Shown here piece after piece: positions 1 through 64,000 of a DNA stretch of 64,000 bases. The DNA comes from Gaiellaceae bacterium. GTDB lineage: Bacteria; Actinomycetota; Thermoleophilia; Gaiellales; Gaiellaceae. The stretch lies in the NCBI GenBank assembly GCA_036276015.1, contig DASUCN010000011.1, positions 16,057 to 80,056 on the forward strand, in the 5' to 3' direction. The translations under genes and the position numbers were made by a program. The notes beneath the pieces are model-generated. The model was given only the letters and a program-made list of their open reading frames with translations, was not told the origin of the DNA and ran no database searches. Numbering within the stretch: the first letter of the stretch is position 1; each line of letters starts with the position of its first letter.

Positions 1-11
1 CACGCGAGGCC

Positions 12-293
12 GTGACTCGAAGAGACTGGAGCGAGGCGCGAGACGACGCACGGCGAGCGCAGGCGCTCCTCTTCTGGTCGCATGAGCCAGAACTCGTGCT
101 CGGTGACGTCGCAGCGGGCACGGGCGACCGAGCCGGTGCGCTCGCCGTATATCGCGACGCCGTCGCGGAGGATCCCCGGAACTGGGTCGCCTGGCTCCAC
201 GTCGCCCAGGTCGCACGCGGCGCGGAGAGAGCCGCCGCGTACGACCGGGTGCACGAACTCAACCCCCGTGAGGAGGGCCTGCCGGGCGAATGA
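12..293 (+). CDS. 3' end of a TPR-like protein (partial; the frame is open to the left window edge)
   Basis: The frame has no stop between base 3 and 293, and the stop TGA is at 291-293. GC3 is high. The helical repeat-like sequence '...DPRNWVAWLHVAQVARGAERAAAYDRVHELNP' resembles a TPR. Position 12 is only the first start-like codon in the window. Confidence 0.35.
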   Translation: MTRRDWSEARDDARRAQALLFWSHEPELVLGDVAAGTGDRAGALAVYRDAVAEDPRNWVAWLHVAQVARGAERAAAYDRVHELNPREEGLPGE

Positions 294-308
294 CGTCCCG
301 CGTGCGGG

Positions 309-620
309 CTAGCTCTTGCGCTGCTCGCGGCGCCGGAGGAGCAACCCACCGGCAACCAGCGCGCCGCCTACCACCACGACGCCGAGAAGCGAAAGACCCG
401 TGTTCGGGAGCGCCTGGGACTCTGCGGCGGCCGAGGCGGTGTCGCCGCCCGCCGTCGCCGAGACCTGGACGCCCTTCACCTTGTTGTCGTACTGATCCGT
501 GGCCGGTGACTGTGCGTAGGCAGCGCCACCGAGCGCGAGAAACAGCCCGACAACCAAGGCGATGTATGCGGCCGCGAAGACGAACGCGGACGGACGAGCC
601 TTACCCGTTCCTCTACCCAT
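309..620 (-). CDS. Small secreted LPXTG-type (LPNTG) sortase-substrate protein
   Basis: An internal ATG (618-620) is preceded by GGGAGG 7 nt upstream. There is an N-terminal signal or TM segment (AFVFAAAYIALVVGLFLALGGAAYA). The C-terminus is LPNTG + hydrophobic stretch + RRREQRKS, the canonical cell-wall sorting signal. The 153-aa track ORF (to 770) overlaps htrA, and its N-terminus is Arg/Ser-rich junk. Confidence 0.6.
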   Translation of the reverse strand: MGRGTGKARPSAFVFAAAYIALVVGLFLALGGAAYAQSPATDQYDNKVKGVQVSATAGGDTASAAAESQALPNTGLSLLGVVVVGGALVAGGLLLRRREQRKS

Positions 621-693
621 TCCTCTACCTCCCACGACGCAGCATACAGACGCACTCGGCGGCGTCCACACTAGACGTACGTCTAGTTCTGTC

Positions 694-1773
694 TCAGGGT
701 CGGAGGGCGAGAGTGACCTCGACGGTGTGAAGCTCGCCGTCGCGGAGGAACGCGATCGACACTTTCTCACCCGGCTGCCGCGCGTCCACCGCGCTCTGGA
801 GCGCTGTCGGAGTCCGGACGGCTTGACCGTCGAACTCGACGATCACGTCGCCGCCGGTGGGGACTTCGCGGCCGTCGACGACCTCGGTTCCGGTGGCGGC
901 TCGAAGCCCGGCGTCGTCGGCGGGCGTTCCGGGAACCACCCGCGTGATCGCCGCGCCGTCCTCGACCGGGGACATCTGGATGCCGAGGTACGCGTGGCGA
1001 ACCTCGCCCGTGGCGATGAGCTGCCGCACGATCGCACGCACCGTGCTCGACGGGATCGCGAAGCCGACGCCGTCCGAGCCGCCGGACTCGCTCTCGATCT
1101 GTGCGTTCACGCCGATGACGCGACCGCGCCGGTCGAGGAGGGGGCCGCCGGAGTTCCCGTGGTTGATGGCGGCATCCGTCTGGATCGTGTCCGTGATGGT
1201 GAAGTTGTTCGGCGCGGTCATCTCGCGGTGGAGCGCGCTCACGATTCCGGCTGTGATGGTGCCCTCGAGGCCGAAGGGGCTTCCGAGCGCGAGTACCGGG
1301 TCACCGACGCGCACGGTCGACGAGTCCGCGAGCTGGAGCGGAGAGAGCAGTCCTGCCGGAGCATCGACGCGAAGCACCGCCAGATCCGTCGACGGATCGG
1401 TCCCGACGAGCTCAGCGTCGAGCTGAACGCCGTTCCAGAAGCTCACGGAGATCGCCGACGATCCTGCGACGACGTGCTGGTTCGTGACGACGTGCCCGGC
1501 AGAGTCGTAGACGAACCCCGAGCCCTGCGCCTGCTGAGAGCCGCCACGGGCAGAGATCTCGACGACGGCCTTCGACGCGCGCTCGTAGATCGCGCTCGCG
1601 GAAAGGTCACCGGATGCGACCGGCTCCGCTCCCTGGACGGTGACCTGCCGGACGATCGTCGTCGCATCCCCGTCGTCGAGCAGGGCGAAGGACGCGACAC
1701 CCAGTCCGACGCCGAGGACAAGAGTGGCGACGAGGCCGGCGACGACGAGGGGAGTCCGTGTGCGAGCTGCCAT
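694..1773 (-). CDS. htrA: HtrA/DegP-family trypsin-like serine protease with C-terminal PDZ domain
   Basis: There is an N-terminal TM anchor. The catalytic triad contexts are VVTNQHVV (His), DLAVLRV (Asp) and GNSGGPLLD (Ser). The tail is PDZ-like (YLGIQM...GDVIVEFDGQAV). The ATG is at 1771-1773. Confidence 0.95.
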   Translation of the reverse strand: MAARTRTPLVVAGLVATLVLGVGLGVASFALLDDGDATTIVRQVTVQGAEPVASGDLSASAIYERASKAVVEISARGGSQQAQGSGFVYDSAGHVVTNQHVVAGSSAISVSFWNGVQLDAELVGTDPSTDLAVLRVDAPAGLLSPLQLADSSTVRVGDPVLALGSPFGLEGTITAGIVSALHREMTAPNNFTITDTIQTDAAINHGNSGGPLLDRRGRVIGVNAQIESESGGSDGVGFAIPSSTVRAIVRQLIATGEVRHAYLGIQMSPVEDGAAITRVVPGTPADDAGLRAATGTEVVDGREVPTGGDVIVEFDGQAVRTPTALQSAVDARQPGEKVSIAFLRDGELHTVEVTLALRP

Positions 1774-1890
1774 CGAACGCGCTCAGTGTGGCTGAAGCCG
1801 CGCGACTCGGGATGAGCAGCCGGTAAGCGGGGGCTAAGAAGTCGCTAAGACCCGGGGTCGCGCACGCGGGTGCAGCGCACAATGCGGGCC

Positions 1891-2571
1891 ATGAGAGTCC
1901 TCGTGGTGGACGACGAGAGAGCGGTGCGCGAGTCGCTCCGCCGGGCACTCGAGCTCGAGGGCTACGACGTGGAGCTCGCCGAGGACGGCGAAGAGGCTCT
2001 CGACCGTCTGGATGCCCCGACGCCTGCCGACGCCGTGATCCTCGATGTCCTCATGCCCGGCATCGACGGGCTCGAGGTCTGCCGGCGCCTTCGCCATGGC
2101 GGCAATCACGTACCGATCCTCATGCTCACCGCGCGCGCCGAGGTCGACAGCCGCGTCGCGGGTCTCGACGCAGGTGCGGACGACTACCTCCCGAAGCCGT
2201 TCGCTCTTGCCGAGCTCCTCGCCCGATTGCGGGCGCTCATCCGCCGGCGGGCGAACGGGGACGGGTCGGCTGACGTCCTCCGCTTCTCCGACCTCGAGCT
2301 CGACCTCGGCACCCGTGAGGTCCATCGCGGGACTCGATCGATCGAACTGACCCGAACGGAATTCTCGCTGCTCGAGCTCTTCCTCAGGAACCCCCGGCAG
2401 GTGCTCACGCGCTCGATCATCTTCGAGCGCGTGTGGGGCTACGACTTCGGGCCGACCTCCAACTCGCTCGACGTCTACATCGGCTACCTCCGACGCAAGA
2501 CGGAGGAGGGCGGCGCACCGCGTCTCATCCATACGGTTCGCGGCGTGGGCTACGCGCTTCGCGAGGCATGA
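1891..2571 (+). CDS. OmpR-family response regulator (MprA/CpxR-like)
   Basis: The receiver has [30 protein letters not shown] and KPF, followed by a winged-helix C-terminus (RVWGYDF...[11 protein letters not shown]...TVRGVGY). Alternative starts are GTG 1870 and ATG 1882. The stop overlaps the kinase start (ATGA). Confidence 0.9.
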
Positions 2572-3926
2572 CGTTCAGGGCACGCATCGCCGTGTCGGCG
2601 GCGGCTGCGGTCGCACTCACGGTCGTCGCCGCGTCGATACTCGTCTACGTGGTGGCGCGGGGCCAGCTGCGCGCGCCGGTCGACGAGGCGCTCGAGGAGC
2701 GTTCCGCGGATCTCGTCCAGCATCCGATCCGGATCTTCGACACACCGCAGGGCGACACGTTCCTCGCGGTCCGTCCCGAGTTCGGCGAGGTCCGCGGCTA
2801 CACCCAGCTCGTTCAGGCGGACGGGAGCACGCTGGTCCCTCCGCGGCAGGACGTCGCCCTTCCGGTGGACGACGACGTCCTCGCAGTCGCGGCGGGCGAG
2901 AGCGCAGCGTTCTGGCGTGACGTGGAGGTGGAGGGGAGACGGATCCGTGTCTTCACCTTCGCGTATGCACCTGGGGCGGCGGTGCAGGTCGCACGTCCGC
3001 TCGACGAGGTCGACGAGTCGTTGCGGCGCATCGGGCTCCTGCTCCTCCTCATCGCAGCCGGCGGAGTCGTCATCGCCGCCGGTCTGGGGCTGGTCGTGGC
3101 GCGAGCGGCGCTCACGCCCGTCCGCCGCCTCACCGAGACGGTCGAGCGGGTGAGCGAGACCCAGGACCTCTCCGAGCGCATCGAGGTCGGCGGCAGCGAC
3201 GAGCTCAGCCGGCTGGCGACGAGCTTCAACGGGATGCTGGCAGCCCTCGAGGAGTCGACGCGTGCCCAGCGGCAGCTCGTCGCGGACGCGTCGCACGAGC
3301 TCAGGACACCACTCACCAGCGTCCGCACCAACATCGAGGTTCTCGCGAGCGATCGCCTGCTTCCACCCGAGGAGCGCACGCGCCTGCTGTCGGACGTCAT
3401 CGAGCAGCTCGGCGAGATGACGACGCTCATCTCGGAGTTGATCGAGCTTGCGCGGGCCGAGCAGATGACGGTCGAGCCCGAGGAGGTACGGCTCGACGTT
3501 CTCGTCGCCGACGTCGTGGAGCGCGCGAGGCGCAACCGTCCCGAGGTCGTCTACAACGTCGAGCTCGAGCCTGCTGTCGTGCACGGAATCCCCGCGACGA
3601 TCGAGCGAGCCGTCGGGAACCTCCTCGACAACGCCGCGAAGTGGAGTCCTGCGGGAGCCGAGGTCGAGGTGATCCTCCGCGACGGGCAACTGTCGGTGCG
3701 GGATCACGGGCCCGGGATCGCGGAGGAGGATCTGCCCTACGTGTTCGACCGCTTCTATCGAGCCCGCGCCGCGCGGGGCATGCCCGGCTCCGGGCTCGGC
3801 CTCGCGATCGTCCGCCAGGTGGCCGAGTCGCATGGTGGCGGTGTCGTCGCCGAGCGGGCCGAGGGTGGGGGCACGCGGATGGTCCTCACGCTGGGCACGT
3901 CGCACGAGCTCGCGACGGCTTCTTAG
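2568..3926 (+). CDS. Membrane sensor histidine kinase (HAMP-HisKA-HATPase; MprB/CpxA-like)
   Basis: The internal ATG at 2568 overlaps the regulator stop (ATGA). There are two TM segments, a HAMP region, the H-box [10 protein letters not shown] and the G-box GSGLGLAIV. The 45 aa upstream in the track ORF are an out-of-frame read of the regulator gene. Confidence 0.9.
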
Positions 3927-4012
3927 CGACCTCGTATCGCCACTCAGCTCAACGCCGAGTCCGCACGAGCTCTTAACCCCCTCTCACCGGCCTCTTAGGC
4001 GCGGCTGCTCCC

Positions 4013-4732
4013 ATGCTGTCCATGACACGACGGAAGAAACTGACGATCGCGGCCGGCGCGGGAGGCGTGGCGCTCCTCGTCGCCGGACTCGGCGCGGCGG
4101 GTGCGATTGCTGCCTCGCAGCTTTGGTCGCCGAGCGAAGAGAGCAAGGCGGTGATCGACGATGCGGCGGACCAGCTCGGCGTCGAGCCTGCCGAGCTCTC
4201 CGGCGCACTCAAGCAGGCGTTGAAGAACCGCATCGACGACGCCGTCGACGCCGGTCGGCTCACCGAAGCGCAGGCAGACGCACTCAAGCAGAGGATCGAC
4301 GACGACGAGTACCCGCTTCTCGGAGGCCTTGGCTTTCACGGGCGCGGCGGGCACGGCTTCGGCCACCACGGCCACTTCGCGGCTGTCTTCGAGGCGGCCG
4401 CGTCGTACCTCGGCCTGACCGAGGTGGAGCTCCGGGAGCAGCTGCGCGACGGCAAGACGCTCGCCGAGATCGCCAAAGAGCAGGGCAGGAGCGTGGACAC
4501 GCTCGTCCAGCAGCTCGTCGCGACGCAGACGAAGCGGATCGACGAGGCGGTCACGGAGGCCAAGCTCACCGACGAGCAGGCCGCCGAGCTGAAGAAGGGG
4601 CTCGAGGAGCGGATGCAGGCGCTCGTCGCCGGCGAGCTGCGTGGCGGGCGCCACGACGGGCCGCACCCGCGATTCTGGCGCGGCTCGGGTGAGCCGCGCG
4701 CGCCGCCGTCCTTCTTCGGCCCGTCGGGCTAG
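4013..4732 (+). CDS. Membrane-anchored or secreted LTXXQ-motif protein (CpxP/Spy/ZraP-like) with internal duplication and a His/Gly-rich linker
   Basis: There is an N-terminal hydrophobic anchor. Two similar helical modules each end in an LTXXQ motif (LTEAQADALKQ, LTDEQAAELKK). The linker is GFHGRGGHGFGHHGH. The gene lies immediately downstream of the two-component pair. Confidence 0.6.
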   Translation: MLSMTRRKKLTIAAGAGGVALLVAGLGAAGAIAASQLWSPSEESKAVIDDAADQLGVEPAELSGALKQALKNRIDDAVDAGRLTEAQADALKQRIDDDEYPLLGGLGFHGRGGHGFGHHGHFAAVFEAAASYLGLTEVELREQLRDGKTLAEIAKEQGRSVDTLVQQLVATQTKRIDEAVTEAKLTDEQAAELKKGLEERMQALVAGELRGGRHDGPHPRFWRGSGEPRAPPSFFGPSG

Positions 4733-4796
4733 AGCGACACCACCACCACCGTCGGGGTCGGGCGCGAGGCGTTCGGCCCCGACAGCGTTCTCGAGT

Positions 4797-4865
4797 CCCT
4801 CGATCGAGGGACATCCCTCGTTCGAGGGGGGTACCTCGATCGAGGGATTGCATCCCTCGAACGCG
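4797..4865. repeat. Array of four 14-bp palindromes, CCCTCG-NN-CGAGGG type
   Basis: The units are ccctcgatcgaggg (4797-4810), ccctcgttcgaggg (4815-4828), acctcgatcgaggg (4833-4846) and a degenerate ccctcgaacgcg (4854-4865). Their starts are spaced 18, 18 and 21 bp apart. The array lies in the convergent intergenic region 4733-4981. Confidence 0.7.
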
Positions 4866-4948
4866 TGAATACAAGGAGATGTGGGGAGAGGGGAAGGGAG
4901 CCGCGCGCTCGCTTCGTGCGGGCGCGCGGCATTTCAACCGCTCACCCA

Positions 4949-4978
4949 GATCGAGGATCCCGTAGCGGATCCTCGATC
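4949..4978 (-). terminator. Perfect 12-bp stem hairpin 3 nt downstream of the minus-strand GAF-like gene
   Basis: The sequence is gatcgaggatcc-cgtagc-ggatcctcgatc. There is no clear U-tract. The arms reuse the CTCGATCGAG half-sites of the neighbouring palindrome array. Confidence 0.45.
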
Positions 4979-4981
4979 GCG

Positions 4982-5323
4982 CTACGGCTCCCAACTCTCG
5001 CCGCCGGTGTCCCAGCCGATGAGGACCTGCGGGGCGATGAGCGTCGCCACCGTTTCGAGTACGGCACGGTCCGGATCGCCGTCGACCCGGAGCTCGCCGA
5101 CGAGTCCTCCCTGGAACGAGATCGGGACGACGGTGCGGCGCGTCTCGTCCGGTGTCCCGGCGGACGGCCCTTGAATCAGCTCACCCTCGTCGAGGAAGAA
5201 GATGCCGGCCCAGGCGATCGCGGGCTCCGCGGCCAGGGCAACGATGACGTGGCGCAGAGCGTCGTCGACCTCTGCGTGCTCGACGAGCGCGCGCTCGATC
5301 TCGTCGAGTGGAGCGCCGCTCAC
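4982..5323 (-). CDS. Small GAF-domain-like protein
   Basis: GTG at 5321-5323 overlaps the thioesterase stop (GTGA). Only the C-terminal 113 aa of the 202-aa track ORF look protein-like (IFFLDEGELIQGPSAG...VPISFQGGLVGELRV...ETVATLIA). The upstream portion is an out-of-frame read of the thioesterase gene. Confidence 0.5.
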   Translation of the reverse strand: MSGAPLDEIERALVEHAEVDDALRHVIVALAAEPAIAWAGIFFLDEGELIQGPSAGTPDETRRTVVPISFQGGLVGELRVDGDPDRAVLETVATLIAPQVLIGWDTGGESWEP

Positions 5324-5781
5324 TCCGCGACGTCGCTTCCTTCGAACGCCCGCAGCGCCGCCCTCAGCCCATCCGGCACGGCCGTCGGGCGCCGAGTCGC
5401 GACCTCGATGAGCACGAGCGTCTGATGCGCCGTGACCATGAGGGTGTCGTCGGGAAGGCGGTAGGCGGCGCACTCGTACGCGATGCTCGTCCGCCCGATG
5501 CGCGAGACGCGCACGAACGCCTCGATGAGGTCGTCGAAGCGCGCAGGGGCGTGGTAGTCGACGGCGGACGCGCGCATGACGAACTCGCACCCAGGTGTTG
5601 TGAGCCCGCCCAGGTGCCGGTGGTACTCGGTTCGTGCGTGATCGAAGTAGGGGAGGTAGCGGCCGTAGTAGACGACCCCCTGCGCATCGGTGTCGGAGAA
5701 CCAGACGCGGGCAAGCGCCGAGTACTTGAACGGCGGTCGCCGGTCGGTGACGCGGCCGAGTTCCGGCGCCGCCGCGCTCAC
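5320..5781 (-). CDS. Hotdog-fold acyl-CoA thioesterase (YbgC/4HBT family)
   Basis: It carries FSDTDAQGVVYYGRYLPYFDHARTEYHRHLG, the typical N-terminal catalytic Asp context. The GTG start overlaps the upstream stop (GTGA at 5778-5781). Confidence 0.85.
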   Translation of the reverse strand: MSAAAPELGRVTDRRPPFKYSALARVWFSDTDAQGVVYYGRYLPYFDHARTEYHRHLGGLTTPGCEFVMRASAVDYHAPARFDDLIEAFVRVSRIGRTSIAYECAAYRLPDDTLMVTAHQTLVLIEVATRRPTAVPDGLRAALRAFEGSDVAE

Positions 5782-7190
5782 GAGGCCCGGATGACGCCGA
5801 GCACCTCGTCCCGCTTCTCGACCATGCGCGCTTCCGACAGCGCCTCGAGGTTCAACCGCAGCAGTGGCTCCGTGTTCGACGGGCGCACGTTGAAGTGCCA
5901 GTCGTCGAAGTCGATCGAGATCCCGTCCAGGTGCGAAACGCGGCCGCCCTCGGCCGTATAGCGCTCCTTGAGCTCCTGAAGCTTCAGCGGGACGTCGGCG
6001 ACCGGGGTGTTGATCTCGCCCGTGAGGAAGAACCGTTCGCGGTACGGGCGCAGGAGCTCCGACAGCGGACGGTCGCTACGGGACAGCAGCTCGAGCATGA
6101 CGAGGAAGGGGACGACGCCGGTGTCCGCTTGCGAGAAGTCCCGGAAGTAGTAGTGCGCGGAAACCTCGCCGGCGAACACGGCGTCTTCCGCGCGCATGCG
6201 CTGCTTGATGAAGGCATGGCCCACGCGATTGACGAGCGGGGTGCCACCGGCGCGCGTGATCGTCTCGGGCACGGCCCAGCTCGCACGGACGTCGTAGAGG
6301 ATCTTCTCTCCGGGCGCCTTCGCGAGGACGGCCTCGGAGAGGAGCGCCGTGACGAAGTCGCCAGGCACGAACTCACCCGTGTCGTCGACGAAGAAGCAGC
6401 GGTCTGCGTCGCCGTCGTAGGCGACGCCGAGGTCGGCGTGCTCCTCCTGCACCTTCGCGACGATGAACTCACGGTTCTCGGGAAGCAGCGGATTCGGCTC
6501 GTGGTTGGGAAAGCTGCCGTCGGGATCGAAGTAACAGCGGACGATCTCCAGCTGGGGAAGCCGTTCGAGGACCGGGGGCAGCATCACTCCCGCCATGCCG
6601 TTCGCTGCATCCACGACGACGCGCAGTGGGCGGATCGCCTCGATGTCGACGAACGACAGGACCTTGGCGACGAAGCTCGGCCAGACGTCCTCGGATCTCG
6701 TCGTTCCGCGGCGATCGCTCTCGCCGAACCCGGACTCCGCGCGGGCCCGGATCTCGGCGAGACCCGAGTCGCCGCCGACCGGGAGGGCGCCGCGACGCAC
6801 GATCTTCATCCCCGTGTACTCCTTCGGGTTGTGCGACGCGGTCACGCAGATGCCGCCGTCGAGGCCGAGCTCGGTGACCGCGTGGTAGAGCATCTCGGTC
6901 CCGATGAGGCCCAGCTCGGCGACGTCGGTGCCCGCGTCGACGACGCCCTCGACGACGGCTGTGTACACCGCGGGCGACGAGATCCGCATGTCGTGCCCGA
7001 TGGCGACGGTGTGCGGCTCGAAGTGCGCCGCGTATGCGCGTCCGACGCGATAGGCGCCCTCCTCATCCAGCTGGCTCGGATAGATCCCGCGGACGTCGTA
7101 GGCCTTGAAGACGGACGGATCGAGCACGGCGGGATGGTAGTCGCCCCCGCCGGCGTTTCTACACTTCAGTCGTGGAGCGAAAGCTCGCAT
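5778..7190 (-). CDS. Phosphomannomutase/phosphoglucomutase (alpha-D-phosphohexomutase)
   Basis: It has the active-site loop TASHNPKEYTGMK, the metal loop DGDADR and an FKAYDVRG N-terminus. The start is uncertain. ATG 7190 overlaps the divergent cyclase gene by 19 nt, whereas GTG 7127 (VLDPSVFKAYDVRG) avoids this. Confidence 0.93.
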   Translation of the reverse strand: MRAFAPRLKCRNAGGGDYHPAVLDPSVFKAYDVRGIYPSQLDEEGAYRVGRAYAAHFEPHTVAIGHDMRISSPAVYTAVVEGVVDAGTDVAELGLIGTEMLYHAVTELGLDGGICVTASHNPKEYTGMKIVRRGALPVGGDSGLAEIRARAESGFGESDRRGTTRSEDVWPSFVAKVLSFVDIEAIRPLRVVVDAANGMAGVMLPPVLERLPQLEIVRCYFDPDGSFPNHEPNPLLPENREFIVAKVQEEHADLGVAYDGDADRCFFVDDTGEFVPGDFVTALLSEAVLAKAPGEKILYDVRASWAVPETITRAGGTPLVNRVGHAFIKQRMRAEDAVFAGEVSAHYYFRDFSQADTGVVPFLVMLELLSRSDRPLSELLRPYRERFFLTGEINTPVADVPLKLQELKERYTAEGGRVSHLDGISIDFDDWHFNVRPSNTEPLLRLNLEALSEARMVEKRDEVLGVIRAS

Positions 7191-10135
7191 CCGTGCTGTT
7201 CGTGGACATCGTCGACTCGACGCGCCTGGTGACGGGCGCAGATCCCGAGGTCGTGCGGCGACGGGTCACACGCTTCTTCGAGACGGTCTCCAGTTGCGTG
7301 CGGCAGCACGGGGGCATCGTCGAGAAGTTCGCAGGCGACGCGGTGATGGCGGCGTTCGGTGTTCCTCAGGCGCACGAGGACGACGCGCAGCGCGCGATCC
7401 GGGCGGCGCTCGCGATGCGCGCAGCCGTCGACGAGCTCCAGCTCGAGGCGCGCATCGGGATCGAGGCCGGCGAAGTCGTCGTGGACGGTGCGGAGTCGAC
7501 CTTCGCCACCGGCGAGGCCGTCAACCTCGCGGCACGCCTGCAGGAGGCGGCGCGACCCGGGGAGATCCTCGTCGGTCCCACCGCCTACCGGCTCGCAGCC
7601 GGGAGTCTCGTAGGCGAGGACGCCGGCCCCCTCGAGCTGAAGGGGATCGACGGGCCGTTTCGGGCATGGCGCGTCGTCGATCTCCTCGACGGGCCGGGCC
7701 GTCCGGTCGGGCCGCGTGCCCCGCTCGTCGGGCGCGAGGCCGAGCTCGAGCTCCTCGAGAACACGTTCAATCGCAGCTTGCGCGATCGCCGCGCGCACCT
7801 GTTCACGATCTACGGCGAGGCCGGCGTCGGGAAGAGCCGGCTTGCGCGAGAGTTCCTCGACGGCGTCGAGCGGGCGAGCGTTCTCATGGGCCGCGCGCTC
7901 CCGTACGGAGAGGGCGTCACGTACTGGCCGCTGGGCGAGATGGTGAAGGCGGCGGCCGGGATCTCCGACGACGACCCGCTCGAGGAGGCTTTCGAGAAGC
8001 TGCGTGAGTGCTGCGCGGAGGAGGCGGTCGCCGACGTGCTGGGTCTCGCTTCCGGGCTCATGGAGGCGCTCGAGGGCGAGCGAAGCCCGCAGGAGATCGC
8101 CTGGGCCGCACGCGAGGTCATGCAGGGCATTGCCGACGTGCAGCCCTTGATCTTGCTCTTCGAGGACATCCACTGGGCCGAGGCGCCGCTGCTCGACCTC
8201 ATCGAGCACATCGCGGATTGGGTGCGGGCGCCCGTCCTCATCCTCTGCCTCGCCAGGCCGGAGCTCCTCGAGACGCGACCGGACTGGGGTGGAGGTCGCG
8301 TTCGCTCGACCGCCATCGAGCTCGAACCGCTCTCCGAGGACGAGAGCGCCGAGCTCGTGGAGCAGCTTCTCAGTCAGCTCGCGGGGGCTGCGGGCGAGCG
8401 TCCGACGTCACTCCCGCGGGAAGCGCTCGATCGGGCGGAGGGGAATCCGCTCTTCGTCGAGGAGACGATCCGCATGCTCGTCGAGTCGGGCTCCGGTAAC
8501 GGCTCGGCCGATCGCGTCCCTGACACGCTGCAGGCGCTCATCGCAGCCCGTATCGACCATCTCTCGCCCGACGCGAAGACACTGCTGCAGCGCGCATCCG
8601 TCATTGGTCGCGTCTTCTGGCGCGGAGCGCTCGAGCACCTCGCGCCAGACGTCGCCGACCACACCGAGGCGCTGGAGGACCTGCTGGGGCGGGAGTTCCT
8701 CCTTCGAGAGCCGCGCTCGTCGATCTCCGGTGAGGCCGCCTATCGCTTCAAGCATGCGCTCATCCGCGAGGTCGCCTACACGGGCTTGTCGAAGCTTGCC
8801 CGCGCCCAGTACCACGCCCGTTTCGCCGAGTGGCTCGCGGATCGCACGGGCGAGGAGCTCGTCGAGATCCGCGCGTATCACCTCGACCAGGCCGTCGAGT
8901 TCCTCACCGAGCTCGAGGGAGCGCCGCCGGAGGAGCTCGCACACGAGACTGCTGCCGCGCTGGTGAAGGCGGCCAAGCGTGCGATCGCCCGCGAGTCGTA
9001 CGCGAACGCGCGCTCGCTCGGCGTGCGCGCGCTCGAGCTCCGCCCGACCCTCGGTGCCAGGTACGTGGCCGCACGGGCGGCATGGAGGCTGCAGGACTGG
9101 TCGGCCGTGCAGGTGGAGATGGAGAAGGTGCGCGAGCAGGCGCGGGCGCTGGACGATCGGGTCCTCGAGGCGATGGCCGTCGCAGCGCTCGGCGAGGCTG
9201 CGCTCAAGCGTGACGGCGACGCGGATCGTGCACAGGAGCTCGTCGATCGAGCGCTCGAGATGCTCGCCGACCAGGACGACCCGGTTGCACGGTTCGAGGC
9301 GCTCACCATCCGCGCGATCATCGCCGGCTGGCACGCGAACATGGACGAGGTCGTGCTCTACATGGAGCGGGCCTACGCGCTGGCAATGGACGCAGGTCGC
9401 AAGGATCTCCAGACGACTGCGGCGCAGATCCTCGCGCAGACGCACCTCGTTCGCCTGGAGCTCGACGAGGCCGAGCTCTTGCTCACGCGAGCTCTCGAGC
9501 TGGCCGGCGAGAGCGGGAGCATCCGGTCGCGTGCGGGAGCATCGCTCGCCTACGGCTGGTTTCTCTCCCTGAGGGGCGAGCTCGACGCCGCCGAGACGGT
9601 GTACGAGGAGGTGCGACAGTCCGCGACCGAGCTCGGGATCGAGCCCACGATCGCGGCCGCGCTCATGAGGCTCGGCGGTGTGGCCGTCAAGCGGGGCGAC
9701 TACCGTCGCGCAGAGAAGCTCTTTCGCGAGGCGTTACGGATCACCGCGACGCGTGGCGATCGCGGGTTCCTTCCGGACACCAAGGCGTCGCTTGCGGAGG
9801 TCCTCGCCCTGGTCGGGAAGATCGACGAGGCCGAGCGGTTGATGGCCGAGGTGCAGAGGAGCCCGAGGCCGGAGGACAAGCACTTCGCGGTTACGGTCGA
9901 CGGGGTGCTCGCGATCGTCCGCGCCGCGCAGGGTCGCGACGAGGAGGCCGAGGCGCTGTTCCGGCGTGCGATCGAAGGGACCAAGGACGGCTGGCCGGCG
10001 CTCGAGCTCGAAGTCCTCGAACGCCTGGTCGTCTTCTATCGCGAGCGCGGGCGTGAGGACGACGCAGCGGCTTGTCAGGAGCGGATCGCGGAGCTCGTTC
10101 CGGCCGAGCCCTCGAGCACCGAGCGGATCGCCTGA
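7172..10135 (+). CDS. Class III adenylate/guanylate cyclase domain fused to a P-loop STAND-type ATPase and TPR repeats
   Basis: The N-terminal cyclase has VLFVDIVDSTRL...KFAGDAVMAAFG. The Walker A is GEAGVGKSRL. The long C-terminus is made of TPR-like helical repeats. GTG is at 7172. Confidence 0.9.
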   Translation: MERKLASVLFVDIVDSTRLVTGADPEVVRRRVTRFFETVSSCVRQHGGIVEKFAGDAVMAAFGVPQAHEDDAQRAIRAALAMRAAVDELQLEARIGIEAGEVVVDGAESTFATGEAVNLAARLQEAARPGEILVGPTAYRLAAGSLVGEDAGPLELKGIDGPFRAWRVVDLLDGPGRPVGPRAPLVGREAELELLENTFNRSLRDRRAHLFTIYGEAGVGKSRLAREFLDGVERASVLMGRALPYGEGVTYWPLGEMVKAAAGISDDDPLEEAFEKLRECCAEEAVADVLGLASGLMEALEGERSPQEIAWAAREVMQGIADVQPLILLFEDIHWAEAPLLDLIEHIADWVRAPVLILCLARPELLETRPDWGGGRVRSTAIELEPLSEDESAELVEQLLSQLAGAAGERPTSLPREALDRAEGNPLFVEETIRMLVESGSGNGSADRVPDTLQALIAARIDHLSPDAKTLLQRASVIGRVFWRGALEHLAPDVADHTEALEDLLGREFLLREPRSSISGEAAYRFKHALIREVAYTGLSKLARAQYHARFAEWLADRTGEELVEIRAYHLDQAVEFLTELEGAPPEELAHETAAALVKAAKRAIARESYANARSLGVRALELRPTLGARYVAARAAWRLQDWSAVQVEMEKVREQARALDDRVLEAMAVAALGEAALKRDGDADRAQELVDRALEMLADQDDPVARFEALTIRAIIAGWHANMDEVVLYMERAYALAMDAGRKDLQTTAAQILAQTHLVRLELDEAELLLTRALELAGESGSIRSRAGASLAYGWFLSLRGELDAAETVYEEVRQSATELGIEPTIAAALMRLGGVAVKRGDYRRAEKLFREALRITATRGDRGFLPDTKASLAEVLALVGKIDEAERLMAEVQRSPRPEDKHFAVTVDGVLAIVRAAQGRDEEAEALFRRAIEGTKDGWPALELEVLERLVVFYRERGREDDAAACQERIAELVPAEPSSTERIA

Positions 10136-10923
10136 CTCGACCCCTCGTCCGGTGACTCGGAGATGACGGTTGCAGGGCGGTCGAAGCGTGCGAGCGCGTC
10201 GCGGAGCGGTTCTGCGCGAAGCGTGCCCTCGCCGTAGGGCAGGTGCTTCGTCTCGTTCCGGTTCGCGAAGGCGATGTCGGAGAAGTGGATGTGGAACGGC
10301 ACCCCGGGCTCGAGGACGCCGTCGGCGAGGGCGAGAGCCTCGCGGAACGGCTCCACCTCGAGGAACGCGCCGTCGCTCGTCGCGTGCATGTGCGCGAAGT
10401 CGAGAACCGGTCGGACCCAGTCCACGCGGCGGGAGATCTCGACGACATCGTCGACCGAGCCGAGGTCACGCACGCGTCCCATCACCTCGATTCCGAACGG
10501 CACTGCCCGCTCTTTCGAAACGAGGCGCTCCCTGAGCGTTCCCAGCTGCTCGACGACCGCGTCGATCGCATCCTCACGGCTACGCCCGAGAAAGAATCCT
10601 GGATGGAAGACGACGAGCTCGGCGCCGCTCCTGGCAGCGATACCGGCGCTCCGGTCGAGGGCGCCGACCGCGGAGGTGAACTTGCGCCCGCTGGCCTCGA
10701 GATGCCCCATGAACCCGAAGAGTGGGGCGTGGACCGAAAGGGCGACGTCGTGGTCGCGCGCGAGCTCACCGAGGCGCTCCGCGAACGGGTAGTCCATCCA
10801 GAAGCCGCTCTCGAAGTCGATCTCACAGGCCGAGTACCCGCGCTCGAGGAGGAGCTCGAGCGCCTGCTCCGGCGACTCGCGCGAAGGCATGCGGGCGGGG
10901 CCGACACGGATGCGAGCTGCCAC
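10075..10923 (-). CDS. Xylose-isomerase-like TIM-barrel protein (sugar-phosphate isomerase/epimerase or AP-endonuclease-2 family)
   Basis: It shows the pattern GYSACEIDF...SVHAP...LVVFHPG...IEVMG...DFAHMH...HIHFSD typical of this fold. The start is GTG 10923, with ATG 10890 as an alternative. The 3' end overlaps the convergent cyclase gene by 61 nt. Confidence 0.8.
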   Translation of the reverse strand: MAARIRVGPARMPSRESPEQALELLLERGYSACEIDFESGFWMDYPFAERLGELARDHDVALSVHAPLFGFMGHLEASGRKFTSAVGALDRSAGIAARSGAELVVFHPGFFLGRSREDAIDAVVEQLGTLRERLVSKERAVPFGIEVMGRVRDLGSVDDVVEISRRVDWVRPVLDFAHMHATSDGAFLEVEPFREALALADGVLEPGVPFHIHFSDIAFANRNETKHLPYGEGTLRAEPLRDALARFDRPATVISESPDEGSSQAIRSVLEGSAGTSSAIRS

Positions 10924-10964
10924 GCCCCGATCGTAGACGGCCGTGATGTGAGAGCCTTCCGGAC

Positions 10965-11390
10965 GTGAAGGCGACGATGCTCCTCGCCGACTACGCCGTC
11001 GTCTCGGACGGGAAGCTCACCATCGTGGGTGGCGGCTGGTCGCAGACGGGGCCTGAGCCGGCGGCATTCGGCATCGGGCTGCTCATCCAGGTTCCGTGGG
11101 ATCAGGCGAACACGCGCCACTCGTTCTCGGTCGAGCTCCTCGACTCCGACGGAACCCCGATCGGGTTCGAGGACGGAGAGGAGTCCGACCAGGTCGTGGC
11201 GTTCGGCGGCGAGTTCGAGGTCGGACGGCCGCCGGGCCTCAAACCGGGCACACCGCTCGATTTCCCGGTAGCGGTCAACTCGACCCCGCTCCCGCTGGAG
11301 CCGGGGAGATACGAGTGGAGGCTGACCATTGACGGCGTCGCGCGCGAGGACTGGACGCTGCCGTTCACCGTTCGCAGCGAAGAAGGCTGA
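10965..11390 (+). CDS. Hypothetical protein
   Basis: The composition is clean and protein-like with high GC3. I recognised no motif. Confidence 0.55.
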   Translation: MKATMLLADYAVVSDGKLTIVGGGWSQTGPEPAAFGIGLLIQVPWDQANTRHSFSVELLDSDGTPIGFEDGEESDQVVAFGGEFEVGRPPGLKPGTPLDFPVAVNSTPLPLEPGRYEWRLTIDGVAREDWTLPFTVRSEEG

Positions 11391-11431
11391 TCCGGGCCAC
11401 TTCCGTCCGACCGGACCCGTACGCTCGAAAC

Positions 11432-11698
11432 GTGTCCGGAGAGCTCCCACAGACCCCTTCGCGCATCGACCTGCTCGAGCTCGATATCGACCTCCGTCTC
11501 GCCGATCTCTGGCGGGAGGCAGTGGACGTGGACGAGTGGAGTCTCGAGATCGTCGCCGCGTTCATCCGGGCCGCCTACGGGAAGGGGTACTGCGACGTGC
11601 TGACGGAGGAGCAGCCCGGGTCGCTCTGCATCGACCACGGGTACCGCATGCCCGACCGCCGTGCGTCCGCGCCGGATCGGGCCGAGCGCGCGGCCTGA
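11432..11698 (+). CDS. Hypothetical small acidic protein
   Basis: It is an 88-aa ORF with a GTG start and plausible composition for the first ~65 aa. No motif was recognised. Confidence 0.4.
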   Translation: MSGELPQTPSRIDLLELDIDLRLADLWREAVDVDEWSLEIVAAFIRAAYGKGYCDVLTEEQPGSLCIDHGYRMPDRRASAPDRAERAA

Positions 11699-11743
11699 TC
11701 GCCTCTGCGGGAGCACCGGGCACGCCCGGGCTAGACTTCCCGC

Positions 11744-12151
11744 ATGGCCCGGAAGGCGAGTCCGGCGCGGCTCGTGATCGCCCTGTCGGTGGCGGGCGTG
11801 CTCGCCGTGTTCCTCCTCTACACGTCCATCGCGGGCGGTGGAAACCCCTCGCTCGCCCCGAGCGAGCTCGCCGGGCGCTCGGGTGACGTACAGCTCGCAG
11901 GGCTCGTCGTCGGCCCGGTTCGGGGTGACGCGCACGACGGCGGCCTCCGCTTCCGGCTCAAGGACATCTCGGGCGACAGCACGACGAAGGTCGCGGTCCT
12001 CTACACGGGCTCCGTCCCGGATCTCTTCAAGGTCGGCCGGCACATCGTGGTCGACGGTGAGCTGCGAAGTGGGACCTTCGTGGCGCAGCCCGGCTCGATG
12101 ATCACGAAGTGCCCCTCGAAGTACGTGCCGAAGCAGAGCGGCTCCGCCTGA
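11744..12151 (+). CDS. ccmE: Cytochrome c maturation haem chaperone CcmE, Cys variant (CPSKY in place of HxxxY)
   Basis: It has an N-terminal TM anchor and an OB-fold-like body (RFRLKD...VAVLYTGSVPDLFKVGRHIVVDGEL). The C-terminal motif is ITKCPSKY, where canonical CcmE has H-x3-Y. It lies directly upstream of ccmF. Confidence 0.85.
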   Translation: MARKASPARLVIALSVAGVLAVFLLYTSIAGGGNPSLAPSELAGRSGDVQLAGLVVGPVRGDAHDGGLRFRLKDISGDSTTKVAVLYTGSVPDLFKVGRHIVVDGELRSGTFVAQPGSMITKCPSKYVPKQSGSA

Positions 12152-12160
12152 CCCTCCCCG

Positions 12161-14155
12161 ATGCCTGAGCTCGGACGCGCCGCGCTCCTCGTCACGCTCG
12201 GCCTGTCCGTGTACGCCCTCGTGGCGGGCGCGGCGGCGGCGCATCTCGGGCGGCGTCGACTCGCACAGTCCGCTCGAAACGCGCTCGTGGCGTCGTTCGT
12301 CACGACCGCTGTCGCCTCGGCCGTTCTCCTTGCTGCGCTCGTCCGCAACGACTTCTCGTTCACCTACGTCGCCCGCACGACGAGCGAGGCCCTCCCGACG
12401 GCGTACACGATCTCGGCGTTCTGGGGAGGGCAAGAGGGCTCGCTTCTCCTGTGGCTCTTGATCCTGACCGCGTTCGGGGCCGTTGCCGTCTCGCTGAACC
12501 GGACATGGGCGCGCGACCTCATCGTCTGGGTCGTCCCGGTGTTCGCCGCGGTCTCGACGTTCTTCGCATTTCTCCTCGTCGCCGTGGCGAGCCCATTCGC
12601 GACCCAGGCGGCGCCGCCGGACGGTGCCGGGATGACGCCGAGCCTTCAGAACCCGTACATGCTCGCGCACCCACCGCTCCTCTACCTCGGGTACGTCGGG
12701 CTCACGGTGCCGTTCGCATTCGCGATCGGGGCGCTCCTGTCCGGCAAGCTGGACGAGCGCTGGCTCATCGCAACGCGGCGTTTCACGCTCTTCGCGTGGG
12801 CAGCGCTCGGAATCGGCCAGCTCCTCGGCAGCCACTGGGCCTACGTCGAGGTCGGGTGGGGCGGGTACTACGCTTGGGATCCGGTCGAGAACGCCGCCCT
12901 CATGCCGTGGCTCGCCGCAACGGCGTTTCTGCACTCGGTGATGATCCAGGAGAAGCGCGGAATGCTGAAGGTGTGGAACGTGCTCCTCGTCATCCTCGCG
13001 TTCTCGCTCGCGCTCTTCGGGACGTTCCTCACGCGTTCCGGTGTGGTCAACTCGATCCATTCCTTCACGCAGAGCTCGATCGGACCGTGGTTCCTCGCGT
13101 TCATCGGCCTCGTCGTCGCGGTATCGATCGGTCTCGTGCTCTGGCGGCTCCCGTCGCTCAGGTCGCCCACGCGGCTCGAGTCGCCGATCTCGCGCGAGGC
13201 GGCGTTCCTCTACAACAACCTGCTCCTCCTCGCGCTCTGCCTCGCGATCCTGTGGGGTGTCGTGTACCCGATGCTTTCCGAGGCGGTGCGCGGTGAGGCG
13301 ATCGTGCTCGGGCGCTCGTACTACGACTTCTTCCTACGCGCCTTCGGGCTCCCGCTCCTGCTCCTGATGGGCATCGGCCCGCTCATCGCGTGGCGGCGTG
13401 CGTCGCTCGCGAGCCTCCTCACGACATTCCGCTGGCCGACCGGCGTCGCGCTCGTCACCGGTGTCGTGCTGCTCGTGCTCGGTGCCGGAAGCTCCGTCCC
13501 CGGTCTCGTCGCGTACACGTTCTCCGCGTTCGTCATGACGACGATCGTGCTGGAGTTCGCACGCGGGACCCGCGCACGGAAGGCGCTGGGCGCGAGCTCG
13601 TGGCCGGCCGCGTTCGGGTCGCTCATGTCGCGCAACCGCCGTCGCTACGGCGGGTACGTCGTCCACGCTGCGATCGTCATGCTCGCGATCGGCATCGCGG
13701 GCTCGAGCGCGTTCGACTCGGCCGCGGATGCACGGCTCGAGCGGGGCGACGCGTTGCGGATCGGCGACTACACGCTCGTCTACCGCTCGCTCGACGAACG
13801 ACAGGTGTCCAACGCGACCGAGATCCGCGCGACGCTTGAGGTGCGCCGAGGCGACGAGGCTCTCGGGACGCTCCAGGCGGGCAAGAACGCCTACACCGTG
13901 GAACAGCAGGTCTCGAACGAGGTCGGCATCCGCAGCGACCGGCTGACGGGGGAGGACCTGTTCGTGATCGCCGAGCAGATCAATCCGGACGGGAGCGTGA
14001 ACTTCCGCGTGTTCGTGAAGCCGCTCGTCAACCTGATCTGGCTGGCCGGGCTCGTGTTCCTCATCGGCTCGGTGATCACGCTGTGGCCGGACCGGCGCGA
14101 GCAGCGCAGGCTCGTACGGCGCGCCTCCGAGGTCGGTCTTCCCGCATCCGCGTGA
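12161..14155 (+). CDS. ccmF: Cytochrome c-type biogenesis protein CcmF (haem lyase component)
   Basis: It is a polytopic membrane protein with the WWD motif WGGYYAWDPVENAALMPWL. Confidence 0.95.
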   Translation: MPELGRAALLVTLGLSVYALVAGAAAAHLGRRRLAQSARNALVASFVTTAVASAVLLAALVRNDFSFTYVARTTSEALPTAYTISAFWGGQEGSLLLWLLILTAFGAVAVSLNRTWARDLIVWVVPVFAAVSTFFAFLLVAVASPFATQAAPPDGAGMTPSLQNPYMLAHPPLLYLGYVGLTVPFAFAIGALLSGKLDERWLIATRRFTLFAWAALGIGQLLGSHWAYVEVGWGGYYAWDPVENAALMPWLAATAFLHSVMIQEKRGMLKVWNVLLVILAFSLALFGTFLTRSGVVNSIHSFTQSSIGPWFLAFIGLVVAVSIGLVLWRLPSLRSPTRLESPISREAAFLYNNLLLLALCLAILWGVVYPMLSEAVRGEAIVLGRSYYDFFLRAFGLPLLLLMGIGPLIAWRRASLASLLTTFRWPTGVALVTGVVLLVLGAGSSVPGLVAYTFSAFVMTTIVLEFARGTRARKALGASSWPAAFGSLMSRNRRRYGGYVVHAAIVMLAIGIAGSSAFDSAADARLERGDALRIGDYTLVYRSLDERQVSNATEIRATLEVRRGDEALGTLQAGKNAYTVEQQVSNEVGIRSDRLTGEDLFVIAEQINPDGSVNFRVFVKPLVNLIWLAGLVFLIGSVITLWPDRREQRRLVRRASEVGLPASA

Positions 14156-14475
14156 CCGTCGCGCTCGTCCTCGCCGCGGCGCTCGCCGTCGCGTGTGTCG
14201 TTGCGGTCGCGCTTCCGTTCATTCGCGAGCCGGAGCCCGAGTCGGACCTCCTCGTCGAGCTCGACGCGGAGGAGCTGAGGCGGCTCGAGCTGCTCGAGGA
14301 ACGTGATCGGGCGCTTGCGGCGCTCAAGGAGCTCGAGTTCGAGCACCGTACGGGAACGATCTCGGACGAGGACTATCGCGCGCAGCTGGCGCCGCTCCGC
14401 CGCGACGTCGCAGCCGCGCTCCAGGCGCTGGCGAGCGATTCCGAGCAGGGTCGACAGGTCGATGCGCGAAACTAG
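14152..14475 (+). CDS. Small single-TM protein, CcmI N-terminal-module-like
   Basis: GTG 14152 overlaps the ccmF stop (GTGA). It has a TM helix (VALVLAAALAVACVVAVALPF) and then LKELEFEHRTGTISDEDYRAQL, which resembles the 'L.EL.rD...G.i...e' segment of CcmI/CycH N-termini. The assignment is tentative. Confidence 0.5.
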   Translation: MTVALVLAAALAVACVVAVALPFIREPEPESDLLVELDAEELRRLELLEERDRALAALKELEFEHRTGTISDEDYRAQLAPLRRDVAAALQALASDSEQGRQVDARN

Positions 14476-14479
14476 GGCC

Positions 14480-15664
14480 ATGGGACGGAAAGCCCTCGTC
14501 CTCGTCTGCCTCCTCACGCTGGTCGTGGTGGCGTCGGCCTCGGCGCAGACGCCCGAAAGCGAGAAGGCGGCCGTCGACGCCCGGATCGCAGCGCTGCAGG
14601 CGGAGATTGCGGAATCGAAGGCCAAGGAGGGCGTTCTCACGTCGCAGCTCTCGGCGGTCGTCGCCGAGCTGGAGGACGCCCAGGCCGCCGTTGCCACGGC
14701 ACAGGCCGGGGTCGCTGCGCTTGAGGCCGAGCTCGCGTCCGCACAGGCTCGCCTGTCCGAGCTGACCGCGCTTCTCGACCAGCAGACCCGCCGGCTCGAG
14801 CGTCTGCGCGCCGAGTACCGCAAGGCGGTGGCGATCCTCGAGGCGCGCGTGCGCGCCGCATACATCGACGAGCCTCCCGACCTCGTGTCGTTCCTCGTCT
14901 CCGCGTCGAGCTTCGACGAGGTGATCGACAGCGTCGAGCTCGTGTCGCGCATCAGCCGTCAGGATCAGCGCATCGCGAAGCAGGTCGAGCAGGCGAGGAT
15001 CCAGGCAGCAGCCGAGCGCAAGGCGACCGTGGAGACACGCAGGCTCCAGGAGGACACCGTGTCCGTGATCGCCGCTCGCGCCAGCGAAGCTCGAGTGGCC
15101 AGGGATCTGCTGGCGAGCGAGCGCGACCGGCTGTCGACGGTCGAGTCCCTCAAGCAGAGCGCGCTGACGAGCGAGCGCGAGTCGCGTGCCGAGTATCTCG
15201 CCGAGGTCGAGGGTCTCCTCGCTCAGAGTGCCGCGCTCGCGACCAGGATTCGCGGGGCGCAGGAGGGAGCCGGGACGACGGGCACCGGCCAGCCGTCGGC
15301 GGCCGGGCTCATCTGGCCGTGCGACGGCGTCGTCGTCAGCGGCTTCGGGATGCGGTGGGGCCGGATGCACGAGGGAATCGACATCGGCTGTGCCTTCGGA
15401 ACCCCGAACCGTGCGGCCGCTGCCGGCACCGTGATCTACTCGGGCTGGCTCGGCGGCTACGGGAATCTCGTCGTGATCGACCACGGCAACGGTCTGTCGA
15501 CGGCGTACGCTCACGCGACCACGCTGCTCGTGAGCGTGGGCCAGTCGGTCTCGCAGGGGGAGACGGTCTCGCTCGTCGGGTCCACGGGGAACTCGTCGGG
15601 CCCTCATTTGCACTTCGAGGTGCGCGTGAACGGCTCCGCGGTCGACCCGCTGCTCTACCTCTAG
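14480..15664 (+). CDS. Secreted coiled-coil M23 (LytM-type) metallopeptidase, EnvC-like architecture
   Basis: The internal ATG is at 14480, followed by a signal peptide (LVLVCLLTLVVVASASAQ). A long coiled coil follows. The M23 motifs are HEGIDIG, VVIDHGNGLSTAYAH and GPHLHFEVRVNG. Confidence 0.9.
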   Translation: MGRKALVLVCLLTLVVVASASAQTPESEKAAVDARIAALQAEIAESKAKEGVLTSQLSAVVAELEDAQAAVATAQAGVAALEAELASAQARLSELTALLDQQTRRLERLRAEYRKAVAILEARVRAAYIDEPPDLVSFLVSASSFDEVIDSVELVSRISRQDQRIAKQVEQARIQAAAERKATVETRRLQEDTVSVIAARASEARVARDLLASERDRLSTVESLKQSALTSERESRAEYLAEVEGLLAQSAALATRIRGAQEGAGTTGTGQPSAAGLIWPCDGVVVSGFGMRWGRMHEGIDIGCAFGTPNRAAAAGTVIYSGWLGGYGNLVVIDHGNGLSTAYAHATTLLVSVGQSVSQGETVSLVGSTGNSSGPHLHFEVRVNGSAVDPLLYL

Positions 15665-15689
15665 CGGGACCCGAGCGGGCTCTGCGCCG

Positions 15690-16265
15690 TCAGGCTGCCT
15701 CGGTCGCGGCGCTCGGGAGCGCGACCGAACTGACGAGGTGGAGATCCGGCAATGCCCGCCAGCTCTCGTCGAGCCCGAGCCCGTAGCCGGCGAACAGCTC
15801 GTCGGGCACCGTGAAACCCGTGAAGCGAAGCGGGAGCGCGTCCACGAGGCGTCGAACCGGGCGGTCGAGGAGCGCCACGGCGGCGAGGCTCGCGGGATTC
15901 CGGAGGCCGAGCGTCCGGCAGAGGAAGTGGAGCGTGAGACCCGTGTCGACGACGTCCTCGACGAGGAGGACGTGCCGGCCCTCGAGAGGTGAGTCGACGT
16001 CCTTGAGGAGGCGCACGCCGCCGCCCTGTCCACCCGTGTACGGCGCAAGCTCGACGACGTCAAGGGTGTGCGGGATCGAGAGCGCGCGCGTCAGGTCGGC
16101 GAGGAAGACGACGCTCGACTTGAGCGGCGCGATGAGGATCGGGTCGAGCTCGTCGTAGGCCGCCGATATCTCCTGGCCGAGCTCGGCCACGCGCGTGGCG
16201 ATCTCGGCCCGCGTGAGGTAGACGGCCCCGACCGCACCCGGATCGGATGTGTGCGCGTGCGCCAC
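15690..16265 (-). CDS. hpt: Hypoxanthine-guanine phosphoribosyltransferase
   Basis: The PRPP-binding loop is VLLVEDVVDTGLTL. The start is GTG at 16263-16265. Confidence 0.9.
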   Translation of the reverse strand: MAHAHTSDPGAVGAVYLTRAEIATRVAELGQEISAAYDELDPILIAPLKSSVVFLADLTRALSIPHTLDVVELAPYTGGQGGGVRLLKDVDSPLEGRHVLLVEDVVDTGLTLHFLCRTLGLRNPASLAAVALLDRPVRRLVDALPLRFTGFTVPDELFAGYGLGLDESWRALPDLHLVSSVALPSAATEAA

Positions 16266-16750
16266 TACGAAGCCAGCCGCAGTCTGTACCGCTGCGCGAG
16301 CCGCTCGATGTCGCGACGGTAGAAGAGCTTCACCTTGACGTGCGGGTAGAGGCGCTGGACCTCGCGAAGCTTTCGGTTCTTCCGGGTCACGAGCGACTGT
16401 TTCATGACCGTGACCTCGATGAACAAGTTCTGCTCGGGGAGGTAGAAGTCCGGCGTGAAGGCGCTGACGACCTTCCCGTTCTCGTCACGCTCCAGGACGA
16501 ACGAGTGTGGCTCGTAGTCCCAGGGGATGCCGTAGTAGTCGAGGATCTTTGCGCACTCGACCTCGACCCGGTTCGCGAACCGCGGAGCTTCGCTTCCGCA
16601 ATATGCCTGGAAAACGGGACTTTCCTCCCGCACCTGGGCCAGGGTAGCAACGGCCTCGGACGACCCCCGACGAGCCGCCGTAGACTTCGATCGTGTTCCG
16701 GATCGCGCAGTTCTCCGACCTCCACTGCGGCGAGACCTACTTCGAGGCAA
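16265..16750 (-). CDS. Conserved-looking hypothetical protein (start uncertain)
   Basis: The C-terminal ~120 aa are Lys-containing and protein-like (ILDYYGIPWDYEPHSF...FTPDFYLPEQNLFIEVTVMK...). The N-terminal ~35 aa are Arg/Ser-rich and overlap the divergent gene at 16693. An alternative GTG is at 16633. Confidence 0.55.
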   Translation of the reverse strand: MPRSRSRRSGGRRTARSGTRSKSTAARRGSSEAVATLAQVREESPVFQAYCGSEAPRFANRVEVECAKILDYYGIPWDYEPHSFVLERDENGKVVSAFTPDFYLPEQNLFIEVTVMKQSLVTRKNRKLREVQRLYPHVKVKLFYRRDIERLAQRYRLRLAS

Positions 16751-17481
16751 GCCTCCTCGAGCGCGCGATCGGCGAGATCAACGAGCTCGAGCCCGACGTC
16801 GTCGTCTGCTCCGGCGACCTGACGACGTTCGGTTTCAGGCACGAGTACCTGACCGCGCGCGAGTACATAGACCGCATCCACTGCGACTCGCTGGTCGTCG
16901 TGCCCGGGAACCACGACTCGCGAAACGTCGGCTACGTCCACTTCGAGGAGATGTTCGGCGACCGGAACTCCGTGCTGCGCAAGGGGGACGTCGCCATCGT
17001 CGCGGTCGACTCGAGCGAGCCCGACCTGGACCACGGCCAGATCGGGCGCGGTCGCTACCGGTGGATCGAAGAGCAGTTTCGAGCCGAGCCGGCCGACCTG
17101 AAGATCTTCGTCCTGCACCACCACTTGCTGCCCGTGCCGGGGACGGGCCGCGAGCGCAACATCGTCCACGACGCGGGCGACGCGATCGAGTGCCTGCAGC
17201 GCGCGGGTGTCCGGCTCGTCCTCTCGGGACACAAGCACGTGCCGTACGTCTGGCGCCTCGAGGATCTCTTCGTCGTCAACGCGGGAACCGTTTCGTCGCT
17301 GCGGCTCCGTGGCAACACCAGGCCTTGTTACAACGTCATCGAGATCGCGGATCGCAAGGTCGACGTCTGGCGTCGACATCCGTTCCACGGGCAAGAGCGG
17401 CTCGTCTCCTTCACGCTCGACACGCTCGAGTACGCGAAGTACACCGGTGCGATAGAGGACGAGGTCACGGCGCGCACGTGA
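16693..17481 (+). CDS. Calcineurin-like metallophosphoesterase
   Basis: The motifs are SDLHCG, SGDLT, GNHD, HHH and SGHKH, in canonical order. The stop overlaps the next start (GTGA). Confidence 0.9.
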   Translation: MFRIAQFSDLHCGETYFEASLLERAIGEINELEPDVVVCSGDLTTFGFRHEYLTAREYIDRIHCDSLVVVPGNHDSRNVGYVHFEEMFGDRNSVLRKGDVAIVAVDSSEPDLDHGQIGRGRYRWIEEQFRAEPADLKIFVLHHHLLPVPGTGRERNIVHDAGDAIECLQRAGVRLVLSGHKHVPYVWRLEDLFVVNAGTVSSLRLRGNTRPCYNVIEIADRKVDVWRRHPFHGQERLVSFTLDTLEYAKYTGAIEDEVTART

Positions 17482-18734
17482 GAGCGGTCGCGATCGTCGA
17501 CGGCGAGCACTACGCCTCCGTCGTCCGACACGCCCTCGAGGAGATGCCGTACGAGTTCGTCGCTGCGGTGCTCGTCGGCGGACAGGAGAAGCTTCGCGGT
17601 GGCGAGGACTACGGTGTCCCGCTCGGTGCGGACGTCGAGTCGACGCTCGCTGCATTCTCTCCGGAGGTCGTCGTCGATCTCTCTGACGAGCCGGTGCTCG
17701 GACCGCCGGAGCGGCTCGCACTCGCGAGCCGGGTTCTCGCCGCGGGTGTGTCCTACGTCGGGGCGGACTTCCGCTTCGATCCGCCCGAGCGGGCGCCGTT
17801 TGCGCTTCCGTCACTCGCTGTCGTCGGCACGGGCAAGCGTGTCGGCAAGACGGCGGTCACGGGTCACGTCGCACGACTGCTCTCGTCGGATCGGGCGGTG
17901 GTCGTCGTCGCGATGGGGCGCGGCGGGCCGCCCGAGCCAGAGGTCGTCACGGTGCGTCCGACCGTCGATGCGCTCGTCGAGCTGTCGCGGTCCGGCCGGC
18001 ATGCTGCGTCCGACCACCTCGAGACCGCAGCCTTGGTCGGCGTTGCGACGGTGGGCTGTCGCCGATGCGGAGGGGGCCTCGCGGGCGCTGTCGCGACGTC
18101 CAACGTTCTCGAGGGCTCGCGGCTCGCGGCACAGCTCGCGCCGGACCTGGTCGTCTTCGACGGAAGCGGCGCCGCTCTACCTCCGATCGCGGCGGGCGGC
18201 ACGGTCGTCGTCGTCGGCGGTCACCAGGATCCGGGCGTCGTCTCGGGGTACCTGAACGCATTCCGGCTTCTCCTTGCCGACCTCGTCGTGCTGTCGATGG
18301 CCGAGGAGGACAGCGGTTGGGAAGTGGTGCGAGCGGGCGTGGCCGGGGTGGTGCCGGAGAGCGTCCCCATCGTTGCGACCACACTGCGTCCCCGGCCGCT
18401 GCAGAGCGTTCGCGGCCGCACGGTCGCGTACTTCTGTGCGGCGCCGCAGGACGCCCACGGTCGTCTGCGGACGCACCTCGAGGAGACGCATGGCGCCCGG
18501 GTCGTCCACGTCTCCGGGAATCTCGCGAACAGAGCAGCGCTTCGCGTCGAGCTCGAGACGCTCTCCGCCGACGTCTATCTCGTCGAGCTCAAGGCCGCGG
18601 CGGTCGACGTCGTGGCCGAAGCCGCGCTCGCTCGAGACGCCGAGGTGGTGCTCGCAGCGAACGACCTGGTCCCTCGCGCGGGTGAGCCGGACCTTGACGG
18701 ACTGCTCCTCGACGTGGCCAAATTCCGGGGGTGA
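17478..18734 (+). CDS. Cyclic 2,3-diphosphoglycerate synthetase-like protein
   Basis: GTG 17478 overlaps the upstream stop. The N-terminus is AIVDGEHYASVV and the P-loop is VVGTGKRVGKT. I recognise the overall sequence as the cDPG-synthetase family from memory, without an HMM check. The first 139 aa of the 557-aa track ORF are an out-of-frame read of the phosphoesterase gene. Confidence 0.7.
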   Translation: MRAVAIVDGEHYASVVRHALEEMPYEFVAAVLVGGQEKLRGGEDYGVPLGADVESTLAAFSPEVVVDLSDEPVLGPPERLALASRVLAAGVSYVGADFRFDPPERAPFALPSLAVVGTGKRVGKTAVTGHVARLLSSDRAVVVVAMGRGGPPEPEVVTVRPTVDALVELSRSGRHAASDHLETAALVGVATVGCRRCGGGLAGAVATSNVLEGSRLAAQLAPDLVVFDGSGAALPPIAAGGTVVVVGGHQDPGVVSGYLNAFRLLLADLVVLSMAEEDSGWEVVRAGVAGVVPESVPIVATTLRPRPLQSVRGRTVAYFCAAPQDAHGRLRTHLEETHGARVVHVSGNLANRAALRVELETLSADVYLVELKAAAVDVVAEAALARDAEVVLAANDLVPRAGEPDLDGLLLDVAKFRG

Positions 18735-19642
18735 GCGAGCGCCGCTATCGGCTCCCGTTGCCGCTCGGCGACGAGGTGCCGTTCTCGAAGGGCCTGATGG
18801 CGCGAGCGCTCGTCGTGACCGGCCTCGACCCCGAGCGCGCGTACCTCATCGCACGTCGAGCCGACCGCGACCTGACCGAGCGTGGCGCGTTGTCGCTCGA
18901 TCTCGACCGCCTCGGCGAGCTCGCCGCCGAGCTGATCGGCGAGGAGGAGGCGGCACGCACCGTGCGGCGACTTCGCCGGATCGACGCGCTCCAGCGCCTC
19001 GACGAGCCACTCCTCTTGCTCGTGGGCGGGGCAACCGGCACCGGGAAGTCGACGATCGCGACCGAGGCCGCACATCGTCTCGGCATCACGCGGGTCACGT
19101 CGACGGACTTCATCCGGCAGACGATGCGCACCTTCTTCTCGAAGGAGTTCATGCCGTCGGTCCACTACTCGAGCTTCGAGGCTCGACTCGCACTCACACG
19201 CGCCGAGGAGGAGGAGTCGGGCGACGCCGCGATCCTCGGATTTCTCGACCAGACGCGGAACGTCCTGGTCGGCGTCGATGCGGCTCTCGAGCGCGCCGCA
19301 ACCGAGCGCTGGTCGACGGTGCTCGAAGGAGTGCACCTCGTCCCTGGCATGCTCGACGTCGCTTATCCCGGCGCGTTCGTCGTGCAGTGCGTGATCGCGA
19401 TCGAGGACGAGAACCTGCACCGCAGCCATTTCTGGGTACGTGACCACGCGACGGAGGGCCTGCGCCCGCTCGAGAAGTACCTCGACTCGCTGCCGCAGAT
19501 CCGCCAGATCCAGGACTACCTCGTCGAGCGCGCCAGGCGTCACGACGTCCCTGTCATCCACAACGACTCGCTCGACCGTGCGATCGGAGACGTTCTCGAC
19601 CTCGTGCTCCGCCGAGCGGATCAGCTCGTCGCCGTCGCGTAG
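18731..19642 (+). CDS. 2-phosphoglycerate kinase-like protein
   Basis: GTG 18731 overlaps the upstream stop (GTGA). The N-terminal regulatory module has VPFSKGLMARAL. The Walker A is GGATGTGKST, followed by TSTDFIRQ. This matches my recollection of the archaeal 2PGK family. Confidence 0.75.
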   Translation: MSERRYRLPLPLGDEVPFSKGLMARALVVTGLDPERAYLIARRADRDLTERGALSLDLDRLGELAAELIGEEEAARTVRRLRRIDALQRLDEPLLLLVGGATGTGKSTIATEAAHRLGITRVTSTDFIRQTMRTFFSKEFMPSVHYSSFEARLALTRAEEEESGDAAILGFLDQTRNVLVGVDAALERAATERWSTVLEGVHLVPGMLDVAYPGAFVVQCVIAIEDENLHRSHFWVRDHATEGLRPLEKYLDSLPQIRQIQDYLVERARRHDVPVIHNDSLDRAIGDVLDLVLRRADQLVAVA

Positions 19643-19665
19643 AGACGCGTCTCTACACTTGCCGC

Positions 19666-19965
19666 ATGGTCACTCGCGAGGACGTCATCGAGGCCCTGCA
19701 CGGCGTTGAGGATCCCGAGCTCGGGATGGACATCGTCGAGCTCGGTCTCATGTACGACGTCGAGGTCGACGACTCGAAGGTCAAGGTGACGTACAGCCTG
19801 ACCTCGATGGGCTGTCCGGCGGGCGCGATGATCGCGGACGGCATCGTCGACGCTGCCCGCTCCGTACCGGGTGTGGAGGAGGTCGAGGCGGAGCTGACGT
19901 TCGACCCGCCGTGGACGCCCGACCGGATGTCGGACGACGCGAAGTTCATCCTCGGCTTCGGCTGA
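19666..19965 (+). CDS. DUF59/SufT-family Fe-S assembly protein
   Basis: It has EDPELGMDIVELGL...TSMGCPAG, the typical DUF59 (MIP18) signature. Confidence 0.85.
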   Translation: MVTREDVIEALHGVEDPELGMDIVELGLMYDVEVDDSKVKVTYSLTSMGCPAGAMIADGIVDAARSVPGVEEVEAELTFDPPWTPDRMSDDAKFILGFG

Positions 19966-19975
19966 ATTGTCCGCA

Positions 19976-20004
19976 GACCGGAATCCGCGGATGCGGATTC
20001 GGTC
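19976..20004. repeat. Intergenic hairpin repeat, copy A (gaccggaatccgc-ggat-gcggattcggtc)
   Basis: It starts 11 nt after the sufT stop. It is near-identical to the copy after ftsZ (63884-63913), and the flanks also align (ttgtNcgca...ggtcgcg.ga...aaag.cgc). Confidence 0.7.
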
Positions 20005-20107
20005 GCGTGAGTCAAAGACGCTCGCGACGCGCACCGATGCCGTGTCGGCCGTTCCTGATCCGCTAATGAGGCGAGTGGGCCGCACCCGTAGCGAGCAACT
20101 GCTCGCT

Positions 20108-21097
20108 CTAGCCGGGGATCGAGAGGACGATCTTGCCGAACTGCTCACCAGCCTCGAGCCGCTCGTGCGCACGCGCTGCATCGGCCAGCGGGAACACGCT
20201 GTCGACGTGCACGCGGGCACGACCCGATCGGATCAGCCCGTACGCGCCCTCGAAGTCGGACGGCATCCCCATCGTGGAGCCGTAGACGACGAGCTGCTTC
20301 CACCACAGCCGGTAGAGGCGTGCCGGCGGGCTGTGGCCGGAGGTCGCTCCGCACACGACGACGCGACCCTCCTGCGCGGCCGCGGCGAGCGATCGCTCCC
20401 AGGTTGCCTCACCGACCGTCTCGACCACCACGTCTGCACCCTTGCCGCCCGTGGCGTCCTTGACGGCCTGGACGACGTCTCCGTCGGCATGGTTCACGGC
20501 GACGTCGGCGCCGAGCGCGCGAGCTCGTTCGAGCTTCGCCTCGCTCGACGACGTGACGACGGTTCGTGCTCCGAGCGCGCGCGCGATCTCGAACGCGGCG
20601 AGTGCGACGCCTCCGCCGATGCCCCAGACCAGCACCCACTCGTCCTCCTGGAGCGCGGTCTTGGTGACGAGCATCCGGTACGCGGTCTCGAACACGAGGG
20701 GGAAGGCAGCCGCCTCCTCGAATGAAAGCGCCTCGTCGAGCGGGTAGAGCTGCCCTGCGGGGATCGACTTCAACTCACAGCAGGTGCCGTCCGTGTGCTC
20801 GCCGATGACGGTGATCCGGCCGTCGTGCGGGATACCTGGATTCACGACGACGCGGTCGCCGATCTCGAACCCGTCTACACCTTCGCCGAGCGCTGCGACG
20901 ACGCCGGCCCCGTCGGCGCCGAGGATGCGGGGCTTGGGAACCGACGGGAGCCCCTTCCGCACCCACACGTCGAGGTGGTTGAGGCCCGCGGCGCGCAGCG
21001 AGACCAGAACCTCACCCGGTGCGGGGTTCGGATCGTCGACGTCCTCGTACCGCAGCACCTCGGGACCACCGTCCTCGTGTATCCGGATCGCCTTCAC
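20108..21097 (-). CDS. Zinc-type/MDR-family alcohol dehydrogenase or quinone oxidoreductase
   Basis: It has the MDR fold (KAIRIHEDGGPEVL..., GADGAGVV, Rossmann VWGIGGGVALAAFEIARALG). I prefer GTG 21097 (giving MKAIRIHE) over the track ATG 21115, whose codon overlaps the queG ATG. Confidence 0.88.
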   Translation of the reverse strand: MKAIRIHEDGGPEVLRYEDVDDPNPAPGEVLVSLRAAGLNHLDVWVRKGLPSVPKPRILGADGAGVVAALGEGVDGFEIGDRVVVNPGIPHDGRITVIGEHTDGTCCELKSIPAGQLYPLDEALSFEEAAAFPLVFETAYRMLVTKTALQEDEWVLVWGIGGGVALAAFEIARALGARTVVTSSSEAKLERARALGADVAVNHADGDVVQAVKDATGGKGADVVVETVGEATWERSLAAAAQEGRVVVCGATSGHSPPARLYRLWWKQLVVYGSTMGMPSDFEGAYGLIRSGRARVHVDSVFPLADAARAHERLEAGEQFGKIVLSIPG

Positions 21098-21113
21098 GAG
21101 GCAGAATCCTCGC

Positions 21114-22115
21114 ATGACCGCCGCCGAGCTGACGGAACTGGCCGTCGAGCTCGGGATCGACGCCGTGGGCGCTGCTCCGGTTGCGCCCTACGAGGAGACC
21201 GAGCAGCACATCGTGGACCGTCGCGCGCGCGGGCTCTTCGCAGACATGCGCTTCACGATGTCGCGGCCCGACATCTCGTGCCATCCGGAGCGCCTGCTCG
21301 AGGGCGCGAAGACGGTGATCGCCGGCGCGCTCTGCTACTACCGCCCCGAGCCGGCGCTGGGGGCCGACGAAGGACGGCTTCCGCGATACACGTGGCGCGA
21401 CGAGTACGCCCTGCTGCGCCAGCGCCTCGACGAGCTGGGGAGGAGACTCGGTGGGGCGTATCGCGTGCTCGTGGACGAGTCCGACCACGTCGACCGTGCG
21501 GCGGCCGTTCGCGCGGGAATCGCGTTCTACGGCAAGAACACGCTGGCGATCACGCGCCGTCACGGCTCGTGGGTCGTCCTCGGCGTCGTCGTCACCGACG
21601 TGGAGATCGAGCCGTCCTCGCCGCTTGGACTCGACTGCGGTGAGTGCCGGTTGTGCATCGACGCATGCCCAACGGGCGCGTTGGACGATCCGGGAACCCT
21701 CGACTCGACTAGGTGCCTCTCCTACTGGACGCAGGCACCGGCTTCCATCCCCGAGCAGTACCGTGCCGAGCTGGGGCCGATGGTCTACGGCTGCGACGTC
21801 TGCCAGGACGTGTGCCCGTGGAACCGCGGGGTCGAGAAGCGGAGGCAGGGTGTGACGGATGAGACAGCCAGTGGGGGCGTGTCGCTCGTCGACTGGCTCG
21901 AGCGTGACGGGCATTCGCTCGTCGCGGAGTTCGACCGGTTGTACGTGCCTCGGAACGACGCTCGCTGGCTCCGTCGCAACGCTCTCATCGCAGCGGGGAA
22001 CGTCGGAACGGAGGATCTCGGGCCAAACGTGAGTCGTTACGTCGACGATCCCGACCCCATGCTCGCCGAGACGGCCGCGTGGGCGCTGGCGCAGATCGGA
22101 GCGCGGAAGAAGTGA
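21114..22115 (+). CDS. queG: Epoxyqueuosine reductase
   Basis: The internal ATG is at 21114. The two 4Fe-4S motifs are CGECRLCIDACPTGAL and CDVCQDVCPWN. The C-terminal tail is HEAT-like. Confidence 0.9.
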   Translation: MTAAELTELAVELGIDAVGAAPVAPYEETEQHIVDRRARGLFADMRFTMSRPDISCHPERLLEGAKTVIAGALCYYRPEPALGADEGRLPRYTWRDEYALLRQRLDELGRRLGGAYRVLVDESDHVDRAAAVRAGIAFYGKNTLAITRRHGSWVVLGVVVTDVEIEPSSPLGLDCGECRLCIDACPTGALDDPGTLDSTRCLSYWTQAPASIPEQYRAELGPMVYGCDVCQDVCPWNRGVEKRRQGVTDETASGGVSLVDWLERDGHSLVAEFDRLYVPRNDARWLRRNALIAAGNVGTEDLGPNVSRYVDDPDPMLAETAAWALAQIGARKK

Positions 22116-22771
22116 GCACCGAGCTCGACCGCGCGCGCATCGCAGTCGTCGTCCACGAGGTGCGGAGCCCGGTCGCCGCAGTCGCTGCGGTTGCCGAAGC
22201 CCTCGCTGAGCGACCGGCTGATGCCGCGCTACGTACGGAGCTGGTACGTCTCGCTCTCGCCGCGTGTCACGCCATCGAGCGGATCGTCCTCGACCTCGCG
22301 GTGGCCTCGGTGCGCCTCCACTCGGTTGACATTCGAGCGCTCGTGGGGGAGACCGCGGCGGCGTTCCGACTGCAGAGTGCCGACGTCGTCGCCGACGGGC
22401 TCGACGGCGACCCGCTGTTCGTCCGGGCTGATGCCGTTCGCCTCCGTCAGGGACTCGACAACCTCGTCCGGAACGCGCTCGTTCACAGTGGTACTGCCGA
22501 GCCGGTACGTATCTCGGTCACGAGCTCCGATGCAGAAGTGGTGGTCGCCGTCACTGACGCGGGGGTCGGCATCTCGCCGGACGAGCTCGAGCGCATCTTC
22601 GAGCCGGGTGAGCGAGTCCGGCCGAGCTCGCCCGGATCGGGTCTCGGGCTCGCCGTGACGCGCGCGATCGTCGACGCGCATGGAGGATCGATCGAGGTCG
22701 AGTCCAGCGAGGGGGTCGGTACGACCTTCACGATGGTGCTTCCTGCGGCAGAGCCTCAATCCGCCACCTGA
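22112..22771 (+). CDS. Minimal soluble histidine kinase (DHp + HATPase only)
   Basis: GTG 22112 overlaps the queG stop (GTGA). The H-box VHEVRSPVAAV begins about 15 aa from the start. The N- and G-boxes are NLVRNALVH and GSGLGLAVTRAIV. There is no TM or sensor domain. Confidence 0.8.
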   Translation: MSTELDRARIAVVVHEVRSPVAAVAAVAEALAERPADAALRTELVRLALAACHAIERIVLDLAVASVRLHSVDIRALVGETAAAFRLQSADVVADGLDGDPLFVRADAVRLRQGLDNLVRNALVHSGTAEPVRISVTSSDAEVVVAVTDAGVGISPDELERIFEPGERVRPSSPGSGLGLAVTRAIVDAHGGSIEVESSEGVGTTFTMVLPAAEPQSAT

Positions 22772-23400
22772 GCCTCGACGACTTCGTCCCGAAGCCACGT
22801 GCCGTCGCGGGCGAACTCGCTCACCCGGAAACGCGCGGTCGCCGACTCGAGGTCCGTGTCCGTCGACACCACCCGGATCGGCGAGTCTCCGGCGGTTGCG
22901 TAACCCTCCGCGATGCCATCCTGCTCGATGACGACCCAGCGCGTCCCGCGCCCCGGCTCGATCCACGCAAATCCCACTGTCGTCTCTTCGCTCGAGCGGC
23001 AGCTCAGAGTGAGTCGCGCATCGTCGACGCCGGATGATCCGAGACGTGCCGACGCCCAGCCGCACCACGCTCCGCCGAGTGAGTCGCATGCGTATGCCTT
23101 CCGCTGCTGTGGATCGAGGAACGTGACGCTCGCGCCTCGGACCCCGATGCGCTCGACGACCCGACCGGTCGCCCGCCTACCCAGCACCGCGACGCACGAC
23201 CGGAGGCGCGCTACCTTCGCCGCTTCGGCCACGCGGACGCGAGTGGCGACAACCGCTCCGTCCGCACGCTGGAACGTCACCGCAGGAGAGCGCGCGGCCG
23301 AACCGTCGACGAGTGCCGGTCGTCGCTCCTCACCGCCGGAGCAGCCGGCGATCAGCACCAGCAGGCCGATGCCGGTTGCCAGCGGGCGGAGCCCCGTCAC
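22756..23400 (-). CDS. Lipoprotein of unknown function
   Basis: GTG 23398-23400 overlaps the upstream stop (GTGA). The lipobox is LLVLIAGCSGG. The upstream 105 aa of the track ORF are junk. Confidence 0.65.
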   Translation of the reverse strand: MTGLRPLATGIGLLVLIAGCSGGEERRPALVDGSAARSPAVTFQRADGAVVATRVRVAEAAKVARLRSCVAVLGRRATGRVVERIGVRGASVTFLDPQQRKAYACDSLGGAWCGWASARLGSSGVDDARLTLSCRSSEETTVGFAWIEPGRGTRWVVIEQDGIAEGYATAGDSPIRVVSTDTDLESATARFRVSEFARDGTWLRDEVVEAQVAD

Positions 23401-24023
23401 GAGCTCCAGCCGGTGCGCCGAACGCCGCTGTAGCTTGCGCTTCCACGGTACGTCCGCGTCCAGATGTTCGTCCCGTATGCCTCGCCCTTCGCCTCGATGA
23501 TCTGATCCGAGCCGTCGGGGTTCACCGCATAGATCAGGCCGATGTGGCCGTCGCTCGCGAGAGCGTCCATCTTGATGAGGGAGGGCTTCGTCGCCGTGAC
23601 GTTCGGCGCGCCCGAGCCCGCCTTGAACGCCGCCGCCGTGTACGGGCCGTGGACGTGCCGCAGCATCCCCCATTGATGGAACCCGGGGTCGGAGGTGTCG
23701 AGCGCTTCGCGCCACACCTTGAAGGTGAAGCCCGAGCAGTCCCCGCCCTCGCCGCCGGTGGATGCGTTCTCCTGCGGATCGCCCGGAGAGTCGTCACGGT
23801 CGTTGTCGTTCCAGCAGCCTCCGCCCCACTGGTAGCCCTCGTAGCGCGCGCGGAGTGCCACCGCCGCGGAGCCGTCCCGGGTGATGTACGGCGTCGGCGT
23901 CGGGGCTGCGTAGTTGCAGTTGTCCGCCACGAAGCGCGTGTGGTAGGCGGTCGCACTCCCGACGAGCGTGAGCCCGATGACGAGGGCGGTCGCGAACGCG
24001 GTGAAGCCGCTCGTGCGCATCAT
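23397..24023 (-). CDS. Secreted NlpC/P60-like (papain-fold) cell-wall hydrolase
   Basis: The start MMRTSGF is at 24023 and overlaps the upstream stop by 1 nt. It has a signal or TM segment, the catalytic Cys context GGDCSGFTFKVW and the His context ASDGHIGLIY. Confidence 0.75.
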   Translation of the reverse strand: MMRTSGFTAFATALVIGLTLVGSATAYHTRFVADNCNYAAPTPTPYITRDGSAAVALRARYEGYQWGGGCWNDNDRDDSPGDPQENASTGGEGGDCSGFTFKVWREALDTSDPGFHQWGMLRHVHGPYTAAAFKAGSGAPNVTATKPSLIKMDALASDGHIGLIYAVNPDGSDQIIEAKGEAYGTNIWTRTYRGSASYSGVRRTGWSS

Positions 24024-25414
24024 CACTGCACCTCCAGGTCGAAGCGGTCGACGAATGCCCCTGCAGGAGTCGAGCCGAGCCGATAGAGCGATCGCCCGAC
24101 GAGCTTGAACCGGCCGAGCGGGGCCGTTTCGGCCCAGTCGGACGCCTCGAGCGCGAAGCGCTGCACGAGCCCTTCGCGGCGGAGGACGAGGACCACGAAC
24201 TCGGCGGAAGACTCCTCGTACACGCGGAGTACGATCACGAGCCGCTGGCCCCGCGGCTCGGCGAGCTGGACCTCTCCCAGCGGCGTCTGGCTCGTCACGC
24301 GCCACGAGCGCGTGACGGCCGTGCCCGACACGATGGCGGCTCGGAGCTCGCTCCCGTTCCGGTAGACGACGACCTCGGAGCCACCTGGCACCGTGCGTTC
24401 CGAGCGGCCGTGGCGGAGCTGCTCGGCCGGCGACGCGGGCCCGCCGTCGAGCTCGACCGGCGTCCAGTGATGAGAAGGCTGCGAGAGCACGAGCGGTCCG
24501 CCGGGCGAGCGCCGGATCTGGGAGGCGCCTCGCTCCGCCGTCTCGATCGCCTCGAGCTCTCGTCCGCCCTCGTCGTACCGTCGCACGAGCGGGTTGCGTC
24601 CCCGTTGCGGAACCGACTCGAGAATGTAGAGCGTGCCGTCGGCGCTCGCCGCGAGGTCTGCGATCGTCCCGCTGACCGAGACCGGGACGCGTGCTGGCGT
24701 TCGCCGGCCTCGGTCCCAACGGAGAACGCGTCGGTGAGCCTGGTCGAGTAGGAACACGCTGCCCGCCGGGTCGACGTCGAACGCTGAGGCGCCCACCGGG
24801 CTCGCGCCTCGTCCACCCTCGAGGCCGACCTCGGTGGTGCCGGAGCCCCAGCCTGCGGACGCGACACGCGCGAACGGGGGACTGGAGCGACCGAATCGAT
24901 GCAGGCCCAGCTCGATCTCCACGGGAGCCCGGAGCCGACGGGAGACGTGTGGTGCGTCTGCACCCCCCGCTGGGAGGACGACACTCCGATCGACGTCGGG
25001 CGCCTCGATGACCGCGTAGTACTCGAATCCCGACGGGTGCGAGGCGAGCGCGTCCGGCACTGCGCTCGCGAGCTGAAGGATTCCGTTCGTGGTACGCGGC
25101 GCCAAGGGGATCGCGGTGAACCCGTCGTCGCCGACCGGCCGTGCGAAGACCGTGCCGCGGGCGAGACATCGGTCCTCGCCGCTCGTGGACGCACCCGCAG
25201 CGCAGTGGACCTCGTACGCGAGCTCCGGGTGCTCACCGGGAAGCGTGAGGAGGGGCGGGAGGTGTGTTGCGTCCAGCACGGCGGTCGCGGGCAGGTCGGG
25301 CTGTACCGCGGCGCTCCCGGCGAGGGAGCCGGCTCCGGTTCCGGCGACCGCGCCGAGCAGGAGTCCGAGCGTCACGAGCAGCGGGCGGGTGTGGCGAAGG
25401 GCGTGTAGTCGCAT
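24023..25414 (-). CDS. Secreted protein of unknown function (beta-rich)
   Basis: The ATG is preceded by AAGGAG with a 6-nt spacer. The signal peptide is LLVTLGLLLGAVAGTGAGSLAGSAA. No motif was recognised. Confidence 0.7.
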   Translation of the reverse strand: MRLHALRHTRPLLVTLGLLLGAVAGTGAGSLAGSAAVQPDLPATAVLDATHLPPLLTLPGEHPELAYEVHCAAGASTSGEDRCLARGTVFARPVGDDGFTAIPLAPRTTNGILQLASAVPDALASHPSGFEYYAVIEAPDVDRSVVLPAGGADAPHVSRRLRAPVEIELGLHRFGRSSPPFARVASAGWGSGTTEVGLEGGRGASPVGASAFDVDPAGSVFLLDQAHRRVLRWDRGRRTPARVPVSVSGTIADLAASADGTLYILESVPQRGRNPLVRRYDEGGRELEAIETAERGASQIRRSPGGPLVLSQPSHHWTPVELDGGPASPAEQLRHGRSERTVPGGSEVVVYRNGSELRAAIVSGTAVTRSWRVTSQTPLGEVQLAEPRGQRLVIVLRVYEESSAEFVVLVLRREGLVQRFALEASDWAETAPLGRFKLVGRSLYRLGSTPAGAFVDRFDLEVQ

Positions 25415-25516
25415 GTCGCACTCCTTGTTTTCGAATACGACAACGATAGAGCCCGTTGAACGGTCCGAGCGCCACTGCGACTGAATCGGCGCTCTCTTGT
25501 GACGGTTACGTGAGCG

Positions 25517-27526
25517 TCAGCGCTTGCTGGGCACGCGGGTCAGCTCGCGCTGCAGTCGGCGTGCGCGCTTCGCAACCGTGTCGCGGAGCTGGCGAGGCTC
25601 GAGGACGACGGTCTCTCCGCGATCGGCGAGGACCTCGGACAGGAGCCACTCCTCCGTCTTGTAGGGCACCTCTGCCACCGCCGATCCGTCCGTCAAGGGT
25701 CGGGCTCCGCGCTCGAGCTTCCAGCGGGCGACGTCCGGTGAGTGGAGGAGCCGCGCAACACGCGGATCGCGCAGGTACGAAGGGTCGAATCCGTGACGCG
25801 CCTCGAAGCGGTCTCCGGTGAGCCGCGCCGACCGCATGCGGTCGAGCCGGAACGTACGGGGTGCATCGACGCTCAGGTCCCACGTGTGCACGCGCCACAC
25901 GGGGAGTTCGCGCTCGATGGTGTAGGGCTCGACCCGTCGGAAGCTGGGCGCGTCGTCGCCCTCCTTCAGGTACTCGATCTCGACCACGAGGCGCTTCTCG
26001 ACTCCTTCCGAGAGAACCCCGACGAGGGTCTCCTCGGCCGACCCGTCACGCGGCTCGGGTGTCCCGGCGAACTCGAAGCGACCGAACGTCTCCTCGAGCT
26101 TCTTGCGAACGCGCTTGAGCGGCGTGTGAGCGTCGGCCGCGATCGTGGGGCCGACGTACTCCATGGCGAGGTGGATGGCCCGCGCCTCGAGCGGTGTCAG
26201 CTTCGGCGGGCGACGGAAGACGTCCCCGTAGAGCTCCTTCTCGACCCGTACCACGTCACCGTCGTGCTCGGCGTACACGGCGTAGCACCCGCCGCCGAAG
26301 TTGACGAGGTTCAGCAGCGAGAGATGATCCTGCAGCTCTTCCACAGGGATGGAGAACCGCGCCGCCACCTCGGACGCGTCGAGTGTTGCCGACCGCTCGT
26401 CACCGCACGCCGCGAGGAGGTGTGCGAGGAGGGCTTGCAGGACGCCGAAGCGCTCCGGGGCGACAGGCCCGGTCGGTCGCTCCGGCAGCGGTCGACGCGG
26501 GTCCGTTCGTTTCGGCCCCGCGATGCTCGGTGCGTCACCGTCGTGTGCCTCGACGAGCACGCCGAGGGCCGAGTCGACCGCGTCGACGAGTTCGCCGGGC
26601 TCGAGCGGTACCGCGCGCCCGTTCTGGCGGAGTACCCATCCGGCGAGGAGCTCGACGTTGGCGAAGTCGGTCTCGAAGATGCCGTCGTCGACGACCCCCG
26701 CGTCCGAGAGCGTCCGCTCGACCCACCAGGCGGTGTCCTCGGACACCGCGATACGCGCCCGTCCGACGATCTCGCCGATCTGCCACGGCCGCGGGATGCG
26801 GTGCTTCTCGACGTCGAAGTCGGGCGGGATCCGGAAGTCGCGCTCGCGGCGCGTCGCGAACCGGATGTCGCCGCGGATGCGCGACACCTTGAAGGTTCGA
26901 ATCGTTCCGCGATCGAGGTCGTGACCGACGACGTACCAGTTGCCCTCGTCCAGGCGGAGTGCGTACGGGTTCATCGAACGCTCGCCGGGGCGAGCGCGCC
27001 TCGGGCTCCAGTACCCGAACCGCACGGTGCGTTGCTTCGAGATCGCCGATTCGAGCTTGGCGAGCCGTCCCGCCAGCTCCGGCGAGTAGTCGGGCGCGCT
27101 GACCCGGACTCGCTCGGCGGTTCCGGTCGGTGGCTCCGCGAAGCCTGCACGTCCGAGTGCGAGGTTCTGCAGTGCCAGGCGGAAGGGCTCTGCATAGGCG
27201 AACTTCCCTTCCAGGTAGTACAGCGCCGTCTGGAGCGCCGCGAGCTCGTCGTCGTCGAGGTCGAGGCGCTCGAGGAAGTAGTTCTCCGAGCGCAGGGTGT
27301 AGAGCTCCTCGCCGGTGAACTCGTCGCGCTGGGACTGCAGCGGGACGCCGAGCGCAGTGAGCTCGGCGCGGTCGCTGTAGAACCGGCGCGCGAACGCCTC
27401 GTCGGACATCTCGCTGTACCCCTCGACGTTCGACTTGACGTCGCGGGCGGTCAGCAACCGGCGCTCGGCCATGAGGAACGCCACGAGCGAGAGCTGCCGG
27501 ATGAGCTTGTCGGCGTCGTGCGACAC
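25517..27526 (-). CDS. Fused tandem HTH-WYL regulator (PafB/PafC-like in a single polypeptide)
   Basis: There are two successive modules. Module 1 has an HTH N-terminus and the WYL strand GNWYVVGHDLDRGTIRTFKVSRI. Module 2 has LSLLNLVNFGGGCYAVYAE and a second WYL-like strand, WRVHTWDLSVDAPRTFRLDRM. The start is GTG. Confidence 0.8.
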   Translation of the reverse strand: MSHDADKLIRQLSLVAFLMAERRLLTARDVKSNVEGYSEMSDEAFARRFYSDRAELTALGVPLQSQRDEFTGEELYTLRSENYFLERLDLDDDELAALQTALYYLEGKFAYAEPFRLALQNLALGRAGFAEPPTGTAERVRVSAPDYSPELAGRLAKLESAISKQRTVRFGYWSPRRARPGERSMNPYALRLDEGNWYVVGHDLDRGTIRTFKVSRIRGDIRFATRRERDFRIPPDFDVEKHRIPRPWQIGEIVGRARIAVSEDTAWWVERTLSDAGVVDDGIFETDFANVELLAGWVLRQNGRAVPLEPGELVDAVDSALGVLVEAHDGDAPSIAGPKRTDPRRPLPERPTGPVAPERFGVLQALLAHLLAACGDERSATLDASEVAARFSIPVEELQDHLSLLNLVNFGGGCYAVYAEHDGDVVRVEKELYGDVFRRPPKLTPLEARAIHLAMEYVGPTIAADAHTPLKRVRKKLEETFGRFEFAGTPEPRDGSAEETLVGVLSEGVEKRLVVEIEYLKEGDDAPSFRRVEPYTIERELPVWRVHTWDLSVDAPRTFRLDRMRSARLTGDRFEARHGFDPSYLRDPRVARLLHSPDVARWKLERGARPLTDGSAVAEVPYKTEEWLLSEVLADRGETVVLEPRQLRDTVAKRARRLQRELTRVPSKR

Positions 27527-27585
27527 GACTTCCGAGCCTAGCGATAACGCGCGTCAGGCGATTCGAGCGTCTTTGCGCCTGCGCG

Positions 27586-27611
27586 ATCCGGATCCGCTCG
27601 CGGATACGGGT
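27586..27611. repeat. Intergenic hairpin repeat, copy D (degenerate: atccggatccgc-tc-gcggatacgggt)
   Basis: It shares the CCGGA(A/T)TCCGC...GCGGAT core with copies A, B and C. It lies in the 101-bp gap upstream of the WYL regulator. Confidence 0.45.
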
Positions 27612-27627
27612 CTTGCGCAAGAAACAG

Positions 27628-28080
27628 TCAGGCTGCGACGACTGCGGCTTGCTCGAGGTGCTGGTGCGAGGGGCAGTAGTCCCGGCTGGGCAGCGGCGTC
27701 CGCTGGCAGGCTTTGCCCTTGCGCGTGGTGGCGTGACAGCGGGCGACGCCGCCGTCGAGCAGCCCCGCCTCGACCTGCTGCTCGATGAACGAGGTTGCCG
27801 CGGCGACTCCCTCTCGCACCGACCACGCCACTTGTGCCTGGGCCGTGATCGGGAAGTACCGTCGGATGTCGGCGAACAGCGCGCGGTCCGGACGGGCGAA
27901 GTAGTGGGGATCCTCCGCGAGCCGCGCCATCGTCCGCTCGCACTCGAGGAGCACCGAACGCCGGAACGCGAGTTGCTCCTCTCGCGATGCGTACGGGTCG
28001 ATGAGGTCCTTTATCGATCGGTAGATCGCTCGCGAGTATTGATACATACACGAGCGAAGCTGGGCTGCGTGATCGTCCAA
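27628..28080 (-). CDS. Hypothetical protein with a C-terminal Cys/His cluster (CHATTRKGKACQRTPLPSRDYCPSH)
   Basis: The composition is protein-like. The start is TTG 28080, with ATG 28047 as an alternative. The C-x9-C-x11-C-x2-H arrangement suggests a small zinc-binding knuckle. Confidence 0.5.
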   Translation of the reverse strand: MDDHAAQLRSCMYQYSRAIYRSIKDLIDPYASREEQLAFRRSVLLECERTMARLAEDPHYFARPDRALFADIRRYFPITAQAQVAWSVREGVAAATSFIEQQVEAGLLDGGVARCHATTRKGKACQRTPLPSRDYCPSHQHLEQAAVVAA

Positions 28081-28117
28081 GTGCCCTCGTCGATCTCCCG
28101 GAATTCCGTTCTACAGT

Positions 28118-28146
28118 GCGAAAAAGGAGCGAAGCTTGCGCTTCGC
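28118..28146 (-). terminator. Intrinsic terminator downstream of the SPOR-domain gene
   Basis: Read on the minus strand, the stem-loop is GCGAAGC-GCAA-GCTTCGC, followed by TCCTTTTTCG. It lies in a locally AT-richer gap. Confidence 0.6.
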
Positions 28147-28219
28147 ACGGAGAGTGTAGCGCCTTTTCCGCCGTGTTACAAAGTCGCCTCTCCCTGTCGT
28201 CCGAGAAGACAACCCCGCG

Positions 28220-28780
28220 CTACGGCACGACGCGACGGACGACCGCCGTTCGCGATGCACGGCGGGCGACCTCGAGAGCGCTCGTGGCCTCTGCCTCGGA
28301 CGAGTAGACGCCCGAGAACACGATCCAGTACCCCGGATGCAGGCTGGCGTAACGCGACGAGTCGAGCACGCCGACCTGCGGGAGGTTCTTCGCCCTGGCC
28401 CTCCGCGCGCGTGTGAGAGCGGCGGCACGGCCCGACGTCTGCGGGAGAGATGCGAGTGCGATCGTCCAGCCCTCCTGCTCGGCTGGCCACTCGGCGACGC
28501 CCGACGGTCCGATCGGTGCCTCTCCGGTGGTGCTCTGCGGCGCGGTCGCGAAGCCGCCGGTCGCGGTGACGACCTCGTTCGCATCCGCTTGATTCCCCGT
28601 GAGCGCCACTGCGGCGCCTGCGCCGATCAGCGCGACAACGCCCGTCGCAACGGCTCTGCGTGCCCATCCCGTGCCTGTGCGCGGGCGCAGCCGCGAGGGG
28701 TCTGCGATCCGGGCTCCGCAGGCGAGGCAGTACTCCTGGCCCGAGGCGAGCGGCTCGCGGCAGCGCGGGCAGGTCGTCAT
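28220..28780 (-). CDS. Zinc-ribbon / single-TM / SPOR-domain (septal peptidoglycan-binding) protein
   Basis: The N-terminus has CPRC...CLAC, followed by a TM helix (AVATGVVALIGAGAAVAL). The C-terminal SPOR-like module is GWTIALASLP...RAKNLPQVGVLDSSRYASLHPGYWIVFSGVY. Confidence 0.75.
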   Translation of the reverse strand: MTTCPRCREPLASGQEYCLACGARIADPSRLRPRTGTGWARRAVATGVVALIGAGAAVALTGNQADANEVVTATGGFATAPQSTTGEAPIGPSGVAEWPAEQEGWTIALASLPQTSGRAAALTRARRARAKNLPQVGVLDSSRYASLHPGYWIVFSGVYSSEAEATSALEVARRASRTAVVRRVVP

Positions 28781-29151
28781 CCGACGGCGTCGGCGCCCGT
28801 GGGCCGCGGATCGACGGTGCCGCCGCCCAGCGACCTGCCGCAGCTGGCGCAGAACTTCGCGCCGAGCAGGATCGGGGCTCCGCAGATGCAGACGGCCCCG
28901 CCGCCACCCCGGCGCACGAGCGCACTGCCGTCGAGGAGCGCGTCGATCTCCTGGACGCGAGCCTCGAGCGCGACGAGCTCCGCGCAGCGCTCGACCACGA
29001 GTCCCGCGTTGAAGCGGTCGCGCTTGTACATCTCGAGCGCGAGACCTCCCAGGTCGCGAAGCCGCTCCTCGCGGATCTCGAGGAGCGCCTTGCGCTCGCT
29101 CTTCAGCTCGCGCGGAGGCGGGACGACGTATGAGCCCGGCTTGTCTGGCAC
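28777..29151 (-). CDS. Coiled-coil protein with a C-terminal zinc ribbon
   Basis: The start is GTG. The helical N-terminal half is followed by CICGAPILLGAKFCASCG. The stop overlaps the next start (ATGA). Confidence 0.6.
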   Translation of the reverse strand: MPDKPGSYVVPPPRELKSERKALLEIREERLRDLGGLALEMYKRDRFNAGLVVERCAELVALEARVQEIDALLDGSALVRRGGGGAVCICGAPILLGAKFCASCGRSLGGGTVDPRPTGADAVG

Positions 29152-29160
29152 CCGGTCAGC

Positions 29161-30588
29161 CTAGAGCTGGAGGACGACGAGCCGCTCCTCGGTCATCTCG
29201 CGGACCGCGTACGCAGGCCCTTCGCGCGTGTTCCCCGAGTCCTTGACGCCGCCGTACGGCATCTGGTCGGCGCGGAACGTCGGTGCCTCGTTTACGGTCA
29301 CGCCCCCGAACTCGAGCTCGCGCGCCGCATGCAGCGCGGCCTTCACGTCGGCCGTGAAGATCCCAGCCTGAAGCCCGTAGCGTGTCCCATTGGCGAGTGC
29401 GATCGCCTCGTCGAGCGAATCGTACGGAGTCACCGTGCACAGAGGTCCGAAGACCTCCTCGCACGAGACCTTCGCCTCGGCGGGCGCGTCGACGATCACG
29501 GTGGGTCGGAGGAGCTCGCCCTCGAGCTCACCGCCGGTGAGGACGCTCGCGCCCCGGGCACGTGCCTCGGCGATCCACTCGAGCACTCGGTCGCGCTCAC
29601 CCGGCGCGATCAGGGGCCCGACGTCGGTCGCTTCGTCGGCCGGGTCGCCCACCACGAGCGCGTCGACTCGCGGGACGAATCGCTCCAGGAACCCGTCGTA
29701 CGCCGAGCGCTCGACATAGACCCTCTGAACGGAGATGCAGCTCTGACCGGCGAACGAGAACGCGTGTGCGGCAAGGCGCGCGGCGACGTCGTCGAGATCG
29801 GCGTCGGCCGCGACGATCACGGGCGTCGCGTTCCCGAGCTCGAGGTTCACGCGCTTCCGCGGTGCGCGCTCGCGGAGCTTCCAGCCGACCCCTGACGAGC
29901 CCGTGAAGGTGATGAGCGCGACGCGCTCGTCTTCGACGAGGACGTCGCCGACCTCGGCGGCCGGGCCGCACACGACATTCAGCCAGCCCGGCGGGAGCCC
30001 GGCCTCGGTCTCGAGCTCTGCGAGCAGCAGTGCGGAGAGCGGAGTCTGCGACGCCGGCTTGAGGACAACCGCGCAACCGGCTGCGAGCGCCGGTGCGACC
30101 TTGTGCGCGACGAGGTTGAAGGGGAAGTTGAAGGGAGAGATCGCTCCGACGACCCCGATCGGCAGGCGCAACGTGAGCCCCACCTTTCCGGCCCCCGCGG
30201 GCGACGCGTCCATCGGGACCACGTGACCTGCGAGCTTGCGAGCCTCCACCGCCGCCATCGTGAACGTCGAGCGCGCGCGCGCGGCTTCGATTCGTGCCGC
30301 CTTCAGGGGCTTACCCGCTTCCGCGCAGATCGTCCGCGCGATCTCCTCGGCGCGTTCTTCGACGAGCTGCGCGGTGCGGTCGAGGATCGTCGCACGCTCG
30401 TGCGCCTCGAGCGGGCTCGCCATGGCGCGCTCGGCTGCATCGACGGCGCGGCGAGTCTCCTCGGCGCCACCTCGCGCTACTCGACCGACGAGCGAGCCGT
30501 CGTACGGGGAGCGAACCTCGAGCCAGTCGCCGGTCTCGATCCACTCACCGTCGACGAGGAGTTTGCGCTCGGCCGCGGTGGTTGCCAT
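29161..30588 (-). CDS. NAD(P)+-dependent aldehyde dehydrogenase
   Basis: It has the catalytic Glu in ELGN and the catalytic Cys in FSFAGQSCIS, plus FTGSSGVG. Confidence 0.95.
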   Translation of the reverse strand: MATTAAERKLLVDGEWIETGDWLEVRSPYDGSLVGRVARGGAEETRRAVDAAERAMASPLEAHERATILDRTAQLVEERAEEIARTICAEAGKPLKAARIEAARARSTFTMAAVEARKLAGHVVPMDASPAGAGKVGLTLRLPIGVVGAISPFNFPFNLVAHKVAPALAAGCAVVLKPASQTPLSALLLAELETEAGLPPGWLNVVCGPAAEVGDVLVEDERVALITFTGSSGVGWKLRERAPRKRVNLELGNATPVIVAADADLDDVAARLAAHAFSFAGQSCISVQRVYVERSAYDGFLERFVPRVDALVVGDPADEATDVGPLIAPGERDRVLEWIAEARARGASVLTGGELEGELLRPTVIVDAPAEAKVSCEEVFGPLCTVTPYDSLDEAIALANGTRYGLQAGIFTADVKAALHAARELEFGGVTVNEAPTFRADQMPYGGVKDSGNTREGPAYAVREMTEERLVVLQL

Positions 30589-30626
30589 GCGCGGAGTCTA
30601 GATGCCCGTTCTCTATGCTCTGAGCC

Positions 30627-31793
<1,167 letters not shown>

Positions 31794-31931
31794 CGCGCAT
31801 GGACGAGGCGATGCGTAGTCGCGTCCACGTGCACCGCGAGGTTCAAGGTTGATGGCGCCCCGCGCGGCTGGAAGCGTATGCGTGAGTATCAGCTACGCTG
31901 ATCGACTGACTGAATACTCCGACTGGTGCTG

Positions 31932-32072
31932 ATGAACCTGAGCGTGCATCATGAGGTCATGTTCGGAGCCATCCTCATCACGCTCATCGCAGTCTTCCTC
32001 CTGCTCGTGTACCTCGCTGGCGCAGATTCCCGGGTCGACGACGTCGCCCGGCGCCGCCGCTACAACGGCTGA
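31932..32072 (+). CDS. Possible 46-aa single-TM micro-protein
   Basis: It is not in the ORF track because it is shorter than 60 aa. The sequence is MNLSVHHEVMFGAILITLIAVFLLLVYLAGADSRVDDVARRRRYNG. GC3 is high, there is one clear TM helix and the tail is basic. No clear SD is present. Confidence 0.3.
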   Translation: MNLSVHHEVMFGAILITLIAVFLLLVYLAGADSRVDDVARRRRYNG

Positions 32073-32118
32073 CACTCGTCCGAGCGAGCCCGTTCCTCCC
32101 GGGTAGGATCGCTGAGTC

Positions 32119-32979
32119 GTGACCGTCCCGGAGGTTCGCCGCATCGGTGTCGTCGGCCTCGGCGCCATGGGCGCCGGGATCGCGCAACTGGCGATCGAGG
32201 CCGGGTACGAGACGGTCGGGCGCGAGGTGTCGGACGAGCTCGGCGCGAAGGCACGCGACCGGATCGCGCACTTCCTCCGGCGCAAGGTGGAGAAGGGGCA
32301 GTTGGACGCCGACGCGCGCGAGGCGTCGCTCTCGTTGCTCTCGACGACGACCGCGCTGGACGATCTCGCCGCCTGCGACCTCGTGATCGAGGCGATCGTG
32401 GAGGACCTCGACGCAAAGCTCCAGCTGTTCTCGGCACTCGAGGGCATCGTGCGTCCCGAAGCGATTCTGGCCACCAACACGTCGGCCCTGTCGGTGACCG
32501 AGATCGCCGCGAGCACCTCCACTCCGGAGCGGGTCGTCGGAATGCACTTCTTCAACCCGGCGCCGCTCATGCCGCTGCTCGAGATCGTGCGCGCCGAGCT
32601 GTCGGCGGACGATGCGGTCGAGGCCGCGTACGCGGTCGGTGTCCGGATGGGGAAACGCCCTATCCGCTGCCACGACACGCCCGGATTCGTCGTCAACCGC
32701 GTCCTCATCCCGCTCCTCAACGACTGCATCCGCGTGCTCGACGACGCACGGGTCTCCCCCGAGGATCTGGATACGGCGATGACGGCTGGCGCCGGGTGGC
32801 CGATGGGGCCGTGCACGCTCGTCGATCTCGTCGGCATCGACGTGCACGTCCATGCGTCGGAAGCGCTGTACGAGAAGCTGCGAGAGCCGCGAATGGCACC
32901 GCCGCCGCGCATCGTCGCAATGAAGAACGCCGGTCTGCTCGGACGGAAGAGCGGACGGGGCTTCTACGCGTACGACTGA
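32119..32979 (+). CDS. hbd: 3-hydroxybutyryl-CoA / 3-hydroxyacyl-CoA dehydrogenase
   Basis: The Rossmann motif is VVGLGAMGAGIAQ. Other family motifs are FFNPAPLMPLLEIV and PGFVVNRVL. Confidence 0.95.
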   Translation: MTVPEVRRIGVVGLGAMGAGIAQLAIEAGYETVGREVSDELGAKARDRIAHFLRRKVEKGQLDADAREASLSLLSTTTALDDLAACDLVIEAIVEDLDAKLQLFSALEGIVRPEAILATNTSALSVTEIAASTSTPERVVGMHFFNPAPLMPLLEIVRAELSADDAVEAAYAVGVRMGKRPIRCHDTPGFVVNRVLIPLLNDCIRVLDDARVSPEDLDTAMTAGAGWPMGPCTLVDLVGIDVHVHASEALYEKLREPRMAPPPRIVAMKNAGLLGRKSGRGFYAYD

Positions 32980-33046
32980 CCCGCGCCCACGAAACGGCGC
33001 GCGACGACCTCGCGTGGTGTGGGGCCGCGGCCGCCCGCCCGAGCGG

Positions 33047-34483
33047 TCAGAGGCCCGCGCCCGCGAAGATGCGCTCCAGCGCGGCTGCATCCTCCGGTTG
33101 GCAGTAGACGTGAACGCGGTCGCCGGGAACGAGCACCACGTCGTCCGCGATCACGTGCGGCCGGTCGTCGCGGATGAGCACGCCGACCCAGGCTCGCTCG
33201 CCGAGGGGCAGTTCGGCAAGCCGGCGTCCGTTCGCGAACGCGTCGTCGCGCACGACGAACTCGAGCACTTCGGCGAGATCGTGGTCGACACGGCGGAACG
33301 GAACGCGCAGACGAGTCGCGACGTACGGCACCGACGTTCCCTGGACGATCACCGAGAAGAGCACGACGATGAACACGATTCCGTAGAGCTGCTCTCCGTC
33401 GTCGATCCCTGCAAGTAGAGCGAGTGCTCCGAGCAGGATCGGCACTGCGCCCTTCAGGCCGCCCCAGGCGATGAAGACGCGCTCGCCCCAGGTGAGTCGT
33501 GCGGGAAGGAGGAGCGGCACGATCGCGAGCGGTCGGGCGACGAACGCGAGAACCAGCGCGAGGGCGAGCCCGTCGACCCAGGTATCTGCGCTGCCGAGAT
33601 CGCCGAGCCCGACGGTAAGACCCAGCGCGACGAACGCCGCGATCTCGGCGAGGCCGGCGAGTGAGGAGAGGAAGCCCTCGATCTCGCCCTTGCGGGGCGC
33701 CGCCGCGTCGCCAAGGACGATGCCGGCGACGAACGCCGCGAGGAAGCCGGAGCCACCGAGGACCGCGGCAAGGCCGTAGACGATGCCGGCGCCTGCGAGG
33801 ACCCGGATCGGGTACAGAGCCGGCCCCGTGAGGCGCACGTGCCGCAGCACGGGGAGCAGGAGGAGCGCGCCCGCCACACCGACGAGGAGGCCGAGCGCCA
33901 TCTCGACAGCGAACTCCTGGACGACGATCGAGAAGTCGCCGTCCTCCTCCGTGGCGAGCTCGATCATCCCGATCATGAGCGCGATCCCGACCGGGTCGTT
34001 CATGCCCGCCTCGCCCTCGAGAATCGTCCCGGAGCGGCCGCGGATCTCGCGCGAGCCGAAGACCGAGAAGGTCACGGCCGGATCCGTCGGCGCGATCGCC
34101 GCGCCGACGAGACCGGCGAGGATCCAGTCGAATCCGAGGAGGTAGTGGGCGGCGACGGCGACGACTCCGGCGGTCGCGAACGTCCCCAGGACACCGAGCG
34201 CGAGGATCGGCCCGGCCGAGCGGCGGAAGCGACCGAGCCCGATGTGGAGGCCGCCGTCGAAGAGAATGATGACGAGCGCGACGACGGTGAGGCGTTCGAC
34301 CTGCTGGATCGAGACAACGTCCTGCAACCCGGCGAAGACTTCCGTGAGGACGACCGCTCCGACGAGGAACAGCGCCGCGTACGGCAGGGAGAACCGGTCG
34401 GCCAGACGCATCCCGAGCAGCGCGACGAACACGGTCGCCGACACGGCGAGCACGACGAGCCCGAAGTCGGTGATCTCGGTCAT
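33047..34483 (-). CDS. Cation:proton antiporter (CPA1-type) with a C-terminal RCK_C/TrkA-C domain
   Basis: It has about 11 TM helices and a soluble tail, LAELPLGERAWVGVLIRDDRPHVIADDVVLVPGDRVHVY. Confidence 0.9.
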   Translation of the reverse strand: MTEITDFGLVVLAVSATVFVALLGMRLADRFSLPYAALFLVGAVVLTEVFAGLQDVVSIQQVERLTVVALVIILFDGGLHIGLGRFRRSAGPILALGVLGTFATAGVVAVAAHYLLGFDWILAGLVGAAIAPTDPAVTFSVFGSREIRGRSGTILEGEAGMNDPVGIALMIGMIELATEEDGDFSIVVQEFAVEMALGLLVGVAGALLLLPVLRHVRLTGPALYPIRVLAGAGIVYGLAAVLGGSGFLAAFVAGIVLGDAAAPRKGEIEGFLSSLAGLAEIAAFVALGLTVGLGDLGSADTWVDGLALALVLAFVARPLAIVPLLLPARLTWGERVFIAWGGLKGAVPILLGALALLAGIDDGEQLYGIVFIVVLFSVIVQGTSVPYVATRLRVPFRRVDHDLAEVLEFVVRDDAFANGRRLAELPLGERAWVGVLIRDDRPHVIADDVVLVPGDRVHVYCQPEDAAALERIFAGAGL

Positions 34484-34716
34484 CTGTCAGTGTGGAATCT
34501 ATGGTGGCTGCCGGTCACGCAGCCCGAGCACGTCAGCGCGGCACCGCCGCTCGACCAGCTCTGGACCGTCGGCCCGCGCGGCCGGGACTGAATGGGACGC
34601 TCGATTCTCGACCTGGTGGGGTGGTGACGCGAGCGTTGTGAGCTGTTCGTGGCTAACAGTCTCCTTACACCCCTCTCATTGCGGTCACACGGCGGATGCC
34701 GATACTAGGGCGAGCC

Positions 34717-35250
34717 ATGCGGAAGCTCGTCCTTCTCCCGTGCGCATTCGCGCTCGCTCTAGCCACCTCCGTCGCCGGTGCGGCGGAACCCGGAGCGGGG
34801 ACGCTGTCCGTCGAGCGCGGTAAGGGTGTCGTCATGGTCGACCTCCGCGGCTCGCTGCTGGGTCGGCTCGCCAACGGATCGTTGCGCGTGACCGACCTGA
34901 CACCGGGCGACCGGTACGGCGCGCTCGTTGCGGGGCGTAAGGTCACGCAGGTGCGCGTCGGTGCTCGCACGGTTCTCTATCGCGGCCTCGGCCTGCGCTT
35001 CCGCATGGTCGGCGGGGGATATCGCGTCGTCGCGCGCGGATCAGGTATCTCGGTGTCGGCGGTCGGTCGTGGCACCGTCATGCTCGACGCGGAACCGAAG
35101 GAGCCCGGCGACGACGTCGGCATCTACTCGCTCAACGGCGCGGATTGCAGCCTCGAGCCGGCGCTCTGCACGCCGCTTCCCAGCGACGCCCAGCGCTTCG
35201 AGCTCGCACCACCGGCGACGGAGCGTCCGACACCGAGGGTCTCTCCGTGA
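34717..35250 (+). CDS. Secreted hypothetical protein
   Basis: The signal peptide is MRKLVLLPCAFALALATSVAGA. An alternative ATG is at 34696. The stop overlaps the regulator start (GTGA). Confidence 0.6.
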   Translation: MRKLVLLPCAFALALATSVAGAAEPGAGTLSVERGKGVVMVDLRGSLLGRLANGSLRVTDLTPGDRYGALVAGRKVTQVRVGARTVLYRGLGLRFRMVGGGYRVVARGSGISVSAVGRGTVMLDAEPKEPGDDVGIYSLNGADCSLEPALCTPLPSDAQRFELAPPATERPTPRVSP

Positions 35251-35948
35251 CCGCGCCCCACAGCGTCCTCGTCGTCGAAGACGAGACCTCGATCGCGTCC
35301 TTCATTGCCGCGTATCTGCGGAACGCCGGGTACACGGTCACGACGGCGGCGAGCGCACAGGCCGCGCTGATCCAGCTCGCCGGTGACGTACCCGCGCTCG
35401 TGATCCTCGACCTAAACCTCCCGGACGGCGACGGCGTCGAGCTGTGTCGCCGAGTCCGCAAGACCTCCGACGTTCCGATACTCATGCTCACCGCCCGCGA
35501 CGAGGACATCGACAAGATCATCGGGCTGGAGGTCGGCGCCGACGACTACATGACGAAGCCGTTCAACCCGCGTGAGCTGGTCGCGCGCGTCAAGAGCATC
35601 CTCAGGCGGGCCGCGCCGGAACGGCGGCGCACGGAGTCCGAGGAGATGCAGCACGGCAACCTGCGGATCAACGCAGGGAAGCGCGAGGTGCACGTCGGCG
35701 ACGAGGAGATTCGCCTCGCCCCGAAGGAGTTCGACCTCCTGTGGGAGCTCCTCGACCACCGCGGAATCGTCCTCACCCGCGACCAGCTCCTTGAGCGCGT
35801 GTGGGGCTACACGTTCGCGGGCGACACCCGCACCGTGGATGTCCACGTGCGGCAGATTCGACGGAAGCTCGGCGACGCTTCGCCGATCGTGACCGTGTGG
35901 GGCGTGGGCTACAAGGTCGGCTCCGACAAGGCCGTCTCGACCATCTAG
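35247..35948 (+). CDS. OmpR-family response regulator
   Basis: The internal GTG is at 35247. The receiver has VLVVEDE, ALVILDLNLPDGDG, PILMLTA and KPF, with a winged-helix C-terminus. Confidence 0.9.
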   Translation: MTAPHSVLVVEDETSIASFIAAYLRNAGYTVTTAASAQAALIQLAGDVPALVILDLNLPDGDGVELCRRVRKTSDVPILMLTARDEDIDKIIGLEVGADDYMTKPFNPRELVARVKSILRRAAPERRRTESEEMQHGNLRINAGKREVHVGDEEIRLAPKEFDLLWELLDHRGIVLTRDQLLERVWGYTFAGDTRTVDVHVRQIRRKLGDASPIVTVWGVGYKVGSDKAVSTI

Positions 35949-35966
35949 CCGGTTACCCTGGGTTCC

Positions 35967-37379
35967 ATGCTGGGAACGCTCCGGTTCCGTCTCACGGCGG
36001 TGTTCCTCGCGGTCGTCCTCGTCTTCGGCCTCGTGTCGATCGGTCTCGCCGTGCGCCTCTTCCAGGACGTCACGCGCGAGCAGATCGTCGAGGAGCTCCG
36101 CCGCGAGGCGTCGGGCCTCGCCGCGCTGTACGCCGAGTCCGCGATCCGCTCCTCGGACGAAGGCGCGAAGGCGCCCGAGTTCGCCGCGGAGAAGCTCGAG
36201 CTCGCGACCGGAGACGAGCTCTTCTACATCGGCGCATCGCTCTTTCCTGGTCAGCGCTTCGGCCTCACCCGCTTGCCCCGCGGCGCTCTCGGCGGAGTCG
36301 AGCTCGACCGTGACGCGCAGGTGGTGGTCGAGTTCACACCTCCGGGCGAGAGCAGGCGCTTCATCGCCGCGGCACAGCCCGTCCAGCTCGTCCAGGGCAC
36401 CGAGCCGTTCGGCTGGCTCGTCGTCGCGAAGCCGGTGGCGGAGCTGCGGGAGCAGTGGCTCACGCTGCTCGGCCGCCTCGCCCTTGCGCTGGCTGTTGGC
36501 GTCGCGCTCGCTGGCTTGCTCTTCTCCTGGCTGTCGCGCCGTCTGACGGACCCCGTACGGGCCCTGACGCGGGCGACCGAGGACGTCGCGGCCGGACGCT
36601 ACGACGTCGAGATTCCGCAGGCGCGGGGTCGTGACGAGATCGCCCTGCTGACGCAGCGCTTCCGCGGCATGGTCTCCGAGCTCGCGGAGACGGAGCAACT
36701 CAAGCGCTCGTTCCTCATGTCTGTGACGCACGAGCTGCGCACGCCGTTGACGGCCATCCGGGGCCACGTCGAGGCGATTCGCGAGGGTGTCATGAGTGAG
36801 CCCGAGCAGGTCCGCGCCTCGCTCGATATCGTGGCGGCGGAGACCGACCGCCTCGAGCGGCTCGTCGGCGACGTCCTCGACCTCGCAAAGCTCCAGGCCC
36901 ACCGCTTCACCGTGCGCAGCGAGGAGGTCGATCTCGAGCGCCTCCTCGACCAGGCCTACGGCGCCTTCGCGGAGGAGGCACGGCGGCGCGAGATCGACTA
37001 CACGCTGAGCGGCACGGAGAAGGCTCCCGTCATCGTCTCCGACGGAGACCGTGTGCTCCAGGTCATCACGAACCTCCTGTCCAACGCGTTTCGCTGGACA
37101 CCCGACGGCGGCCGGATCGAGCTGCGCCTGGGTGCCTCGAACGGCGTCGTCGCCGTCGACGTCGTGGACTCCGGGCCAGGCGTGCCTCCTTCGCAGCGCG
37201 CCCGGATCTTCGAGGCCTTCGTCTCGCAGGACGTCGACGGAACGGGCCTCGGGCTCCCGATCGCACGCGAGCTCGCGGTCGCGTTGGGGGGTGGGCTCGA
37301 GCTCGGATCGGGAACGGGCAGCGGAAGCCGGTTCAGGCTCGTGCTCCCGGTCTCGCCGGCAGCGGCGGGAATGTCCTAG
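35967..37379 (+). CDS. Membrane sensor histidine kinase
   Basis: It has two TM segments, a HAMP region, the H-box [14 protein letters not shown], and NLLSNAF and GTGLGLPIA boxes. Confidence 0.9.
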   Translation: MLGTLRFRLTAVFLAVVLVFGLVSIGLAVRLFQDVTREQIVEELRREASGLAALYAESAIRSSDEGAKAPEFAAEKLELATGDELFYIGASLFPGQRFGLTRLPRGALGGVELDRDAQVVVEFTPPGESRRFIAAAQPVQLVQGTEPFGWLVVAKPVAELREQWLTLLGRLALALAVGVALAGLLFSWLSRRLTDPVRALTRATEDVAAGRYDVEIPQARGRDEIALLTQRFRGMVSELAETEQLKRSFLMSVTHELRTPLTAIRGHVEAIREGVMSEPEQVRASLDIVAAETDRLERLVGDVLDLAKLQAHRFTVRSEEVDLERLLDQAYGAFAEEARRREIDYTLSGTEKAPVIVSDGDRVLQVITNLLSNAFRWTPDGGRIELRLGASNGVVAVDVVDSGPGVPPSQRARIFEAFVSQDVDGTGLGLPIARELAVALGGGLELGSGTGSGSRFRLVLPVSPAAAGMS

Positions 37380-37855
37380 GCGGCGACGGCGGCGCGCTCG
37401 AGCTCGCGCTCGGGGGCGTCGGGTGCCGGCAGCGTCTCGAGAGCACGCCCGACTGCATCGTCCGCGTTTCGCTCGAGTCGCGCGAGGCGTGTGTCCACTC
37501 CCCGCCAGCCGGAGGTGACGAGGTCGACAAGGAGGGCGAGGTCGTCGACCCGTGCGTGGCGCTCGGCGAGGAGGTCTCCCTCGATGTGCTCCAGGCGGCG
37601 GATCGCCTGGTTCAGGAGCCCGCGAATCTCGGCGATGTGACGGGCGACCGGCAGGACCTCCGTGCGGACGCCGTCGCGAACGGCTGCACCGACGTGCTCG
37701 GGAATCGAAGCTTCGAGCTCTGCCGCAGTCGCGGCAAGTGCCTCGATCTGACTCCGCGAGCGTTCGAGAGCAGCCTCGATCGCAGCGGGCTCCGGGCGGC
37801 CGGCTGCCGCATCGGCGATTCGCTGCTTCGCGCGCTCGAGCGCCTGGGCATCCAC
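37376..37855 (-). CDS. Hypothetical coiled-coil protein
   Basis: The start is GTG. The sequence is helical and Ala/Glu/Arg-rich. It overlaps the kinase stop convergently by 4 nt. No motif was recognised. Confidence 0.45.
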   Translation of the reverse strand: MDAQALERAKQRIADAAAGRPEPAAIEAALERSRSQIEALAATAAELEASIPEHVGAAVRDGVRTEVLPVARHIAEIRGLLNQAIRRLEHIEGDLLAERHARVDDLALLVDLVTSGWRGVDTRLARLERNADDAVGRALETLPAPDAPERELERAAVAA

Positions 37856-37881
37856 GGGCCCGAGGCTACTCTCCGCGCCGG

Positions 37882-38820
37882 ATGGACACCTCCCTGCTCG
37901 ACTACGCCCTTCCGCCCGAGCTCATCGCGCAGACGCCGATCGAGCCACGGGATCATGCGCGGCTCCTCGTGTACCGGCGCGCGTCGGGCGATATCGAGCA
38001 CCGGATGGTCGCCGACCTCCCCGCGTTGCTCAGCGGCGAGCTCGTGGTGGTCAACGACACGCGCGTCGTCCCTGCGCGTCTGCGCCTCCGTCGGACGAGC
38101 GGGGGCGCGGTCGAGGTGCTGCTCGTCGAGCGTGGCGACGACGGAACGTGGGAGGCGCTGGTGCGCCCGTCGCGGCGGCTCCGCGCGGGTGAGCGTCTCG
38201 GCCCTGTCCGGCTCCGGGCGGCGCTCGGAGCGGGCCGTTGGGTCGTAGACGTCACCGGTGAGCCGGACGGTGAGATGCCCCTCCCGCCGTACATCCACGA
38301 GCCGCTCGCCGATCCCGAGCGATACCAGACGGTCTACGGCAAGGTGGAGGGCTCGGCCGCGGCGCCGACGGCGGGGCTCCACTTCACGCCTGGGCTTCTG
38401 GCTCGGCTCGATCCCGCCCACGTGACGCTGCATGTAGGGCTCGACACGTTCCGGCCCGTGGTGGCGGAGAACCTCGAGGAGCACGAGCTGCACGGCGAGC
38501 GGTACTCCGTTACCGAGGAGGCGTGGGCACGGATCGCCGCTGCAAGACGGGTGCTCGCGGTGGGCACGACGACGGTACGGGTGCTCGAGACCGTTGCGCG
38601 TGGGGGAGACCTGCGCGGGCGCACGACGCTCTTCATCAGACCCGGATTCGCGTTCCGGCGGGTCGACGCGCTGTTGACGAACTTCCACCTCCCGCGCTCG
38701 ACGCTGCTCGCCCTTGTGATGGCGTTCATCGGCGAGGATGCGACGCGCGAGATCTACCGGACCGCCATCGAGGAGCGGTACCGCTTCTACTCGTTCGGCG
38801 ACGCGATGGTGGCGCTGTGA
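37882..38820 (+). CDS. queA: S-adenosylmethionine:tRNA ribosyltransferase-isomerase
   Basis: The internal ATG is at 37882. It has MDTSLLDYALPPELIAQTPIEPRD...LLV, LPPYI, AAPTAGLHFT and TNFHLPRSTLL. Confidence 0.9.
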   Translation: MDTSLLDYALPPELIAQTPIEPRDHARLLVYRRASGDIEHRMVADLPALLSGELVVVNDTRVVPARLRLRRTSGGAVEVLLVERGDDGTWEALVRPSRRLRAGERLGPVRLRAALGAGRWVVDVTGEPDGEMPLPPYIHEPLADPERYQTVYGKVEGSAAAPTAGLHFTPGLLARLDPAHVTLHVGLDTFRPVVAENLEEHELHGERYSVTEEAWARIAAARRVLAVGTTTVRVLETVARGGDLRGRTTLFIRPGFAFRRVDALLTNFHLPRSTLLALVMAFIGEDATREIYRTAIEERYRFYSFGDAMVAL

Positions 38821-38929
38821 GGGTCTCGATGTCGAAGCGGGCCGACCTCGCCCTCGCCCTCGGAGGAGCCTCGTGCGCCCGCACGCGGTATCGGCGCGAT
38901 GTCGGCGCCGTCTCGTATCCCACTCGTGA

Positions 38930-40518
<1,589 letters not shown>

Positions 40519-40533
40519 CCTGGGCCGCCGAAC

Positions 40534-43284
40534 GTGAGCAGGCGCAACTCATTCCTCGTTCTCGGGCTGCTCGCCGCGGCGCTCGTCGGCGTCGCGCTGC
40601 TCGCGATCCCGGGCTCGCCCATTCACAAGTCCCCGACGCTCGGCCTCGACCTCCAGGGCGGTCTCGAGGTGACGCTCCAGGCCGTTCCGCCGCCGAACCG
40701 CGAGCTCACCGAGGACGACCTCGACCGCTCGGTCGAGATCATGCGCAACCGCGTCGACAAGCTCGGCGTCTCGGAGCCCGAGATCAGGACCCAGGGTGAC
40801 GACCAGATCGTGATCCAGCTTCCGGGCGTGCAGGACCCCGAGGCCGCGGCGGAGATCATCGGGACGACCGCCCAGCTCGAGCTCTGGGATCTCGAAGACT
40901 CGCTCATCGGCCCGTCGGTCACGATCCAGGGCATCCCGGTCGAGAGCACGTCCCTGTACGCACTGCTCGCACAGGTGCAGTCGCAGGTGAAGGACGGCCA
41001 GTCCGATGAGTACTACGTCGTCAACCCGACGACGAAGCGCGTCGTCTCGGGCCCCTACGGCGCGGAGGAGGAGGCGCTGCGCAAGGGCGGCAACAAGCCG
41101 AACCGAGACGTCTTCGCCGTACCCGGGGGAATGGCCGTCGTGACGTGCGGCGAGGGTGCAGTCGTGTGCCCCGGCGCCGGCGGCGCAGGTCTCGCACCCG
41201 ACCGAACCTACTACTACCTCTTCGAGTACGACCCGCCCGAGGTGCCGCAGATGACGGGCGAGGACTTCAAGCTCTCCGGCACGCGCGCAGACTTCGACAC
41301 GAGCCCGGGCGGCGCCGGCCGGCCGATCGTGACGATGGAGTTCACCGACAAGGGTTCCGACAAGTTCGAGGACATCACCCGCAACCTCTGGATCCGCGGG
41401 AAGCTCCGGAACGCACCGCAGCACTTCGCGATCGTCCTCGACCGCGAGATCAAGACCTTCCCGCAGATCGACTACACCGACTCGAGCCTCAGCGGCGGAA
41501 TCGGCGGCGGGCGCGCGCAGATCACGGGGCTCGACTCGTTCCAGGAGGCGAAGGAGATCGCGCTCGTGCTCCAGACCGGCGCGCTGCCGGTCAAGTTCGA
41601 GACGCTCGACCGCACGGACATCTCCGCGACGCTGGGCAAGGACTCGCTGAACGAGGCGTGGAAGGCGGCGATCGCCGGCCTGATCCTCGTCGCGATCTTC
41701 CTGCTCGTCTTCTACCGCTTCCTCGGTCTCGTCGCCGTGGTCGGGCTTGGGATCTACGCGGCCTTTCTGTACGCGACGATCCTCCTCTTCAACGTGACCC
41801 TGACGTTGCCGGGCTTCGCCGGCCTCGTGCTGACGTTCGGAGTCGCGGCCGACGCGAACATCGTCATCTTCGAACGAATCAAGGAAGAGGTGCGCGCCGG
41901 GAGGTCGATGCGCGCGGCCATCGCGCAGGGGTACCGGAAGGGCTTCGCGACGATCATCGACGCGAACGTCGTGACCGCGATCACGGCGATGGTGCTCTTC
42001 GCGGTGGCGACGGCGAGCGTGCGCGGTTTCGCGCTCATGCTCCTGATCGGAACGCTCCTTTCGCTCCTGACCGCAGTGCTCGCGACGCGGGCGATCCTCG
42101 CGCTGCTGGGCGGGTTCGGCTGGCTCGAGAACCCGCGGGTCATGGGCGCCACGGGCGAGGGGTTGCCGAAGTGGTTGCGCTGGGACTACATCGGCCGACG
42201 CAACGTCTGGTTCGCGATCTCCGGTGTGTTCTGCCTCGCCTCGGTCATCGCGATCGCGTTCCTCGGTCTGAACTTCGGCATCGACTTCAAGGGCGGCACG
42301 CAGATCTCGTTCCGGACACCGGAGCCGACCTCACTGGAGCAGGTTCGTCAGGAGGCGGCAGTCATCGGTCAGGGCGACGCCGTCATCCAGGGTCGCGGCG
42401 AGTCGACGGACGGGCAGTACACGAACTTCCAGATCCGCACCGAGTCGCTGACGACGGCGGAGCAGAACGAGCTCCAGGAGGGCCTTACGGACGCAGTTCA
42501 GGCGACGTCGTTCGGGGCGAAGAACGTCTCCGAGAGCTTCGGCCGGCAGATCGCCAACAACGCGCTGCTCGCAATCCTCGTGAGCCTGCTCCTGATGGTC
42601 GCCTACATCTCCTTCCGCTTCCAGTGGAAGTACTCCGTCGGCGTCCTCGTCGCGCTGGCACACGACCTCCTCATCGCCATCGGGATCTACGCGCTGACCG
42701 GGCGCGAGGTGTCGACGGCAACCGTTGCGGCGCTCCTGACCATCCTCGGATACTCGATGTACGACACAATCATCATCTTCGACCGCATGCGCGAGAACGT
42801 CCCGCTCATGCGACGCGCGTCGATGCGGGTCATCGGAAACGTCTCGCTGTGGGAGGTGATCCCGCGCTCGCTCGCCACGACCTTCATCACGCTCCTCCCG
42901 GTCGCGTCGCTGTACTTCTTCGGAGGAGACACGCTGAAGGACTTCGCCTTCGCTCTCCTCATCGGGATCGGAGCAGGTTCGTATTCCTCGATCTTCCTCG
43001 CCGCCCCGCTCCTCGCGCTGCTCAAGGAGCGCGAGCCGGACTTCGCGCGTCGCCGCGACGACCTGGGAGCGCTCGCAGGCGTTTCGAGTGTCGGAGGCGC
43101 ACTCGCGGCCGAGGCAGCGGAGATCGCGGCCGAGGAGGGCATATCGGAGGACGCAGAGGACGTCCACAAACCCGCGGAGGATGCGACGCCGCGTCCGCCC
43201 GTGCCCACCCCGGCCACCACCTCGTCGAAGCGGGAGCGCCGTCGTCAACGGCGGGCCTCCCGGCCTCATGGCCGAGCCCGGTAA
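40534..43284 (+). CDS. secDF: Fused protein-export membrane protein SecDF
   Basis: The SecD periplasmic domain and 6 TM helices are followed by a SecF module (GIDFKGGT...). Confidence 0.95.
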   Translation: MSRRNSFLVLGLLAAALVGVALLAIPGSPIHKSPTLGLDLQGGLEVTLQAVPPPNRELTEDDLDRSVEIMRNRVDKLGVSEPEIRTQGDDQIVIQLPGVQDPEAAAEIIGTTAQLELWDLEDSLIGPSVTIQGIPVESTSLYALLAQVQSQVKDGQSDEYYVVNPTTKRVVSGPYGAEEEALRKGGNKPNRDVFAVPGGMAVVTCGEGAVVCPGAGGAGLAPDRTYYYLFEYDPPEVPQMTGEDFKLSGTRADFDTSPGGAGRPIVTMEFTDKGSDKFEDITRNLWIRGKLRNAPQHFAIVLDREIKTFPQIDYTDSSLSGGIGGGRAQITGLDSFQEAKEIALVLQTGALPVKFETLDRTDISATLGKDSLNEAWKAAIAGLILVAIFLLVFYRFLGLVAVVGLGIYAAFLYATILLFNVTLTLPGFAGLVLTFGVAADANIVIFERIKEEVRAGRSMRAAIAQGYRKGFATIIDANVVTAITAMVLFAVATASVRGFALMLLIGTLLSLLTAVLATRAILALLGGFGWLENPRVMGATGEGLPKWLRWDYIGRRNVWFAISGVFCLASVIAIAFLGLNFGIDFKGGTQISFRTPEPTSLEQVRQEAAVIGQGDAVIQGRGESTDGQYTNFQIRTESLTTAEQNELQEGLTDAVQATSFGAKNVSESFGRQIANNALLAILVSLLLMVAYISFRFQWKYSVGVLVALAHDLLIAIGIYALTGREVSTATVAALLTILGYSMYDTIIIFDRMRENVPLMRRASMRVIGNVSLWEVIPRSLATTFITLLPVASLYFFGGDTLKDFAFALLIGIGAGSYSSIFLAAPLLALLKEREPDFARRRDDLGALAGVSSVGGALAAEAAEIAAEEGISEDAEDVHKPAEDATPRPPVPTPATTSSKRERRRQRRASRPHGRAR

Positions 43285-43597
43285 CGAACGCGGCTCGCTC
43301 GAGACGCTGAGCCTCGCCGGGGTCGGCGCGATCGCCCTCGTCGCGCAACACGCCGACGAGCTCGCAGCAGAGATCGGCACCCGCCTCGGCGTCGAGCGGG
43401 AGCAGGTGAAGGCGGTCATCACCGACGTCCTCGAGAGCTGGCGGCGTGAGGCTGCGCGGCTCGGAGAGACGGGAGGCAGCATGGCTGCGCGTGCGGCATC
43501 CGAGCTCGGCACGGCCTCCCGCGACGTCGTCGACGAGCTCGAGCTCCGCGTGGCGCAGCTCGAGCACCGCGTGCGGCTGTTGGAACGCGACGCGTAG
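43268..43597 (+). CDS. Hypothetical helical protein (phasin-like composition)
   Basis: The internal ATG at 43268 overlaps the secDF end by 17 nt. The protein is 109 aa and coiled-coil-like. Confidence 0.45.
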   Translation: MAEPGNERGSLETLSLAGVGAIALVAQHADELAAEIGTRLGVEREQVKAVITDVLESWRREAARLGETGGSMAARAASELGTASRDVVDELELRVAQLEHRVRLLERDA

Positions 43598-43627
43598 GCC
43601 GACTCGCCCCGACCTACAATCCCGCGC

Positions 43628-45292
43628 ATGACGTCGACCCAGGGGTCGTCGCGCAACCTCGGGCGGCTCTCCGAGATCGCGCAGGTGGCGGCACGCCACG
43701 GATTCGGCTACGTCCTGCGCCGCAACCGGCTCGGCGACCTCCTTCCGGGAGACGCGAACGGAGACGGTGCGGCGAGCTCCGATCGCGGCAAGCGGCTCCG
43801 GGCGATGCTGGACGAGCTCGGGCCGACGTTCGTGAAGTTCGGCCAGCTCCTCTCGACGCGACCCGACGTCGTCCCGCCGGACATCGTCGCGGAACTGCGC
43901 GGGCTCCAGGACGACGCGTCGCCGATCCCATTCGAGGACGTGCGGGACGCCGTCGAGGCCGCGCTCGACCTGCGCATGGACCGGGCGTTCCTCGAGTTCG
44001 ACTACGCGCCGATCGCGTCGGCCTCGATCGGCCAGGTGCACCGTGCCGTGCTCCCCGACGGCCGCGAGGTCGCCGTGAAGGTGCAGCGCCCCATGGCCGC
44101 CGACCAGATCGAAGCCGATCTGGGACTCCTCTACCAGGCGGCTCGCCTTCTCCGCGAGCGCGTCAAGGCGCTCGAGTTCATGGATCCGCAGGAGCTCGTC
44201 GACGAGTTCGCGCGCTCGATCCGGCTCGAGCTCGACTACGGGCACGAGGCGCGGAACGCGGACACGTTCCACCGCAACTTCGCACACGACGAGCGGGTCG
44301 TCGTGCCGCGGGTAGTACGGCAGTACTCGACCTCGCGGATCCTCACGCTGGAGTACCTGCGCGGAACCAAGGTCGCGGACCTCGACCTCGAGTCGATGCG
44401 CCCGGACGAGCGGCGCGACGTCGCGTACAAGCTCGCGGACGCCTGGATGACGATGGTGTTCCGGCACGGCTTCTTCCACTCCGATCCGCACCCGGCGAAC
44501 ATCTTCGTTCTCGACTCCGGCGCGCTCGGGCTCGTGGACTTCGGACAGGCCGGGAAGCTGACCGACGACGACATGGCGAAGCTCACCCGGCTGTTCGTGG
44601 ACGCCGCAACGGAGAACGTCGACGCGATCCCACGACGCCTGCGCGAGCTCGGCGTCCGCTACGACCCTCTGCGCGAGGCCGAGTTCCGCGCCGAGCTGCA
44701 GATCCTCTTCGACCGCTACTACGGGAGCCGGCTCTCCGACATCGACCCCATCCAGATCATCCGCGAGGGGTTCCAGCTCATCTACTCCATGAACCTGAAG
44801 CTCCCGAGCCGCTTCGTCATCCTCGACAAGGCGATCGCGACTCTCGCGTCGGTGGGTCAGGAGGTGTACCCGGACCTCAACGTGTTCGAGGTCGCGAAGC
44901 CCTACGCGCGCGGTCTGCTCGCCGACCGCTTCCACCCGCGCGCGCTGTCGCAGCAGCTCCGGAGCGAGGCCGTCGGTCTCGCGAGCGTCGCGCGCGACAT
45001 GCCGTACCAGGTCTCGGACGTTCTCGAGCGGCTCCGGGAGGGCACGTTCCAGGTGCGGATCGAGAACCCGGGGATCGACGAGATCGACGACCACATCGAC
45101 AAGGCCACGAACCGGATCGCAGTCGCCCTCGTCATCCTCGGAGGGTTGCTGGGCTCCGCGATCATCGGGGTCTTCGCGAAGGACGGCCCGCACGCAGCAG
45201 GTATTCACCTGCTGGCACTCGTCGGGTTCCTCATCGCCGGCGTGTTCGGGATCTGGCTCGTGTGGGGCATCCTGCGACACGGCCGTCTCTGA
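43628..45292 (+). CDS. ABC1/UbiB-family atypical kinase
   Basis: It has FGQLLSTRPD, ASIGQVHRA and HSDPHPANI, with C-terminal TM helices. Confidence 0.9.
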   Translation: MTSTQGSSRNLGRLSEIAQVAARHGFGYVLRRNRLGDLLPGDANGDGAASSDRGKRLRAMLDELGPTFVKFGQLLSTRPDVVPPDIVAELRGLQDDASPIPFEDVRDAVEAALDLRMDRAFLEFDYAPIASASIGQVHRAVLPDGREVAVKVQRPMAADQIEADLGLLYQAARLLRERVKALEFMDPQELVDEFARSIRLELDYGHEARNADTFHRNFAHDERVVVPRVVRQYSTSRILTLEYLRGTKVADLDLESMRPDERRDVAYKLADAWMTMVFRHGFFHSDPHPANIFVLDSGALGLVDFGQAGKLTDDDMAKLTRLFVDAATENVDAIPRRLRELGVRYDPLREAEFRAELQILFDRYYGSRLSDIDPIQIIREGFQLIYSMNLKLPSRFVILDKAIATLASVGQEVYPDLNVFEVAKPYARGLLADRFHPRALSQQLRSEAVGLASVARDMPYQVSDVLERLREGTFQVRIENPGIDEIDDHIDKATNRIAVALVILGGLLGSAIIGVFAKDGPHAAGIHLLALVGFLIAGVFGIWLVWGILRHGRL

Positions 45293-45425
45293 GAGGGCCC
45301 CTCGCCGGCCGCTGGGCCGTGTCGACAGAGGCCAGGTCGGCGCAAGACGACTGAGGAACGGTTGTTGACTCCTCGCCACAAAGGACATCTGGCGCAGCGA
45401 GCGCGGCCGGGCTAGCGTCGTCGGC

Positions 45426-46097
45426 ATGCCCAGTGCCGTCCTCGTCGCCGACCCCGAGCCCGAGACGCGCGAGTACCTTGGGCGCCAGCTCGCCGACGAC
45501 GGCTTCGCCGTGCTGGGTGCCGCGCGGCGGAGCGAGGCGCTCGAGCTCGTCGAGACGGCGCGACCTGACCTCGTCCTGCTGGGCGAGCTGGACCTCTGCC
45601 TGCGTTTGCGCCGGGGTGAGCCGGGGCGGACGTGGGATCGGAACGTGCCCGTGATCGTCCTCGCCGCCGGGTCCGATCCCGTCGAGCGCGTACGGGCGCT
45701 CGAGCGAGGAGCCGACGATGCGCTCGGCCGGCCGTTCGCCTACGACGAGCTGCTCGCGAGGATCCGGGCGCTGATCCGGCGTACGTCGGCGGCCGCGGAG
45801 GATCGCATCGTCGCGGGCGACCTCGTCATCGACCGCCCGACCCGGCGCGTGAGCGTCCGGGACATCCCGGTCGACCTCTCCGCGAAGGAATTCGAGCTCG
45901 TGTCGAAGCTCGCGTCGGAGCCCTACCGCGTGTGGACGAAGGCGGATCTCCTGCGTGACGTGTGGGGGTTCAAGGCGATCGGGAGGACGCGGACGCTCGA
46001 GTCCCACGCGTCGCGGGTGCGGAAGAAGCTGTGCCTCTCGCCCGAGGATCGTTTCGTCGTGAACGTGTGGGGTGTCGGGTATCGGATGCTGGAGTAG
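45426..46097 (+). CDS. Orphan OmpR-family regulator with a degenerate (pseudo-)receiver domain
   Basis: The winged-helix C-terminus is intact (DLLRDVWGF...VNVWGVGY). In the receiver, the phospho-acceptor position reads LVLLGELD (Gly where Asp is expected, and the loop is shortened). LTA is replaced by LAA and KPF by RPF. Confidence 0.8.
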   Translation: MPSAVLVADPEPETREYLGRQLADDGFAVLGAARRSEALELVETARPDLVLLGELDLCLRLRRGEPGRTWDRNVPVIVLAAGSDPVERVRALERGADDALGRPFAYDELLARIRALIRRTSAAAEDRIVAGDLVIDRPTRRVSVRDIPVDLSAKEFELVSKLASEPYRVWTKADLLRDVWGFKAIGRTRTLESHASRVRKKLCLSPEDRFVVNVWGVGYRMLE

Positions 46098-46108
46098 CAC
46101 GACTCGGG

Positions 46109-47077
46109 CTAACGGGCTGCCTTCCAGTCGATGCCCGTGACGTCGCCACCCTCTTGTCCGAACGAGTGGATGCGATTCCGTCGCGCGTTGGTCGCGTCGA
46201 CGATCCACAGGTCGAGGCTCTCGCACTCGTCGTCGAGGATGACGAACTCGCACTCGACCCGTCGCGTCGCAGCGATGGCGAGCCAGCGGCTGTCCGGCGA
46301 CCAGGACTGAACCCACACGTCTCCCGCCGTCGCGAACACGGTCCTGACGCGACCACTGGCGACATCGAGGATGCGAAACCGGTGAGGCCTGTCGTAGTCC
46401 GAGAACTCGAGGAACGCGATGCGCCGCCCGTCCGGCGACCAGTGCGGATCGCGGCCGTGAAGTGTCGGAGGGCCGAGCCGTCGCACTCCCGTTCCGTCGG
46501 GGCGAATCGTCTTCAAGCGTTCGCGTCCGAACCCGAACGCGATGCGGCTGCCGTCGGGCGACCAGTCCGGATGGCTGATCGTCCACTCCGGCTTTTCATC
46601 GCCTTCCGGTGCGACGAGGATCGGTCGAGGTCGCCCGCCTCGTACTGCGACCGTCCAGAGACCCCACCGATAGCCGCCGGCAGTGGTTCTCGGAGTTCCC
46701 CGCTCGAAGACCAGCTTGGTCCCGTCCGGTGACCAGGCGGCCGACCCGTCGTAGCCGCGCGGGTGACGCCGTGTCACCCGGCGCGCATTGGATCCATCGA
46801 CCTCGCTGAGCCAGATGCCGTCGTCACGCGTGACGGCAAGCATCCGGCCGTCGGGTGACCACGCCGGTTCGTCGCCGACCACGTGCTGGAGCTTGCGCAA
46901 CGCGCGTCCGTCGGGCCGGATCGTGTAGAGCCCGCCCGACCCTTGCCCATCTGCACAGCTCGAGCACGAGAAGACGATGAGGCCGTCCGGAGGACGCGGA
47001 CCTTGCCCGACCGCGCCTACCCCCATCGCACAGAAAGGGACGGCGACAAGAAAGGAGCAAGTGAGAAGCCTCCTCAT
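46109..47077 (-). CDS. Secreted TolB-like beta-propeller protein (PD40 repeats)
   Basis: It has a signal peptide and five WSPDG-type repeats (AWSPDGRMLA, AWSPDGTKLVF, DWSPDGSRIAF, HWSPDGRRIAF, SWSPDSRWLA). Confidence 0.8.
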   Translation of the reverse strand: MRRLLTCSFLVAVPFCAMGVGAVGQGPRPPDGLIVFSCSSCADGQGSGGLYTIRPDGRALRKLQHVVGDEPAWSPDGRMLAVTRDDGIWLSEVDGSNARRVTRRHPRGYDGSAAWSPDGTKLVFERGTPRTTAGGYRWGLWTVAVRGGRPRPILVAPEGDEKPEWTISHPDWSPDGSRIAFGFGRERLKTIRPDGTGVRRLGPPTLHGRDPHWSPDGRRIAFLEFSDYDRPHRFRILDVASGRVRTVFATAGDVWVQSWSPDSRWLAIAATRRVECEFVILDDECESLDLWIVDATNARRNRIHSFGQEGGDVTGIDWKAAR

Positions 47078-47103
47078 GAGCCGATTTTCACAGCCCGCGT
47101 GGA

Positions 47104-47661
47104 TCAGCGTGCGCCCTCGAGCTCCAGGAGCGCCAGCTTGCGCTCGAGGCCGCCGGCGTAGCCGGTGAGGTCGCCGCTCGAGCCGAGGACGCGATGACAG
47201 GGGAGCACGATGGGGATTCGGTTCCGGTTCATGACGGTGCCGACTGCACGAGCGGCGCGGGGATGTCCCACCGTCGCGGCGAGCGCGCCGTACGTGGTCG
47301 TCTGTCCGTACGGCACCCGCGCGAGCTCCTCGAGCACGGAGACGGTGAACGGCGGGAGCGACCGAAGGTCGAGCGTGAGGTCGAAGACGCGCCGCTTCCC
47401 GGCGAAGTACTCGTCGAGCTCGCGACGGGCCGTATCGACCGACCGCGGCGACCGGAGCACGGCCGGGCCGGCGAGACGGGCCACGCGCTCGAGCTGTGCT
47501 TCTGGCTCGGAGTCGAACGAGATCGCTGCCAGGCCGCGCGTCGTAGCGGCGACGAACAGATCGCCGATCGGCGACTCGACGACGTCGAAGCCGACGTCGA
47601 CGAGGTCGAGCGCGAAAGCCGCCTCGCGGAAGCGGCGGTCGAGATCGGGGGAGACGGTCAT
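47104..47661 (-). CDS. ogt: Methylated-DNA--protein-cysteine methyltransferase
   Basis: The active site is IPIVLPCHRV. The start overlaps the sigma-factor stop (ATGA). Confidence 0.9.
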   Translation of the reverse strand: MTVSPDLDRRFREAAFALDLVDVGFDVVESPIGDLFVAATTRGLAAISFDSEPEAQLERVARLAGPAVLRSPRSVDTARRELDEYFAGKRRVFDLTLDLRSLPPFTVSVLEELARVPYGQTTTYGALAATVGHPRAARAVGTVMNRNRIPIVLPCHRVLGSSGDLTGYAGGLERKLALLELEGAR

Positions 47662-48122
47662 GAGGCGATCCTCCTTCGCAGTCGACGGACGCCGGTCGAG
47701 GTCGCCTGACGTGCTGCGTCGGGACTCGACCCGAGGGCGGCCGCTATCTCGTCGTATGAGAGGTCGTATCCGTAGCGCAGCACGACTGCCGCGCGTTCCT
47801 TCGGTCCGAGGCCGTCAGTGAGGTCCGCCAGCTCGGCGTACGCAGGTCGAGAATCCACGGCGGCGGTATCTACGAGCTCCTCGGTTGGGCGTGTCCGGCG
47901 CAGCGTGTCGAGTGCGACGTTCTGGGCGATGGTGAGAACCCACGCACGCAGGTGTTCGCCGTGCTCGAGCCGTCCGTACGCGCGGAGTGCGCGCAGGAAG
48001 GTCTCCTGGAACGCGTCCTCCGCGCGCTGGGCGCCGAGCCGCCGCCGAAGGAGACTCAGCACATCGCCGCGGTGCTCCTCATAGAAGCGCTCGAAGGGGG
48101 GAATCGCCACCGCGTGCATCAT
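47658..48122 (-). CDS. ECF-type sigma-70 family factor
   Basis: The internal start is MMHAV at 48122. Region 2 is FQETFLRALR...LRAWVLTIAQN. Region 4 is ERAAVVLRYGYDLSYDEIAAALG. The upstream 108 aa of the track ORF are junk. Confidence 0.85.
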   Translation of the reverse strand: MMHAVAIPPFERFYEEHRGDVLSLLRRRLGAQRAEDAFQETFLRALRAYGRLEHGEHLRAWVLTIAQNVALDTLRRTRPTEELVDTAAVDSRPAYAELADLTDGLGPKERAAVVLRYGYDLSYDEIAAALGSSPDAARQATSTGVRRLRRRIAS

Positions 48123-48165
48123 CCCGGTCAAACGCAACAGGCCGTCGATCTGTGAGAGTGCGGGC

Positions 48166-48981
48166 ATGAGAGCCGCGGTGGTCGGCCACATCGAGTGGCT
48201 CGAGTTCGTCCCCGTCGAGGCGGTGCCGCGTGCCGGCGAGATCGTCCATGCGACGGAGTCGTGGGAGCAAGCCGCGGGCGGAGGATCGGTGGCGGCCGTG
48301 CAGCTCTCGAAGCTCGCCGACTCGGTGGACTTCTTCACCGCGGTCGGCAACGACGAGCCCGCGCGGCTCGCTCGCGAGGAGCTCGAGGCGCGCGGGATCA
48401 AGGTGCATGCAGCGACGGTCGACGCTCCGCAGCGCGGCGGCTTCACCTACCTCGACGAGGACGGCGAGCGCACGATCACCACCATCGGGCGCAAGTTGCA
48501 TCCGCGCGGCCACGACGACTCCCTCCCGTGGCACGAGCTCGCGCGCTGCGACTGCGTCTACCTGTGCGCGGGAGACGCCGATGCGCTCGTGCACGCGCGC
48601 CGTGCGCGCGTCCTCGTGGCGACGGCGCGGGAGCTCGCCACGCTCCAGCAAGCATCCGTCTTGCTGGATGCGATCGTCTCGAGCGGCAAGGACGAGGCCG
48701 AGCGCTACCAGGCGGGGCAGATCGATCCCGAGCCTCGGCTGGTCGTCACGACGTCGGGTGCACTCGGCGGCTGGGCGCAGCCCGGTGGCCCGTACAGCGC
48801 GGCGCCGCTTCCGCCCCAGCCCGCTGATGCGTACGGAGCCGGGGACTGCTTCGCGGCCGGTCTCGCATTCGCCCTGGCGGCCGGGCTGGAAGGGCTCGAC
48901 GCGCTCGAGTTCGCGGCGCGCTGCGGCGCCGGTGCGTGGGCGGGGCCGGGCGTGCACGCCGAGCCCATCGCGCTGCCATAG
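48166..48981 (+). CDS. PfkB-family (ribokinase-like) sugar kinase
   Basis: It has a GGGS motif near the N-terminus and the C-terminal signature GAGDCFAAG. Confidence 0.85.
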   Translation: MRAAVVGHIEWLEFVPVEAVPRAGEIVHATESWEQAAGGGSVAAVQLSKLADSVDFFTAVGNDEPARLAREELEARGIKVHAATVDAPQRGGFTYLDEDGERTITTIGRKLHPRGHDDSLPWHELARCDCVYLCAGDADALVHARRARVLVATARELATLQQASVLLDAIVSSGKDEAERYQAGQIDPEPRLVVTTSGALGGWAQPGGPYSAAPLPPQPADAYGAGDCFAAGLAFALAAGLEGLDALEFAARCGAGAWAGPGVHAEPIALP

Positions 48982-49101
48982 TCGTCGCGCGCGACGGCGC
49001 CGTGGACGCGTCGGCGCCAACGCCTGCGAGGCAGTCATTCACAGCCTGTGAACGGCTGCCGCACGTCCCGTAGCAGGCAGGTGGGTTCGAGGGGTTGCGG
49101 G

Positions 49102-49136
49102 GTGGGTGAAAGTGGAGTAAGGTGGGGATCCGTGGG
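49102..49136 (+). promoter_or_regulatory. Four direct GTGGG/GTGGA repeats at exact 10-bp phasing: candidate MraZ operator
   Basis: The repeats are GTGGG 49102, GTGGA 49112, GTGGG 49122 and GTGGG 49132, with an additional GTGGG at 49081. The last repeat ends 20 nt before the mraZ ATG. E. coli MraZ is known to bind phased TGGGN direct repeats. Confidence 0.5.
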
Positions 49137-49156
49137 AGATACCCCATGACGAGCCG

Positions 49157-49588
49157 ATGTTCTACGGAACCCACGAGCACACGATCGACGAGAAGAATCG
49201 CCTCACCCTGCCCGCGAAGTTCCGCGATGGGCTGGGCGGTGGGGTGGTGCTCGTGCGCGGCATCGACCGCACGGTCGACGTCTACCCTCGCAAGAGCTGG
49301 GAGGCAAGCGTCGAACGCATCGCCGCGCTCGACTCGCTCACGCGCGAGGCGCGCGAGATGAAGCGGTTCGTGTTCGCGGGGGCAGCCGTCACCGAGGTGG
49401 ACAAGCAGGGACGCGTCCTCGTCCCGCCGGATCTCGCCCGACACGCGGGGCTCGGCAAGGAGGTCGCGGTCGTCGGCGTCAACGACCACATCGAGATCTG
49501 GAACCGCCCGGAGTGGGCGGAACACGTCAGCGCGATCGAAGGGAGCGTCGCAGATGTTGCCGAACGTGCAGCGGACAGACGCAGCTGA
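49157..49588 (+). CDS. mraZ: Transcriptional regulator MraZ
   Basis: It has MFYGTHEHTIDEKNRLTLP and a second DKQGRVLVP repeat (two SpoVT/AbrB-like halves). Confidence 0.95.
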   Translation: MFYGTHEHTIDEKNRLTLPAKFRDGLGGGVVLVRGIDRTVDVYPRKSWEASVERIAALDSLTREAREMKRFVFAGAAVTEVDKQGRVLVPPDLARHAGLGKEVAVVGVNDHIEIWNRPEWAEHVSAIEGSVADVAERAADRRS

Positions 49589-50513
49589 TCACGTCCCCGT
49601 TCTCGCGGAGGAGGTGCGCGAGCTCCTCGACGTGCAGCCGGGGGAGACCGTCGTCGACGCCACCTTCGGCGCGGGCGGCCATTCGCGGATGCTCGTCGCG
49701 GACCTGCAGGGAAGCGGCAAGCTCGTCGCGATCGATCGCGACCAGAGCGTGCGCCTGTACTTCGACCGCGTGAAGGCGTCGACCCGCGGCGTGCAGACCC
49801 GGTTCCTGCGCGGCGACTACGCGGTCGTGCTCTCGCAGCTGGCTTCGAACGGCGTCCGCGCCGACGCGGTGCTTCTCGATCTCGGCCTCTCGTCGATGCA
49901 GGTCGACCGGCCGGAGCGCGGGTTCTCGTACGCGACCGATGCTCCGCTGGACATGCGCATGGACGCGTCGGACGAGCGGAGCGCGGCGGACGTTCTCGCG
50001 ACGTACGACGAGCGGGAGCTCGAGACGATCTTCCGGCGCTTCGGTGAGGAGCGGTACGCGCGCCAGATCGCACGGGGCATCGTGCGGCGGCGGGCCGAGG
50101 AGCCGATTGTTCGGACAGGTCAGCTCGTCGACGTCGTGAAGGCGTCCATCCCCGCGCCAGCCCGGTTCGGCGAGGGGCATCCGGCGAAGCGCGTCTTCCA
50201 GGCACTTCGCATCGAGGTGAATCACGAGCTCGAGTCGCTCGAGACCGGTCTCCCGGCCGCGTTCGAGATGCTGCGCCCGGGGGGCAGGGTCGCCGTCATC
50301 AGCTTCCATTCGCTCGAGGACAGGATCGTGAAGCGGTTCCTCCGCGACCGTGCGCGCGGCTGCACGTGCCCGCCGGAGTTTCCCGTGTGCATGTGCGGAA
50401 AGGAGCCGGAGGCACGCGTGCTGACTCCCAAGCCGATCCGACCCTCGGCTGCGGAGATCGACCACAACCCGCGTGCCAGCTCGGCGCGCCTGCGGGTGGC
50501 GGTTCGGGTCTGA
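49554..50513 (+). CDS. rsmH: 16S rRNA (cytosine1402-N4)-methyltransferase
   Basis: It has HVPVL, DATFGAGGHS, DLGLSSMQVD and SFHSLEDRIVK. GGGAG lies 8 nt upstream of the ATG. It overlaps the mraZ 3' end by 35 nt. Confidence 0.95.
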   Translation: MLPNVQRTDAADHVPVLAEEVRELLDVQPGETVVDATFGAGGHSRMLVADLQGSGKLVAIDRDQSVRLYFDRVKASTRGVQTRFLRGDYAVVLSQLASNGVRADAVLLDLGLSSMQVDRPERGFSYATDAPLDMRMDASDERSAADVLATYDERELETIFRRFGEERYARQIARGIVRRRAEEPIVRTGQLVDVVKASIPAPARFGEGHPAKRVFQALRIEVNHELESLETGLPAAFEMLRPGGRVAVISFHSLEDRIVKRFLRDRARGCTCPPEFPVCMCGKEPEARVLTPKPIRPSAAEIDHNPRASSARLRVAVRV

Positions 50514-50848
50514 TGTCGACGATCGCGCAGCCCTCGCGGGTCCCTCGCGCGCGCTCGGCCTCCACGCGCAAGACGGCGTGGGCCCTCGGCGGCGGCGTCT
50601 TCTGGATCGTGCTCCTCGCCGTGCTCCTCGCAGGCGTCGTCGCGGTGAACGTGGCGGTGCTCCGCCTCAATCTCCAGCTGGACGAGGCGGGTCGCGAGCG
50701 CACGGAGCTGAAGACGGAGATCGCACGGCTGCGGTCCGAGATCTCGAGCGCCGCGGCGACGACGCGGATCGAGCGGCTGGCCGAGGGAGAGCTGGGACTC
50801 GTCGAGGTCGCGCCCGAGGACACGACCTACATCGAGCTCGGGAAGTGA
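50513..50848 (+). CDS. ftsL: Cell division protein FtsL-like (single TM + coiled coil)
   Basis: The position between rsmH and ftsI supports the call. The ATG overlaps the rsmH stop by 1 nt. It has a TM helix (VFWIVLLAVLLAGVVAVNVAVL) followed by a coiled coil. Confidence 0.7.
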   Translation: MSTIAQPSRVPRARSASTRKTAWALGGGVFWIVLLAVLLAGVVAVNVAVLRLNLQLDEAGRERTELKTEIARLRSEISSAAATTRIERLAEGELGLVEVAPEDTTYIELGK

Positions 50849-52533
50849 AGTCGGCGACGACGAACCGCCGCATCGGCGTGCTCGCGGCAGCGTTCCTCGT
50901 TCTCCTCGCCGCAGCCCTAGCCCGGTCGGTGTGGCTCCAGGTGATCAGGGGCCCCGAGTACGCCGCGATGGCGGTGCGGCAGCACCGGGAGACGGTGGTC
51001 GTCCCTGCCGCGCGCGGGTCGATCGTCGACCGGAACGGCGAGCCCCTCGCCCTCGGAAAGGTCGCGACGACCGTGTACGCCAACCCACGCCAGGTAGACG
51101 ACGCGCGCGATCTCACGCTCGCGGCCGGCAAGCTTCTCGGCTCGGATCCCGCCGTCCTCTATCCGACGCTCGTGGACCGCACGAGGGGCTTCGTGTACGT
51201 CGCGCGCAAGGCGGACCCGCGCAAGGCCGAGAAGCTCGAGAAGCTCGGCTATGCGGGCCTCGGCTTCTACCCGGAGGAGCTCCGCTACTACCCGCAAGGG
51301 CCGGTCGCCGCGCAGCTCCTCGGCTTCGCAGGTCTCGACAACGTCGGCCTCGAGGGGCTCGAGCGCTCTCTCGAGGGCACGCTCGCCGGGAAGCCCGGCA
51401 GCCAGACGGTCGTCAAGGATCCGTTCGGCCGTGCGCTCGACGTCGTCGAGACGAAGCCGGAGACACCAGGGAAGGACGTCCGGCTTACGATCGATCGTCA
51501 GATCCAGGCGAATGCAGAGGAAGTGCTCGCCGAGACCGTCCGCCGCTGGTCGGCGAAGTCGGCGACCGCCGTCGTCATGGACCCGCAGACCGGGGCGATC
51601 CTCGCGATGGCTACCGCACCGCGCTTCAACGCGAACCGCTTTCCCACGACGCGCGCCGACCGCCGACGCAACCGCGCGGTGACGGACACGTACGAGCCGG
51701 GATCGACGTTCAAGCTCGTCACGGTCGCGGCCGCGCTCCAGGAGGGAATCGTGAGCCCGCGCTCGTCCTTCCGGCTCGCTCCGACGATCAAGGTCGCGGA
51801 TCGCACCATCCGCGAGGCCCATACGCGCGGGACACAGCGGATGAGCGTGCGCGAGATCGTGGAGTACTCCTCGAACATCGGCACGATCACCATCGCCCAG
51901 CGCCTGGGAGAGGGGCGCCTCGCAGAATGGATCGACCGGTTCGGGTTCGGAAAGCCGACCGGAATCGACTTTCCGGGCGAGTCGTCGGGCTTTGCGCTAC
52001 CGCTCGACCAGTGGTCGGGCTCGACGATCGGCACCGTCCCGATCGGGCACGGCATCGCAGTCACGCCGGTCCAGATGGCGAGCGCCTACGCGGCGATCGC
52101 GAACGGCGGCACGCTCGTGCGACCGCATCTCATCGACCGCGTCGGTGGCGAGAGCGTCGCCGCGCGGAAGGGCAAGCGCCTCGTCTCGCGGACCGTCGCC
52201 GACCAGATGCTCTCGATGCTGCGCGGCGTCGTCGTGGAGGGCACCGGCACGCAGGCGGCGATCCCCGGGTACACCGTCGCAGGCAAGACCGGCACCGCGG
52301 CGAAGATCGACTCGAACGGGCGCTACTCGACCTCCCGCTACGTCGCGTCGTTCGCAGGGCTCGTCCCGGCATCGAAGCCGAAGCTCGTCGTGATGGTCAT
52401 GGTGGACGAGCCGCGCGGCGGCTATTACGGCGGCACCGTCGCCGCTCCCGCATTCCGCGAGATCGCGCGGTTCAACCTGCAGTACCTCGAGATCCCGCAG
52501 GACGCGCCGAAGACCCCAGCGGCTGTGCGCTAG
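50845..52533 (+). CDS. ftsI: Penicillin-binding protein, FtsI-type transpeptidase
   Basis: GTG 50845 overlaps the ftsL stop (GTGA). It has a TM anchor and the motifs STFK, SSN and KTGT. Confidence 0.95.
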   Translation: MKSATTNRRIGVLAAAFLVLLAAALARSVWLQVIRGPEYAAMAVRQHRETVVVPAARGSIVDRNGEPLALGKVATTVYANPRQVDDARDLTLAAGKLLGSDPAVLYPTLVDRTRGFVYVARKADPRKAEKLEKLGYAGLGFYPEELRYYPQGPVAAQLLGFAGLDNVGLEGLERSLEGTLAGKPGSQTVVKDPFGRALDVVETKPETPGKDVRLTIDRQIQANAEEVLAETVRRWSAKSATAVVMDPQTGAILAMATAPRFNANRFPTTRADRRRNRAVTDTYEPGSTFKLVTVAAALQEGIVSPRSSFRLAPTIKVADRTIREAHTRGTQRMSVREIVEYSSNIGTITIAQRLGEGRLAEWIDRFGFGKPTGIDFPGESSGFALPLDQWSGSTIGTVPIGHGIAVTPVQMASAYAAIANGGTLVRPHLIDRVGGESVAARKGKRLVSRTVADQMLSMLRGVVVEGTGTQAAIPGYTVAGKTGTAAKIDSNGRYSTSRYVASFAGLVPASKPKLVVMVMVDEPRGGYYGGTVAAPAFREIARFNLQYLEIPQDAPKTPAAVR

Positions 52534-52600
52534 AACTGACGATTGACATGGCAGTCACGACGACGCGGCCGCGGAGCGGCCGCCTTCAGGGGTCTCCGCG

Positions 52601-52631
52601 GATCGGAACTCCGCGCTAGCGGATTCCGATC
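52601..52631. repeat. Intergenic hairpin repeat, copy C, inside the dcw operon (gatcggaactccgc-gcta-gcggattccgatc)
   Basis: It has the same core as copies A and B, with one bulged C. It ends 11 nt before the murE ATG (52643). Confidence 0.65.
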
Positions 52632-52642
52632 CTGCGCGAACA

Positions 52643-54082
52643 ATGGACTTGGACGTTCTGGTCCGGGCGCTCGCGCCGAGCGAGGTCGTCGCGTCGCGGC
52701 CGCTCGAGATTCGCGACCTCGCGTACGACACCCGGAGCGTCTCCAGTGGCGCGCTCTTCTTCTGCGTCTCCGGGGACCGGGTGGACGGCCACGATCTCGC
52801 CTGGGAGGCGATCGAGCGCGGTGCCGTCGCGGTCGTCGTGGAGCGCGAGCTCGAGGTCCGCGTCCCGCAGCTCGTCGTCGACTCGACGCGAGAGGCCATG
52901 CCGATCGCTGCGGACGTTTTCTTCGGCGAGCCGACGAAGGAGCTCGAGCTCGCGGGAGTGACGGGCACGAACGGGAAGACGACGACCGCGTTCCTCCTGC
53001 GCGGGATCCTCGAGGCTGCGGGCCGCAGGCCCGGGCTCGTCGGCACGGTCGAGTGGCACGTGGGCGGCGAGCCCCGGCCAGCTCCGTTCACGACGCCAGA
53101 GGCGATCGACCTGCAGCGGCTCTTCCGCGAGATGCTCGACGCGGGTGACCGGAGCGCGGCCGTGGAGGCGAGCTCGCACGGATCGGCACTTCGCCGCCTC
53201 GACCGCGTCCGCTTCGACGCGCTCGTGTTCACCAACCTGAGCCAGGATCACCTCGACCTGCACGGGTCGATGGACGCCTACTTCGCCGCGAAGCGGAGGC
53301 TGTTCACGAGTGCCTCCCCGCCGCCGGCGGCGGTGAACGTCGGTGACGAGTGGGGCAGACGGCTCGCCGAGGATCTCTCGGACGGCCACCGTGCACCGCT
53401 CGTGACGTTCGGCCTGGCGGAAGGAGCCGACGTGCGCCCCGAGGGGCTGGTCGTCGACGCGCGGGGCAGCCGCTTTCGTGCCGCCGGGATCGAGATCGAG
53501 ACTCACCTGCGCGGTGCGTTCAACGTGGAGAACGCGCTCGGCGCCGTGGCGGCGGGGCTACTGCTCGACGTCGAGGAGGACGCGATCGCCCGGGGCATCG
53601 CTGCCGTCGACGGGGTGCCGGGGCGGTTCGAGTCGATCGACGAGGGCCAGCCGTTCGCCGTCGTCGTCGACTACGCACACACGCCCGACTCGCTCGCGAC
53701 CGTGCTCGAGGCCGCCCGCGGTCTCGGCGGAGGGCGCGTGATCGTGGTCTTCGGAGCCGGGGGCGACCGCGACCGCGGCAAACGCCCGCTCATGGGTAAG
53801 GTCGCGGCGGACCTCGCCGACGTCGTCATCGTCACCTCGGACAACCCGCGCTCCGAGGAGCCGCTCGAGATCATCCAGGACGTCCTGCAGGGTGCCGGCC
53901 TCGACGTCGAGATCGACCCGGACCGGCGCAGCGCGATCGCGCGGGCCGTATCGCTCGCGGAAGCCGGAGACGTCGTCGTCGTCGCCGGGAAGGGCCACGA
54001 GCAAGGCCAGGATGTCGAAGGCGTCGTGACGCCGTTCGACGACCGCGAGGTCGCGCGCGAGGCCGTTCGGGGCCGCCTGTGA
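52643..54082 (+). CDS. murE: UDP-N-acetylmuramoyl-L-alanyl-D-glutamate--2,6-diaminopimelate ligase
   Basis: It has GVTGTNGKTTT and the DNPR motif (SDNPRSE), which is associated with meso-DAP specificity. Confidence 0.95.
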   Translation: MDLDVLVRALAPSEVVASRPLEIRDLAYDTRSVSSGALFFCVSGDRVDGHDLAWEAIERGAVAVVVERELEVRVPQLVVDSTREAMPIAADVFFGEPTKELELAGVTGTNGKTTTAFLLRGILEAAGRRPGLVGTVEWHVGGEPRPAPFTTPEAIDLQRLFREMLDAGDRSAAVEASSHGSALRRLDRVRFDALVFTNLSQDHLDLHGSMDAYFAAKRRLFTSASPPPAAVNVGDEWGRRLAEDLSDGHRAPLVTFGLAEGADVRPEGLVVDARGSRFRAAGIEIETHLRGAFNVENALGAVAAGLLLDVEEDAIARGIAAVDGVPGRFESIDEGQPFAVVVDYAHTPDSLATVLEAARGLGGGRVIVVFGAGGDRDRGKRPLMGKVAADLADVVIVTSDNPRSEEPLEIIQDVLQGAGLDVEIDPDRRSAIARAVSLAEAGDVVVVAGKGHEQGQDVEGVVTPFDDREVAREAVRGRL

Positions 54083-55344
54083 TTCCGCTCGGGTTCGCGG
54101 AAGTCGCGCGTCTCGACCTCGGAGACCTCGCCGGCGACGGTGAGATCACGCGGGTCGTGGACGACTCGCGCGTGGCCGGCCCCGGTGATCTCTTCGTCGC
54201 GCTGAACACCGGCGTGCGGTACGTCGAGGAGGCTCGTTCGCGCGGCGCCGCGACCCTCGTGCCGGTCGATCAGGAGCGCGCGCTCGCAGCCCTCGCCTCA
54301 CTCGTCCGCGAGAAGTCGGAGGCGCGAGTCGTCGCGGTCGTCGGCTCGGCCGGGAAGACGACGACGAAGGACATCCTCGGCGCCCTCTGCGCGCCGCATG
54401 CGCGGACGATCTGGGCGGAAAAGAGCCTGAACAACGAGATCGGCCTCCCGCTCACCGTGTGCCGGCTCGAGCCCGACACCGAGATCCTCGTGACCGAGAT
54501 GGGCATGCGCGGGCTCGGGCAGGTCGCGGCGCTCTGCGCCGTCGCACGGCCGTCCGTCGCCGTCGTCCCACACGTCGGTCCCGAGCACCTGGAGCTCCTC
54601 GGGAGCGTCGAGAAGGTCGCCGAGGCGAACGCCGAGGCGATCGTGGCTCTCCCCGCGGGGGGCACCGCGGTCGTCCCCGCCGCTGCTCGCGTGCTCGATC
54701 CTTTCCTCACCCGCGATGACGTCACGGTCCGTCGATTCGCCGCCGAGGACGTGGAGCGGCGCGGAGCGGCCACGCGCTTCCGGGTGAACGGCAGCGAGCT
54801 GGAGCTCGAGCTGCCGTTCACGCAGCGCCATCTCGCGCTCAACGCGCTCGCCGCGCTCCATGCGTACGACGCGCTCGGCCTGCCGCTCGAGCGAGCGCAG
54901 GAGGGTGTGGCCGGCATCCGGCTCTCGCCCTGGCGTGGCGAGGAGATCGCGCTTCCCGGTGGCGGCTTCGTCGTGAACGACGCGTACAACGCGAACCCCG
55001 ACTCGATGCGCGCCGCGCTCGAGCACCTCGCCGAACGTGCCGGTGAGCGCCGCAAGGTCGCCGTCCTGGGGGAGATGGCAGAGCTCGGCACGGCCTCGGA
55101 GGCGTACCACCGCGAGATCGGCGAGACGGCACGCGCGCTCGAGATCGGGATCCTCGGTGTGGGCGAGCCCGCCCGTCTCTACGAGCCGGCAGCGTGGGCG
55201 CCGACACCGGACGAGGCGCTCGTTCTGGCGCGCGCTACGATCGAGCCCGGCGACGCCGTCCTCGTGAAGGCCTCCCGTGCCGTCGGGCTCGAAGGCATCG
55301 CCGACGAGATCGCGAACTTCGCCCGAGCATGGTTCCCGTCCTGA
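54079..55344 (+). CDS. murF: UDP-N-acetylmuramoyl-tripeptide--D-alanyl-D-alanine ligase
   Basis: It has GSAGKTTTKD and DAYNANP. The start forms a GTGA overlap with murE. Confidence 0.95.
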   Translation: MIPLGFAEVARLDLGDLAGDGEITRVVDDSRVAGPGDLFVALNTGVRYVEEARSRGAATLVPVDQERALAALASLVREKSEARVVAVVGSAGKTTTKDILGALCAPHARTIWAEKSLNNEIGLPLTVCRLEPDTEILVTEMGMRGLGQVAALCAVARPSVAVVPHVGPEHLELLGSVEKVAEANAEAIVALPAGGTAVVPAAARVLDPFLTRDDVTVRRFAAEDVERRGAATRFRVNGSELELELPFTQRHLALNALAALHAYDALGLPLERAQEGVAGIRLSPWRGEEIALPGGGFVVNDAYNANPDSMRAALEHLAERAGERRKVAVLGEMAELGTASEAYHREIGETARALEIGILGVGEPARLYEPAAWAPTPDEALVLARATIEPGDAVLVKASRAVGLEGIADEIANFARAWFPS

Positions 55345-56345
55345 TTGCCGGCCTGATCGCGATGGTCGCCGCTGTCGTGATCGGGCCGAAGTTCATCGAA
55401 GTGCTTCGCGCGCGGAACCTCGGACAGCAGATCCGGGCAGAGGGACCGAAGACGCACATCGTGAAGCAGGGCACGCCGACGATGGGTGGTCTCCTCATCC
55501 TCGCGTCGGCGGTGATCCCGTTCGTCTTCCTCTCCCAGTACACGGCCGAGGGGATCACGGTCCTCTTCATCGTCCTCGGCTGCGCCGCGATCGGGTTCAC
55601 GGACGACTACCTCAAACTCCGCCGTCGGCACTCGCTCGGCCTGCCCGGGCGCTGGAAGATGATCGGCCTCGGCGTCGTCACCGTCGTCGCCGCGCTGCTC
55701 CTGAACGAGAGCACGACCTTCACGACCGACGTCTACGTGCCGGTCGCCGGCTGGACCCTCGACCTCTCCTGGGGCTACTACGTGCTGCTCTTCCTCGTCA
55801 TCGCCGGTACCGTGAACAGCGCGAACCTCACCGACGGGGTCGACGGCCTCGCGGCGGGAGTCATCGTGATCATGCTGCTGACGTTCCTTGCGATCGCCGG
55901 CATCGCGTGGATCCGCTCAGGCGACCCAGGCGCGCGCAGCGACATCTACCTCGACATCGCCACCCTTGCGGCCGCACTCATCGGGGGAACGATCGGCTTC
56001 CTCTGGTACAACGCCTTCCCCGCCGAGGTGATGATGGGCGACACAGGCTCCTTCGCCCTCGGCGGCGCGATTGCCGGCTTCTCGATCGTAACGGGGACGG
56101 AGATCCTGCTCCCGCTGATCGCAGGCATCTTCGTGATCGAGGTGCTCACGTGGATCATCCAGATCGTCAGCTTCAAGCGAACGGGAAGGCGCGTGTTCCT
56201 GATCGTGCCAATCCACCACCACTTCGAGATGAAGGCGTGGTCGGAGACGAAGATCATGGTCCGCTTCTGGGTGGTGAGCGCGATCTTCTGCGCCTCCGGC
56301 TTCGCACTCTTCTACCGCGACTTCCTCCAGTTCGCGCTGCCCTGA
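55329..56345 (+). CDS. mraY: Phospho-N-acetylmuramoyl-pentapeptide transferase
   Basis: The internal ATG is at 55329. It has KQGTPTMGG, NLTDGVDGLA and PIHHHFE. Confidence 0.95.
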   Translation: MVPVLIAGLIAMVAAVVIGPKFIEVLRARNLGQQIRAEGPKTHIVKQGTPTMGGLLILASAVIPFVFLSQYTAEGITVLFIVLGCAAIGFTDDYLKLRRRHSLGLPGRWKMIGLGVVTVVAALLLNESTTFTTDVYVPVAGWTLDLSWGYYVLLFLVIAGTVNSANLTDGVDGLAAGVIVIMLLTFLAIAGIAWIRSGDPGARSDIYLDIATLAAALIGGTIGFLWYNAFPAEVMMGDTGSFALGGAIAGFSIVTGTEILLPLIAGIFVIEVLTWIIQIVSFKRTGRRVFLIVPIHHHFEMKAWSETKIMVRFWVVSAIFCASGFALFYRDFLQFALP

Positions 56346-56346
56346 G

Positions 56347-57609
56347 ATGAGCACGCTCGAGCTCGCCGGTACGCGCGTGCTCGTCGTCGGCCTGGCGCGC
56401 TCGGGGCTCGCAGCCGTGGAGGTGCTGCGGCGCGAGGGCGCATTCGTCGTCGGATTCGACCGCAACGAGGAGCTCGAGACGGGAAGGCTCCTGGAGCTCG
56501 GCGTCGAAGTGCACCTGGGACGCGAGGAGGAGACGCTGCTACAGGGGATCGATCTCGTCGTGAAGAGCCCGGGAGTCCCGGGCGAGACGGCGCTCGTGGA
56601 CCGCGCGCGGACGCGCGGCGTCCCGATCTGGAGCGAGATCGAGCTCGGCTCGAGGCTCCTCCCGAACCCCATCGCCGGCATCACCGGCACGAACGGGAAG
56701 ACGACGACGAGCGAGCTGCTCGGCGCGGTCTTCCGCGCAGACGGGCGCGCGGTCGAGGTGGCGGGAAACGTCGGCCGACCGCTCACGTCGCTCGTCGGGA
56801 CGATTGCACCGGACACGTGGGTCGTCTGCGAGCTGTCCTCCTTCCAGCTCGAGGACGTCCACACGCTCGAGCCGCGCGTCGCGGTGCTCCTCAACCTCGA
56901 GCCGGACCACCTCGACCGGCACGGCACCTTCGAGCGCTACGCCGACGCGAAGCTCCGGATCTTCGCGCGGCAGACCGCCGACGACGTGGCCGTCGTGCCG
57001 CACGGGTTCGGTGAGGTCCCGGGCGCGGCCCGCCGGATCGAGTTCGCGGCGAGCGACGAGCTCCCCGCCGAGCCACGCATTCCCGGCATCCACAACCGTG
57101 AGAACGCTGCCGCCGCGACGGCCGCGGCGCGCGCGGCGGGCATCGGCGACAGCGCGATCGCTCGAGCCCTCACGACCTTCGACGGCGTTCCGCACCGGAT
57201 CGAGACGGTGCGCGAGCTTGGCGGCGTCCGCTTCGTGAACGACTCGAAGGCGACGAACGTCGCCGCGGCGCTCCGTGCGCTCGCCTCGTTCCCGGACGCA
57301 CGGCTGCACGTGATTCTCGGCGGCCGCGGGAAGCACGAGTCGTACGAGCCGCTCGCCGAGGCGCTCAAGCCGGGCGACACGGCGTACGTGATCGGCGAGG
57401 CGGCGGGCGAGATCGCGGCGGCGCTCGCCGACCGAGACGTCGAGGTCGTCAAAGCCGGCACGCTCGAAGTCGCGCTCGGGGAAGCCGCACGAGCTGCGGC
57501 GGCCGGTGACGTCGTGCTCCTCTCGCCGGCGTGCGCGAGCTTCGACCAGTTCCGTGACTTCGAGGCTCGCGGCGATGCGTTCCGCGAGCTCGTGGAGGCG
57601 CTGGCGTGA
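56347..57609 (+). CDS. murD: UDP-N-acetylmuramoylalanine--D-glutamate ligase
   Basis: It has GLARSG and GITGTNGKTTT. Confidence 0.95.
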   Translation: MSTLELAGTRVLVVGLARSGLAAVEVLRREGAFVVGFDRNEELETGRLLELGVEVHLGREEETLLQGIDLVVKSPGVPGETALVDRARTRGVPIWSEIELGSRLLPNPIAGITGTNGKTTTSELLGAVFRADGRAVEVAGNVGRPLTSLVGTIAPDTWVVCELSSFQLEDVHTLEPRVAVLLNLEPDHLDRHGTFERYADAKLRIFARQTADDVAVVPHGFGEVPGAARRIEFAASDELPAEPRIPGIHNRENAAAATAAARAAGIGDSAIARALTTFDGVPHRIETVRELGGVRFVNDSKATNVAAALRALASFPDARLHVILGGRGKHESYEPLAEALKPGDTAYVIGEAAGEIAAALADRDVEVVKAGTLEVALGEAARAAAAGDVVLLSPACASFDQFRDFEARGDAFRELVEALA

Positions 57610-58841
57610 GGGGCGACGGGCACGCGGATCAGCGGCTCGTGGCGTTCGTCACGCTCGGGCTCGTCGCGTTCGGGCTCGTGATGGTCTACAGCGCGACCTC
57701 GGCTTCCGCTGCACTCGGCAACGGCGACCCCATGAGCTACCTCAAGCGCCAGGCCGTGTATGCGCTCGTCGGAGTCGTCTGCATGACGTTGGCCGCCCGG
57801 CTCGACTATCACCGCCTGCGGTACTTCGCGCCGCCGCTCGTGCTCGTCGCGCTCGTGCTCTGCGTCGCGGTGCTCGTCCTCGGGCCGGCGATCAACGGTG
57901 CGCGGCGCTGGTTCGTCGTCGGCCCTGCGAGCTTCCAGCCGTCCGAGCTCGCAAAGCTCGCGCTGTGCCTCTTCGCCGCGACGTACCTGGCCCGACGCCG
58001 CGCGCCGCGCACGTTCGGAGAGCTGATGAAGCCGCTCGGGGCGCTCACGCTCGTCTTCGCGGGCCTGATCGTCGTCGAGCCCGACCTGGGTACGACGATC
58101 ACGCTCTGCGGGATGATGCTCGCGATCTTCCTCGTCGCCGGGGTTCCGGTGCGACTGCTCGCCGGAGCCTCCGTGCTCGCGGTCGCTCTGGGTCTCGTCG
58201 CGATCTGGATCGAGCCCTACCGACGCGCCCGTGTCTTCAGCTTCCTCGACCCCTGGTCGGATGCGCAGGGAGCGGGCTTCCAGATCGTGCAGGCGACGAT
58301 CGGGATCGGCTCCGGCGGCTTCACCGGCGCCGGTCTGGGCGAGGGCGTGGGCAAGGTCTCGTACCTGCCCGAGGCGCACACGGACATGATCTTCGCCGTC
58401 ATCGGCGAGGAGCTCGGTCTCGTCGGCGCGACGCTCGTGATCTGCGCGTTCGCGCTGCTCGCCGTCGCGGGCTTCCGCATCGCGATGCGCTGCCAGGATC
58501 CGTTCGGGAAGCTGCTCGCAGCAGGGATTACGGCCCTCGTGTGCGGGCAGGCGGCGATCAACCTCGCGGCCGCGCTCGGCATCGCACCTCTGACGGGGAT
58601 TCCGCTGCCGTTCGTGTCCTACGGCGGCTCGAGCCTCGTCGTTCTGCTCACCGGCATGGGGGTTCTCCTTAACATCGCCGTCAATGGGCGGGTCTCGAGA
58701 GCTGCGGTGCGTGATCGCGGCCGGCGGAACGGCCGGGCACGTCCGGCCCGCGCTGGCAGTCGCCGAGCAACTGCGCGAGCGAGGGGTGACGGTGACGTTC
58801 GCCGGGTCGCCAAACCGCGTCGAGTCGCAGCTCGTTCCTGA
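57606..58841 (+). CDS. ftsW: SEDS-family peptidoglycan glycosyltransferase FtsW
   Basis: It has a GTGA overlap with murD. It is polytopic, with SELAK and LPFVSYGGSS. A ~52-aa Arg-rich tail is encoded in the 158 nt that overlap murG. Confidence 0.9.
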   Translation: MRGDGHADQRLVAFVTLGLVAFGLVMVYSATSASAALGNGDPMSYLKRQAVYALVGVVCMTLAARLDYHRLRYFAPPLVLVALVLCVAVLVLGPAINGARRWFVVGPASFQPSELAKLALCLFAATYLARRRAPRTFGELMKPLGALTLVFAGLIVVEPDLGTTITLCGMMLAIFLVAGVPVRLLAGASVLAVALGLVAIWIEPYRRARVFSFLDPWSDAQGAGFQIVQATIGIGSGGFTGAGLGEGVGKVSYLPEAHTDMIFAVIGEELGLVGATLVICAFALLAVAGFRIAMRCQDPFGKLLAAGITALVCGQAAINLAAALGIAPLTGIPLPFVSYGGSSLVVLLTGMGVLLNIAVNGRVSRAAVRDRGRRNGRARPARAGSRRATARARGDGDVRRVAKPRRVAARS

Positions 58842-59760
58842 CGCGGGCTTCGAGCTCGACACGTTCGCGATCTCCGGGTTCCCGCGGCGGGTCGGATTCG
58901 GCCTCGTCCGAGCCGGGTGGCAGGCGCTGAGCGCGCCGCTCGCGTGTAGTCGGATCCTCTCGCAGCGCCGCCCCGACGTCGTACTCGGCGGGGGCGGATA
59001 CGTGGCGGGTCCGATGGTGCTCGCCGCCAGGCTGCGCGGCATTCCGGCGGCGCTGACGGAGGCGGATGCGCACCTCGGGCTCGCGAACCGGCTCGCCGCG
59101 CCGTTCGCGCACCGCGTCTTCCTCGCGTACGCGATCGACGGCCGCGAGGGGTCGAAGTACCGCGTCGTCGGCCGGCCGATTCCGTCGGCGCACCTCGGCG
59201 CCTCGAAGGAAGAGGGGCGCGCGTTGTTCGGGCTTCCTGCCGACAAGCCCGTGCTGGCCGTCTTCGGCGGCCTCGCAGGCGCGCAGGCGCTGAACGAGTT
59301 CGCCGTGGAGGCGTTCGGAGAGCGCGGACCAGCGGTGCTGCACGTCTCGGGTGCACGCGACTTCGACGCGCTCCGACCCCGCGTGACGCGGGACGACTAC
59401 GTTCTCGTGGCGTCGACGGACGCGTTCGGCGCCGCGCTCGCCGCCTCCGACCTCGCGATCTCCCGCGCCGGCGGCACGGTCTGGGAGCTCGCGGCTGCGG
59501 GGACGCCGTCGATCCTCGTGCCCTACCCGCATGCCACGGCCGACCACCAGACGCTGAACGCGCGGTACTTCGAGCGCGGAGGCGGCGCGATCGTCGTCGA
59601 TCAGGGCGAGCTCGCCCGCGTGCCGACGCTCGTCGGCGAGGTGTTCGACGATCCTGCGCTGCTGGCGCGGATGAGCGACGCGATGCGAGCGCTCGCACGT
59701 CCCGACGCAGCCGCCGTCATCGCCGACGAGCTCGTCGCCCTCGCGGAGTCGCGGACGTGA
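58684..59760 (+). CDS. murG: UDP-N-acetylglucosamine--N-acetylmuramyl-(pentapeptide) pyrophosphoryl-undecaprenol GlcNAc transferase
   Basis: It has the N-terminal GGTAGHV motif and a GT28 C-terminus (HQTLNA). An alternative GTG is at 58711. Confidence 0.93.
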   Translation: MGGSRELRCVIAAGGTAGHVRPALAVAEQLRERGVTVTFAGSPNRVESQLVPDAGFELDTFAISGFPRRVGFGLVRAGWQALSAPLACSRILSQRRPDVVLGGGGYVAGPMVLAARLRGIPAALTEADAHLGLANRLAAPFAHRVFLAYAIDGREGSKYRVVGRPIPSAHLGASKEEGRALFGLPADKPVLAVFGGLAGAQALNEFAVEAFGERGPAVLHVSGARDFDALRPRVTRDDYVLVASTDAFGAALAASDLAISRAGGTVWELAAAGTPSILVPYPHATADHQTLNARYFERGGGAIVVDQGELARVPTLVGEVFDDPALLARMSDAMRALARPDAAAVIADELVALAESRT

Positions 59761-60938
59761 GCGCGCTCCCGCTCGCGGGGCGGCACTTCTACTTCGTCGG
59801 GATCGGTGGCGCTGGCCTCTCGGCGTACGCCAACTTCGCGCGCGGGTGGGGAGCGGAGGTGCGCGGGTGGGACGCGCGGGAGACGATCTTCCTCGACGCG
59901 GTCAAGGGCATCGAGGTCGACGTGGGTGGCGAGCCGCGTCCACCGGAGGGCTTCGAAGTCGTCGTGTCGACCGCGCACACGGGGCGAATCGCGGGCCGCT
60001 CGCGCGCCGAGTTCCTCGCTGAGCTCGTCTCCCTGCGGCGATCGATCGTCATCAGCGGCGCGCACGGGAAGACGACGACGGCGGCCATGGTCGCGTACGT
60101 TCTGCGCGAGCTCGGCGACGACCCCGCCTGGATCATCGGGGGCGTCGTGCCGCAGCTCGGCGGCAACGCGGGCGTGGGGGAGGGATGGCTCGTGGTCGAG
60201 GGCGACGAGTCCGATCGCTCGATCGCCCTCCTGCGACCGGAGATCGCCGCAGTCACGAACGTGGAGCTCGACCACCACGCGGCCTACGGCTCTGAGGCGG
60301 AGCTCGTCGCATTCTTCGACGAGTGGCTCGCCGGCGCGCCACACGTCGTGCGCGGGTGGGAGCTCGATCCCGTGGCGCTCGATCTCGCAGTGCCGGGTGA
60401 GCACAACCGCGCGAACGCCGCGACCGCGCTCGCCGTGCTCGAGCTGGGCCGCGTTGCACGCGCGGATGCCGAGCGTGCCATCGTCGGCTTCGCCGGAGTC
60501 GGCCGCCGCTTCGAGCTCGTCGGCGAGGGCGGCGGCGTGCGGGTGATCGACGACTACGGCCACAACCCGACGGAGATCGCGGCGGCACTCCGGACCGCGC
60601 GGGAGCTCGATCCCCGCACGCTGCTCGCCGTCTACGTCCCGCACGTCTACGAGCGGACGCGGCAGCTCCACCACGAGCTCGGCGCGGCGCTTGGAATTGC
60701 GGACGCGGCGATCGTGACGGACGTCGTCGACGGGCGGGATGCGCCGGCTCCTGGCGTGACCGGGAAACTCGTGCTCGACCACGTCCCTGCGGGCGTGCGT
60801 CGCGGGTGGGCGCCGAGTCTCGAGGACGCCGCCACGCTTGCGCTCGCCTGGGTGCAGCCGGGCGACGTCGTCGTCACGCTCGGGGTTGGGGAGCCGTGGC
60901 GCATCGCACGCGCCGTCGTCGCGGGGCTGCCGGAGTGA
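59757..60938 (+). CDS. murC: UDP-N-acetylmuramate--L-alanine ligase
   Basis: It has FVGIGGAGLS and GAHGKTTT. It has GTGA overlaps at both ends. Confidence 0.93.
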   Translation: MSALPLAGRHFYFVGIGGAGLSAYANFARGWGAEVRGWDARETIFLDAVKGIEVDVGGEPRPPEGFEVVVSTAHTGRIAGRSRAEFLAELVSLRRSIVISGAHGKTTTAAMVAYVLRELGDDPAWIIGGVVPQLGGNAGVGEGWLVVEGDESDRSIALLRPEIAAVTNVELDHHAAYGSEAELVAFFDEWLAGAPHVVRGWELDPVALDLAVPGEHNRANAATALAVLELGRVARADAERAIVGFAGVGRRFELVGEGGGVRVIDDYGHNPTEIAAALRTARELDPRTLLAVYVPHVYERTRQLHHELGAALGIADAAIVTDVVDGRDAPAPGVTGKLVLDHVPAGVRRGWAPSLEDAATLALAWVQPGDVVVTLGVGEPWRIARAVVAGLPE

Positions 60939-61819
60939 GCGGCGTGGAAGAGGGCGTCCCGCTCGCGCGACTCACGACGATCGGAGTCGGCGGCCCTGCG
61001 CGTGCGCTCGCTCGACCGCGATCCGTCCGCGAGCTCGCCGAGGCCGTCCGCTACGCGCGGGACGAGGGACTCTCCGTGCTCGCGGTCGGGCTCGGCTCGA
61101 ACCTCCTCGTCGCCGATGAGGGAGTCGACGCACTCGCGCTCCGGCTCGAGGGCGAGCTGGCCGCCGTCCAGGTCGACGGGCAGATGCTGCGAGCGGGTGG
61201 TGGCGCGACGAACGCCGTGTGCCTCCACCGGGCGCGCGACGCCGGGCTTGGCGGGCTCGAGTTCGCGTGCGCGATTCCAGGAACGGCAGGCGGCGGAGTT
61301 CGCATGAACGCCGGTGCCTACGGGCGGGACTGGTCGGACGTCATCGTCCGTGCCCTCGTCGTCGACGGGGAGGGCGAGGAGTGGCTCACGGGAGACGAGC
61401 TCGGGCTCTCGTACCGCCACTCCGGGCTTGCTCCCGACCACGTCGTCGCGGCCGTCGAGTATCGGCTCGAGCCACGCTCTCGCGAGGAGGTGCGCGCGAC
61501 CGTCGCCGAGCTCGTCGCGCAGCGCAAGGCGACGCAGCCCACGAACAAGCGGACCTTCGGCAGCGTCTTCAAGAACCCGCCCGGCGAGATCGGCGCCGGC
61601 CGCATGCTCGAGCTGTGTGGTTTGAAGGGCCACCGGATGGGGGGCGCCACGATCTCTCCCAAGCATGCGAACTTCATCGAGAATGCCGGCAGGGCGACGA
61701 GCGCGGACTGCGTCGCTCTGATGGTCGAGGCCCGCCGCCGCGCATACGAGGAGTTCGGAGTCGAGCTCGAGCGCGAGGTCGTCTTCGCGGGACTCCCGGA
61801 GCTACCGCCCGTGACGTAG
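60935..61819 (+). CDS. murB: UDP-N-acetylenolpyruvoylglucosamine reductase
   Basis: The internal GTG is at 60935. It has TTIGVGGPA, LGSNLLV, PGTAGGGVRMNAGAYG and GSVFKNP. Confidence 0.93.
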   Translation: MSGVEEGVPLARLTTIGVGGPARALARPRSVRELAEAVRYARDEGLSVLAVGLGSNLLVADEGVDALALRLEGELAAVQVDGQMLRAGGGATNAVCLHRARDAGLGGLEFACAIPGTAGGGVRMNAGAYGRDWSDVIVRALVVDGEGEEWLTGDELGLSYRHSGLAPDHVVAAVEYRLEPRSREEVRATVAELVAQRKATQPTNKRTFGSVFKNPPGEIGAGRMLELCGLKGHRMGGATISPKHANFIENAGRATSADCVALMVEARRRAYEEFGVELEREVVFAGLPELPPVT

Positions 61820-61851
61820 GAAGCGCCGCTCGCGCGCCGAATTGGAGGCGC

Positions 61852-62658
61852 ATGGTCGGGGGACGAAGCGTGCGCGGACCGCGTCGGCACGCGACTGCGG
61901 CAAGCGTCGTCGTCCCGTTTCCGCGAGGTGCGGCCGGTGCTCGCCTGGATCTCGTGCGCTTCGTCCCCTCCGGCCGCTCGCTGCTCGCGACGATGGGCGT
62001 GCTCGTCGGCATCGCACTCGCCTACGTCGTCGCGACGGCAACGCCCGTGTTCGCCCTTGAGCAGATCGAGGTGCGCGGCGCGCCGCCCGAGGTGGCCCGC
62101 GAGGTGAACGCTGCTACGCGAGATCTCCTCGGCCAGAGTCTCGTGACCATCGACGCGGACGAGGTCGAAGGAACGCTGCAGGCGCTTCCGGCGGTGGCGG
62201 GGGTCTCCGTCGACCGCGCCTTTCCGCACACGCTCGTCGTCCGCGTAGCCCCGGAGCGGCCCGTCGCGGTCGCGCGGCGTGCCGACTCGTCCTGGCTCGT
62301 CACGGGATCCGGGAAGGTGGTGCGCCAGATCGAAACGGGCACAGAGCGAGGGCTCCCGCGCATCTGGCTCGCCAAGGGCACCACCATGCACGCGGGCGGG
62401 AGCGTGCCGGCAGGGTGGATCCCGGCGACGCGCGCCCTCGCCGAGGCGCGTGCTGCGGGGCTCGGGTCGCGGGTGAAGGGCATTCGCCCGGTCGGAGAGG
62501 AGCTCACCCTCGTGTTGCGACGCGGCACGGAGATCCGGCTCGGGCGCGCGACGGAAGTCGGACTGAAGCTCACCGTTGTGGCACGCGTCCTGCAACTCGT
62601 CGACGGCTCGGTGGACTACGTCGACGTCAGCGTCCCGCAGCGTCCGGTTACGGGGTGA
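61852..62658 (+). CDS. ftsQ: Cell division protein FtsQ (TM + POTRA)
   Basis: The internal ATG at 61852 is preceded by GGAGG. It has a TM helix (LLATMGVLVGIALAYVV) and then a POTRA-like segment (IEVRGAP...). Confidence 0.85.
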   Translation: MVGGRSVRGPRRHATAASVVVPFPRGAAGARLDLVRFVPSGRSLLATMGVLVGIALAYVVATATPVFALEQIEVRGAPPEVAREVNAATRDLLGQSLVTIDADEVEGTLQALPAVAGVSVDRAFPHTLVVRVAPERPVAVARRADSSWLVTGSGKVVRQIETGTERGLPRIWLAKGTTMHAGGSVPAGWIPATRALAEARAAGLGSRVKGIRPVGEELTLVLRRGTEIRLGRATEVGLKLTVVARVLQLVDGSVDYVDVSVPQRPVTG

Positions 62659-62699
62659 GGCTCGAGTCTAAGCCTCGAGTTGAACTTGATCCCTATGCG

Positions 62700-62728
62700 T
62701 TGACATTCCACAGGAGGACCCCTACCCT
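62700..62728 (+). promoter_or_regulatory. Candidate sigma-70-type promoter for ftsZ (TTGACA-N17-TACCCT)
   Basis: The -35 is a perfect TTGACA (62700-62705). A 17-nt spacer follows, and the -10 is TACCCT (62723-62728), which fits TANNNT. It lies 66 nt upstream of the ftsZ ATG. Confidence 0.4.
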
Positions 62729-62794
62729 CGGGGTCGAAGGACGTGCGACGAGTCGTACGTTCAATGCGAACTTCACCTTGAGGTGGGTTGAGAG

Positions 62795-63871
62795 ATGAGC
62801 AATCAGCTAGGCAGCTACCTCGCCGTCATCAAGGTCGTCGGCATCGGCGGCGGCGGCACGAATGCGGTGACCCGGATGGTCGAGGCCGGCGTCACGGGCG
62901 TGCACTTCGTCGCCGTGAACACCGACGCCCAGGCCCTCCTCATGACCGAGGCGGACGAGAAGATCCACATCGGCTCCCGCGCGACACGCGGCCTCGGTGC
63001 CGGCGCCGATCCGGCCGTCGGTCGCGCCGCCGCAGAGGAGAGCCGGGACGAGCTGAAGGAGGCGCTCAAGGGCGCCGACATGGTGTTCGTCACCGCCGGC
63101 GAAGGCGGCGGCACCGGAACCGGCGGCGCTCCGATCATCGCCGACATCGGCCGCGAGATCGGCGCCCTCACCGTCGGCGTCGTGACGCGTCCGTTCGCGT
63201 TCGAGGGCAAGCTGAGGGCGGATCAGGCCGAGCACGGCATCCAGTCGCTCCGCGAGAGCGTGGACGCGCTCATCGTCATCGAGAACGATCGCCTCCTGCA
63301 GGTCGTCGAGAAGTCGACGCCCGTCACGGAGGCGTTCCGCATCGCCGACGACATTCTCCGCCAGGGCGTCCAGGGAATCACCGACCTCATCACCGTCCCC
63401 GGGCTCATCAACCTGGACTTCGCCGACGTGCGCACGATCATGAAGGACGCCGGCTCGGCACTCATGGGCATCGGCGTCGGCCGCGGAGACAACCGCGCGG
63501 TCGAGGCGGCGCGCGCCGCCATCTCCTCGCCGCTCCTCGAGCAGACCCTCGAAGGAGCAACGGGGATCCTCCTCAACATCACCGGTGGCCCCGATCTCGG
63601 CCTCGCCGAGGTCGACGAAGCCGCAGAAGTCGTCCGGAGCGCCGCGGACTCGAACGCGAACGTCATCTTCGGCGCGGCCATCGACGAGGGCATGGGCGAG
63701 GACGTCCGTGTCACGGCGATCGCGACCGGCTTCGGCGCGCGCGGTCCTCGGCGCCGTCGCGCGGAAGCGCCGGTCGGTGCCGCAACGAGGTCGTCCGATC
63801 GGCCGTCCTTCAGCGCCCCGAGTGTCCGCGACGTCGAGCTCGACATTCCGAGCTTCCTGAAGGACGACTGA
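62795..63871 (+). CDS. ftsZ: Cell division GTPase FtsZ
   Basis: It has the tubulin signature [18 protein letters not shown] lies about 8 nt upstream of the ATG. Confidence 0.97.
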
Positions 63872-63883
63872 GGTTGTACGCAA

Positions 63884-63913
63884 GACCGGAATCCGCGAGT
63901 GCGGATTCCGGTC
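63884..63913. repeat. Intergenic hairpin repeat, copy B (perfect 13-bp stem: gaccggaatccgc-gagt-gcggattccggtc)
   Basis: It starts 13 nt after the ftsZ stop. A second, weaker stem follows (cgcgc...gcgcg, ~63914-63935), as in copy A. Confidence 0.75.
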
Positions 63914-64000
63914 GCGCGAAGATTCCTAAAGCGCGGACGCTGCGCGCCCGCGGTCGGGGCGACGACACGACCGCCCGGTGATTCCGGCCTACGCTGGGCT

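Follow-up and report, generated by a model that had tools for sequence, protein, structure and literature searches.

The three genes studied here lie in a bacterial genome, the metagenome-assembled genome (MAG) of a Gaiellaceae bacterium (Actinomycetota, Thermoleophilia). We analysed a stretch of 64,000 nucleotides of one of its contigs, called the window below. The genes form a translationally coupled operon on the forward strand, with the following features:

16693..17481, forward strand: ORF1, 262 amino acids, GTG start; predicted calcineurin-like metallophosphoesterase (MPE)
17478..17481, forward strand: GTGA overlap of the ORF1 stop (TGA) and the ORF2 start (GTG), read directly in the sequence
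17478..18734, forward strand: ORF2, 418 amino acids, GTG start at 17478; predicted homologue of cyclic 2,3-diphosphoglycerate (cDPG) synthetase (CpgS, cDPGS)
18731..18734, forward strand: GTGA overlap of the ORF2 stop and the ORF3 start, read directly in the sequence
18731..19642, forward strand: ORF3, 303 amino acids, GTG start; predicted P-loop kinase of the 2-phosphoglycerate kinase (2PGK) type

The chaining of the three reading frames described in the original prediction is real, because the letters at the junctions (...ACGTGAGAG... at 17478-17481 and ...GGGGTGAGC... at 18731-18734) are 4-nt GTGA start/stop overlaps, and it is kept in relatives. Among 86 related loci, each with all three genes, 4-nt overlaps of the MPE stop with the cDPGS start occur in 59 and 1-nt overlaps in 13; for the cDPGS stop and the 2PGK start, the corresponding numbers are 65 (4 nt) and 5 (1 nt). 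By this count, the overlaps at both junctions are not due to chance. ORF2 lies in the frame of a longer ORF (17061..18734), and the start with biological support is the GTG at 17478; read from there it equals the NCBI-called protein P0001 (100% identity, 100% coverage). The start codons of ORF2 and ORF3 are supported because the protein alignments with most relatives extend to residue 1 to 3. The GC3 values of ORF1 (0.91) and ORF3 (0.87) are typical of real genes in a window of 70% G+C, and the peptides quoted when the operon was first described (AIVDGEHY, VVGTGKRVGKT, VPFSKGLMARAL, GGATGTGKST and TSTDFIRQ) all occur in the translations.

The three proteins and their closest relatives

ORF2 had been recognized as a likely cDPG synthetase, and a comparison with the crystallised enzyme of Methanothermus fervidus agrees with this. 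A phmmer search of the PDB matched residues 3 to 396 of ORF2 to chain residues 6 to 429 of M. fervidus cDPGS (8ORU/8ORK) with an E-value of 7.3e−80, and a further match, to 9SXB, had an E-value of 8.5e−79; the identity to full-length M. fervidus cDPGS is 39% over 417 aligned columns. P0001, identical to ORF2, carries PF27272 (CpgS_N) in its precomputed Pfam entry, and the Walker A motif of ORF2, GTGKRxGKT, is the same as in the M. fervidus enzyme. There, residues E45, K46, K145, R146, K149, T150, D208, E305, E404, and K406 are ligands of 2,3-diphosphoglycerate (2,3-DPG), Mg, and phosphates (PMC10690619); all 10 positions could be mapped confidently and are kept in ORF2 as E37, K38, K120, R121, K124, T125, D179, E276, E370, and K372. 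Full-length similarity, the CpgS_N domain, and the Walker A motif with the ligand set are all found in ORF2, and these comparisons establish it, at the level of sequence and family, as a CpgS homologue with conserved ligand residues. In 50 diverse relatives, K46, K145, R146, K149, T150, E404, and K406 (M. fervidus numbering) are invariant and E45 and D208 nearly so; E305 is present in ORF2 but not kept family-wide. Unlike the M. fervidus enzyme, in which T353 contacts adenosine, ORF2 has an alanine (A321) at this position. Relatives of ORF2 occur in at least 540 species-level genomes, and bacterial members of the family are no rarity. Public pipelines already assign the cDPG synthetase name to such bacterial proteins.

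The best and full-length matches of ORF3 are two curated NCBIfam equivalogs of 2PGK, NF008994 (E-value of 1.9e−81, 274 bits) and NF003259 (E-value of 7.7e−78, 262 bits, profile positions 14 to 294 of 306), with the next families much lower at 141 and 83 bits, and the earlier assignment to a 2PGK-type kinase therefore stands. Its Walker A motif is GGATGTGKST. ORF3 scores below the cut-offs of both equivalogs (603 for NF008994 and 343 for NF003259), as do the kinase partners in six other cpgS loci, the Asgard one included, which reach 290 to 338 bits. We use the label "2PGK-type" because ORF3 and these six cluster-linked partners miss the cut-offs. A search for a relative of ORF3 with a solved structure gave none.

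These subthreshold scores, in a family that includes kinases of other substrates, leave some room for the idea that ORF2 and ORF3 catalyze a chemistry other than that of the methanogen enzymes and that cDPG is not made. ORF3 could then phosphorylate a different acid, as does the related mevalonate-3-phosphate 5-kinase, and ORF2 could be a cycliser of another bisphosphate or an arginine synthetase like ArcE (TK2200) of Thermococcus kodakarensis, a distant cDPGS relative that is widespread in bacteria (PMC11032458); moreover, cDPG from a bacterium has never been reported in the open literature. We consider this highly improbable. ArcE and ORF2 share the same broad P-loop superfamily, but ArcE resembles cDPGS only remotely, and no protein of known function came up in a BLAST search with ArcE (PMC11032458), as opposed to the E-value of 7e−80 and the complete set of DPG and Mg ligands in ORF2. 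By this indirect comparison, ORF2 probably falls on the cDPGS side, and it is coupled to a 2PGK-type kinase rather than to arcB or arcC; among the window ORFs scanned, none had an OTC or carbamate-kinase domain. Likewise, ORF3 scores 262 to 274 bits on the 2PGK models versus 83 bits on the mevalonate-3-phosphate kinase model, and the genes for ORF2 and ORF3 form a coupled pair that, in relatives, is also associated with genes for phosphoglycerate mutases.

ORF1 matches Pfam PF00149 with 73 bits (cut-off 21.5) and has all metal-ligand motifs (DxH, GD, GNHD, H, and GHxH), with the invariant residues D9, H11, D42, N73, H74, H142-144, H180, and H182. Judged by these motifs, it is an intact binuclear metallophosphoesterase of the calcineurin-like superfamily; an obvious membrane segment is absent and the protein looks soluble and cytosolic. 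The AlphaFold2 model (mean pLDDT of 85) has its best structural matches in GpdQ, the glycerophosphodiesterase of Enterobacter aerogenes (3d03; E-value of 1e−13, TM-score of 0.74, 17% identity), and in Rv0805, the class III phosphodiesterase of Mycobacterium tuberculosis. Both are diesterases and share the fold and the binuclear-metal motifs with ORF1, yet these best structure and sequence matches have only 17 to 22% identity to it. ORF1 differs from them in its genetic tie to cpgS and 2pgk and in having its own loops (SRNVGY, DSSEPD, VPGTGRERN, and LRLRG), which are kept across its family. JGI labels relatives of ORF1 as CpdA or Icc. For ORF1 we rejected the assignments to CpdA/Icc (NF008359 equivalog, 45.6 bits versus a cut-off of 225) and SpdA (44.5 bits versus a cut-off of 400).

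Linkage and phylogeny of the phosphoesterase

The textbook pathway does not include the phosphoesterase, as was pointed out when the operon was first described, and yet this enzyme is a conserved partner of the pair. Of 80 Gaiellales genome loci, 79 have the MPE-cDPGS-2PGK triad, and in the remaining one (L067) the contig ends before the position of the kinase. Five further loci, from other bacterial lineages, have the triad in differing surroundings (L086, L088, L089, L092, and L093), and a rearranged triad with tandem-duplicated MPEs is present in Cloacimonadota and the Asgard archaeon Borrarchaeum. The three genes are thus linked repeatedly in lineages that are far apart. When 11 lineages were sampled from the cDPGS side, 6 had the kinase and the MPE, both a few genes away at most, and the other 5 had neither; a search from the MPE side gave 27 metagenome loci linked to cDPGS. 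Gene neighbors elsewhere also fit such a pathway: glpX lies directly 3' of the kinase gene in 50 of the 80 Gaiellales loci, an archaeal-type phosphoglycerate mutase is encoded upstream in L086 and L093, and in Bipolaricaulota cpgS overlaps the gene for iPGM (3PG to 2PG). Neither an MPE nor a 2PGK gene was found among the genes adjoining cpgS in Methanothermobacter and M. fervidus, for which cDPG is proven. The cpgS gene of these methanogens is a solitary one with a RimB-like gene after it.

In an unbootstrapped tree, the proteins of Gaiellales group in a separate clade that lies at a large distance from the tight one of Methanobacteriales. The description of the pathway as "methanogen-type," with its implication of a loan from methanogens, is not upheld by this distance. 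For the MPEs, a neighbor-joining tree placed 25 of 25 single-domain cDPGS-linked proteins in one clade without an informative unlinked member. At least 24 of the 25 remained in a clade free of unlinked members in 70 of 100 bootstraps, and the exact split was recovered in 16 of 100. Hence, there is moderate support, from sequence, for the linked MPEs being one clade inside a wider family with otherwise unlinked members, and by its sequence ORF1 belongs to this cDPGS-linked clade of the GpdQ/Rv0805-like family. Many MPEs of the wider family (40 to 54% identity) have no cDPGS gene as a neighbor although their flanks extend for 4 kb or more on either side, and the MPE of L151 falls inside the linked clade with no cDPGS within 4.7 kb downstream. 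The Arg-rich active-site signature of ORF1 (R77, R119, R153-E154-R155, R204, and R206) is not specific for cDPG, because unlinked paralogues also have the set from R77 to R206.

Could the MPE be unrelated to the pathway, a general cyclic-nucleotide or phosphodiester phosphodiesterase that merely sits in the same compact operon? The JGI names of its relatives, the closeness to Rv0805 and GpdQ in both sequence and structure, and the active-site signature common to unlinked paralogues are in keeping with this, as are an adenylate-cyclase-domain gene 7 kb away in the window and the many family members that sit in unrelated contexts (in L141, one is flanked by phosphate- and phosphonate-binding proteins). 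However, the score of ORF1 on the CpdA equivalog is far below the cut-off, the linkage recurs amid different surroundings and gene orders and even in an archaeon, the linked MPEs group together phylogenetically, and the start/stop overlap with cpgS is kept. Taken together, we see little chance that the MPE is a bystander.

A somewhat less remote alternative, though still an unlikely one, accepts that the 2PGK-type and cDPGS enzymes do make 2,3-DPG and cDPG and regards the MPE as a flux-control or helper enzyme instead of a catabolic cDPG hydrolase. It could be a 2,3-DPG phosphatase that keeps a toxic or regulatory intermediate low, an enzyme of metabolite repair, or a partner that forms a stoichiometric complex with the synthetase. 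Translational coupling implies co-production and possibly a complex, which would be odd for an antagonistic enzyme, and the presence of the MPE tracks the clustering of the kinase exactly (6/6 versus 0/5 lineages). Within Gaiellales, the MPE is also better conserved (70 to 93% identity) than the other two proteins (57 to 77% for cDPGS), and in the tandem MPE of Cloacimonadota the metal-ligand motifs are lost from the second domain, suggesting an architectural role in dimerisation. On the other hand, the proposed cDPGS mechanism works without a third protein, 2PGK and cDPGS of M. fervidus alone are enough to produce cDPG both in vitro and in vivo (PMC10690619), and the nearest structural relatives of the MPE are diesterases, not monoesterases.

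A possible cDPG pool in Gaiellales

We slightly favor the explanation that the operon makes cDPG, that the MPE hydrolyses a product of the pathway, and that the resulting pool is a solute and/or a reserve, not a heat protectant. ORF3 would phosphorylate 2-phosphoglycerate with ATP to 2,3-DPG, and ORF2, using a second ATP, would close the intramolecular phosphoanhydride of 2,3-DPG to give cDPG. ORF1, co-evolving with the pair, would hydrolyse a pathway product, preferably by opening the cDPG ring to 2,3-DPG or, alternatively, by dephosphorylating 2,3-DPG. The cDPG pool could therefore be turned over or mobilised, and in these non-thermophilic soil bacteria cDPG may be an anionic compatible solute and/or a reserve of phosphate, carbon, and energy. 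We infer the product of the operon, the substrate of the MPE and the direction of its reaction, and the physiological role. The original prediction had raised a cDPG hydrolase or turnover enzyme as one possible function of the phosphoesterase; because the MPE is a conserved partner of the pair, turnover is a reasonable hypothesis, and the substrate stays putative.

Co-translation of a synthetase with a hydrolase would lead to a futile cycle unless both are regulated. The operons ppk-ppx and cphA-cphB each encode the synthetase of a reserve polymer together with its hydrolase, for a phosphate or nitrogen reserve. Their chemistry and proteins are unrelated to those of the cDPG operon and the comparison is an analogy only, illustrating that such co-encoding is not absurd.

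The open literature confines cDPG and cDPGS to hyperthermophilic methanogens (PMC10690619), in line with the original prediction, and the presence of genes of this pathway type in a bacterium, also part of that prediction, is confirmed by the Gaiellaceae host. The M. fervidus pathway (2PGK and cDPGS; 8ORK/8ORU) uses the same two enzyme families as ORF3 and ORF2. Unlike M. fervidus, the Gaiellaceae host is bacterial and from non-thermal habitats, and its cpgS lies in an overlapping operon with a 2PGK-type gene and a third gene, that of the MPE. The record titles of the carrier Gaiellales MAGs point to soil, fen, mud, rock-fracture, and possibly Antarctic ("ant") samples. With such origins, "thermoprotectant" is a label taken over from methanogens, and heat protection by the operon is improbable where soils are temperate or cold. 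A cDPG hydrolase activity was described in Methanothermobacter thermautotrophicus (Sastry et al. 1992) and is reviewed, with the gene unnamed, in PMC1224877. This enzyme converts cDPG to 2,3-DPG, the same reaction as we propose for ORF1; it was reported to be inhibited by K+ and Pi and to be membrane-bound (PMC1224877), whereas ORF1 is seemingly soluble.

A wider possibility, which we put forward only tentatively and regard as rather doubtful at present, is that cDPG is a widespread bacterial metabolite, made and mobilised as a reserve or protectant, with the MPE of the operon as the cDPG hydrolase. If true, cDPG would be no archaeal speciality for heat protection, as mesophilic Actinomycetota that are abundant in soil (Gaiellales) would make it, along with other phyla. 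It would instead be a dynamic reserve of phosphate, carbon, and energy, or an osmo- and desiccation protectant, and the MPE would provide a gene candidate for the cDPG hydrolase activity known since 1992.

Operon layout and the two biosynthetic genes

The operon consists of three genes read in the same direction:

16693-17481, + strand, ORF1, metallophosphoesterase (MPE), 262 aa
17478-18734, + strand, ORF2, cyclic 2,3-diphosphoglycerate (cDPG) synthetase homologue (cDPGS, gene cpgS), 418 aa
18731-19642, + strand, ORF3, 2-phosphoglycerate kinase (2PGK)-type protein, 303 aa

The three ORFs of the original prediction are all present, every peptide motif it had quoted is found in the translations, and both junctions indeed read GTGA. 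Hence, at each junction the GTG that opens one gene runs into the TGA that closes the gene before it, a 4-nt overlap, and start/stop overlaps are kept at both junctions in most related loci. Mechanical ORF listing begins ORF2 further upstream, at 17061; the public protein call (P0001, 100% identity and coverage) is the 418-aa form, and alignments with homologues begin at residue 1 to 3. The G+C content of the window is 70%, and the GC3 of ORF1 and ORF3 is high, as in real genes. Scanning positions 16000 to 20300 for promoters and terminators yielded none, and an Rfam search of the whole window gave no match.

Divergent from ORF1 lies a 161-aa ORF (window 16265-16750, - strand) that is kept, with 53 to 89% identity, in every Gaiellales locus reaching that far upstream. 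It has no Pfam match, and by eye its PDFYL...IEVT stretch presumably resembles a PD-(D/E)xK nuclease. Beginning at its TTG codon, it would share 58 nt with the 5' end of ORF1, which makes initiation further downstream more likely. Seven kilobases upstream of the operon, the window encodes a 987-aa protein (7172-10135, +) with an adenylate/guanylate-cyclase domain, an AAA_16 ATPase domain and TPR repeats; its adjacency to the operon is not conserved.

ORF2 had no match in local copies of Pfam and NCBIfam, and the identical P0001 bears the newer Pfam family PF27272 (CpgS_N). Solved cDPG synthetases are matched over nearly the full length, with E-values of 7e-80 for the M. fervidus enzyme (8ORU/8ORK) and 8.5e-79 for 9SXB. 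The latter is a third solved cDPG synthetase, of 436 aa and with a Lys-rich sequence, for which we found no paper. Aligned to the full-length M. fervidus protein (P0302), ORF2 shows 39% identity over 417 columns and keeps all ten residues reported to bind 2,3-diphosphoglycerate (2,3-DPG), Mg2+ or the nucleotide phosphates, namely, E45, K46, K145, R146, K149, T150, D208, E305, E404 and K406 (PMC10690619). The adenosine contact T353, replaced by Ala, is the sole change among the contacts mapped; P335 of the same study was set aside because it falls on a non-proline in P0302 numbering. Across 50 diverse relatives, seven of the ten ligand residues are invariant and two nearly so, and E305 varies family-wide.

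ORF3 matched two NCBIfam 2PGK equivalogs over the whole kinase, scoring 274 and 262 bits against curated cut-offs of 603 and 343 bits; the next-best families were a hypothetical-protein model (141 bits) and mevalonate-3-phosphate 5-kinase (83 bits). The cpgS-linked kinases of six other loci, including that of an Asgard archaeon, likewise fall under the cut-offs (290 to 338 bits), and we therefore use the name 2PGK-type kinase. Thus, the proposed assignment of ORF2 and ORF3 to the cDPGS and 2PGK families held for ORF2, via the solved synthetases and PF27272, and for the best match of ORF3, but not at the curated thresholds for the kinase.

By analogy to the characterized M. fervidus enzymes, and because the active site is conserved, ORF3 would convert 2-phosphoglycerate to 2,3-DPG and ORF2 would cyclize 2,3-DPG to cDPG. 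We consider it likely that the two proteins make cDPG. That they run a different chemistry altogether seems improbable to us; arginine synthesis by an ArcE-type enzyme was considered for ORF2 and, on the indirect ground that ArcE resembles cDPGS only remotely, judged unlikely. Other neighborhoods fit a phosphoglycerate substrate. In a Bipolaricaulota locus (L081, 6001-8908), cpgS overlaps a gene for cofactor-independent phosphoglycerate mutase by 8 nt, with no 2PGK or MPE gene nearby and a downstream 304-aa gene that has no Pfam or NCBIfam match, and an archaeal-type phosphoglycerate mutase gene lies upstream in two distant-lineage loci (L086 and L093).

Distribution of the synthetase family

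The cDPG synthetase family extends beyond methanogens. A profile-free exhaustive search returned 1,095 cluster representatives (clustering at 50% identity), of which 281 had E < 1e-30, and a pattern scan over one genome per GTDB species, with a 14-sequence alignment subset as the query, found a relative in at least 540 genomes. The best 80 of these all come from Gaiellales or related Thermoleophilia/Actinomycetota metagenome-assembled genomes, so the breadth outside that order comes from a handful of look-ups. Named relatives occur in Bipolaricaulota, Cloacimonadota, Eremiobacterota, other Actinomycetota and the Asgard genus Borrarchaeum; two further loci (L089 and L092) presumably also belong to Actinomycetota, as their lysA-hom-thrC-thrB...rho-rpmE-prfA context suggests. 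Relatives are found throughout the Methanobacteriales, including the mesophilic genera Methanobacterium and Methanobrevibacter. In Methanothermobacter and M. fervidus (L090, 9405-9935; L091, 5914-6492), a small RimB-like/Zn_protease (PF05618) gene directly follows cpgS and, in M. fervidus, overlaps it.

An unbootstrapped distance tree placed the Methanobacteriales in a tight clade and the Gaiellales in a separate clade with long, star-like branches. This separation speaks against a recent acquisition from methanogens.

Directly after the kinase gene, 50 of the best 80 loci carry glpX, encoding the gluconeogenic class II fructose-1,6-bisphosphatase (for example, L021, 8056-9132; PF03320, E 2e-100), and the cluster in much of the Gaiellales is therefore MPE-cDPGS-2PGK-glpX. 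No glpX was found in the whole 64-kb window or in its closest relatives.

The phosphoesterase and its linkage to the pair

ORF1 matches PF00149 (calcineurin-like metallophosphoesterase) with 73 bits and has all metal-ligand motifs intact. The nearest structures to its AlphaFold2 model (pLDDT 85) are the diesterases GpdQ (E 1e-13, TM 0.74, 17% identity) and Rv0805. ORF1 falls far short of the CpdA and SpdA equivalog cut-offs, and the "CpdA/Icc" names given to relatives by JGI are thus not supported.

How often the phosphoesterase accompanies the pair had been left as a question by the original prediction. Among the best 80 of at least 540 genomes, the MPE gene lies directly upstream of cpgS in every Gaiellales locus and the kinase gene downstream in 79, the exception (L067) ending before the kinase position. 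The whole Gaiellales neighborhood is syntenic, and the linkage there is by itself weak proof. Five distant-lineage loci (L086, L088, L089, L092 and L093) keep the MPE-cDPGS-kinase order in different surroundings. The order is cDPGS-kinase-CBS-MPE in Cloacimonadota and GDPD-cDPGS-kinase-MPE in Borrarchaeum; the MPEs of both are tandem duplications of the operon's type, the second Cloacimonadota copy lacking the motifs. Neither an MPE gene near cpgS nor a kinase gene beside it was seen in Bipolaricaulota, the L084 bacterium, Eremiobacterota, Methanothermobacter or M. fervidus. Hence, in a small, hand-picked sample of 11 lineages, the MPE tracks kinase clustering (six of six with the kinase versus none of five without).

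Viewed from the MPE side, 27 of 80 MPE loci on metagenome contigs were linked to cDPGS, and two MPEs taken from a profile search both lay inside triads. Fourteen loci were unlinked despite flanks of 4 kb or more on each side, with 36 to 54% identity to the linked panel MPEs. Identity was rejected as proof of orthology: the MPEs of L086, L088 and L089 stand at 49 to 54%, and unlinked paralogues reach 51 to 54% too, so orthology is judged from the tree and synteny. In a neighbor-joining tree, one clade takes in all 25 linked single-domain MPEs, together with L151 and three loci that have too little downstream flank for a verdict; the informative unlinked MPEs all fall outside, with L115 as sister. 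The exact split was recovered in 16 of 100 bootstraps, a clade free of unlinked MPEs that holds at least 24 of the 25 in 70, and the same with L115 admitted in 85. On these results, we read the MPE as a specific orthologous group tied to cpgS and 2pgk and nested in a wider family, a reading that is moderately well supported.

Within the linked clade, L126, L137, L156 and L151 form a high-GC subclade in which 1.7 to 2.4 kb of variable genes separate the MPE gene from cpgS, with the kinase gene following where the contig extends. L137 and L151 have folP upstream of the MPE gene. L151 has no cDPGS gene within 4.7 kb downstream, which may reflect loss or relocation.

Among unlinked paralogues, one lies between genes for a PstS-like protein and a phosphonate-binding protein (L141, 4075-6659), and at least some of the wider family may accordingly be diesterases that scavenge phosphorus. 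At the L115 locus, queA adjoins the MPE gene, and the window contains queG (epoxyqueuosine reductase, 21120-22115) and tgt (38969-40141); the recurrence of queuosine genes is probably a coincidence. Low-GC (0.32) contigs (L099 to L102) carry an unlinked MPE with 42 to 43% identity to the operon's; one is labelled human gut metagenome, and L100 (MPE at 5001-5744) has a NAC-domain neighbor. Their source is probably an archaeon, for example Methanobrevibacter, a cpgS-bearing genus, and they offer a lead to an unlinked MPE relative in cDPG-capable methanogens.

A 599-aa metagenome protein from a short contig (P0043) seemingly fuses MPE and cDPGS. Its middle part is the 3' end of the MPE gene translated in another frame, and the protein was therefore rejected as fusion evidence, being a frameshift or gene-calling artifact across the GTGA junction; the similar P0146 and P0256 probably have the same cause.

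Proposed role and significance

Why would a synthetase be translated together with a phosphoesterase? Binuclear MPEs include hydrolases of pyrophosphate bonds, such as LpxH and ApaH, and operons such as ppk-ppx pair the synthesis of a reserve with its breakdown. We favor a step in which the MPE would hydrolyze the phosphoanhydride of cDPG back to 2,3-DPG. M. thermautotrophicus is on record as having a cDPG hydrolase activity (PMC1224877), with no gene named in the sources cited. However, the hydrolase was reported there to be membrane-bound, and methanogens (Methanothermobacter and M. fervidus) have cpgS without an adjoining MPE gene. Moreover, Arg-rich loops of the MPE, considered as a cDPG-specific pocket, were rejected as such because unlinked paralogues have the same loops, and a hydrolase co-translated with the synthetase would have to be regulated if the two enzymes are not to form a futile cycle. 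These four points count against the hydrolase. The MPE could instead control flux as a 2,3-DPG phosphatase or act as a complex partner, which we regard as rather unlikely, and a diesterase unrelated to the pathway, as the nearest structures might suggest, appears improbable given the orthologous group tied to both genes. Taking hydrolysis of cDPG and flux control together, the MPE probably acts on cDPG or 2,3-DPG. The explanation as a whole, in which the operon makes cDPG and the MPE turns over cDPG or 2,3-DPG, has in our judgment a little better than an even chance of being correct.

The original prediction spoke of a thermoprotectant pathway. None of our results favors heat protection: the carriers belong to temperate and cold environments on land, and the record titles of the best 80 genomes name soil, fen, mud, rock-fracture and possibly Antarctic ("ant") samples. 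More plausibly, cDPG would act here as an anionic compatible solute or would store phosphate, carbon and energy, as earlier authors proposed for M. thermautotrophicus (PMC1224877).

Both biosynthetic genes belong to known families, and it is the host group that is unexpected. Structural and biotechnological work states that cDPG and cDPGS occur only in hyperthermophilic methanogens (PMC10690619), and evolutionary studies have taken cpgS to indicate thermophilic ancestors (PMC7554672). Public pipelines (NCBI and JGI) call many bacterial members "(cyclic) 2,3-diphosphoglycerate synthetase"; P0001 is titled "MAG TPA: hypothetical protein [Gaiellaceae bacterium]", and annotation is thus inconsistent across public records. 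This bacterial naming is not mirrored in the searchable literature. The genes go unmentioned in the genome paper on Gaiella occulta, a search pairing the synthetase term with Gaiella found nothing (the phrase may have stumbled on its comma), and among the matches listed for "diphosphoglycerate synth..." no title or abstract start signalled bacterial cpgS homologues. What is new relative to the known pathway is the three-gene, translationally coupled module with its dedicated MPE clade, of which we found no description in the searchable open literature.

In summary, a complete, conserved and co-translated pathway in an abundant soil order would overturn the statements in PMC10690619 and PMC7554672, and cDPG would need rethinking as a soil metabolite tied to phosphorus, energy or stress. 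Mesophilic enzymes would become available for making a commercially interesting extremolyte. The MPE is a concrete, cheaply testable candidate gene for the catabolic enzyme that the pathway still lacks.
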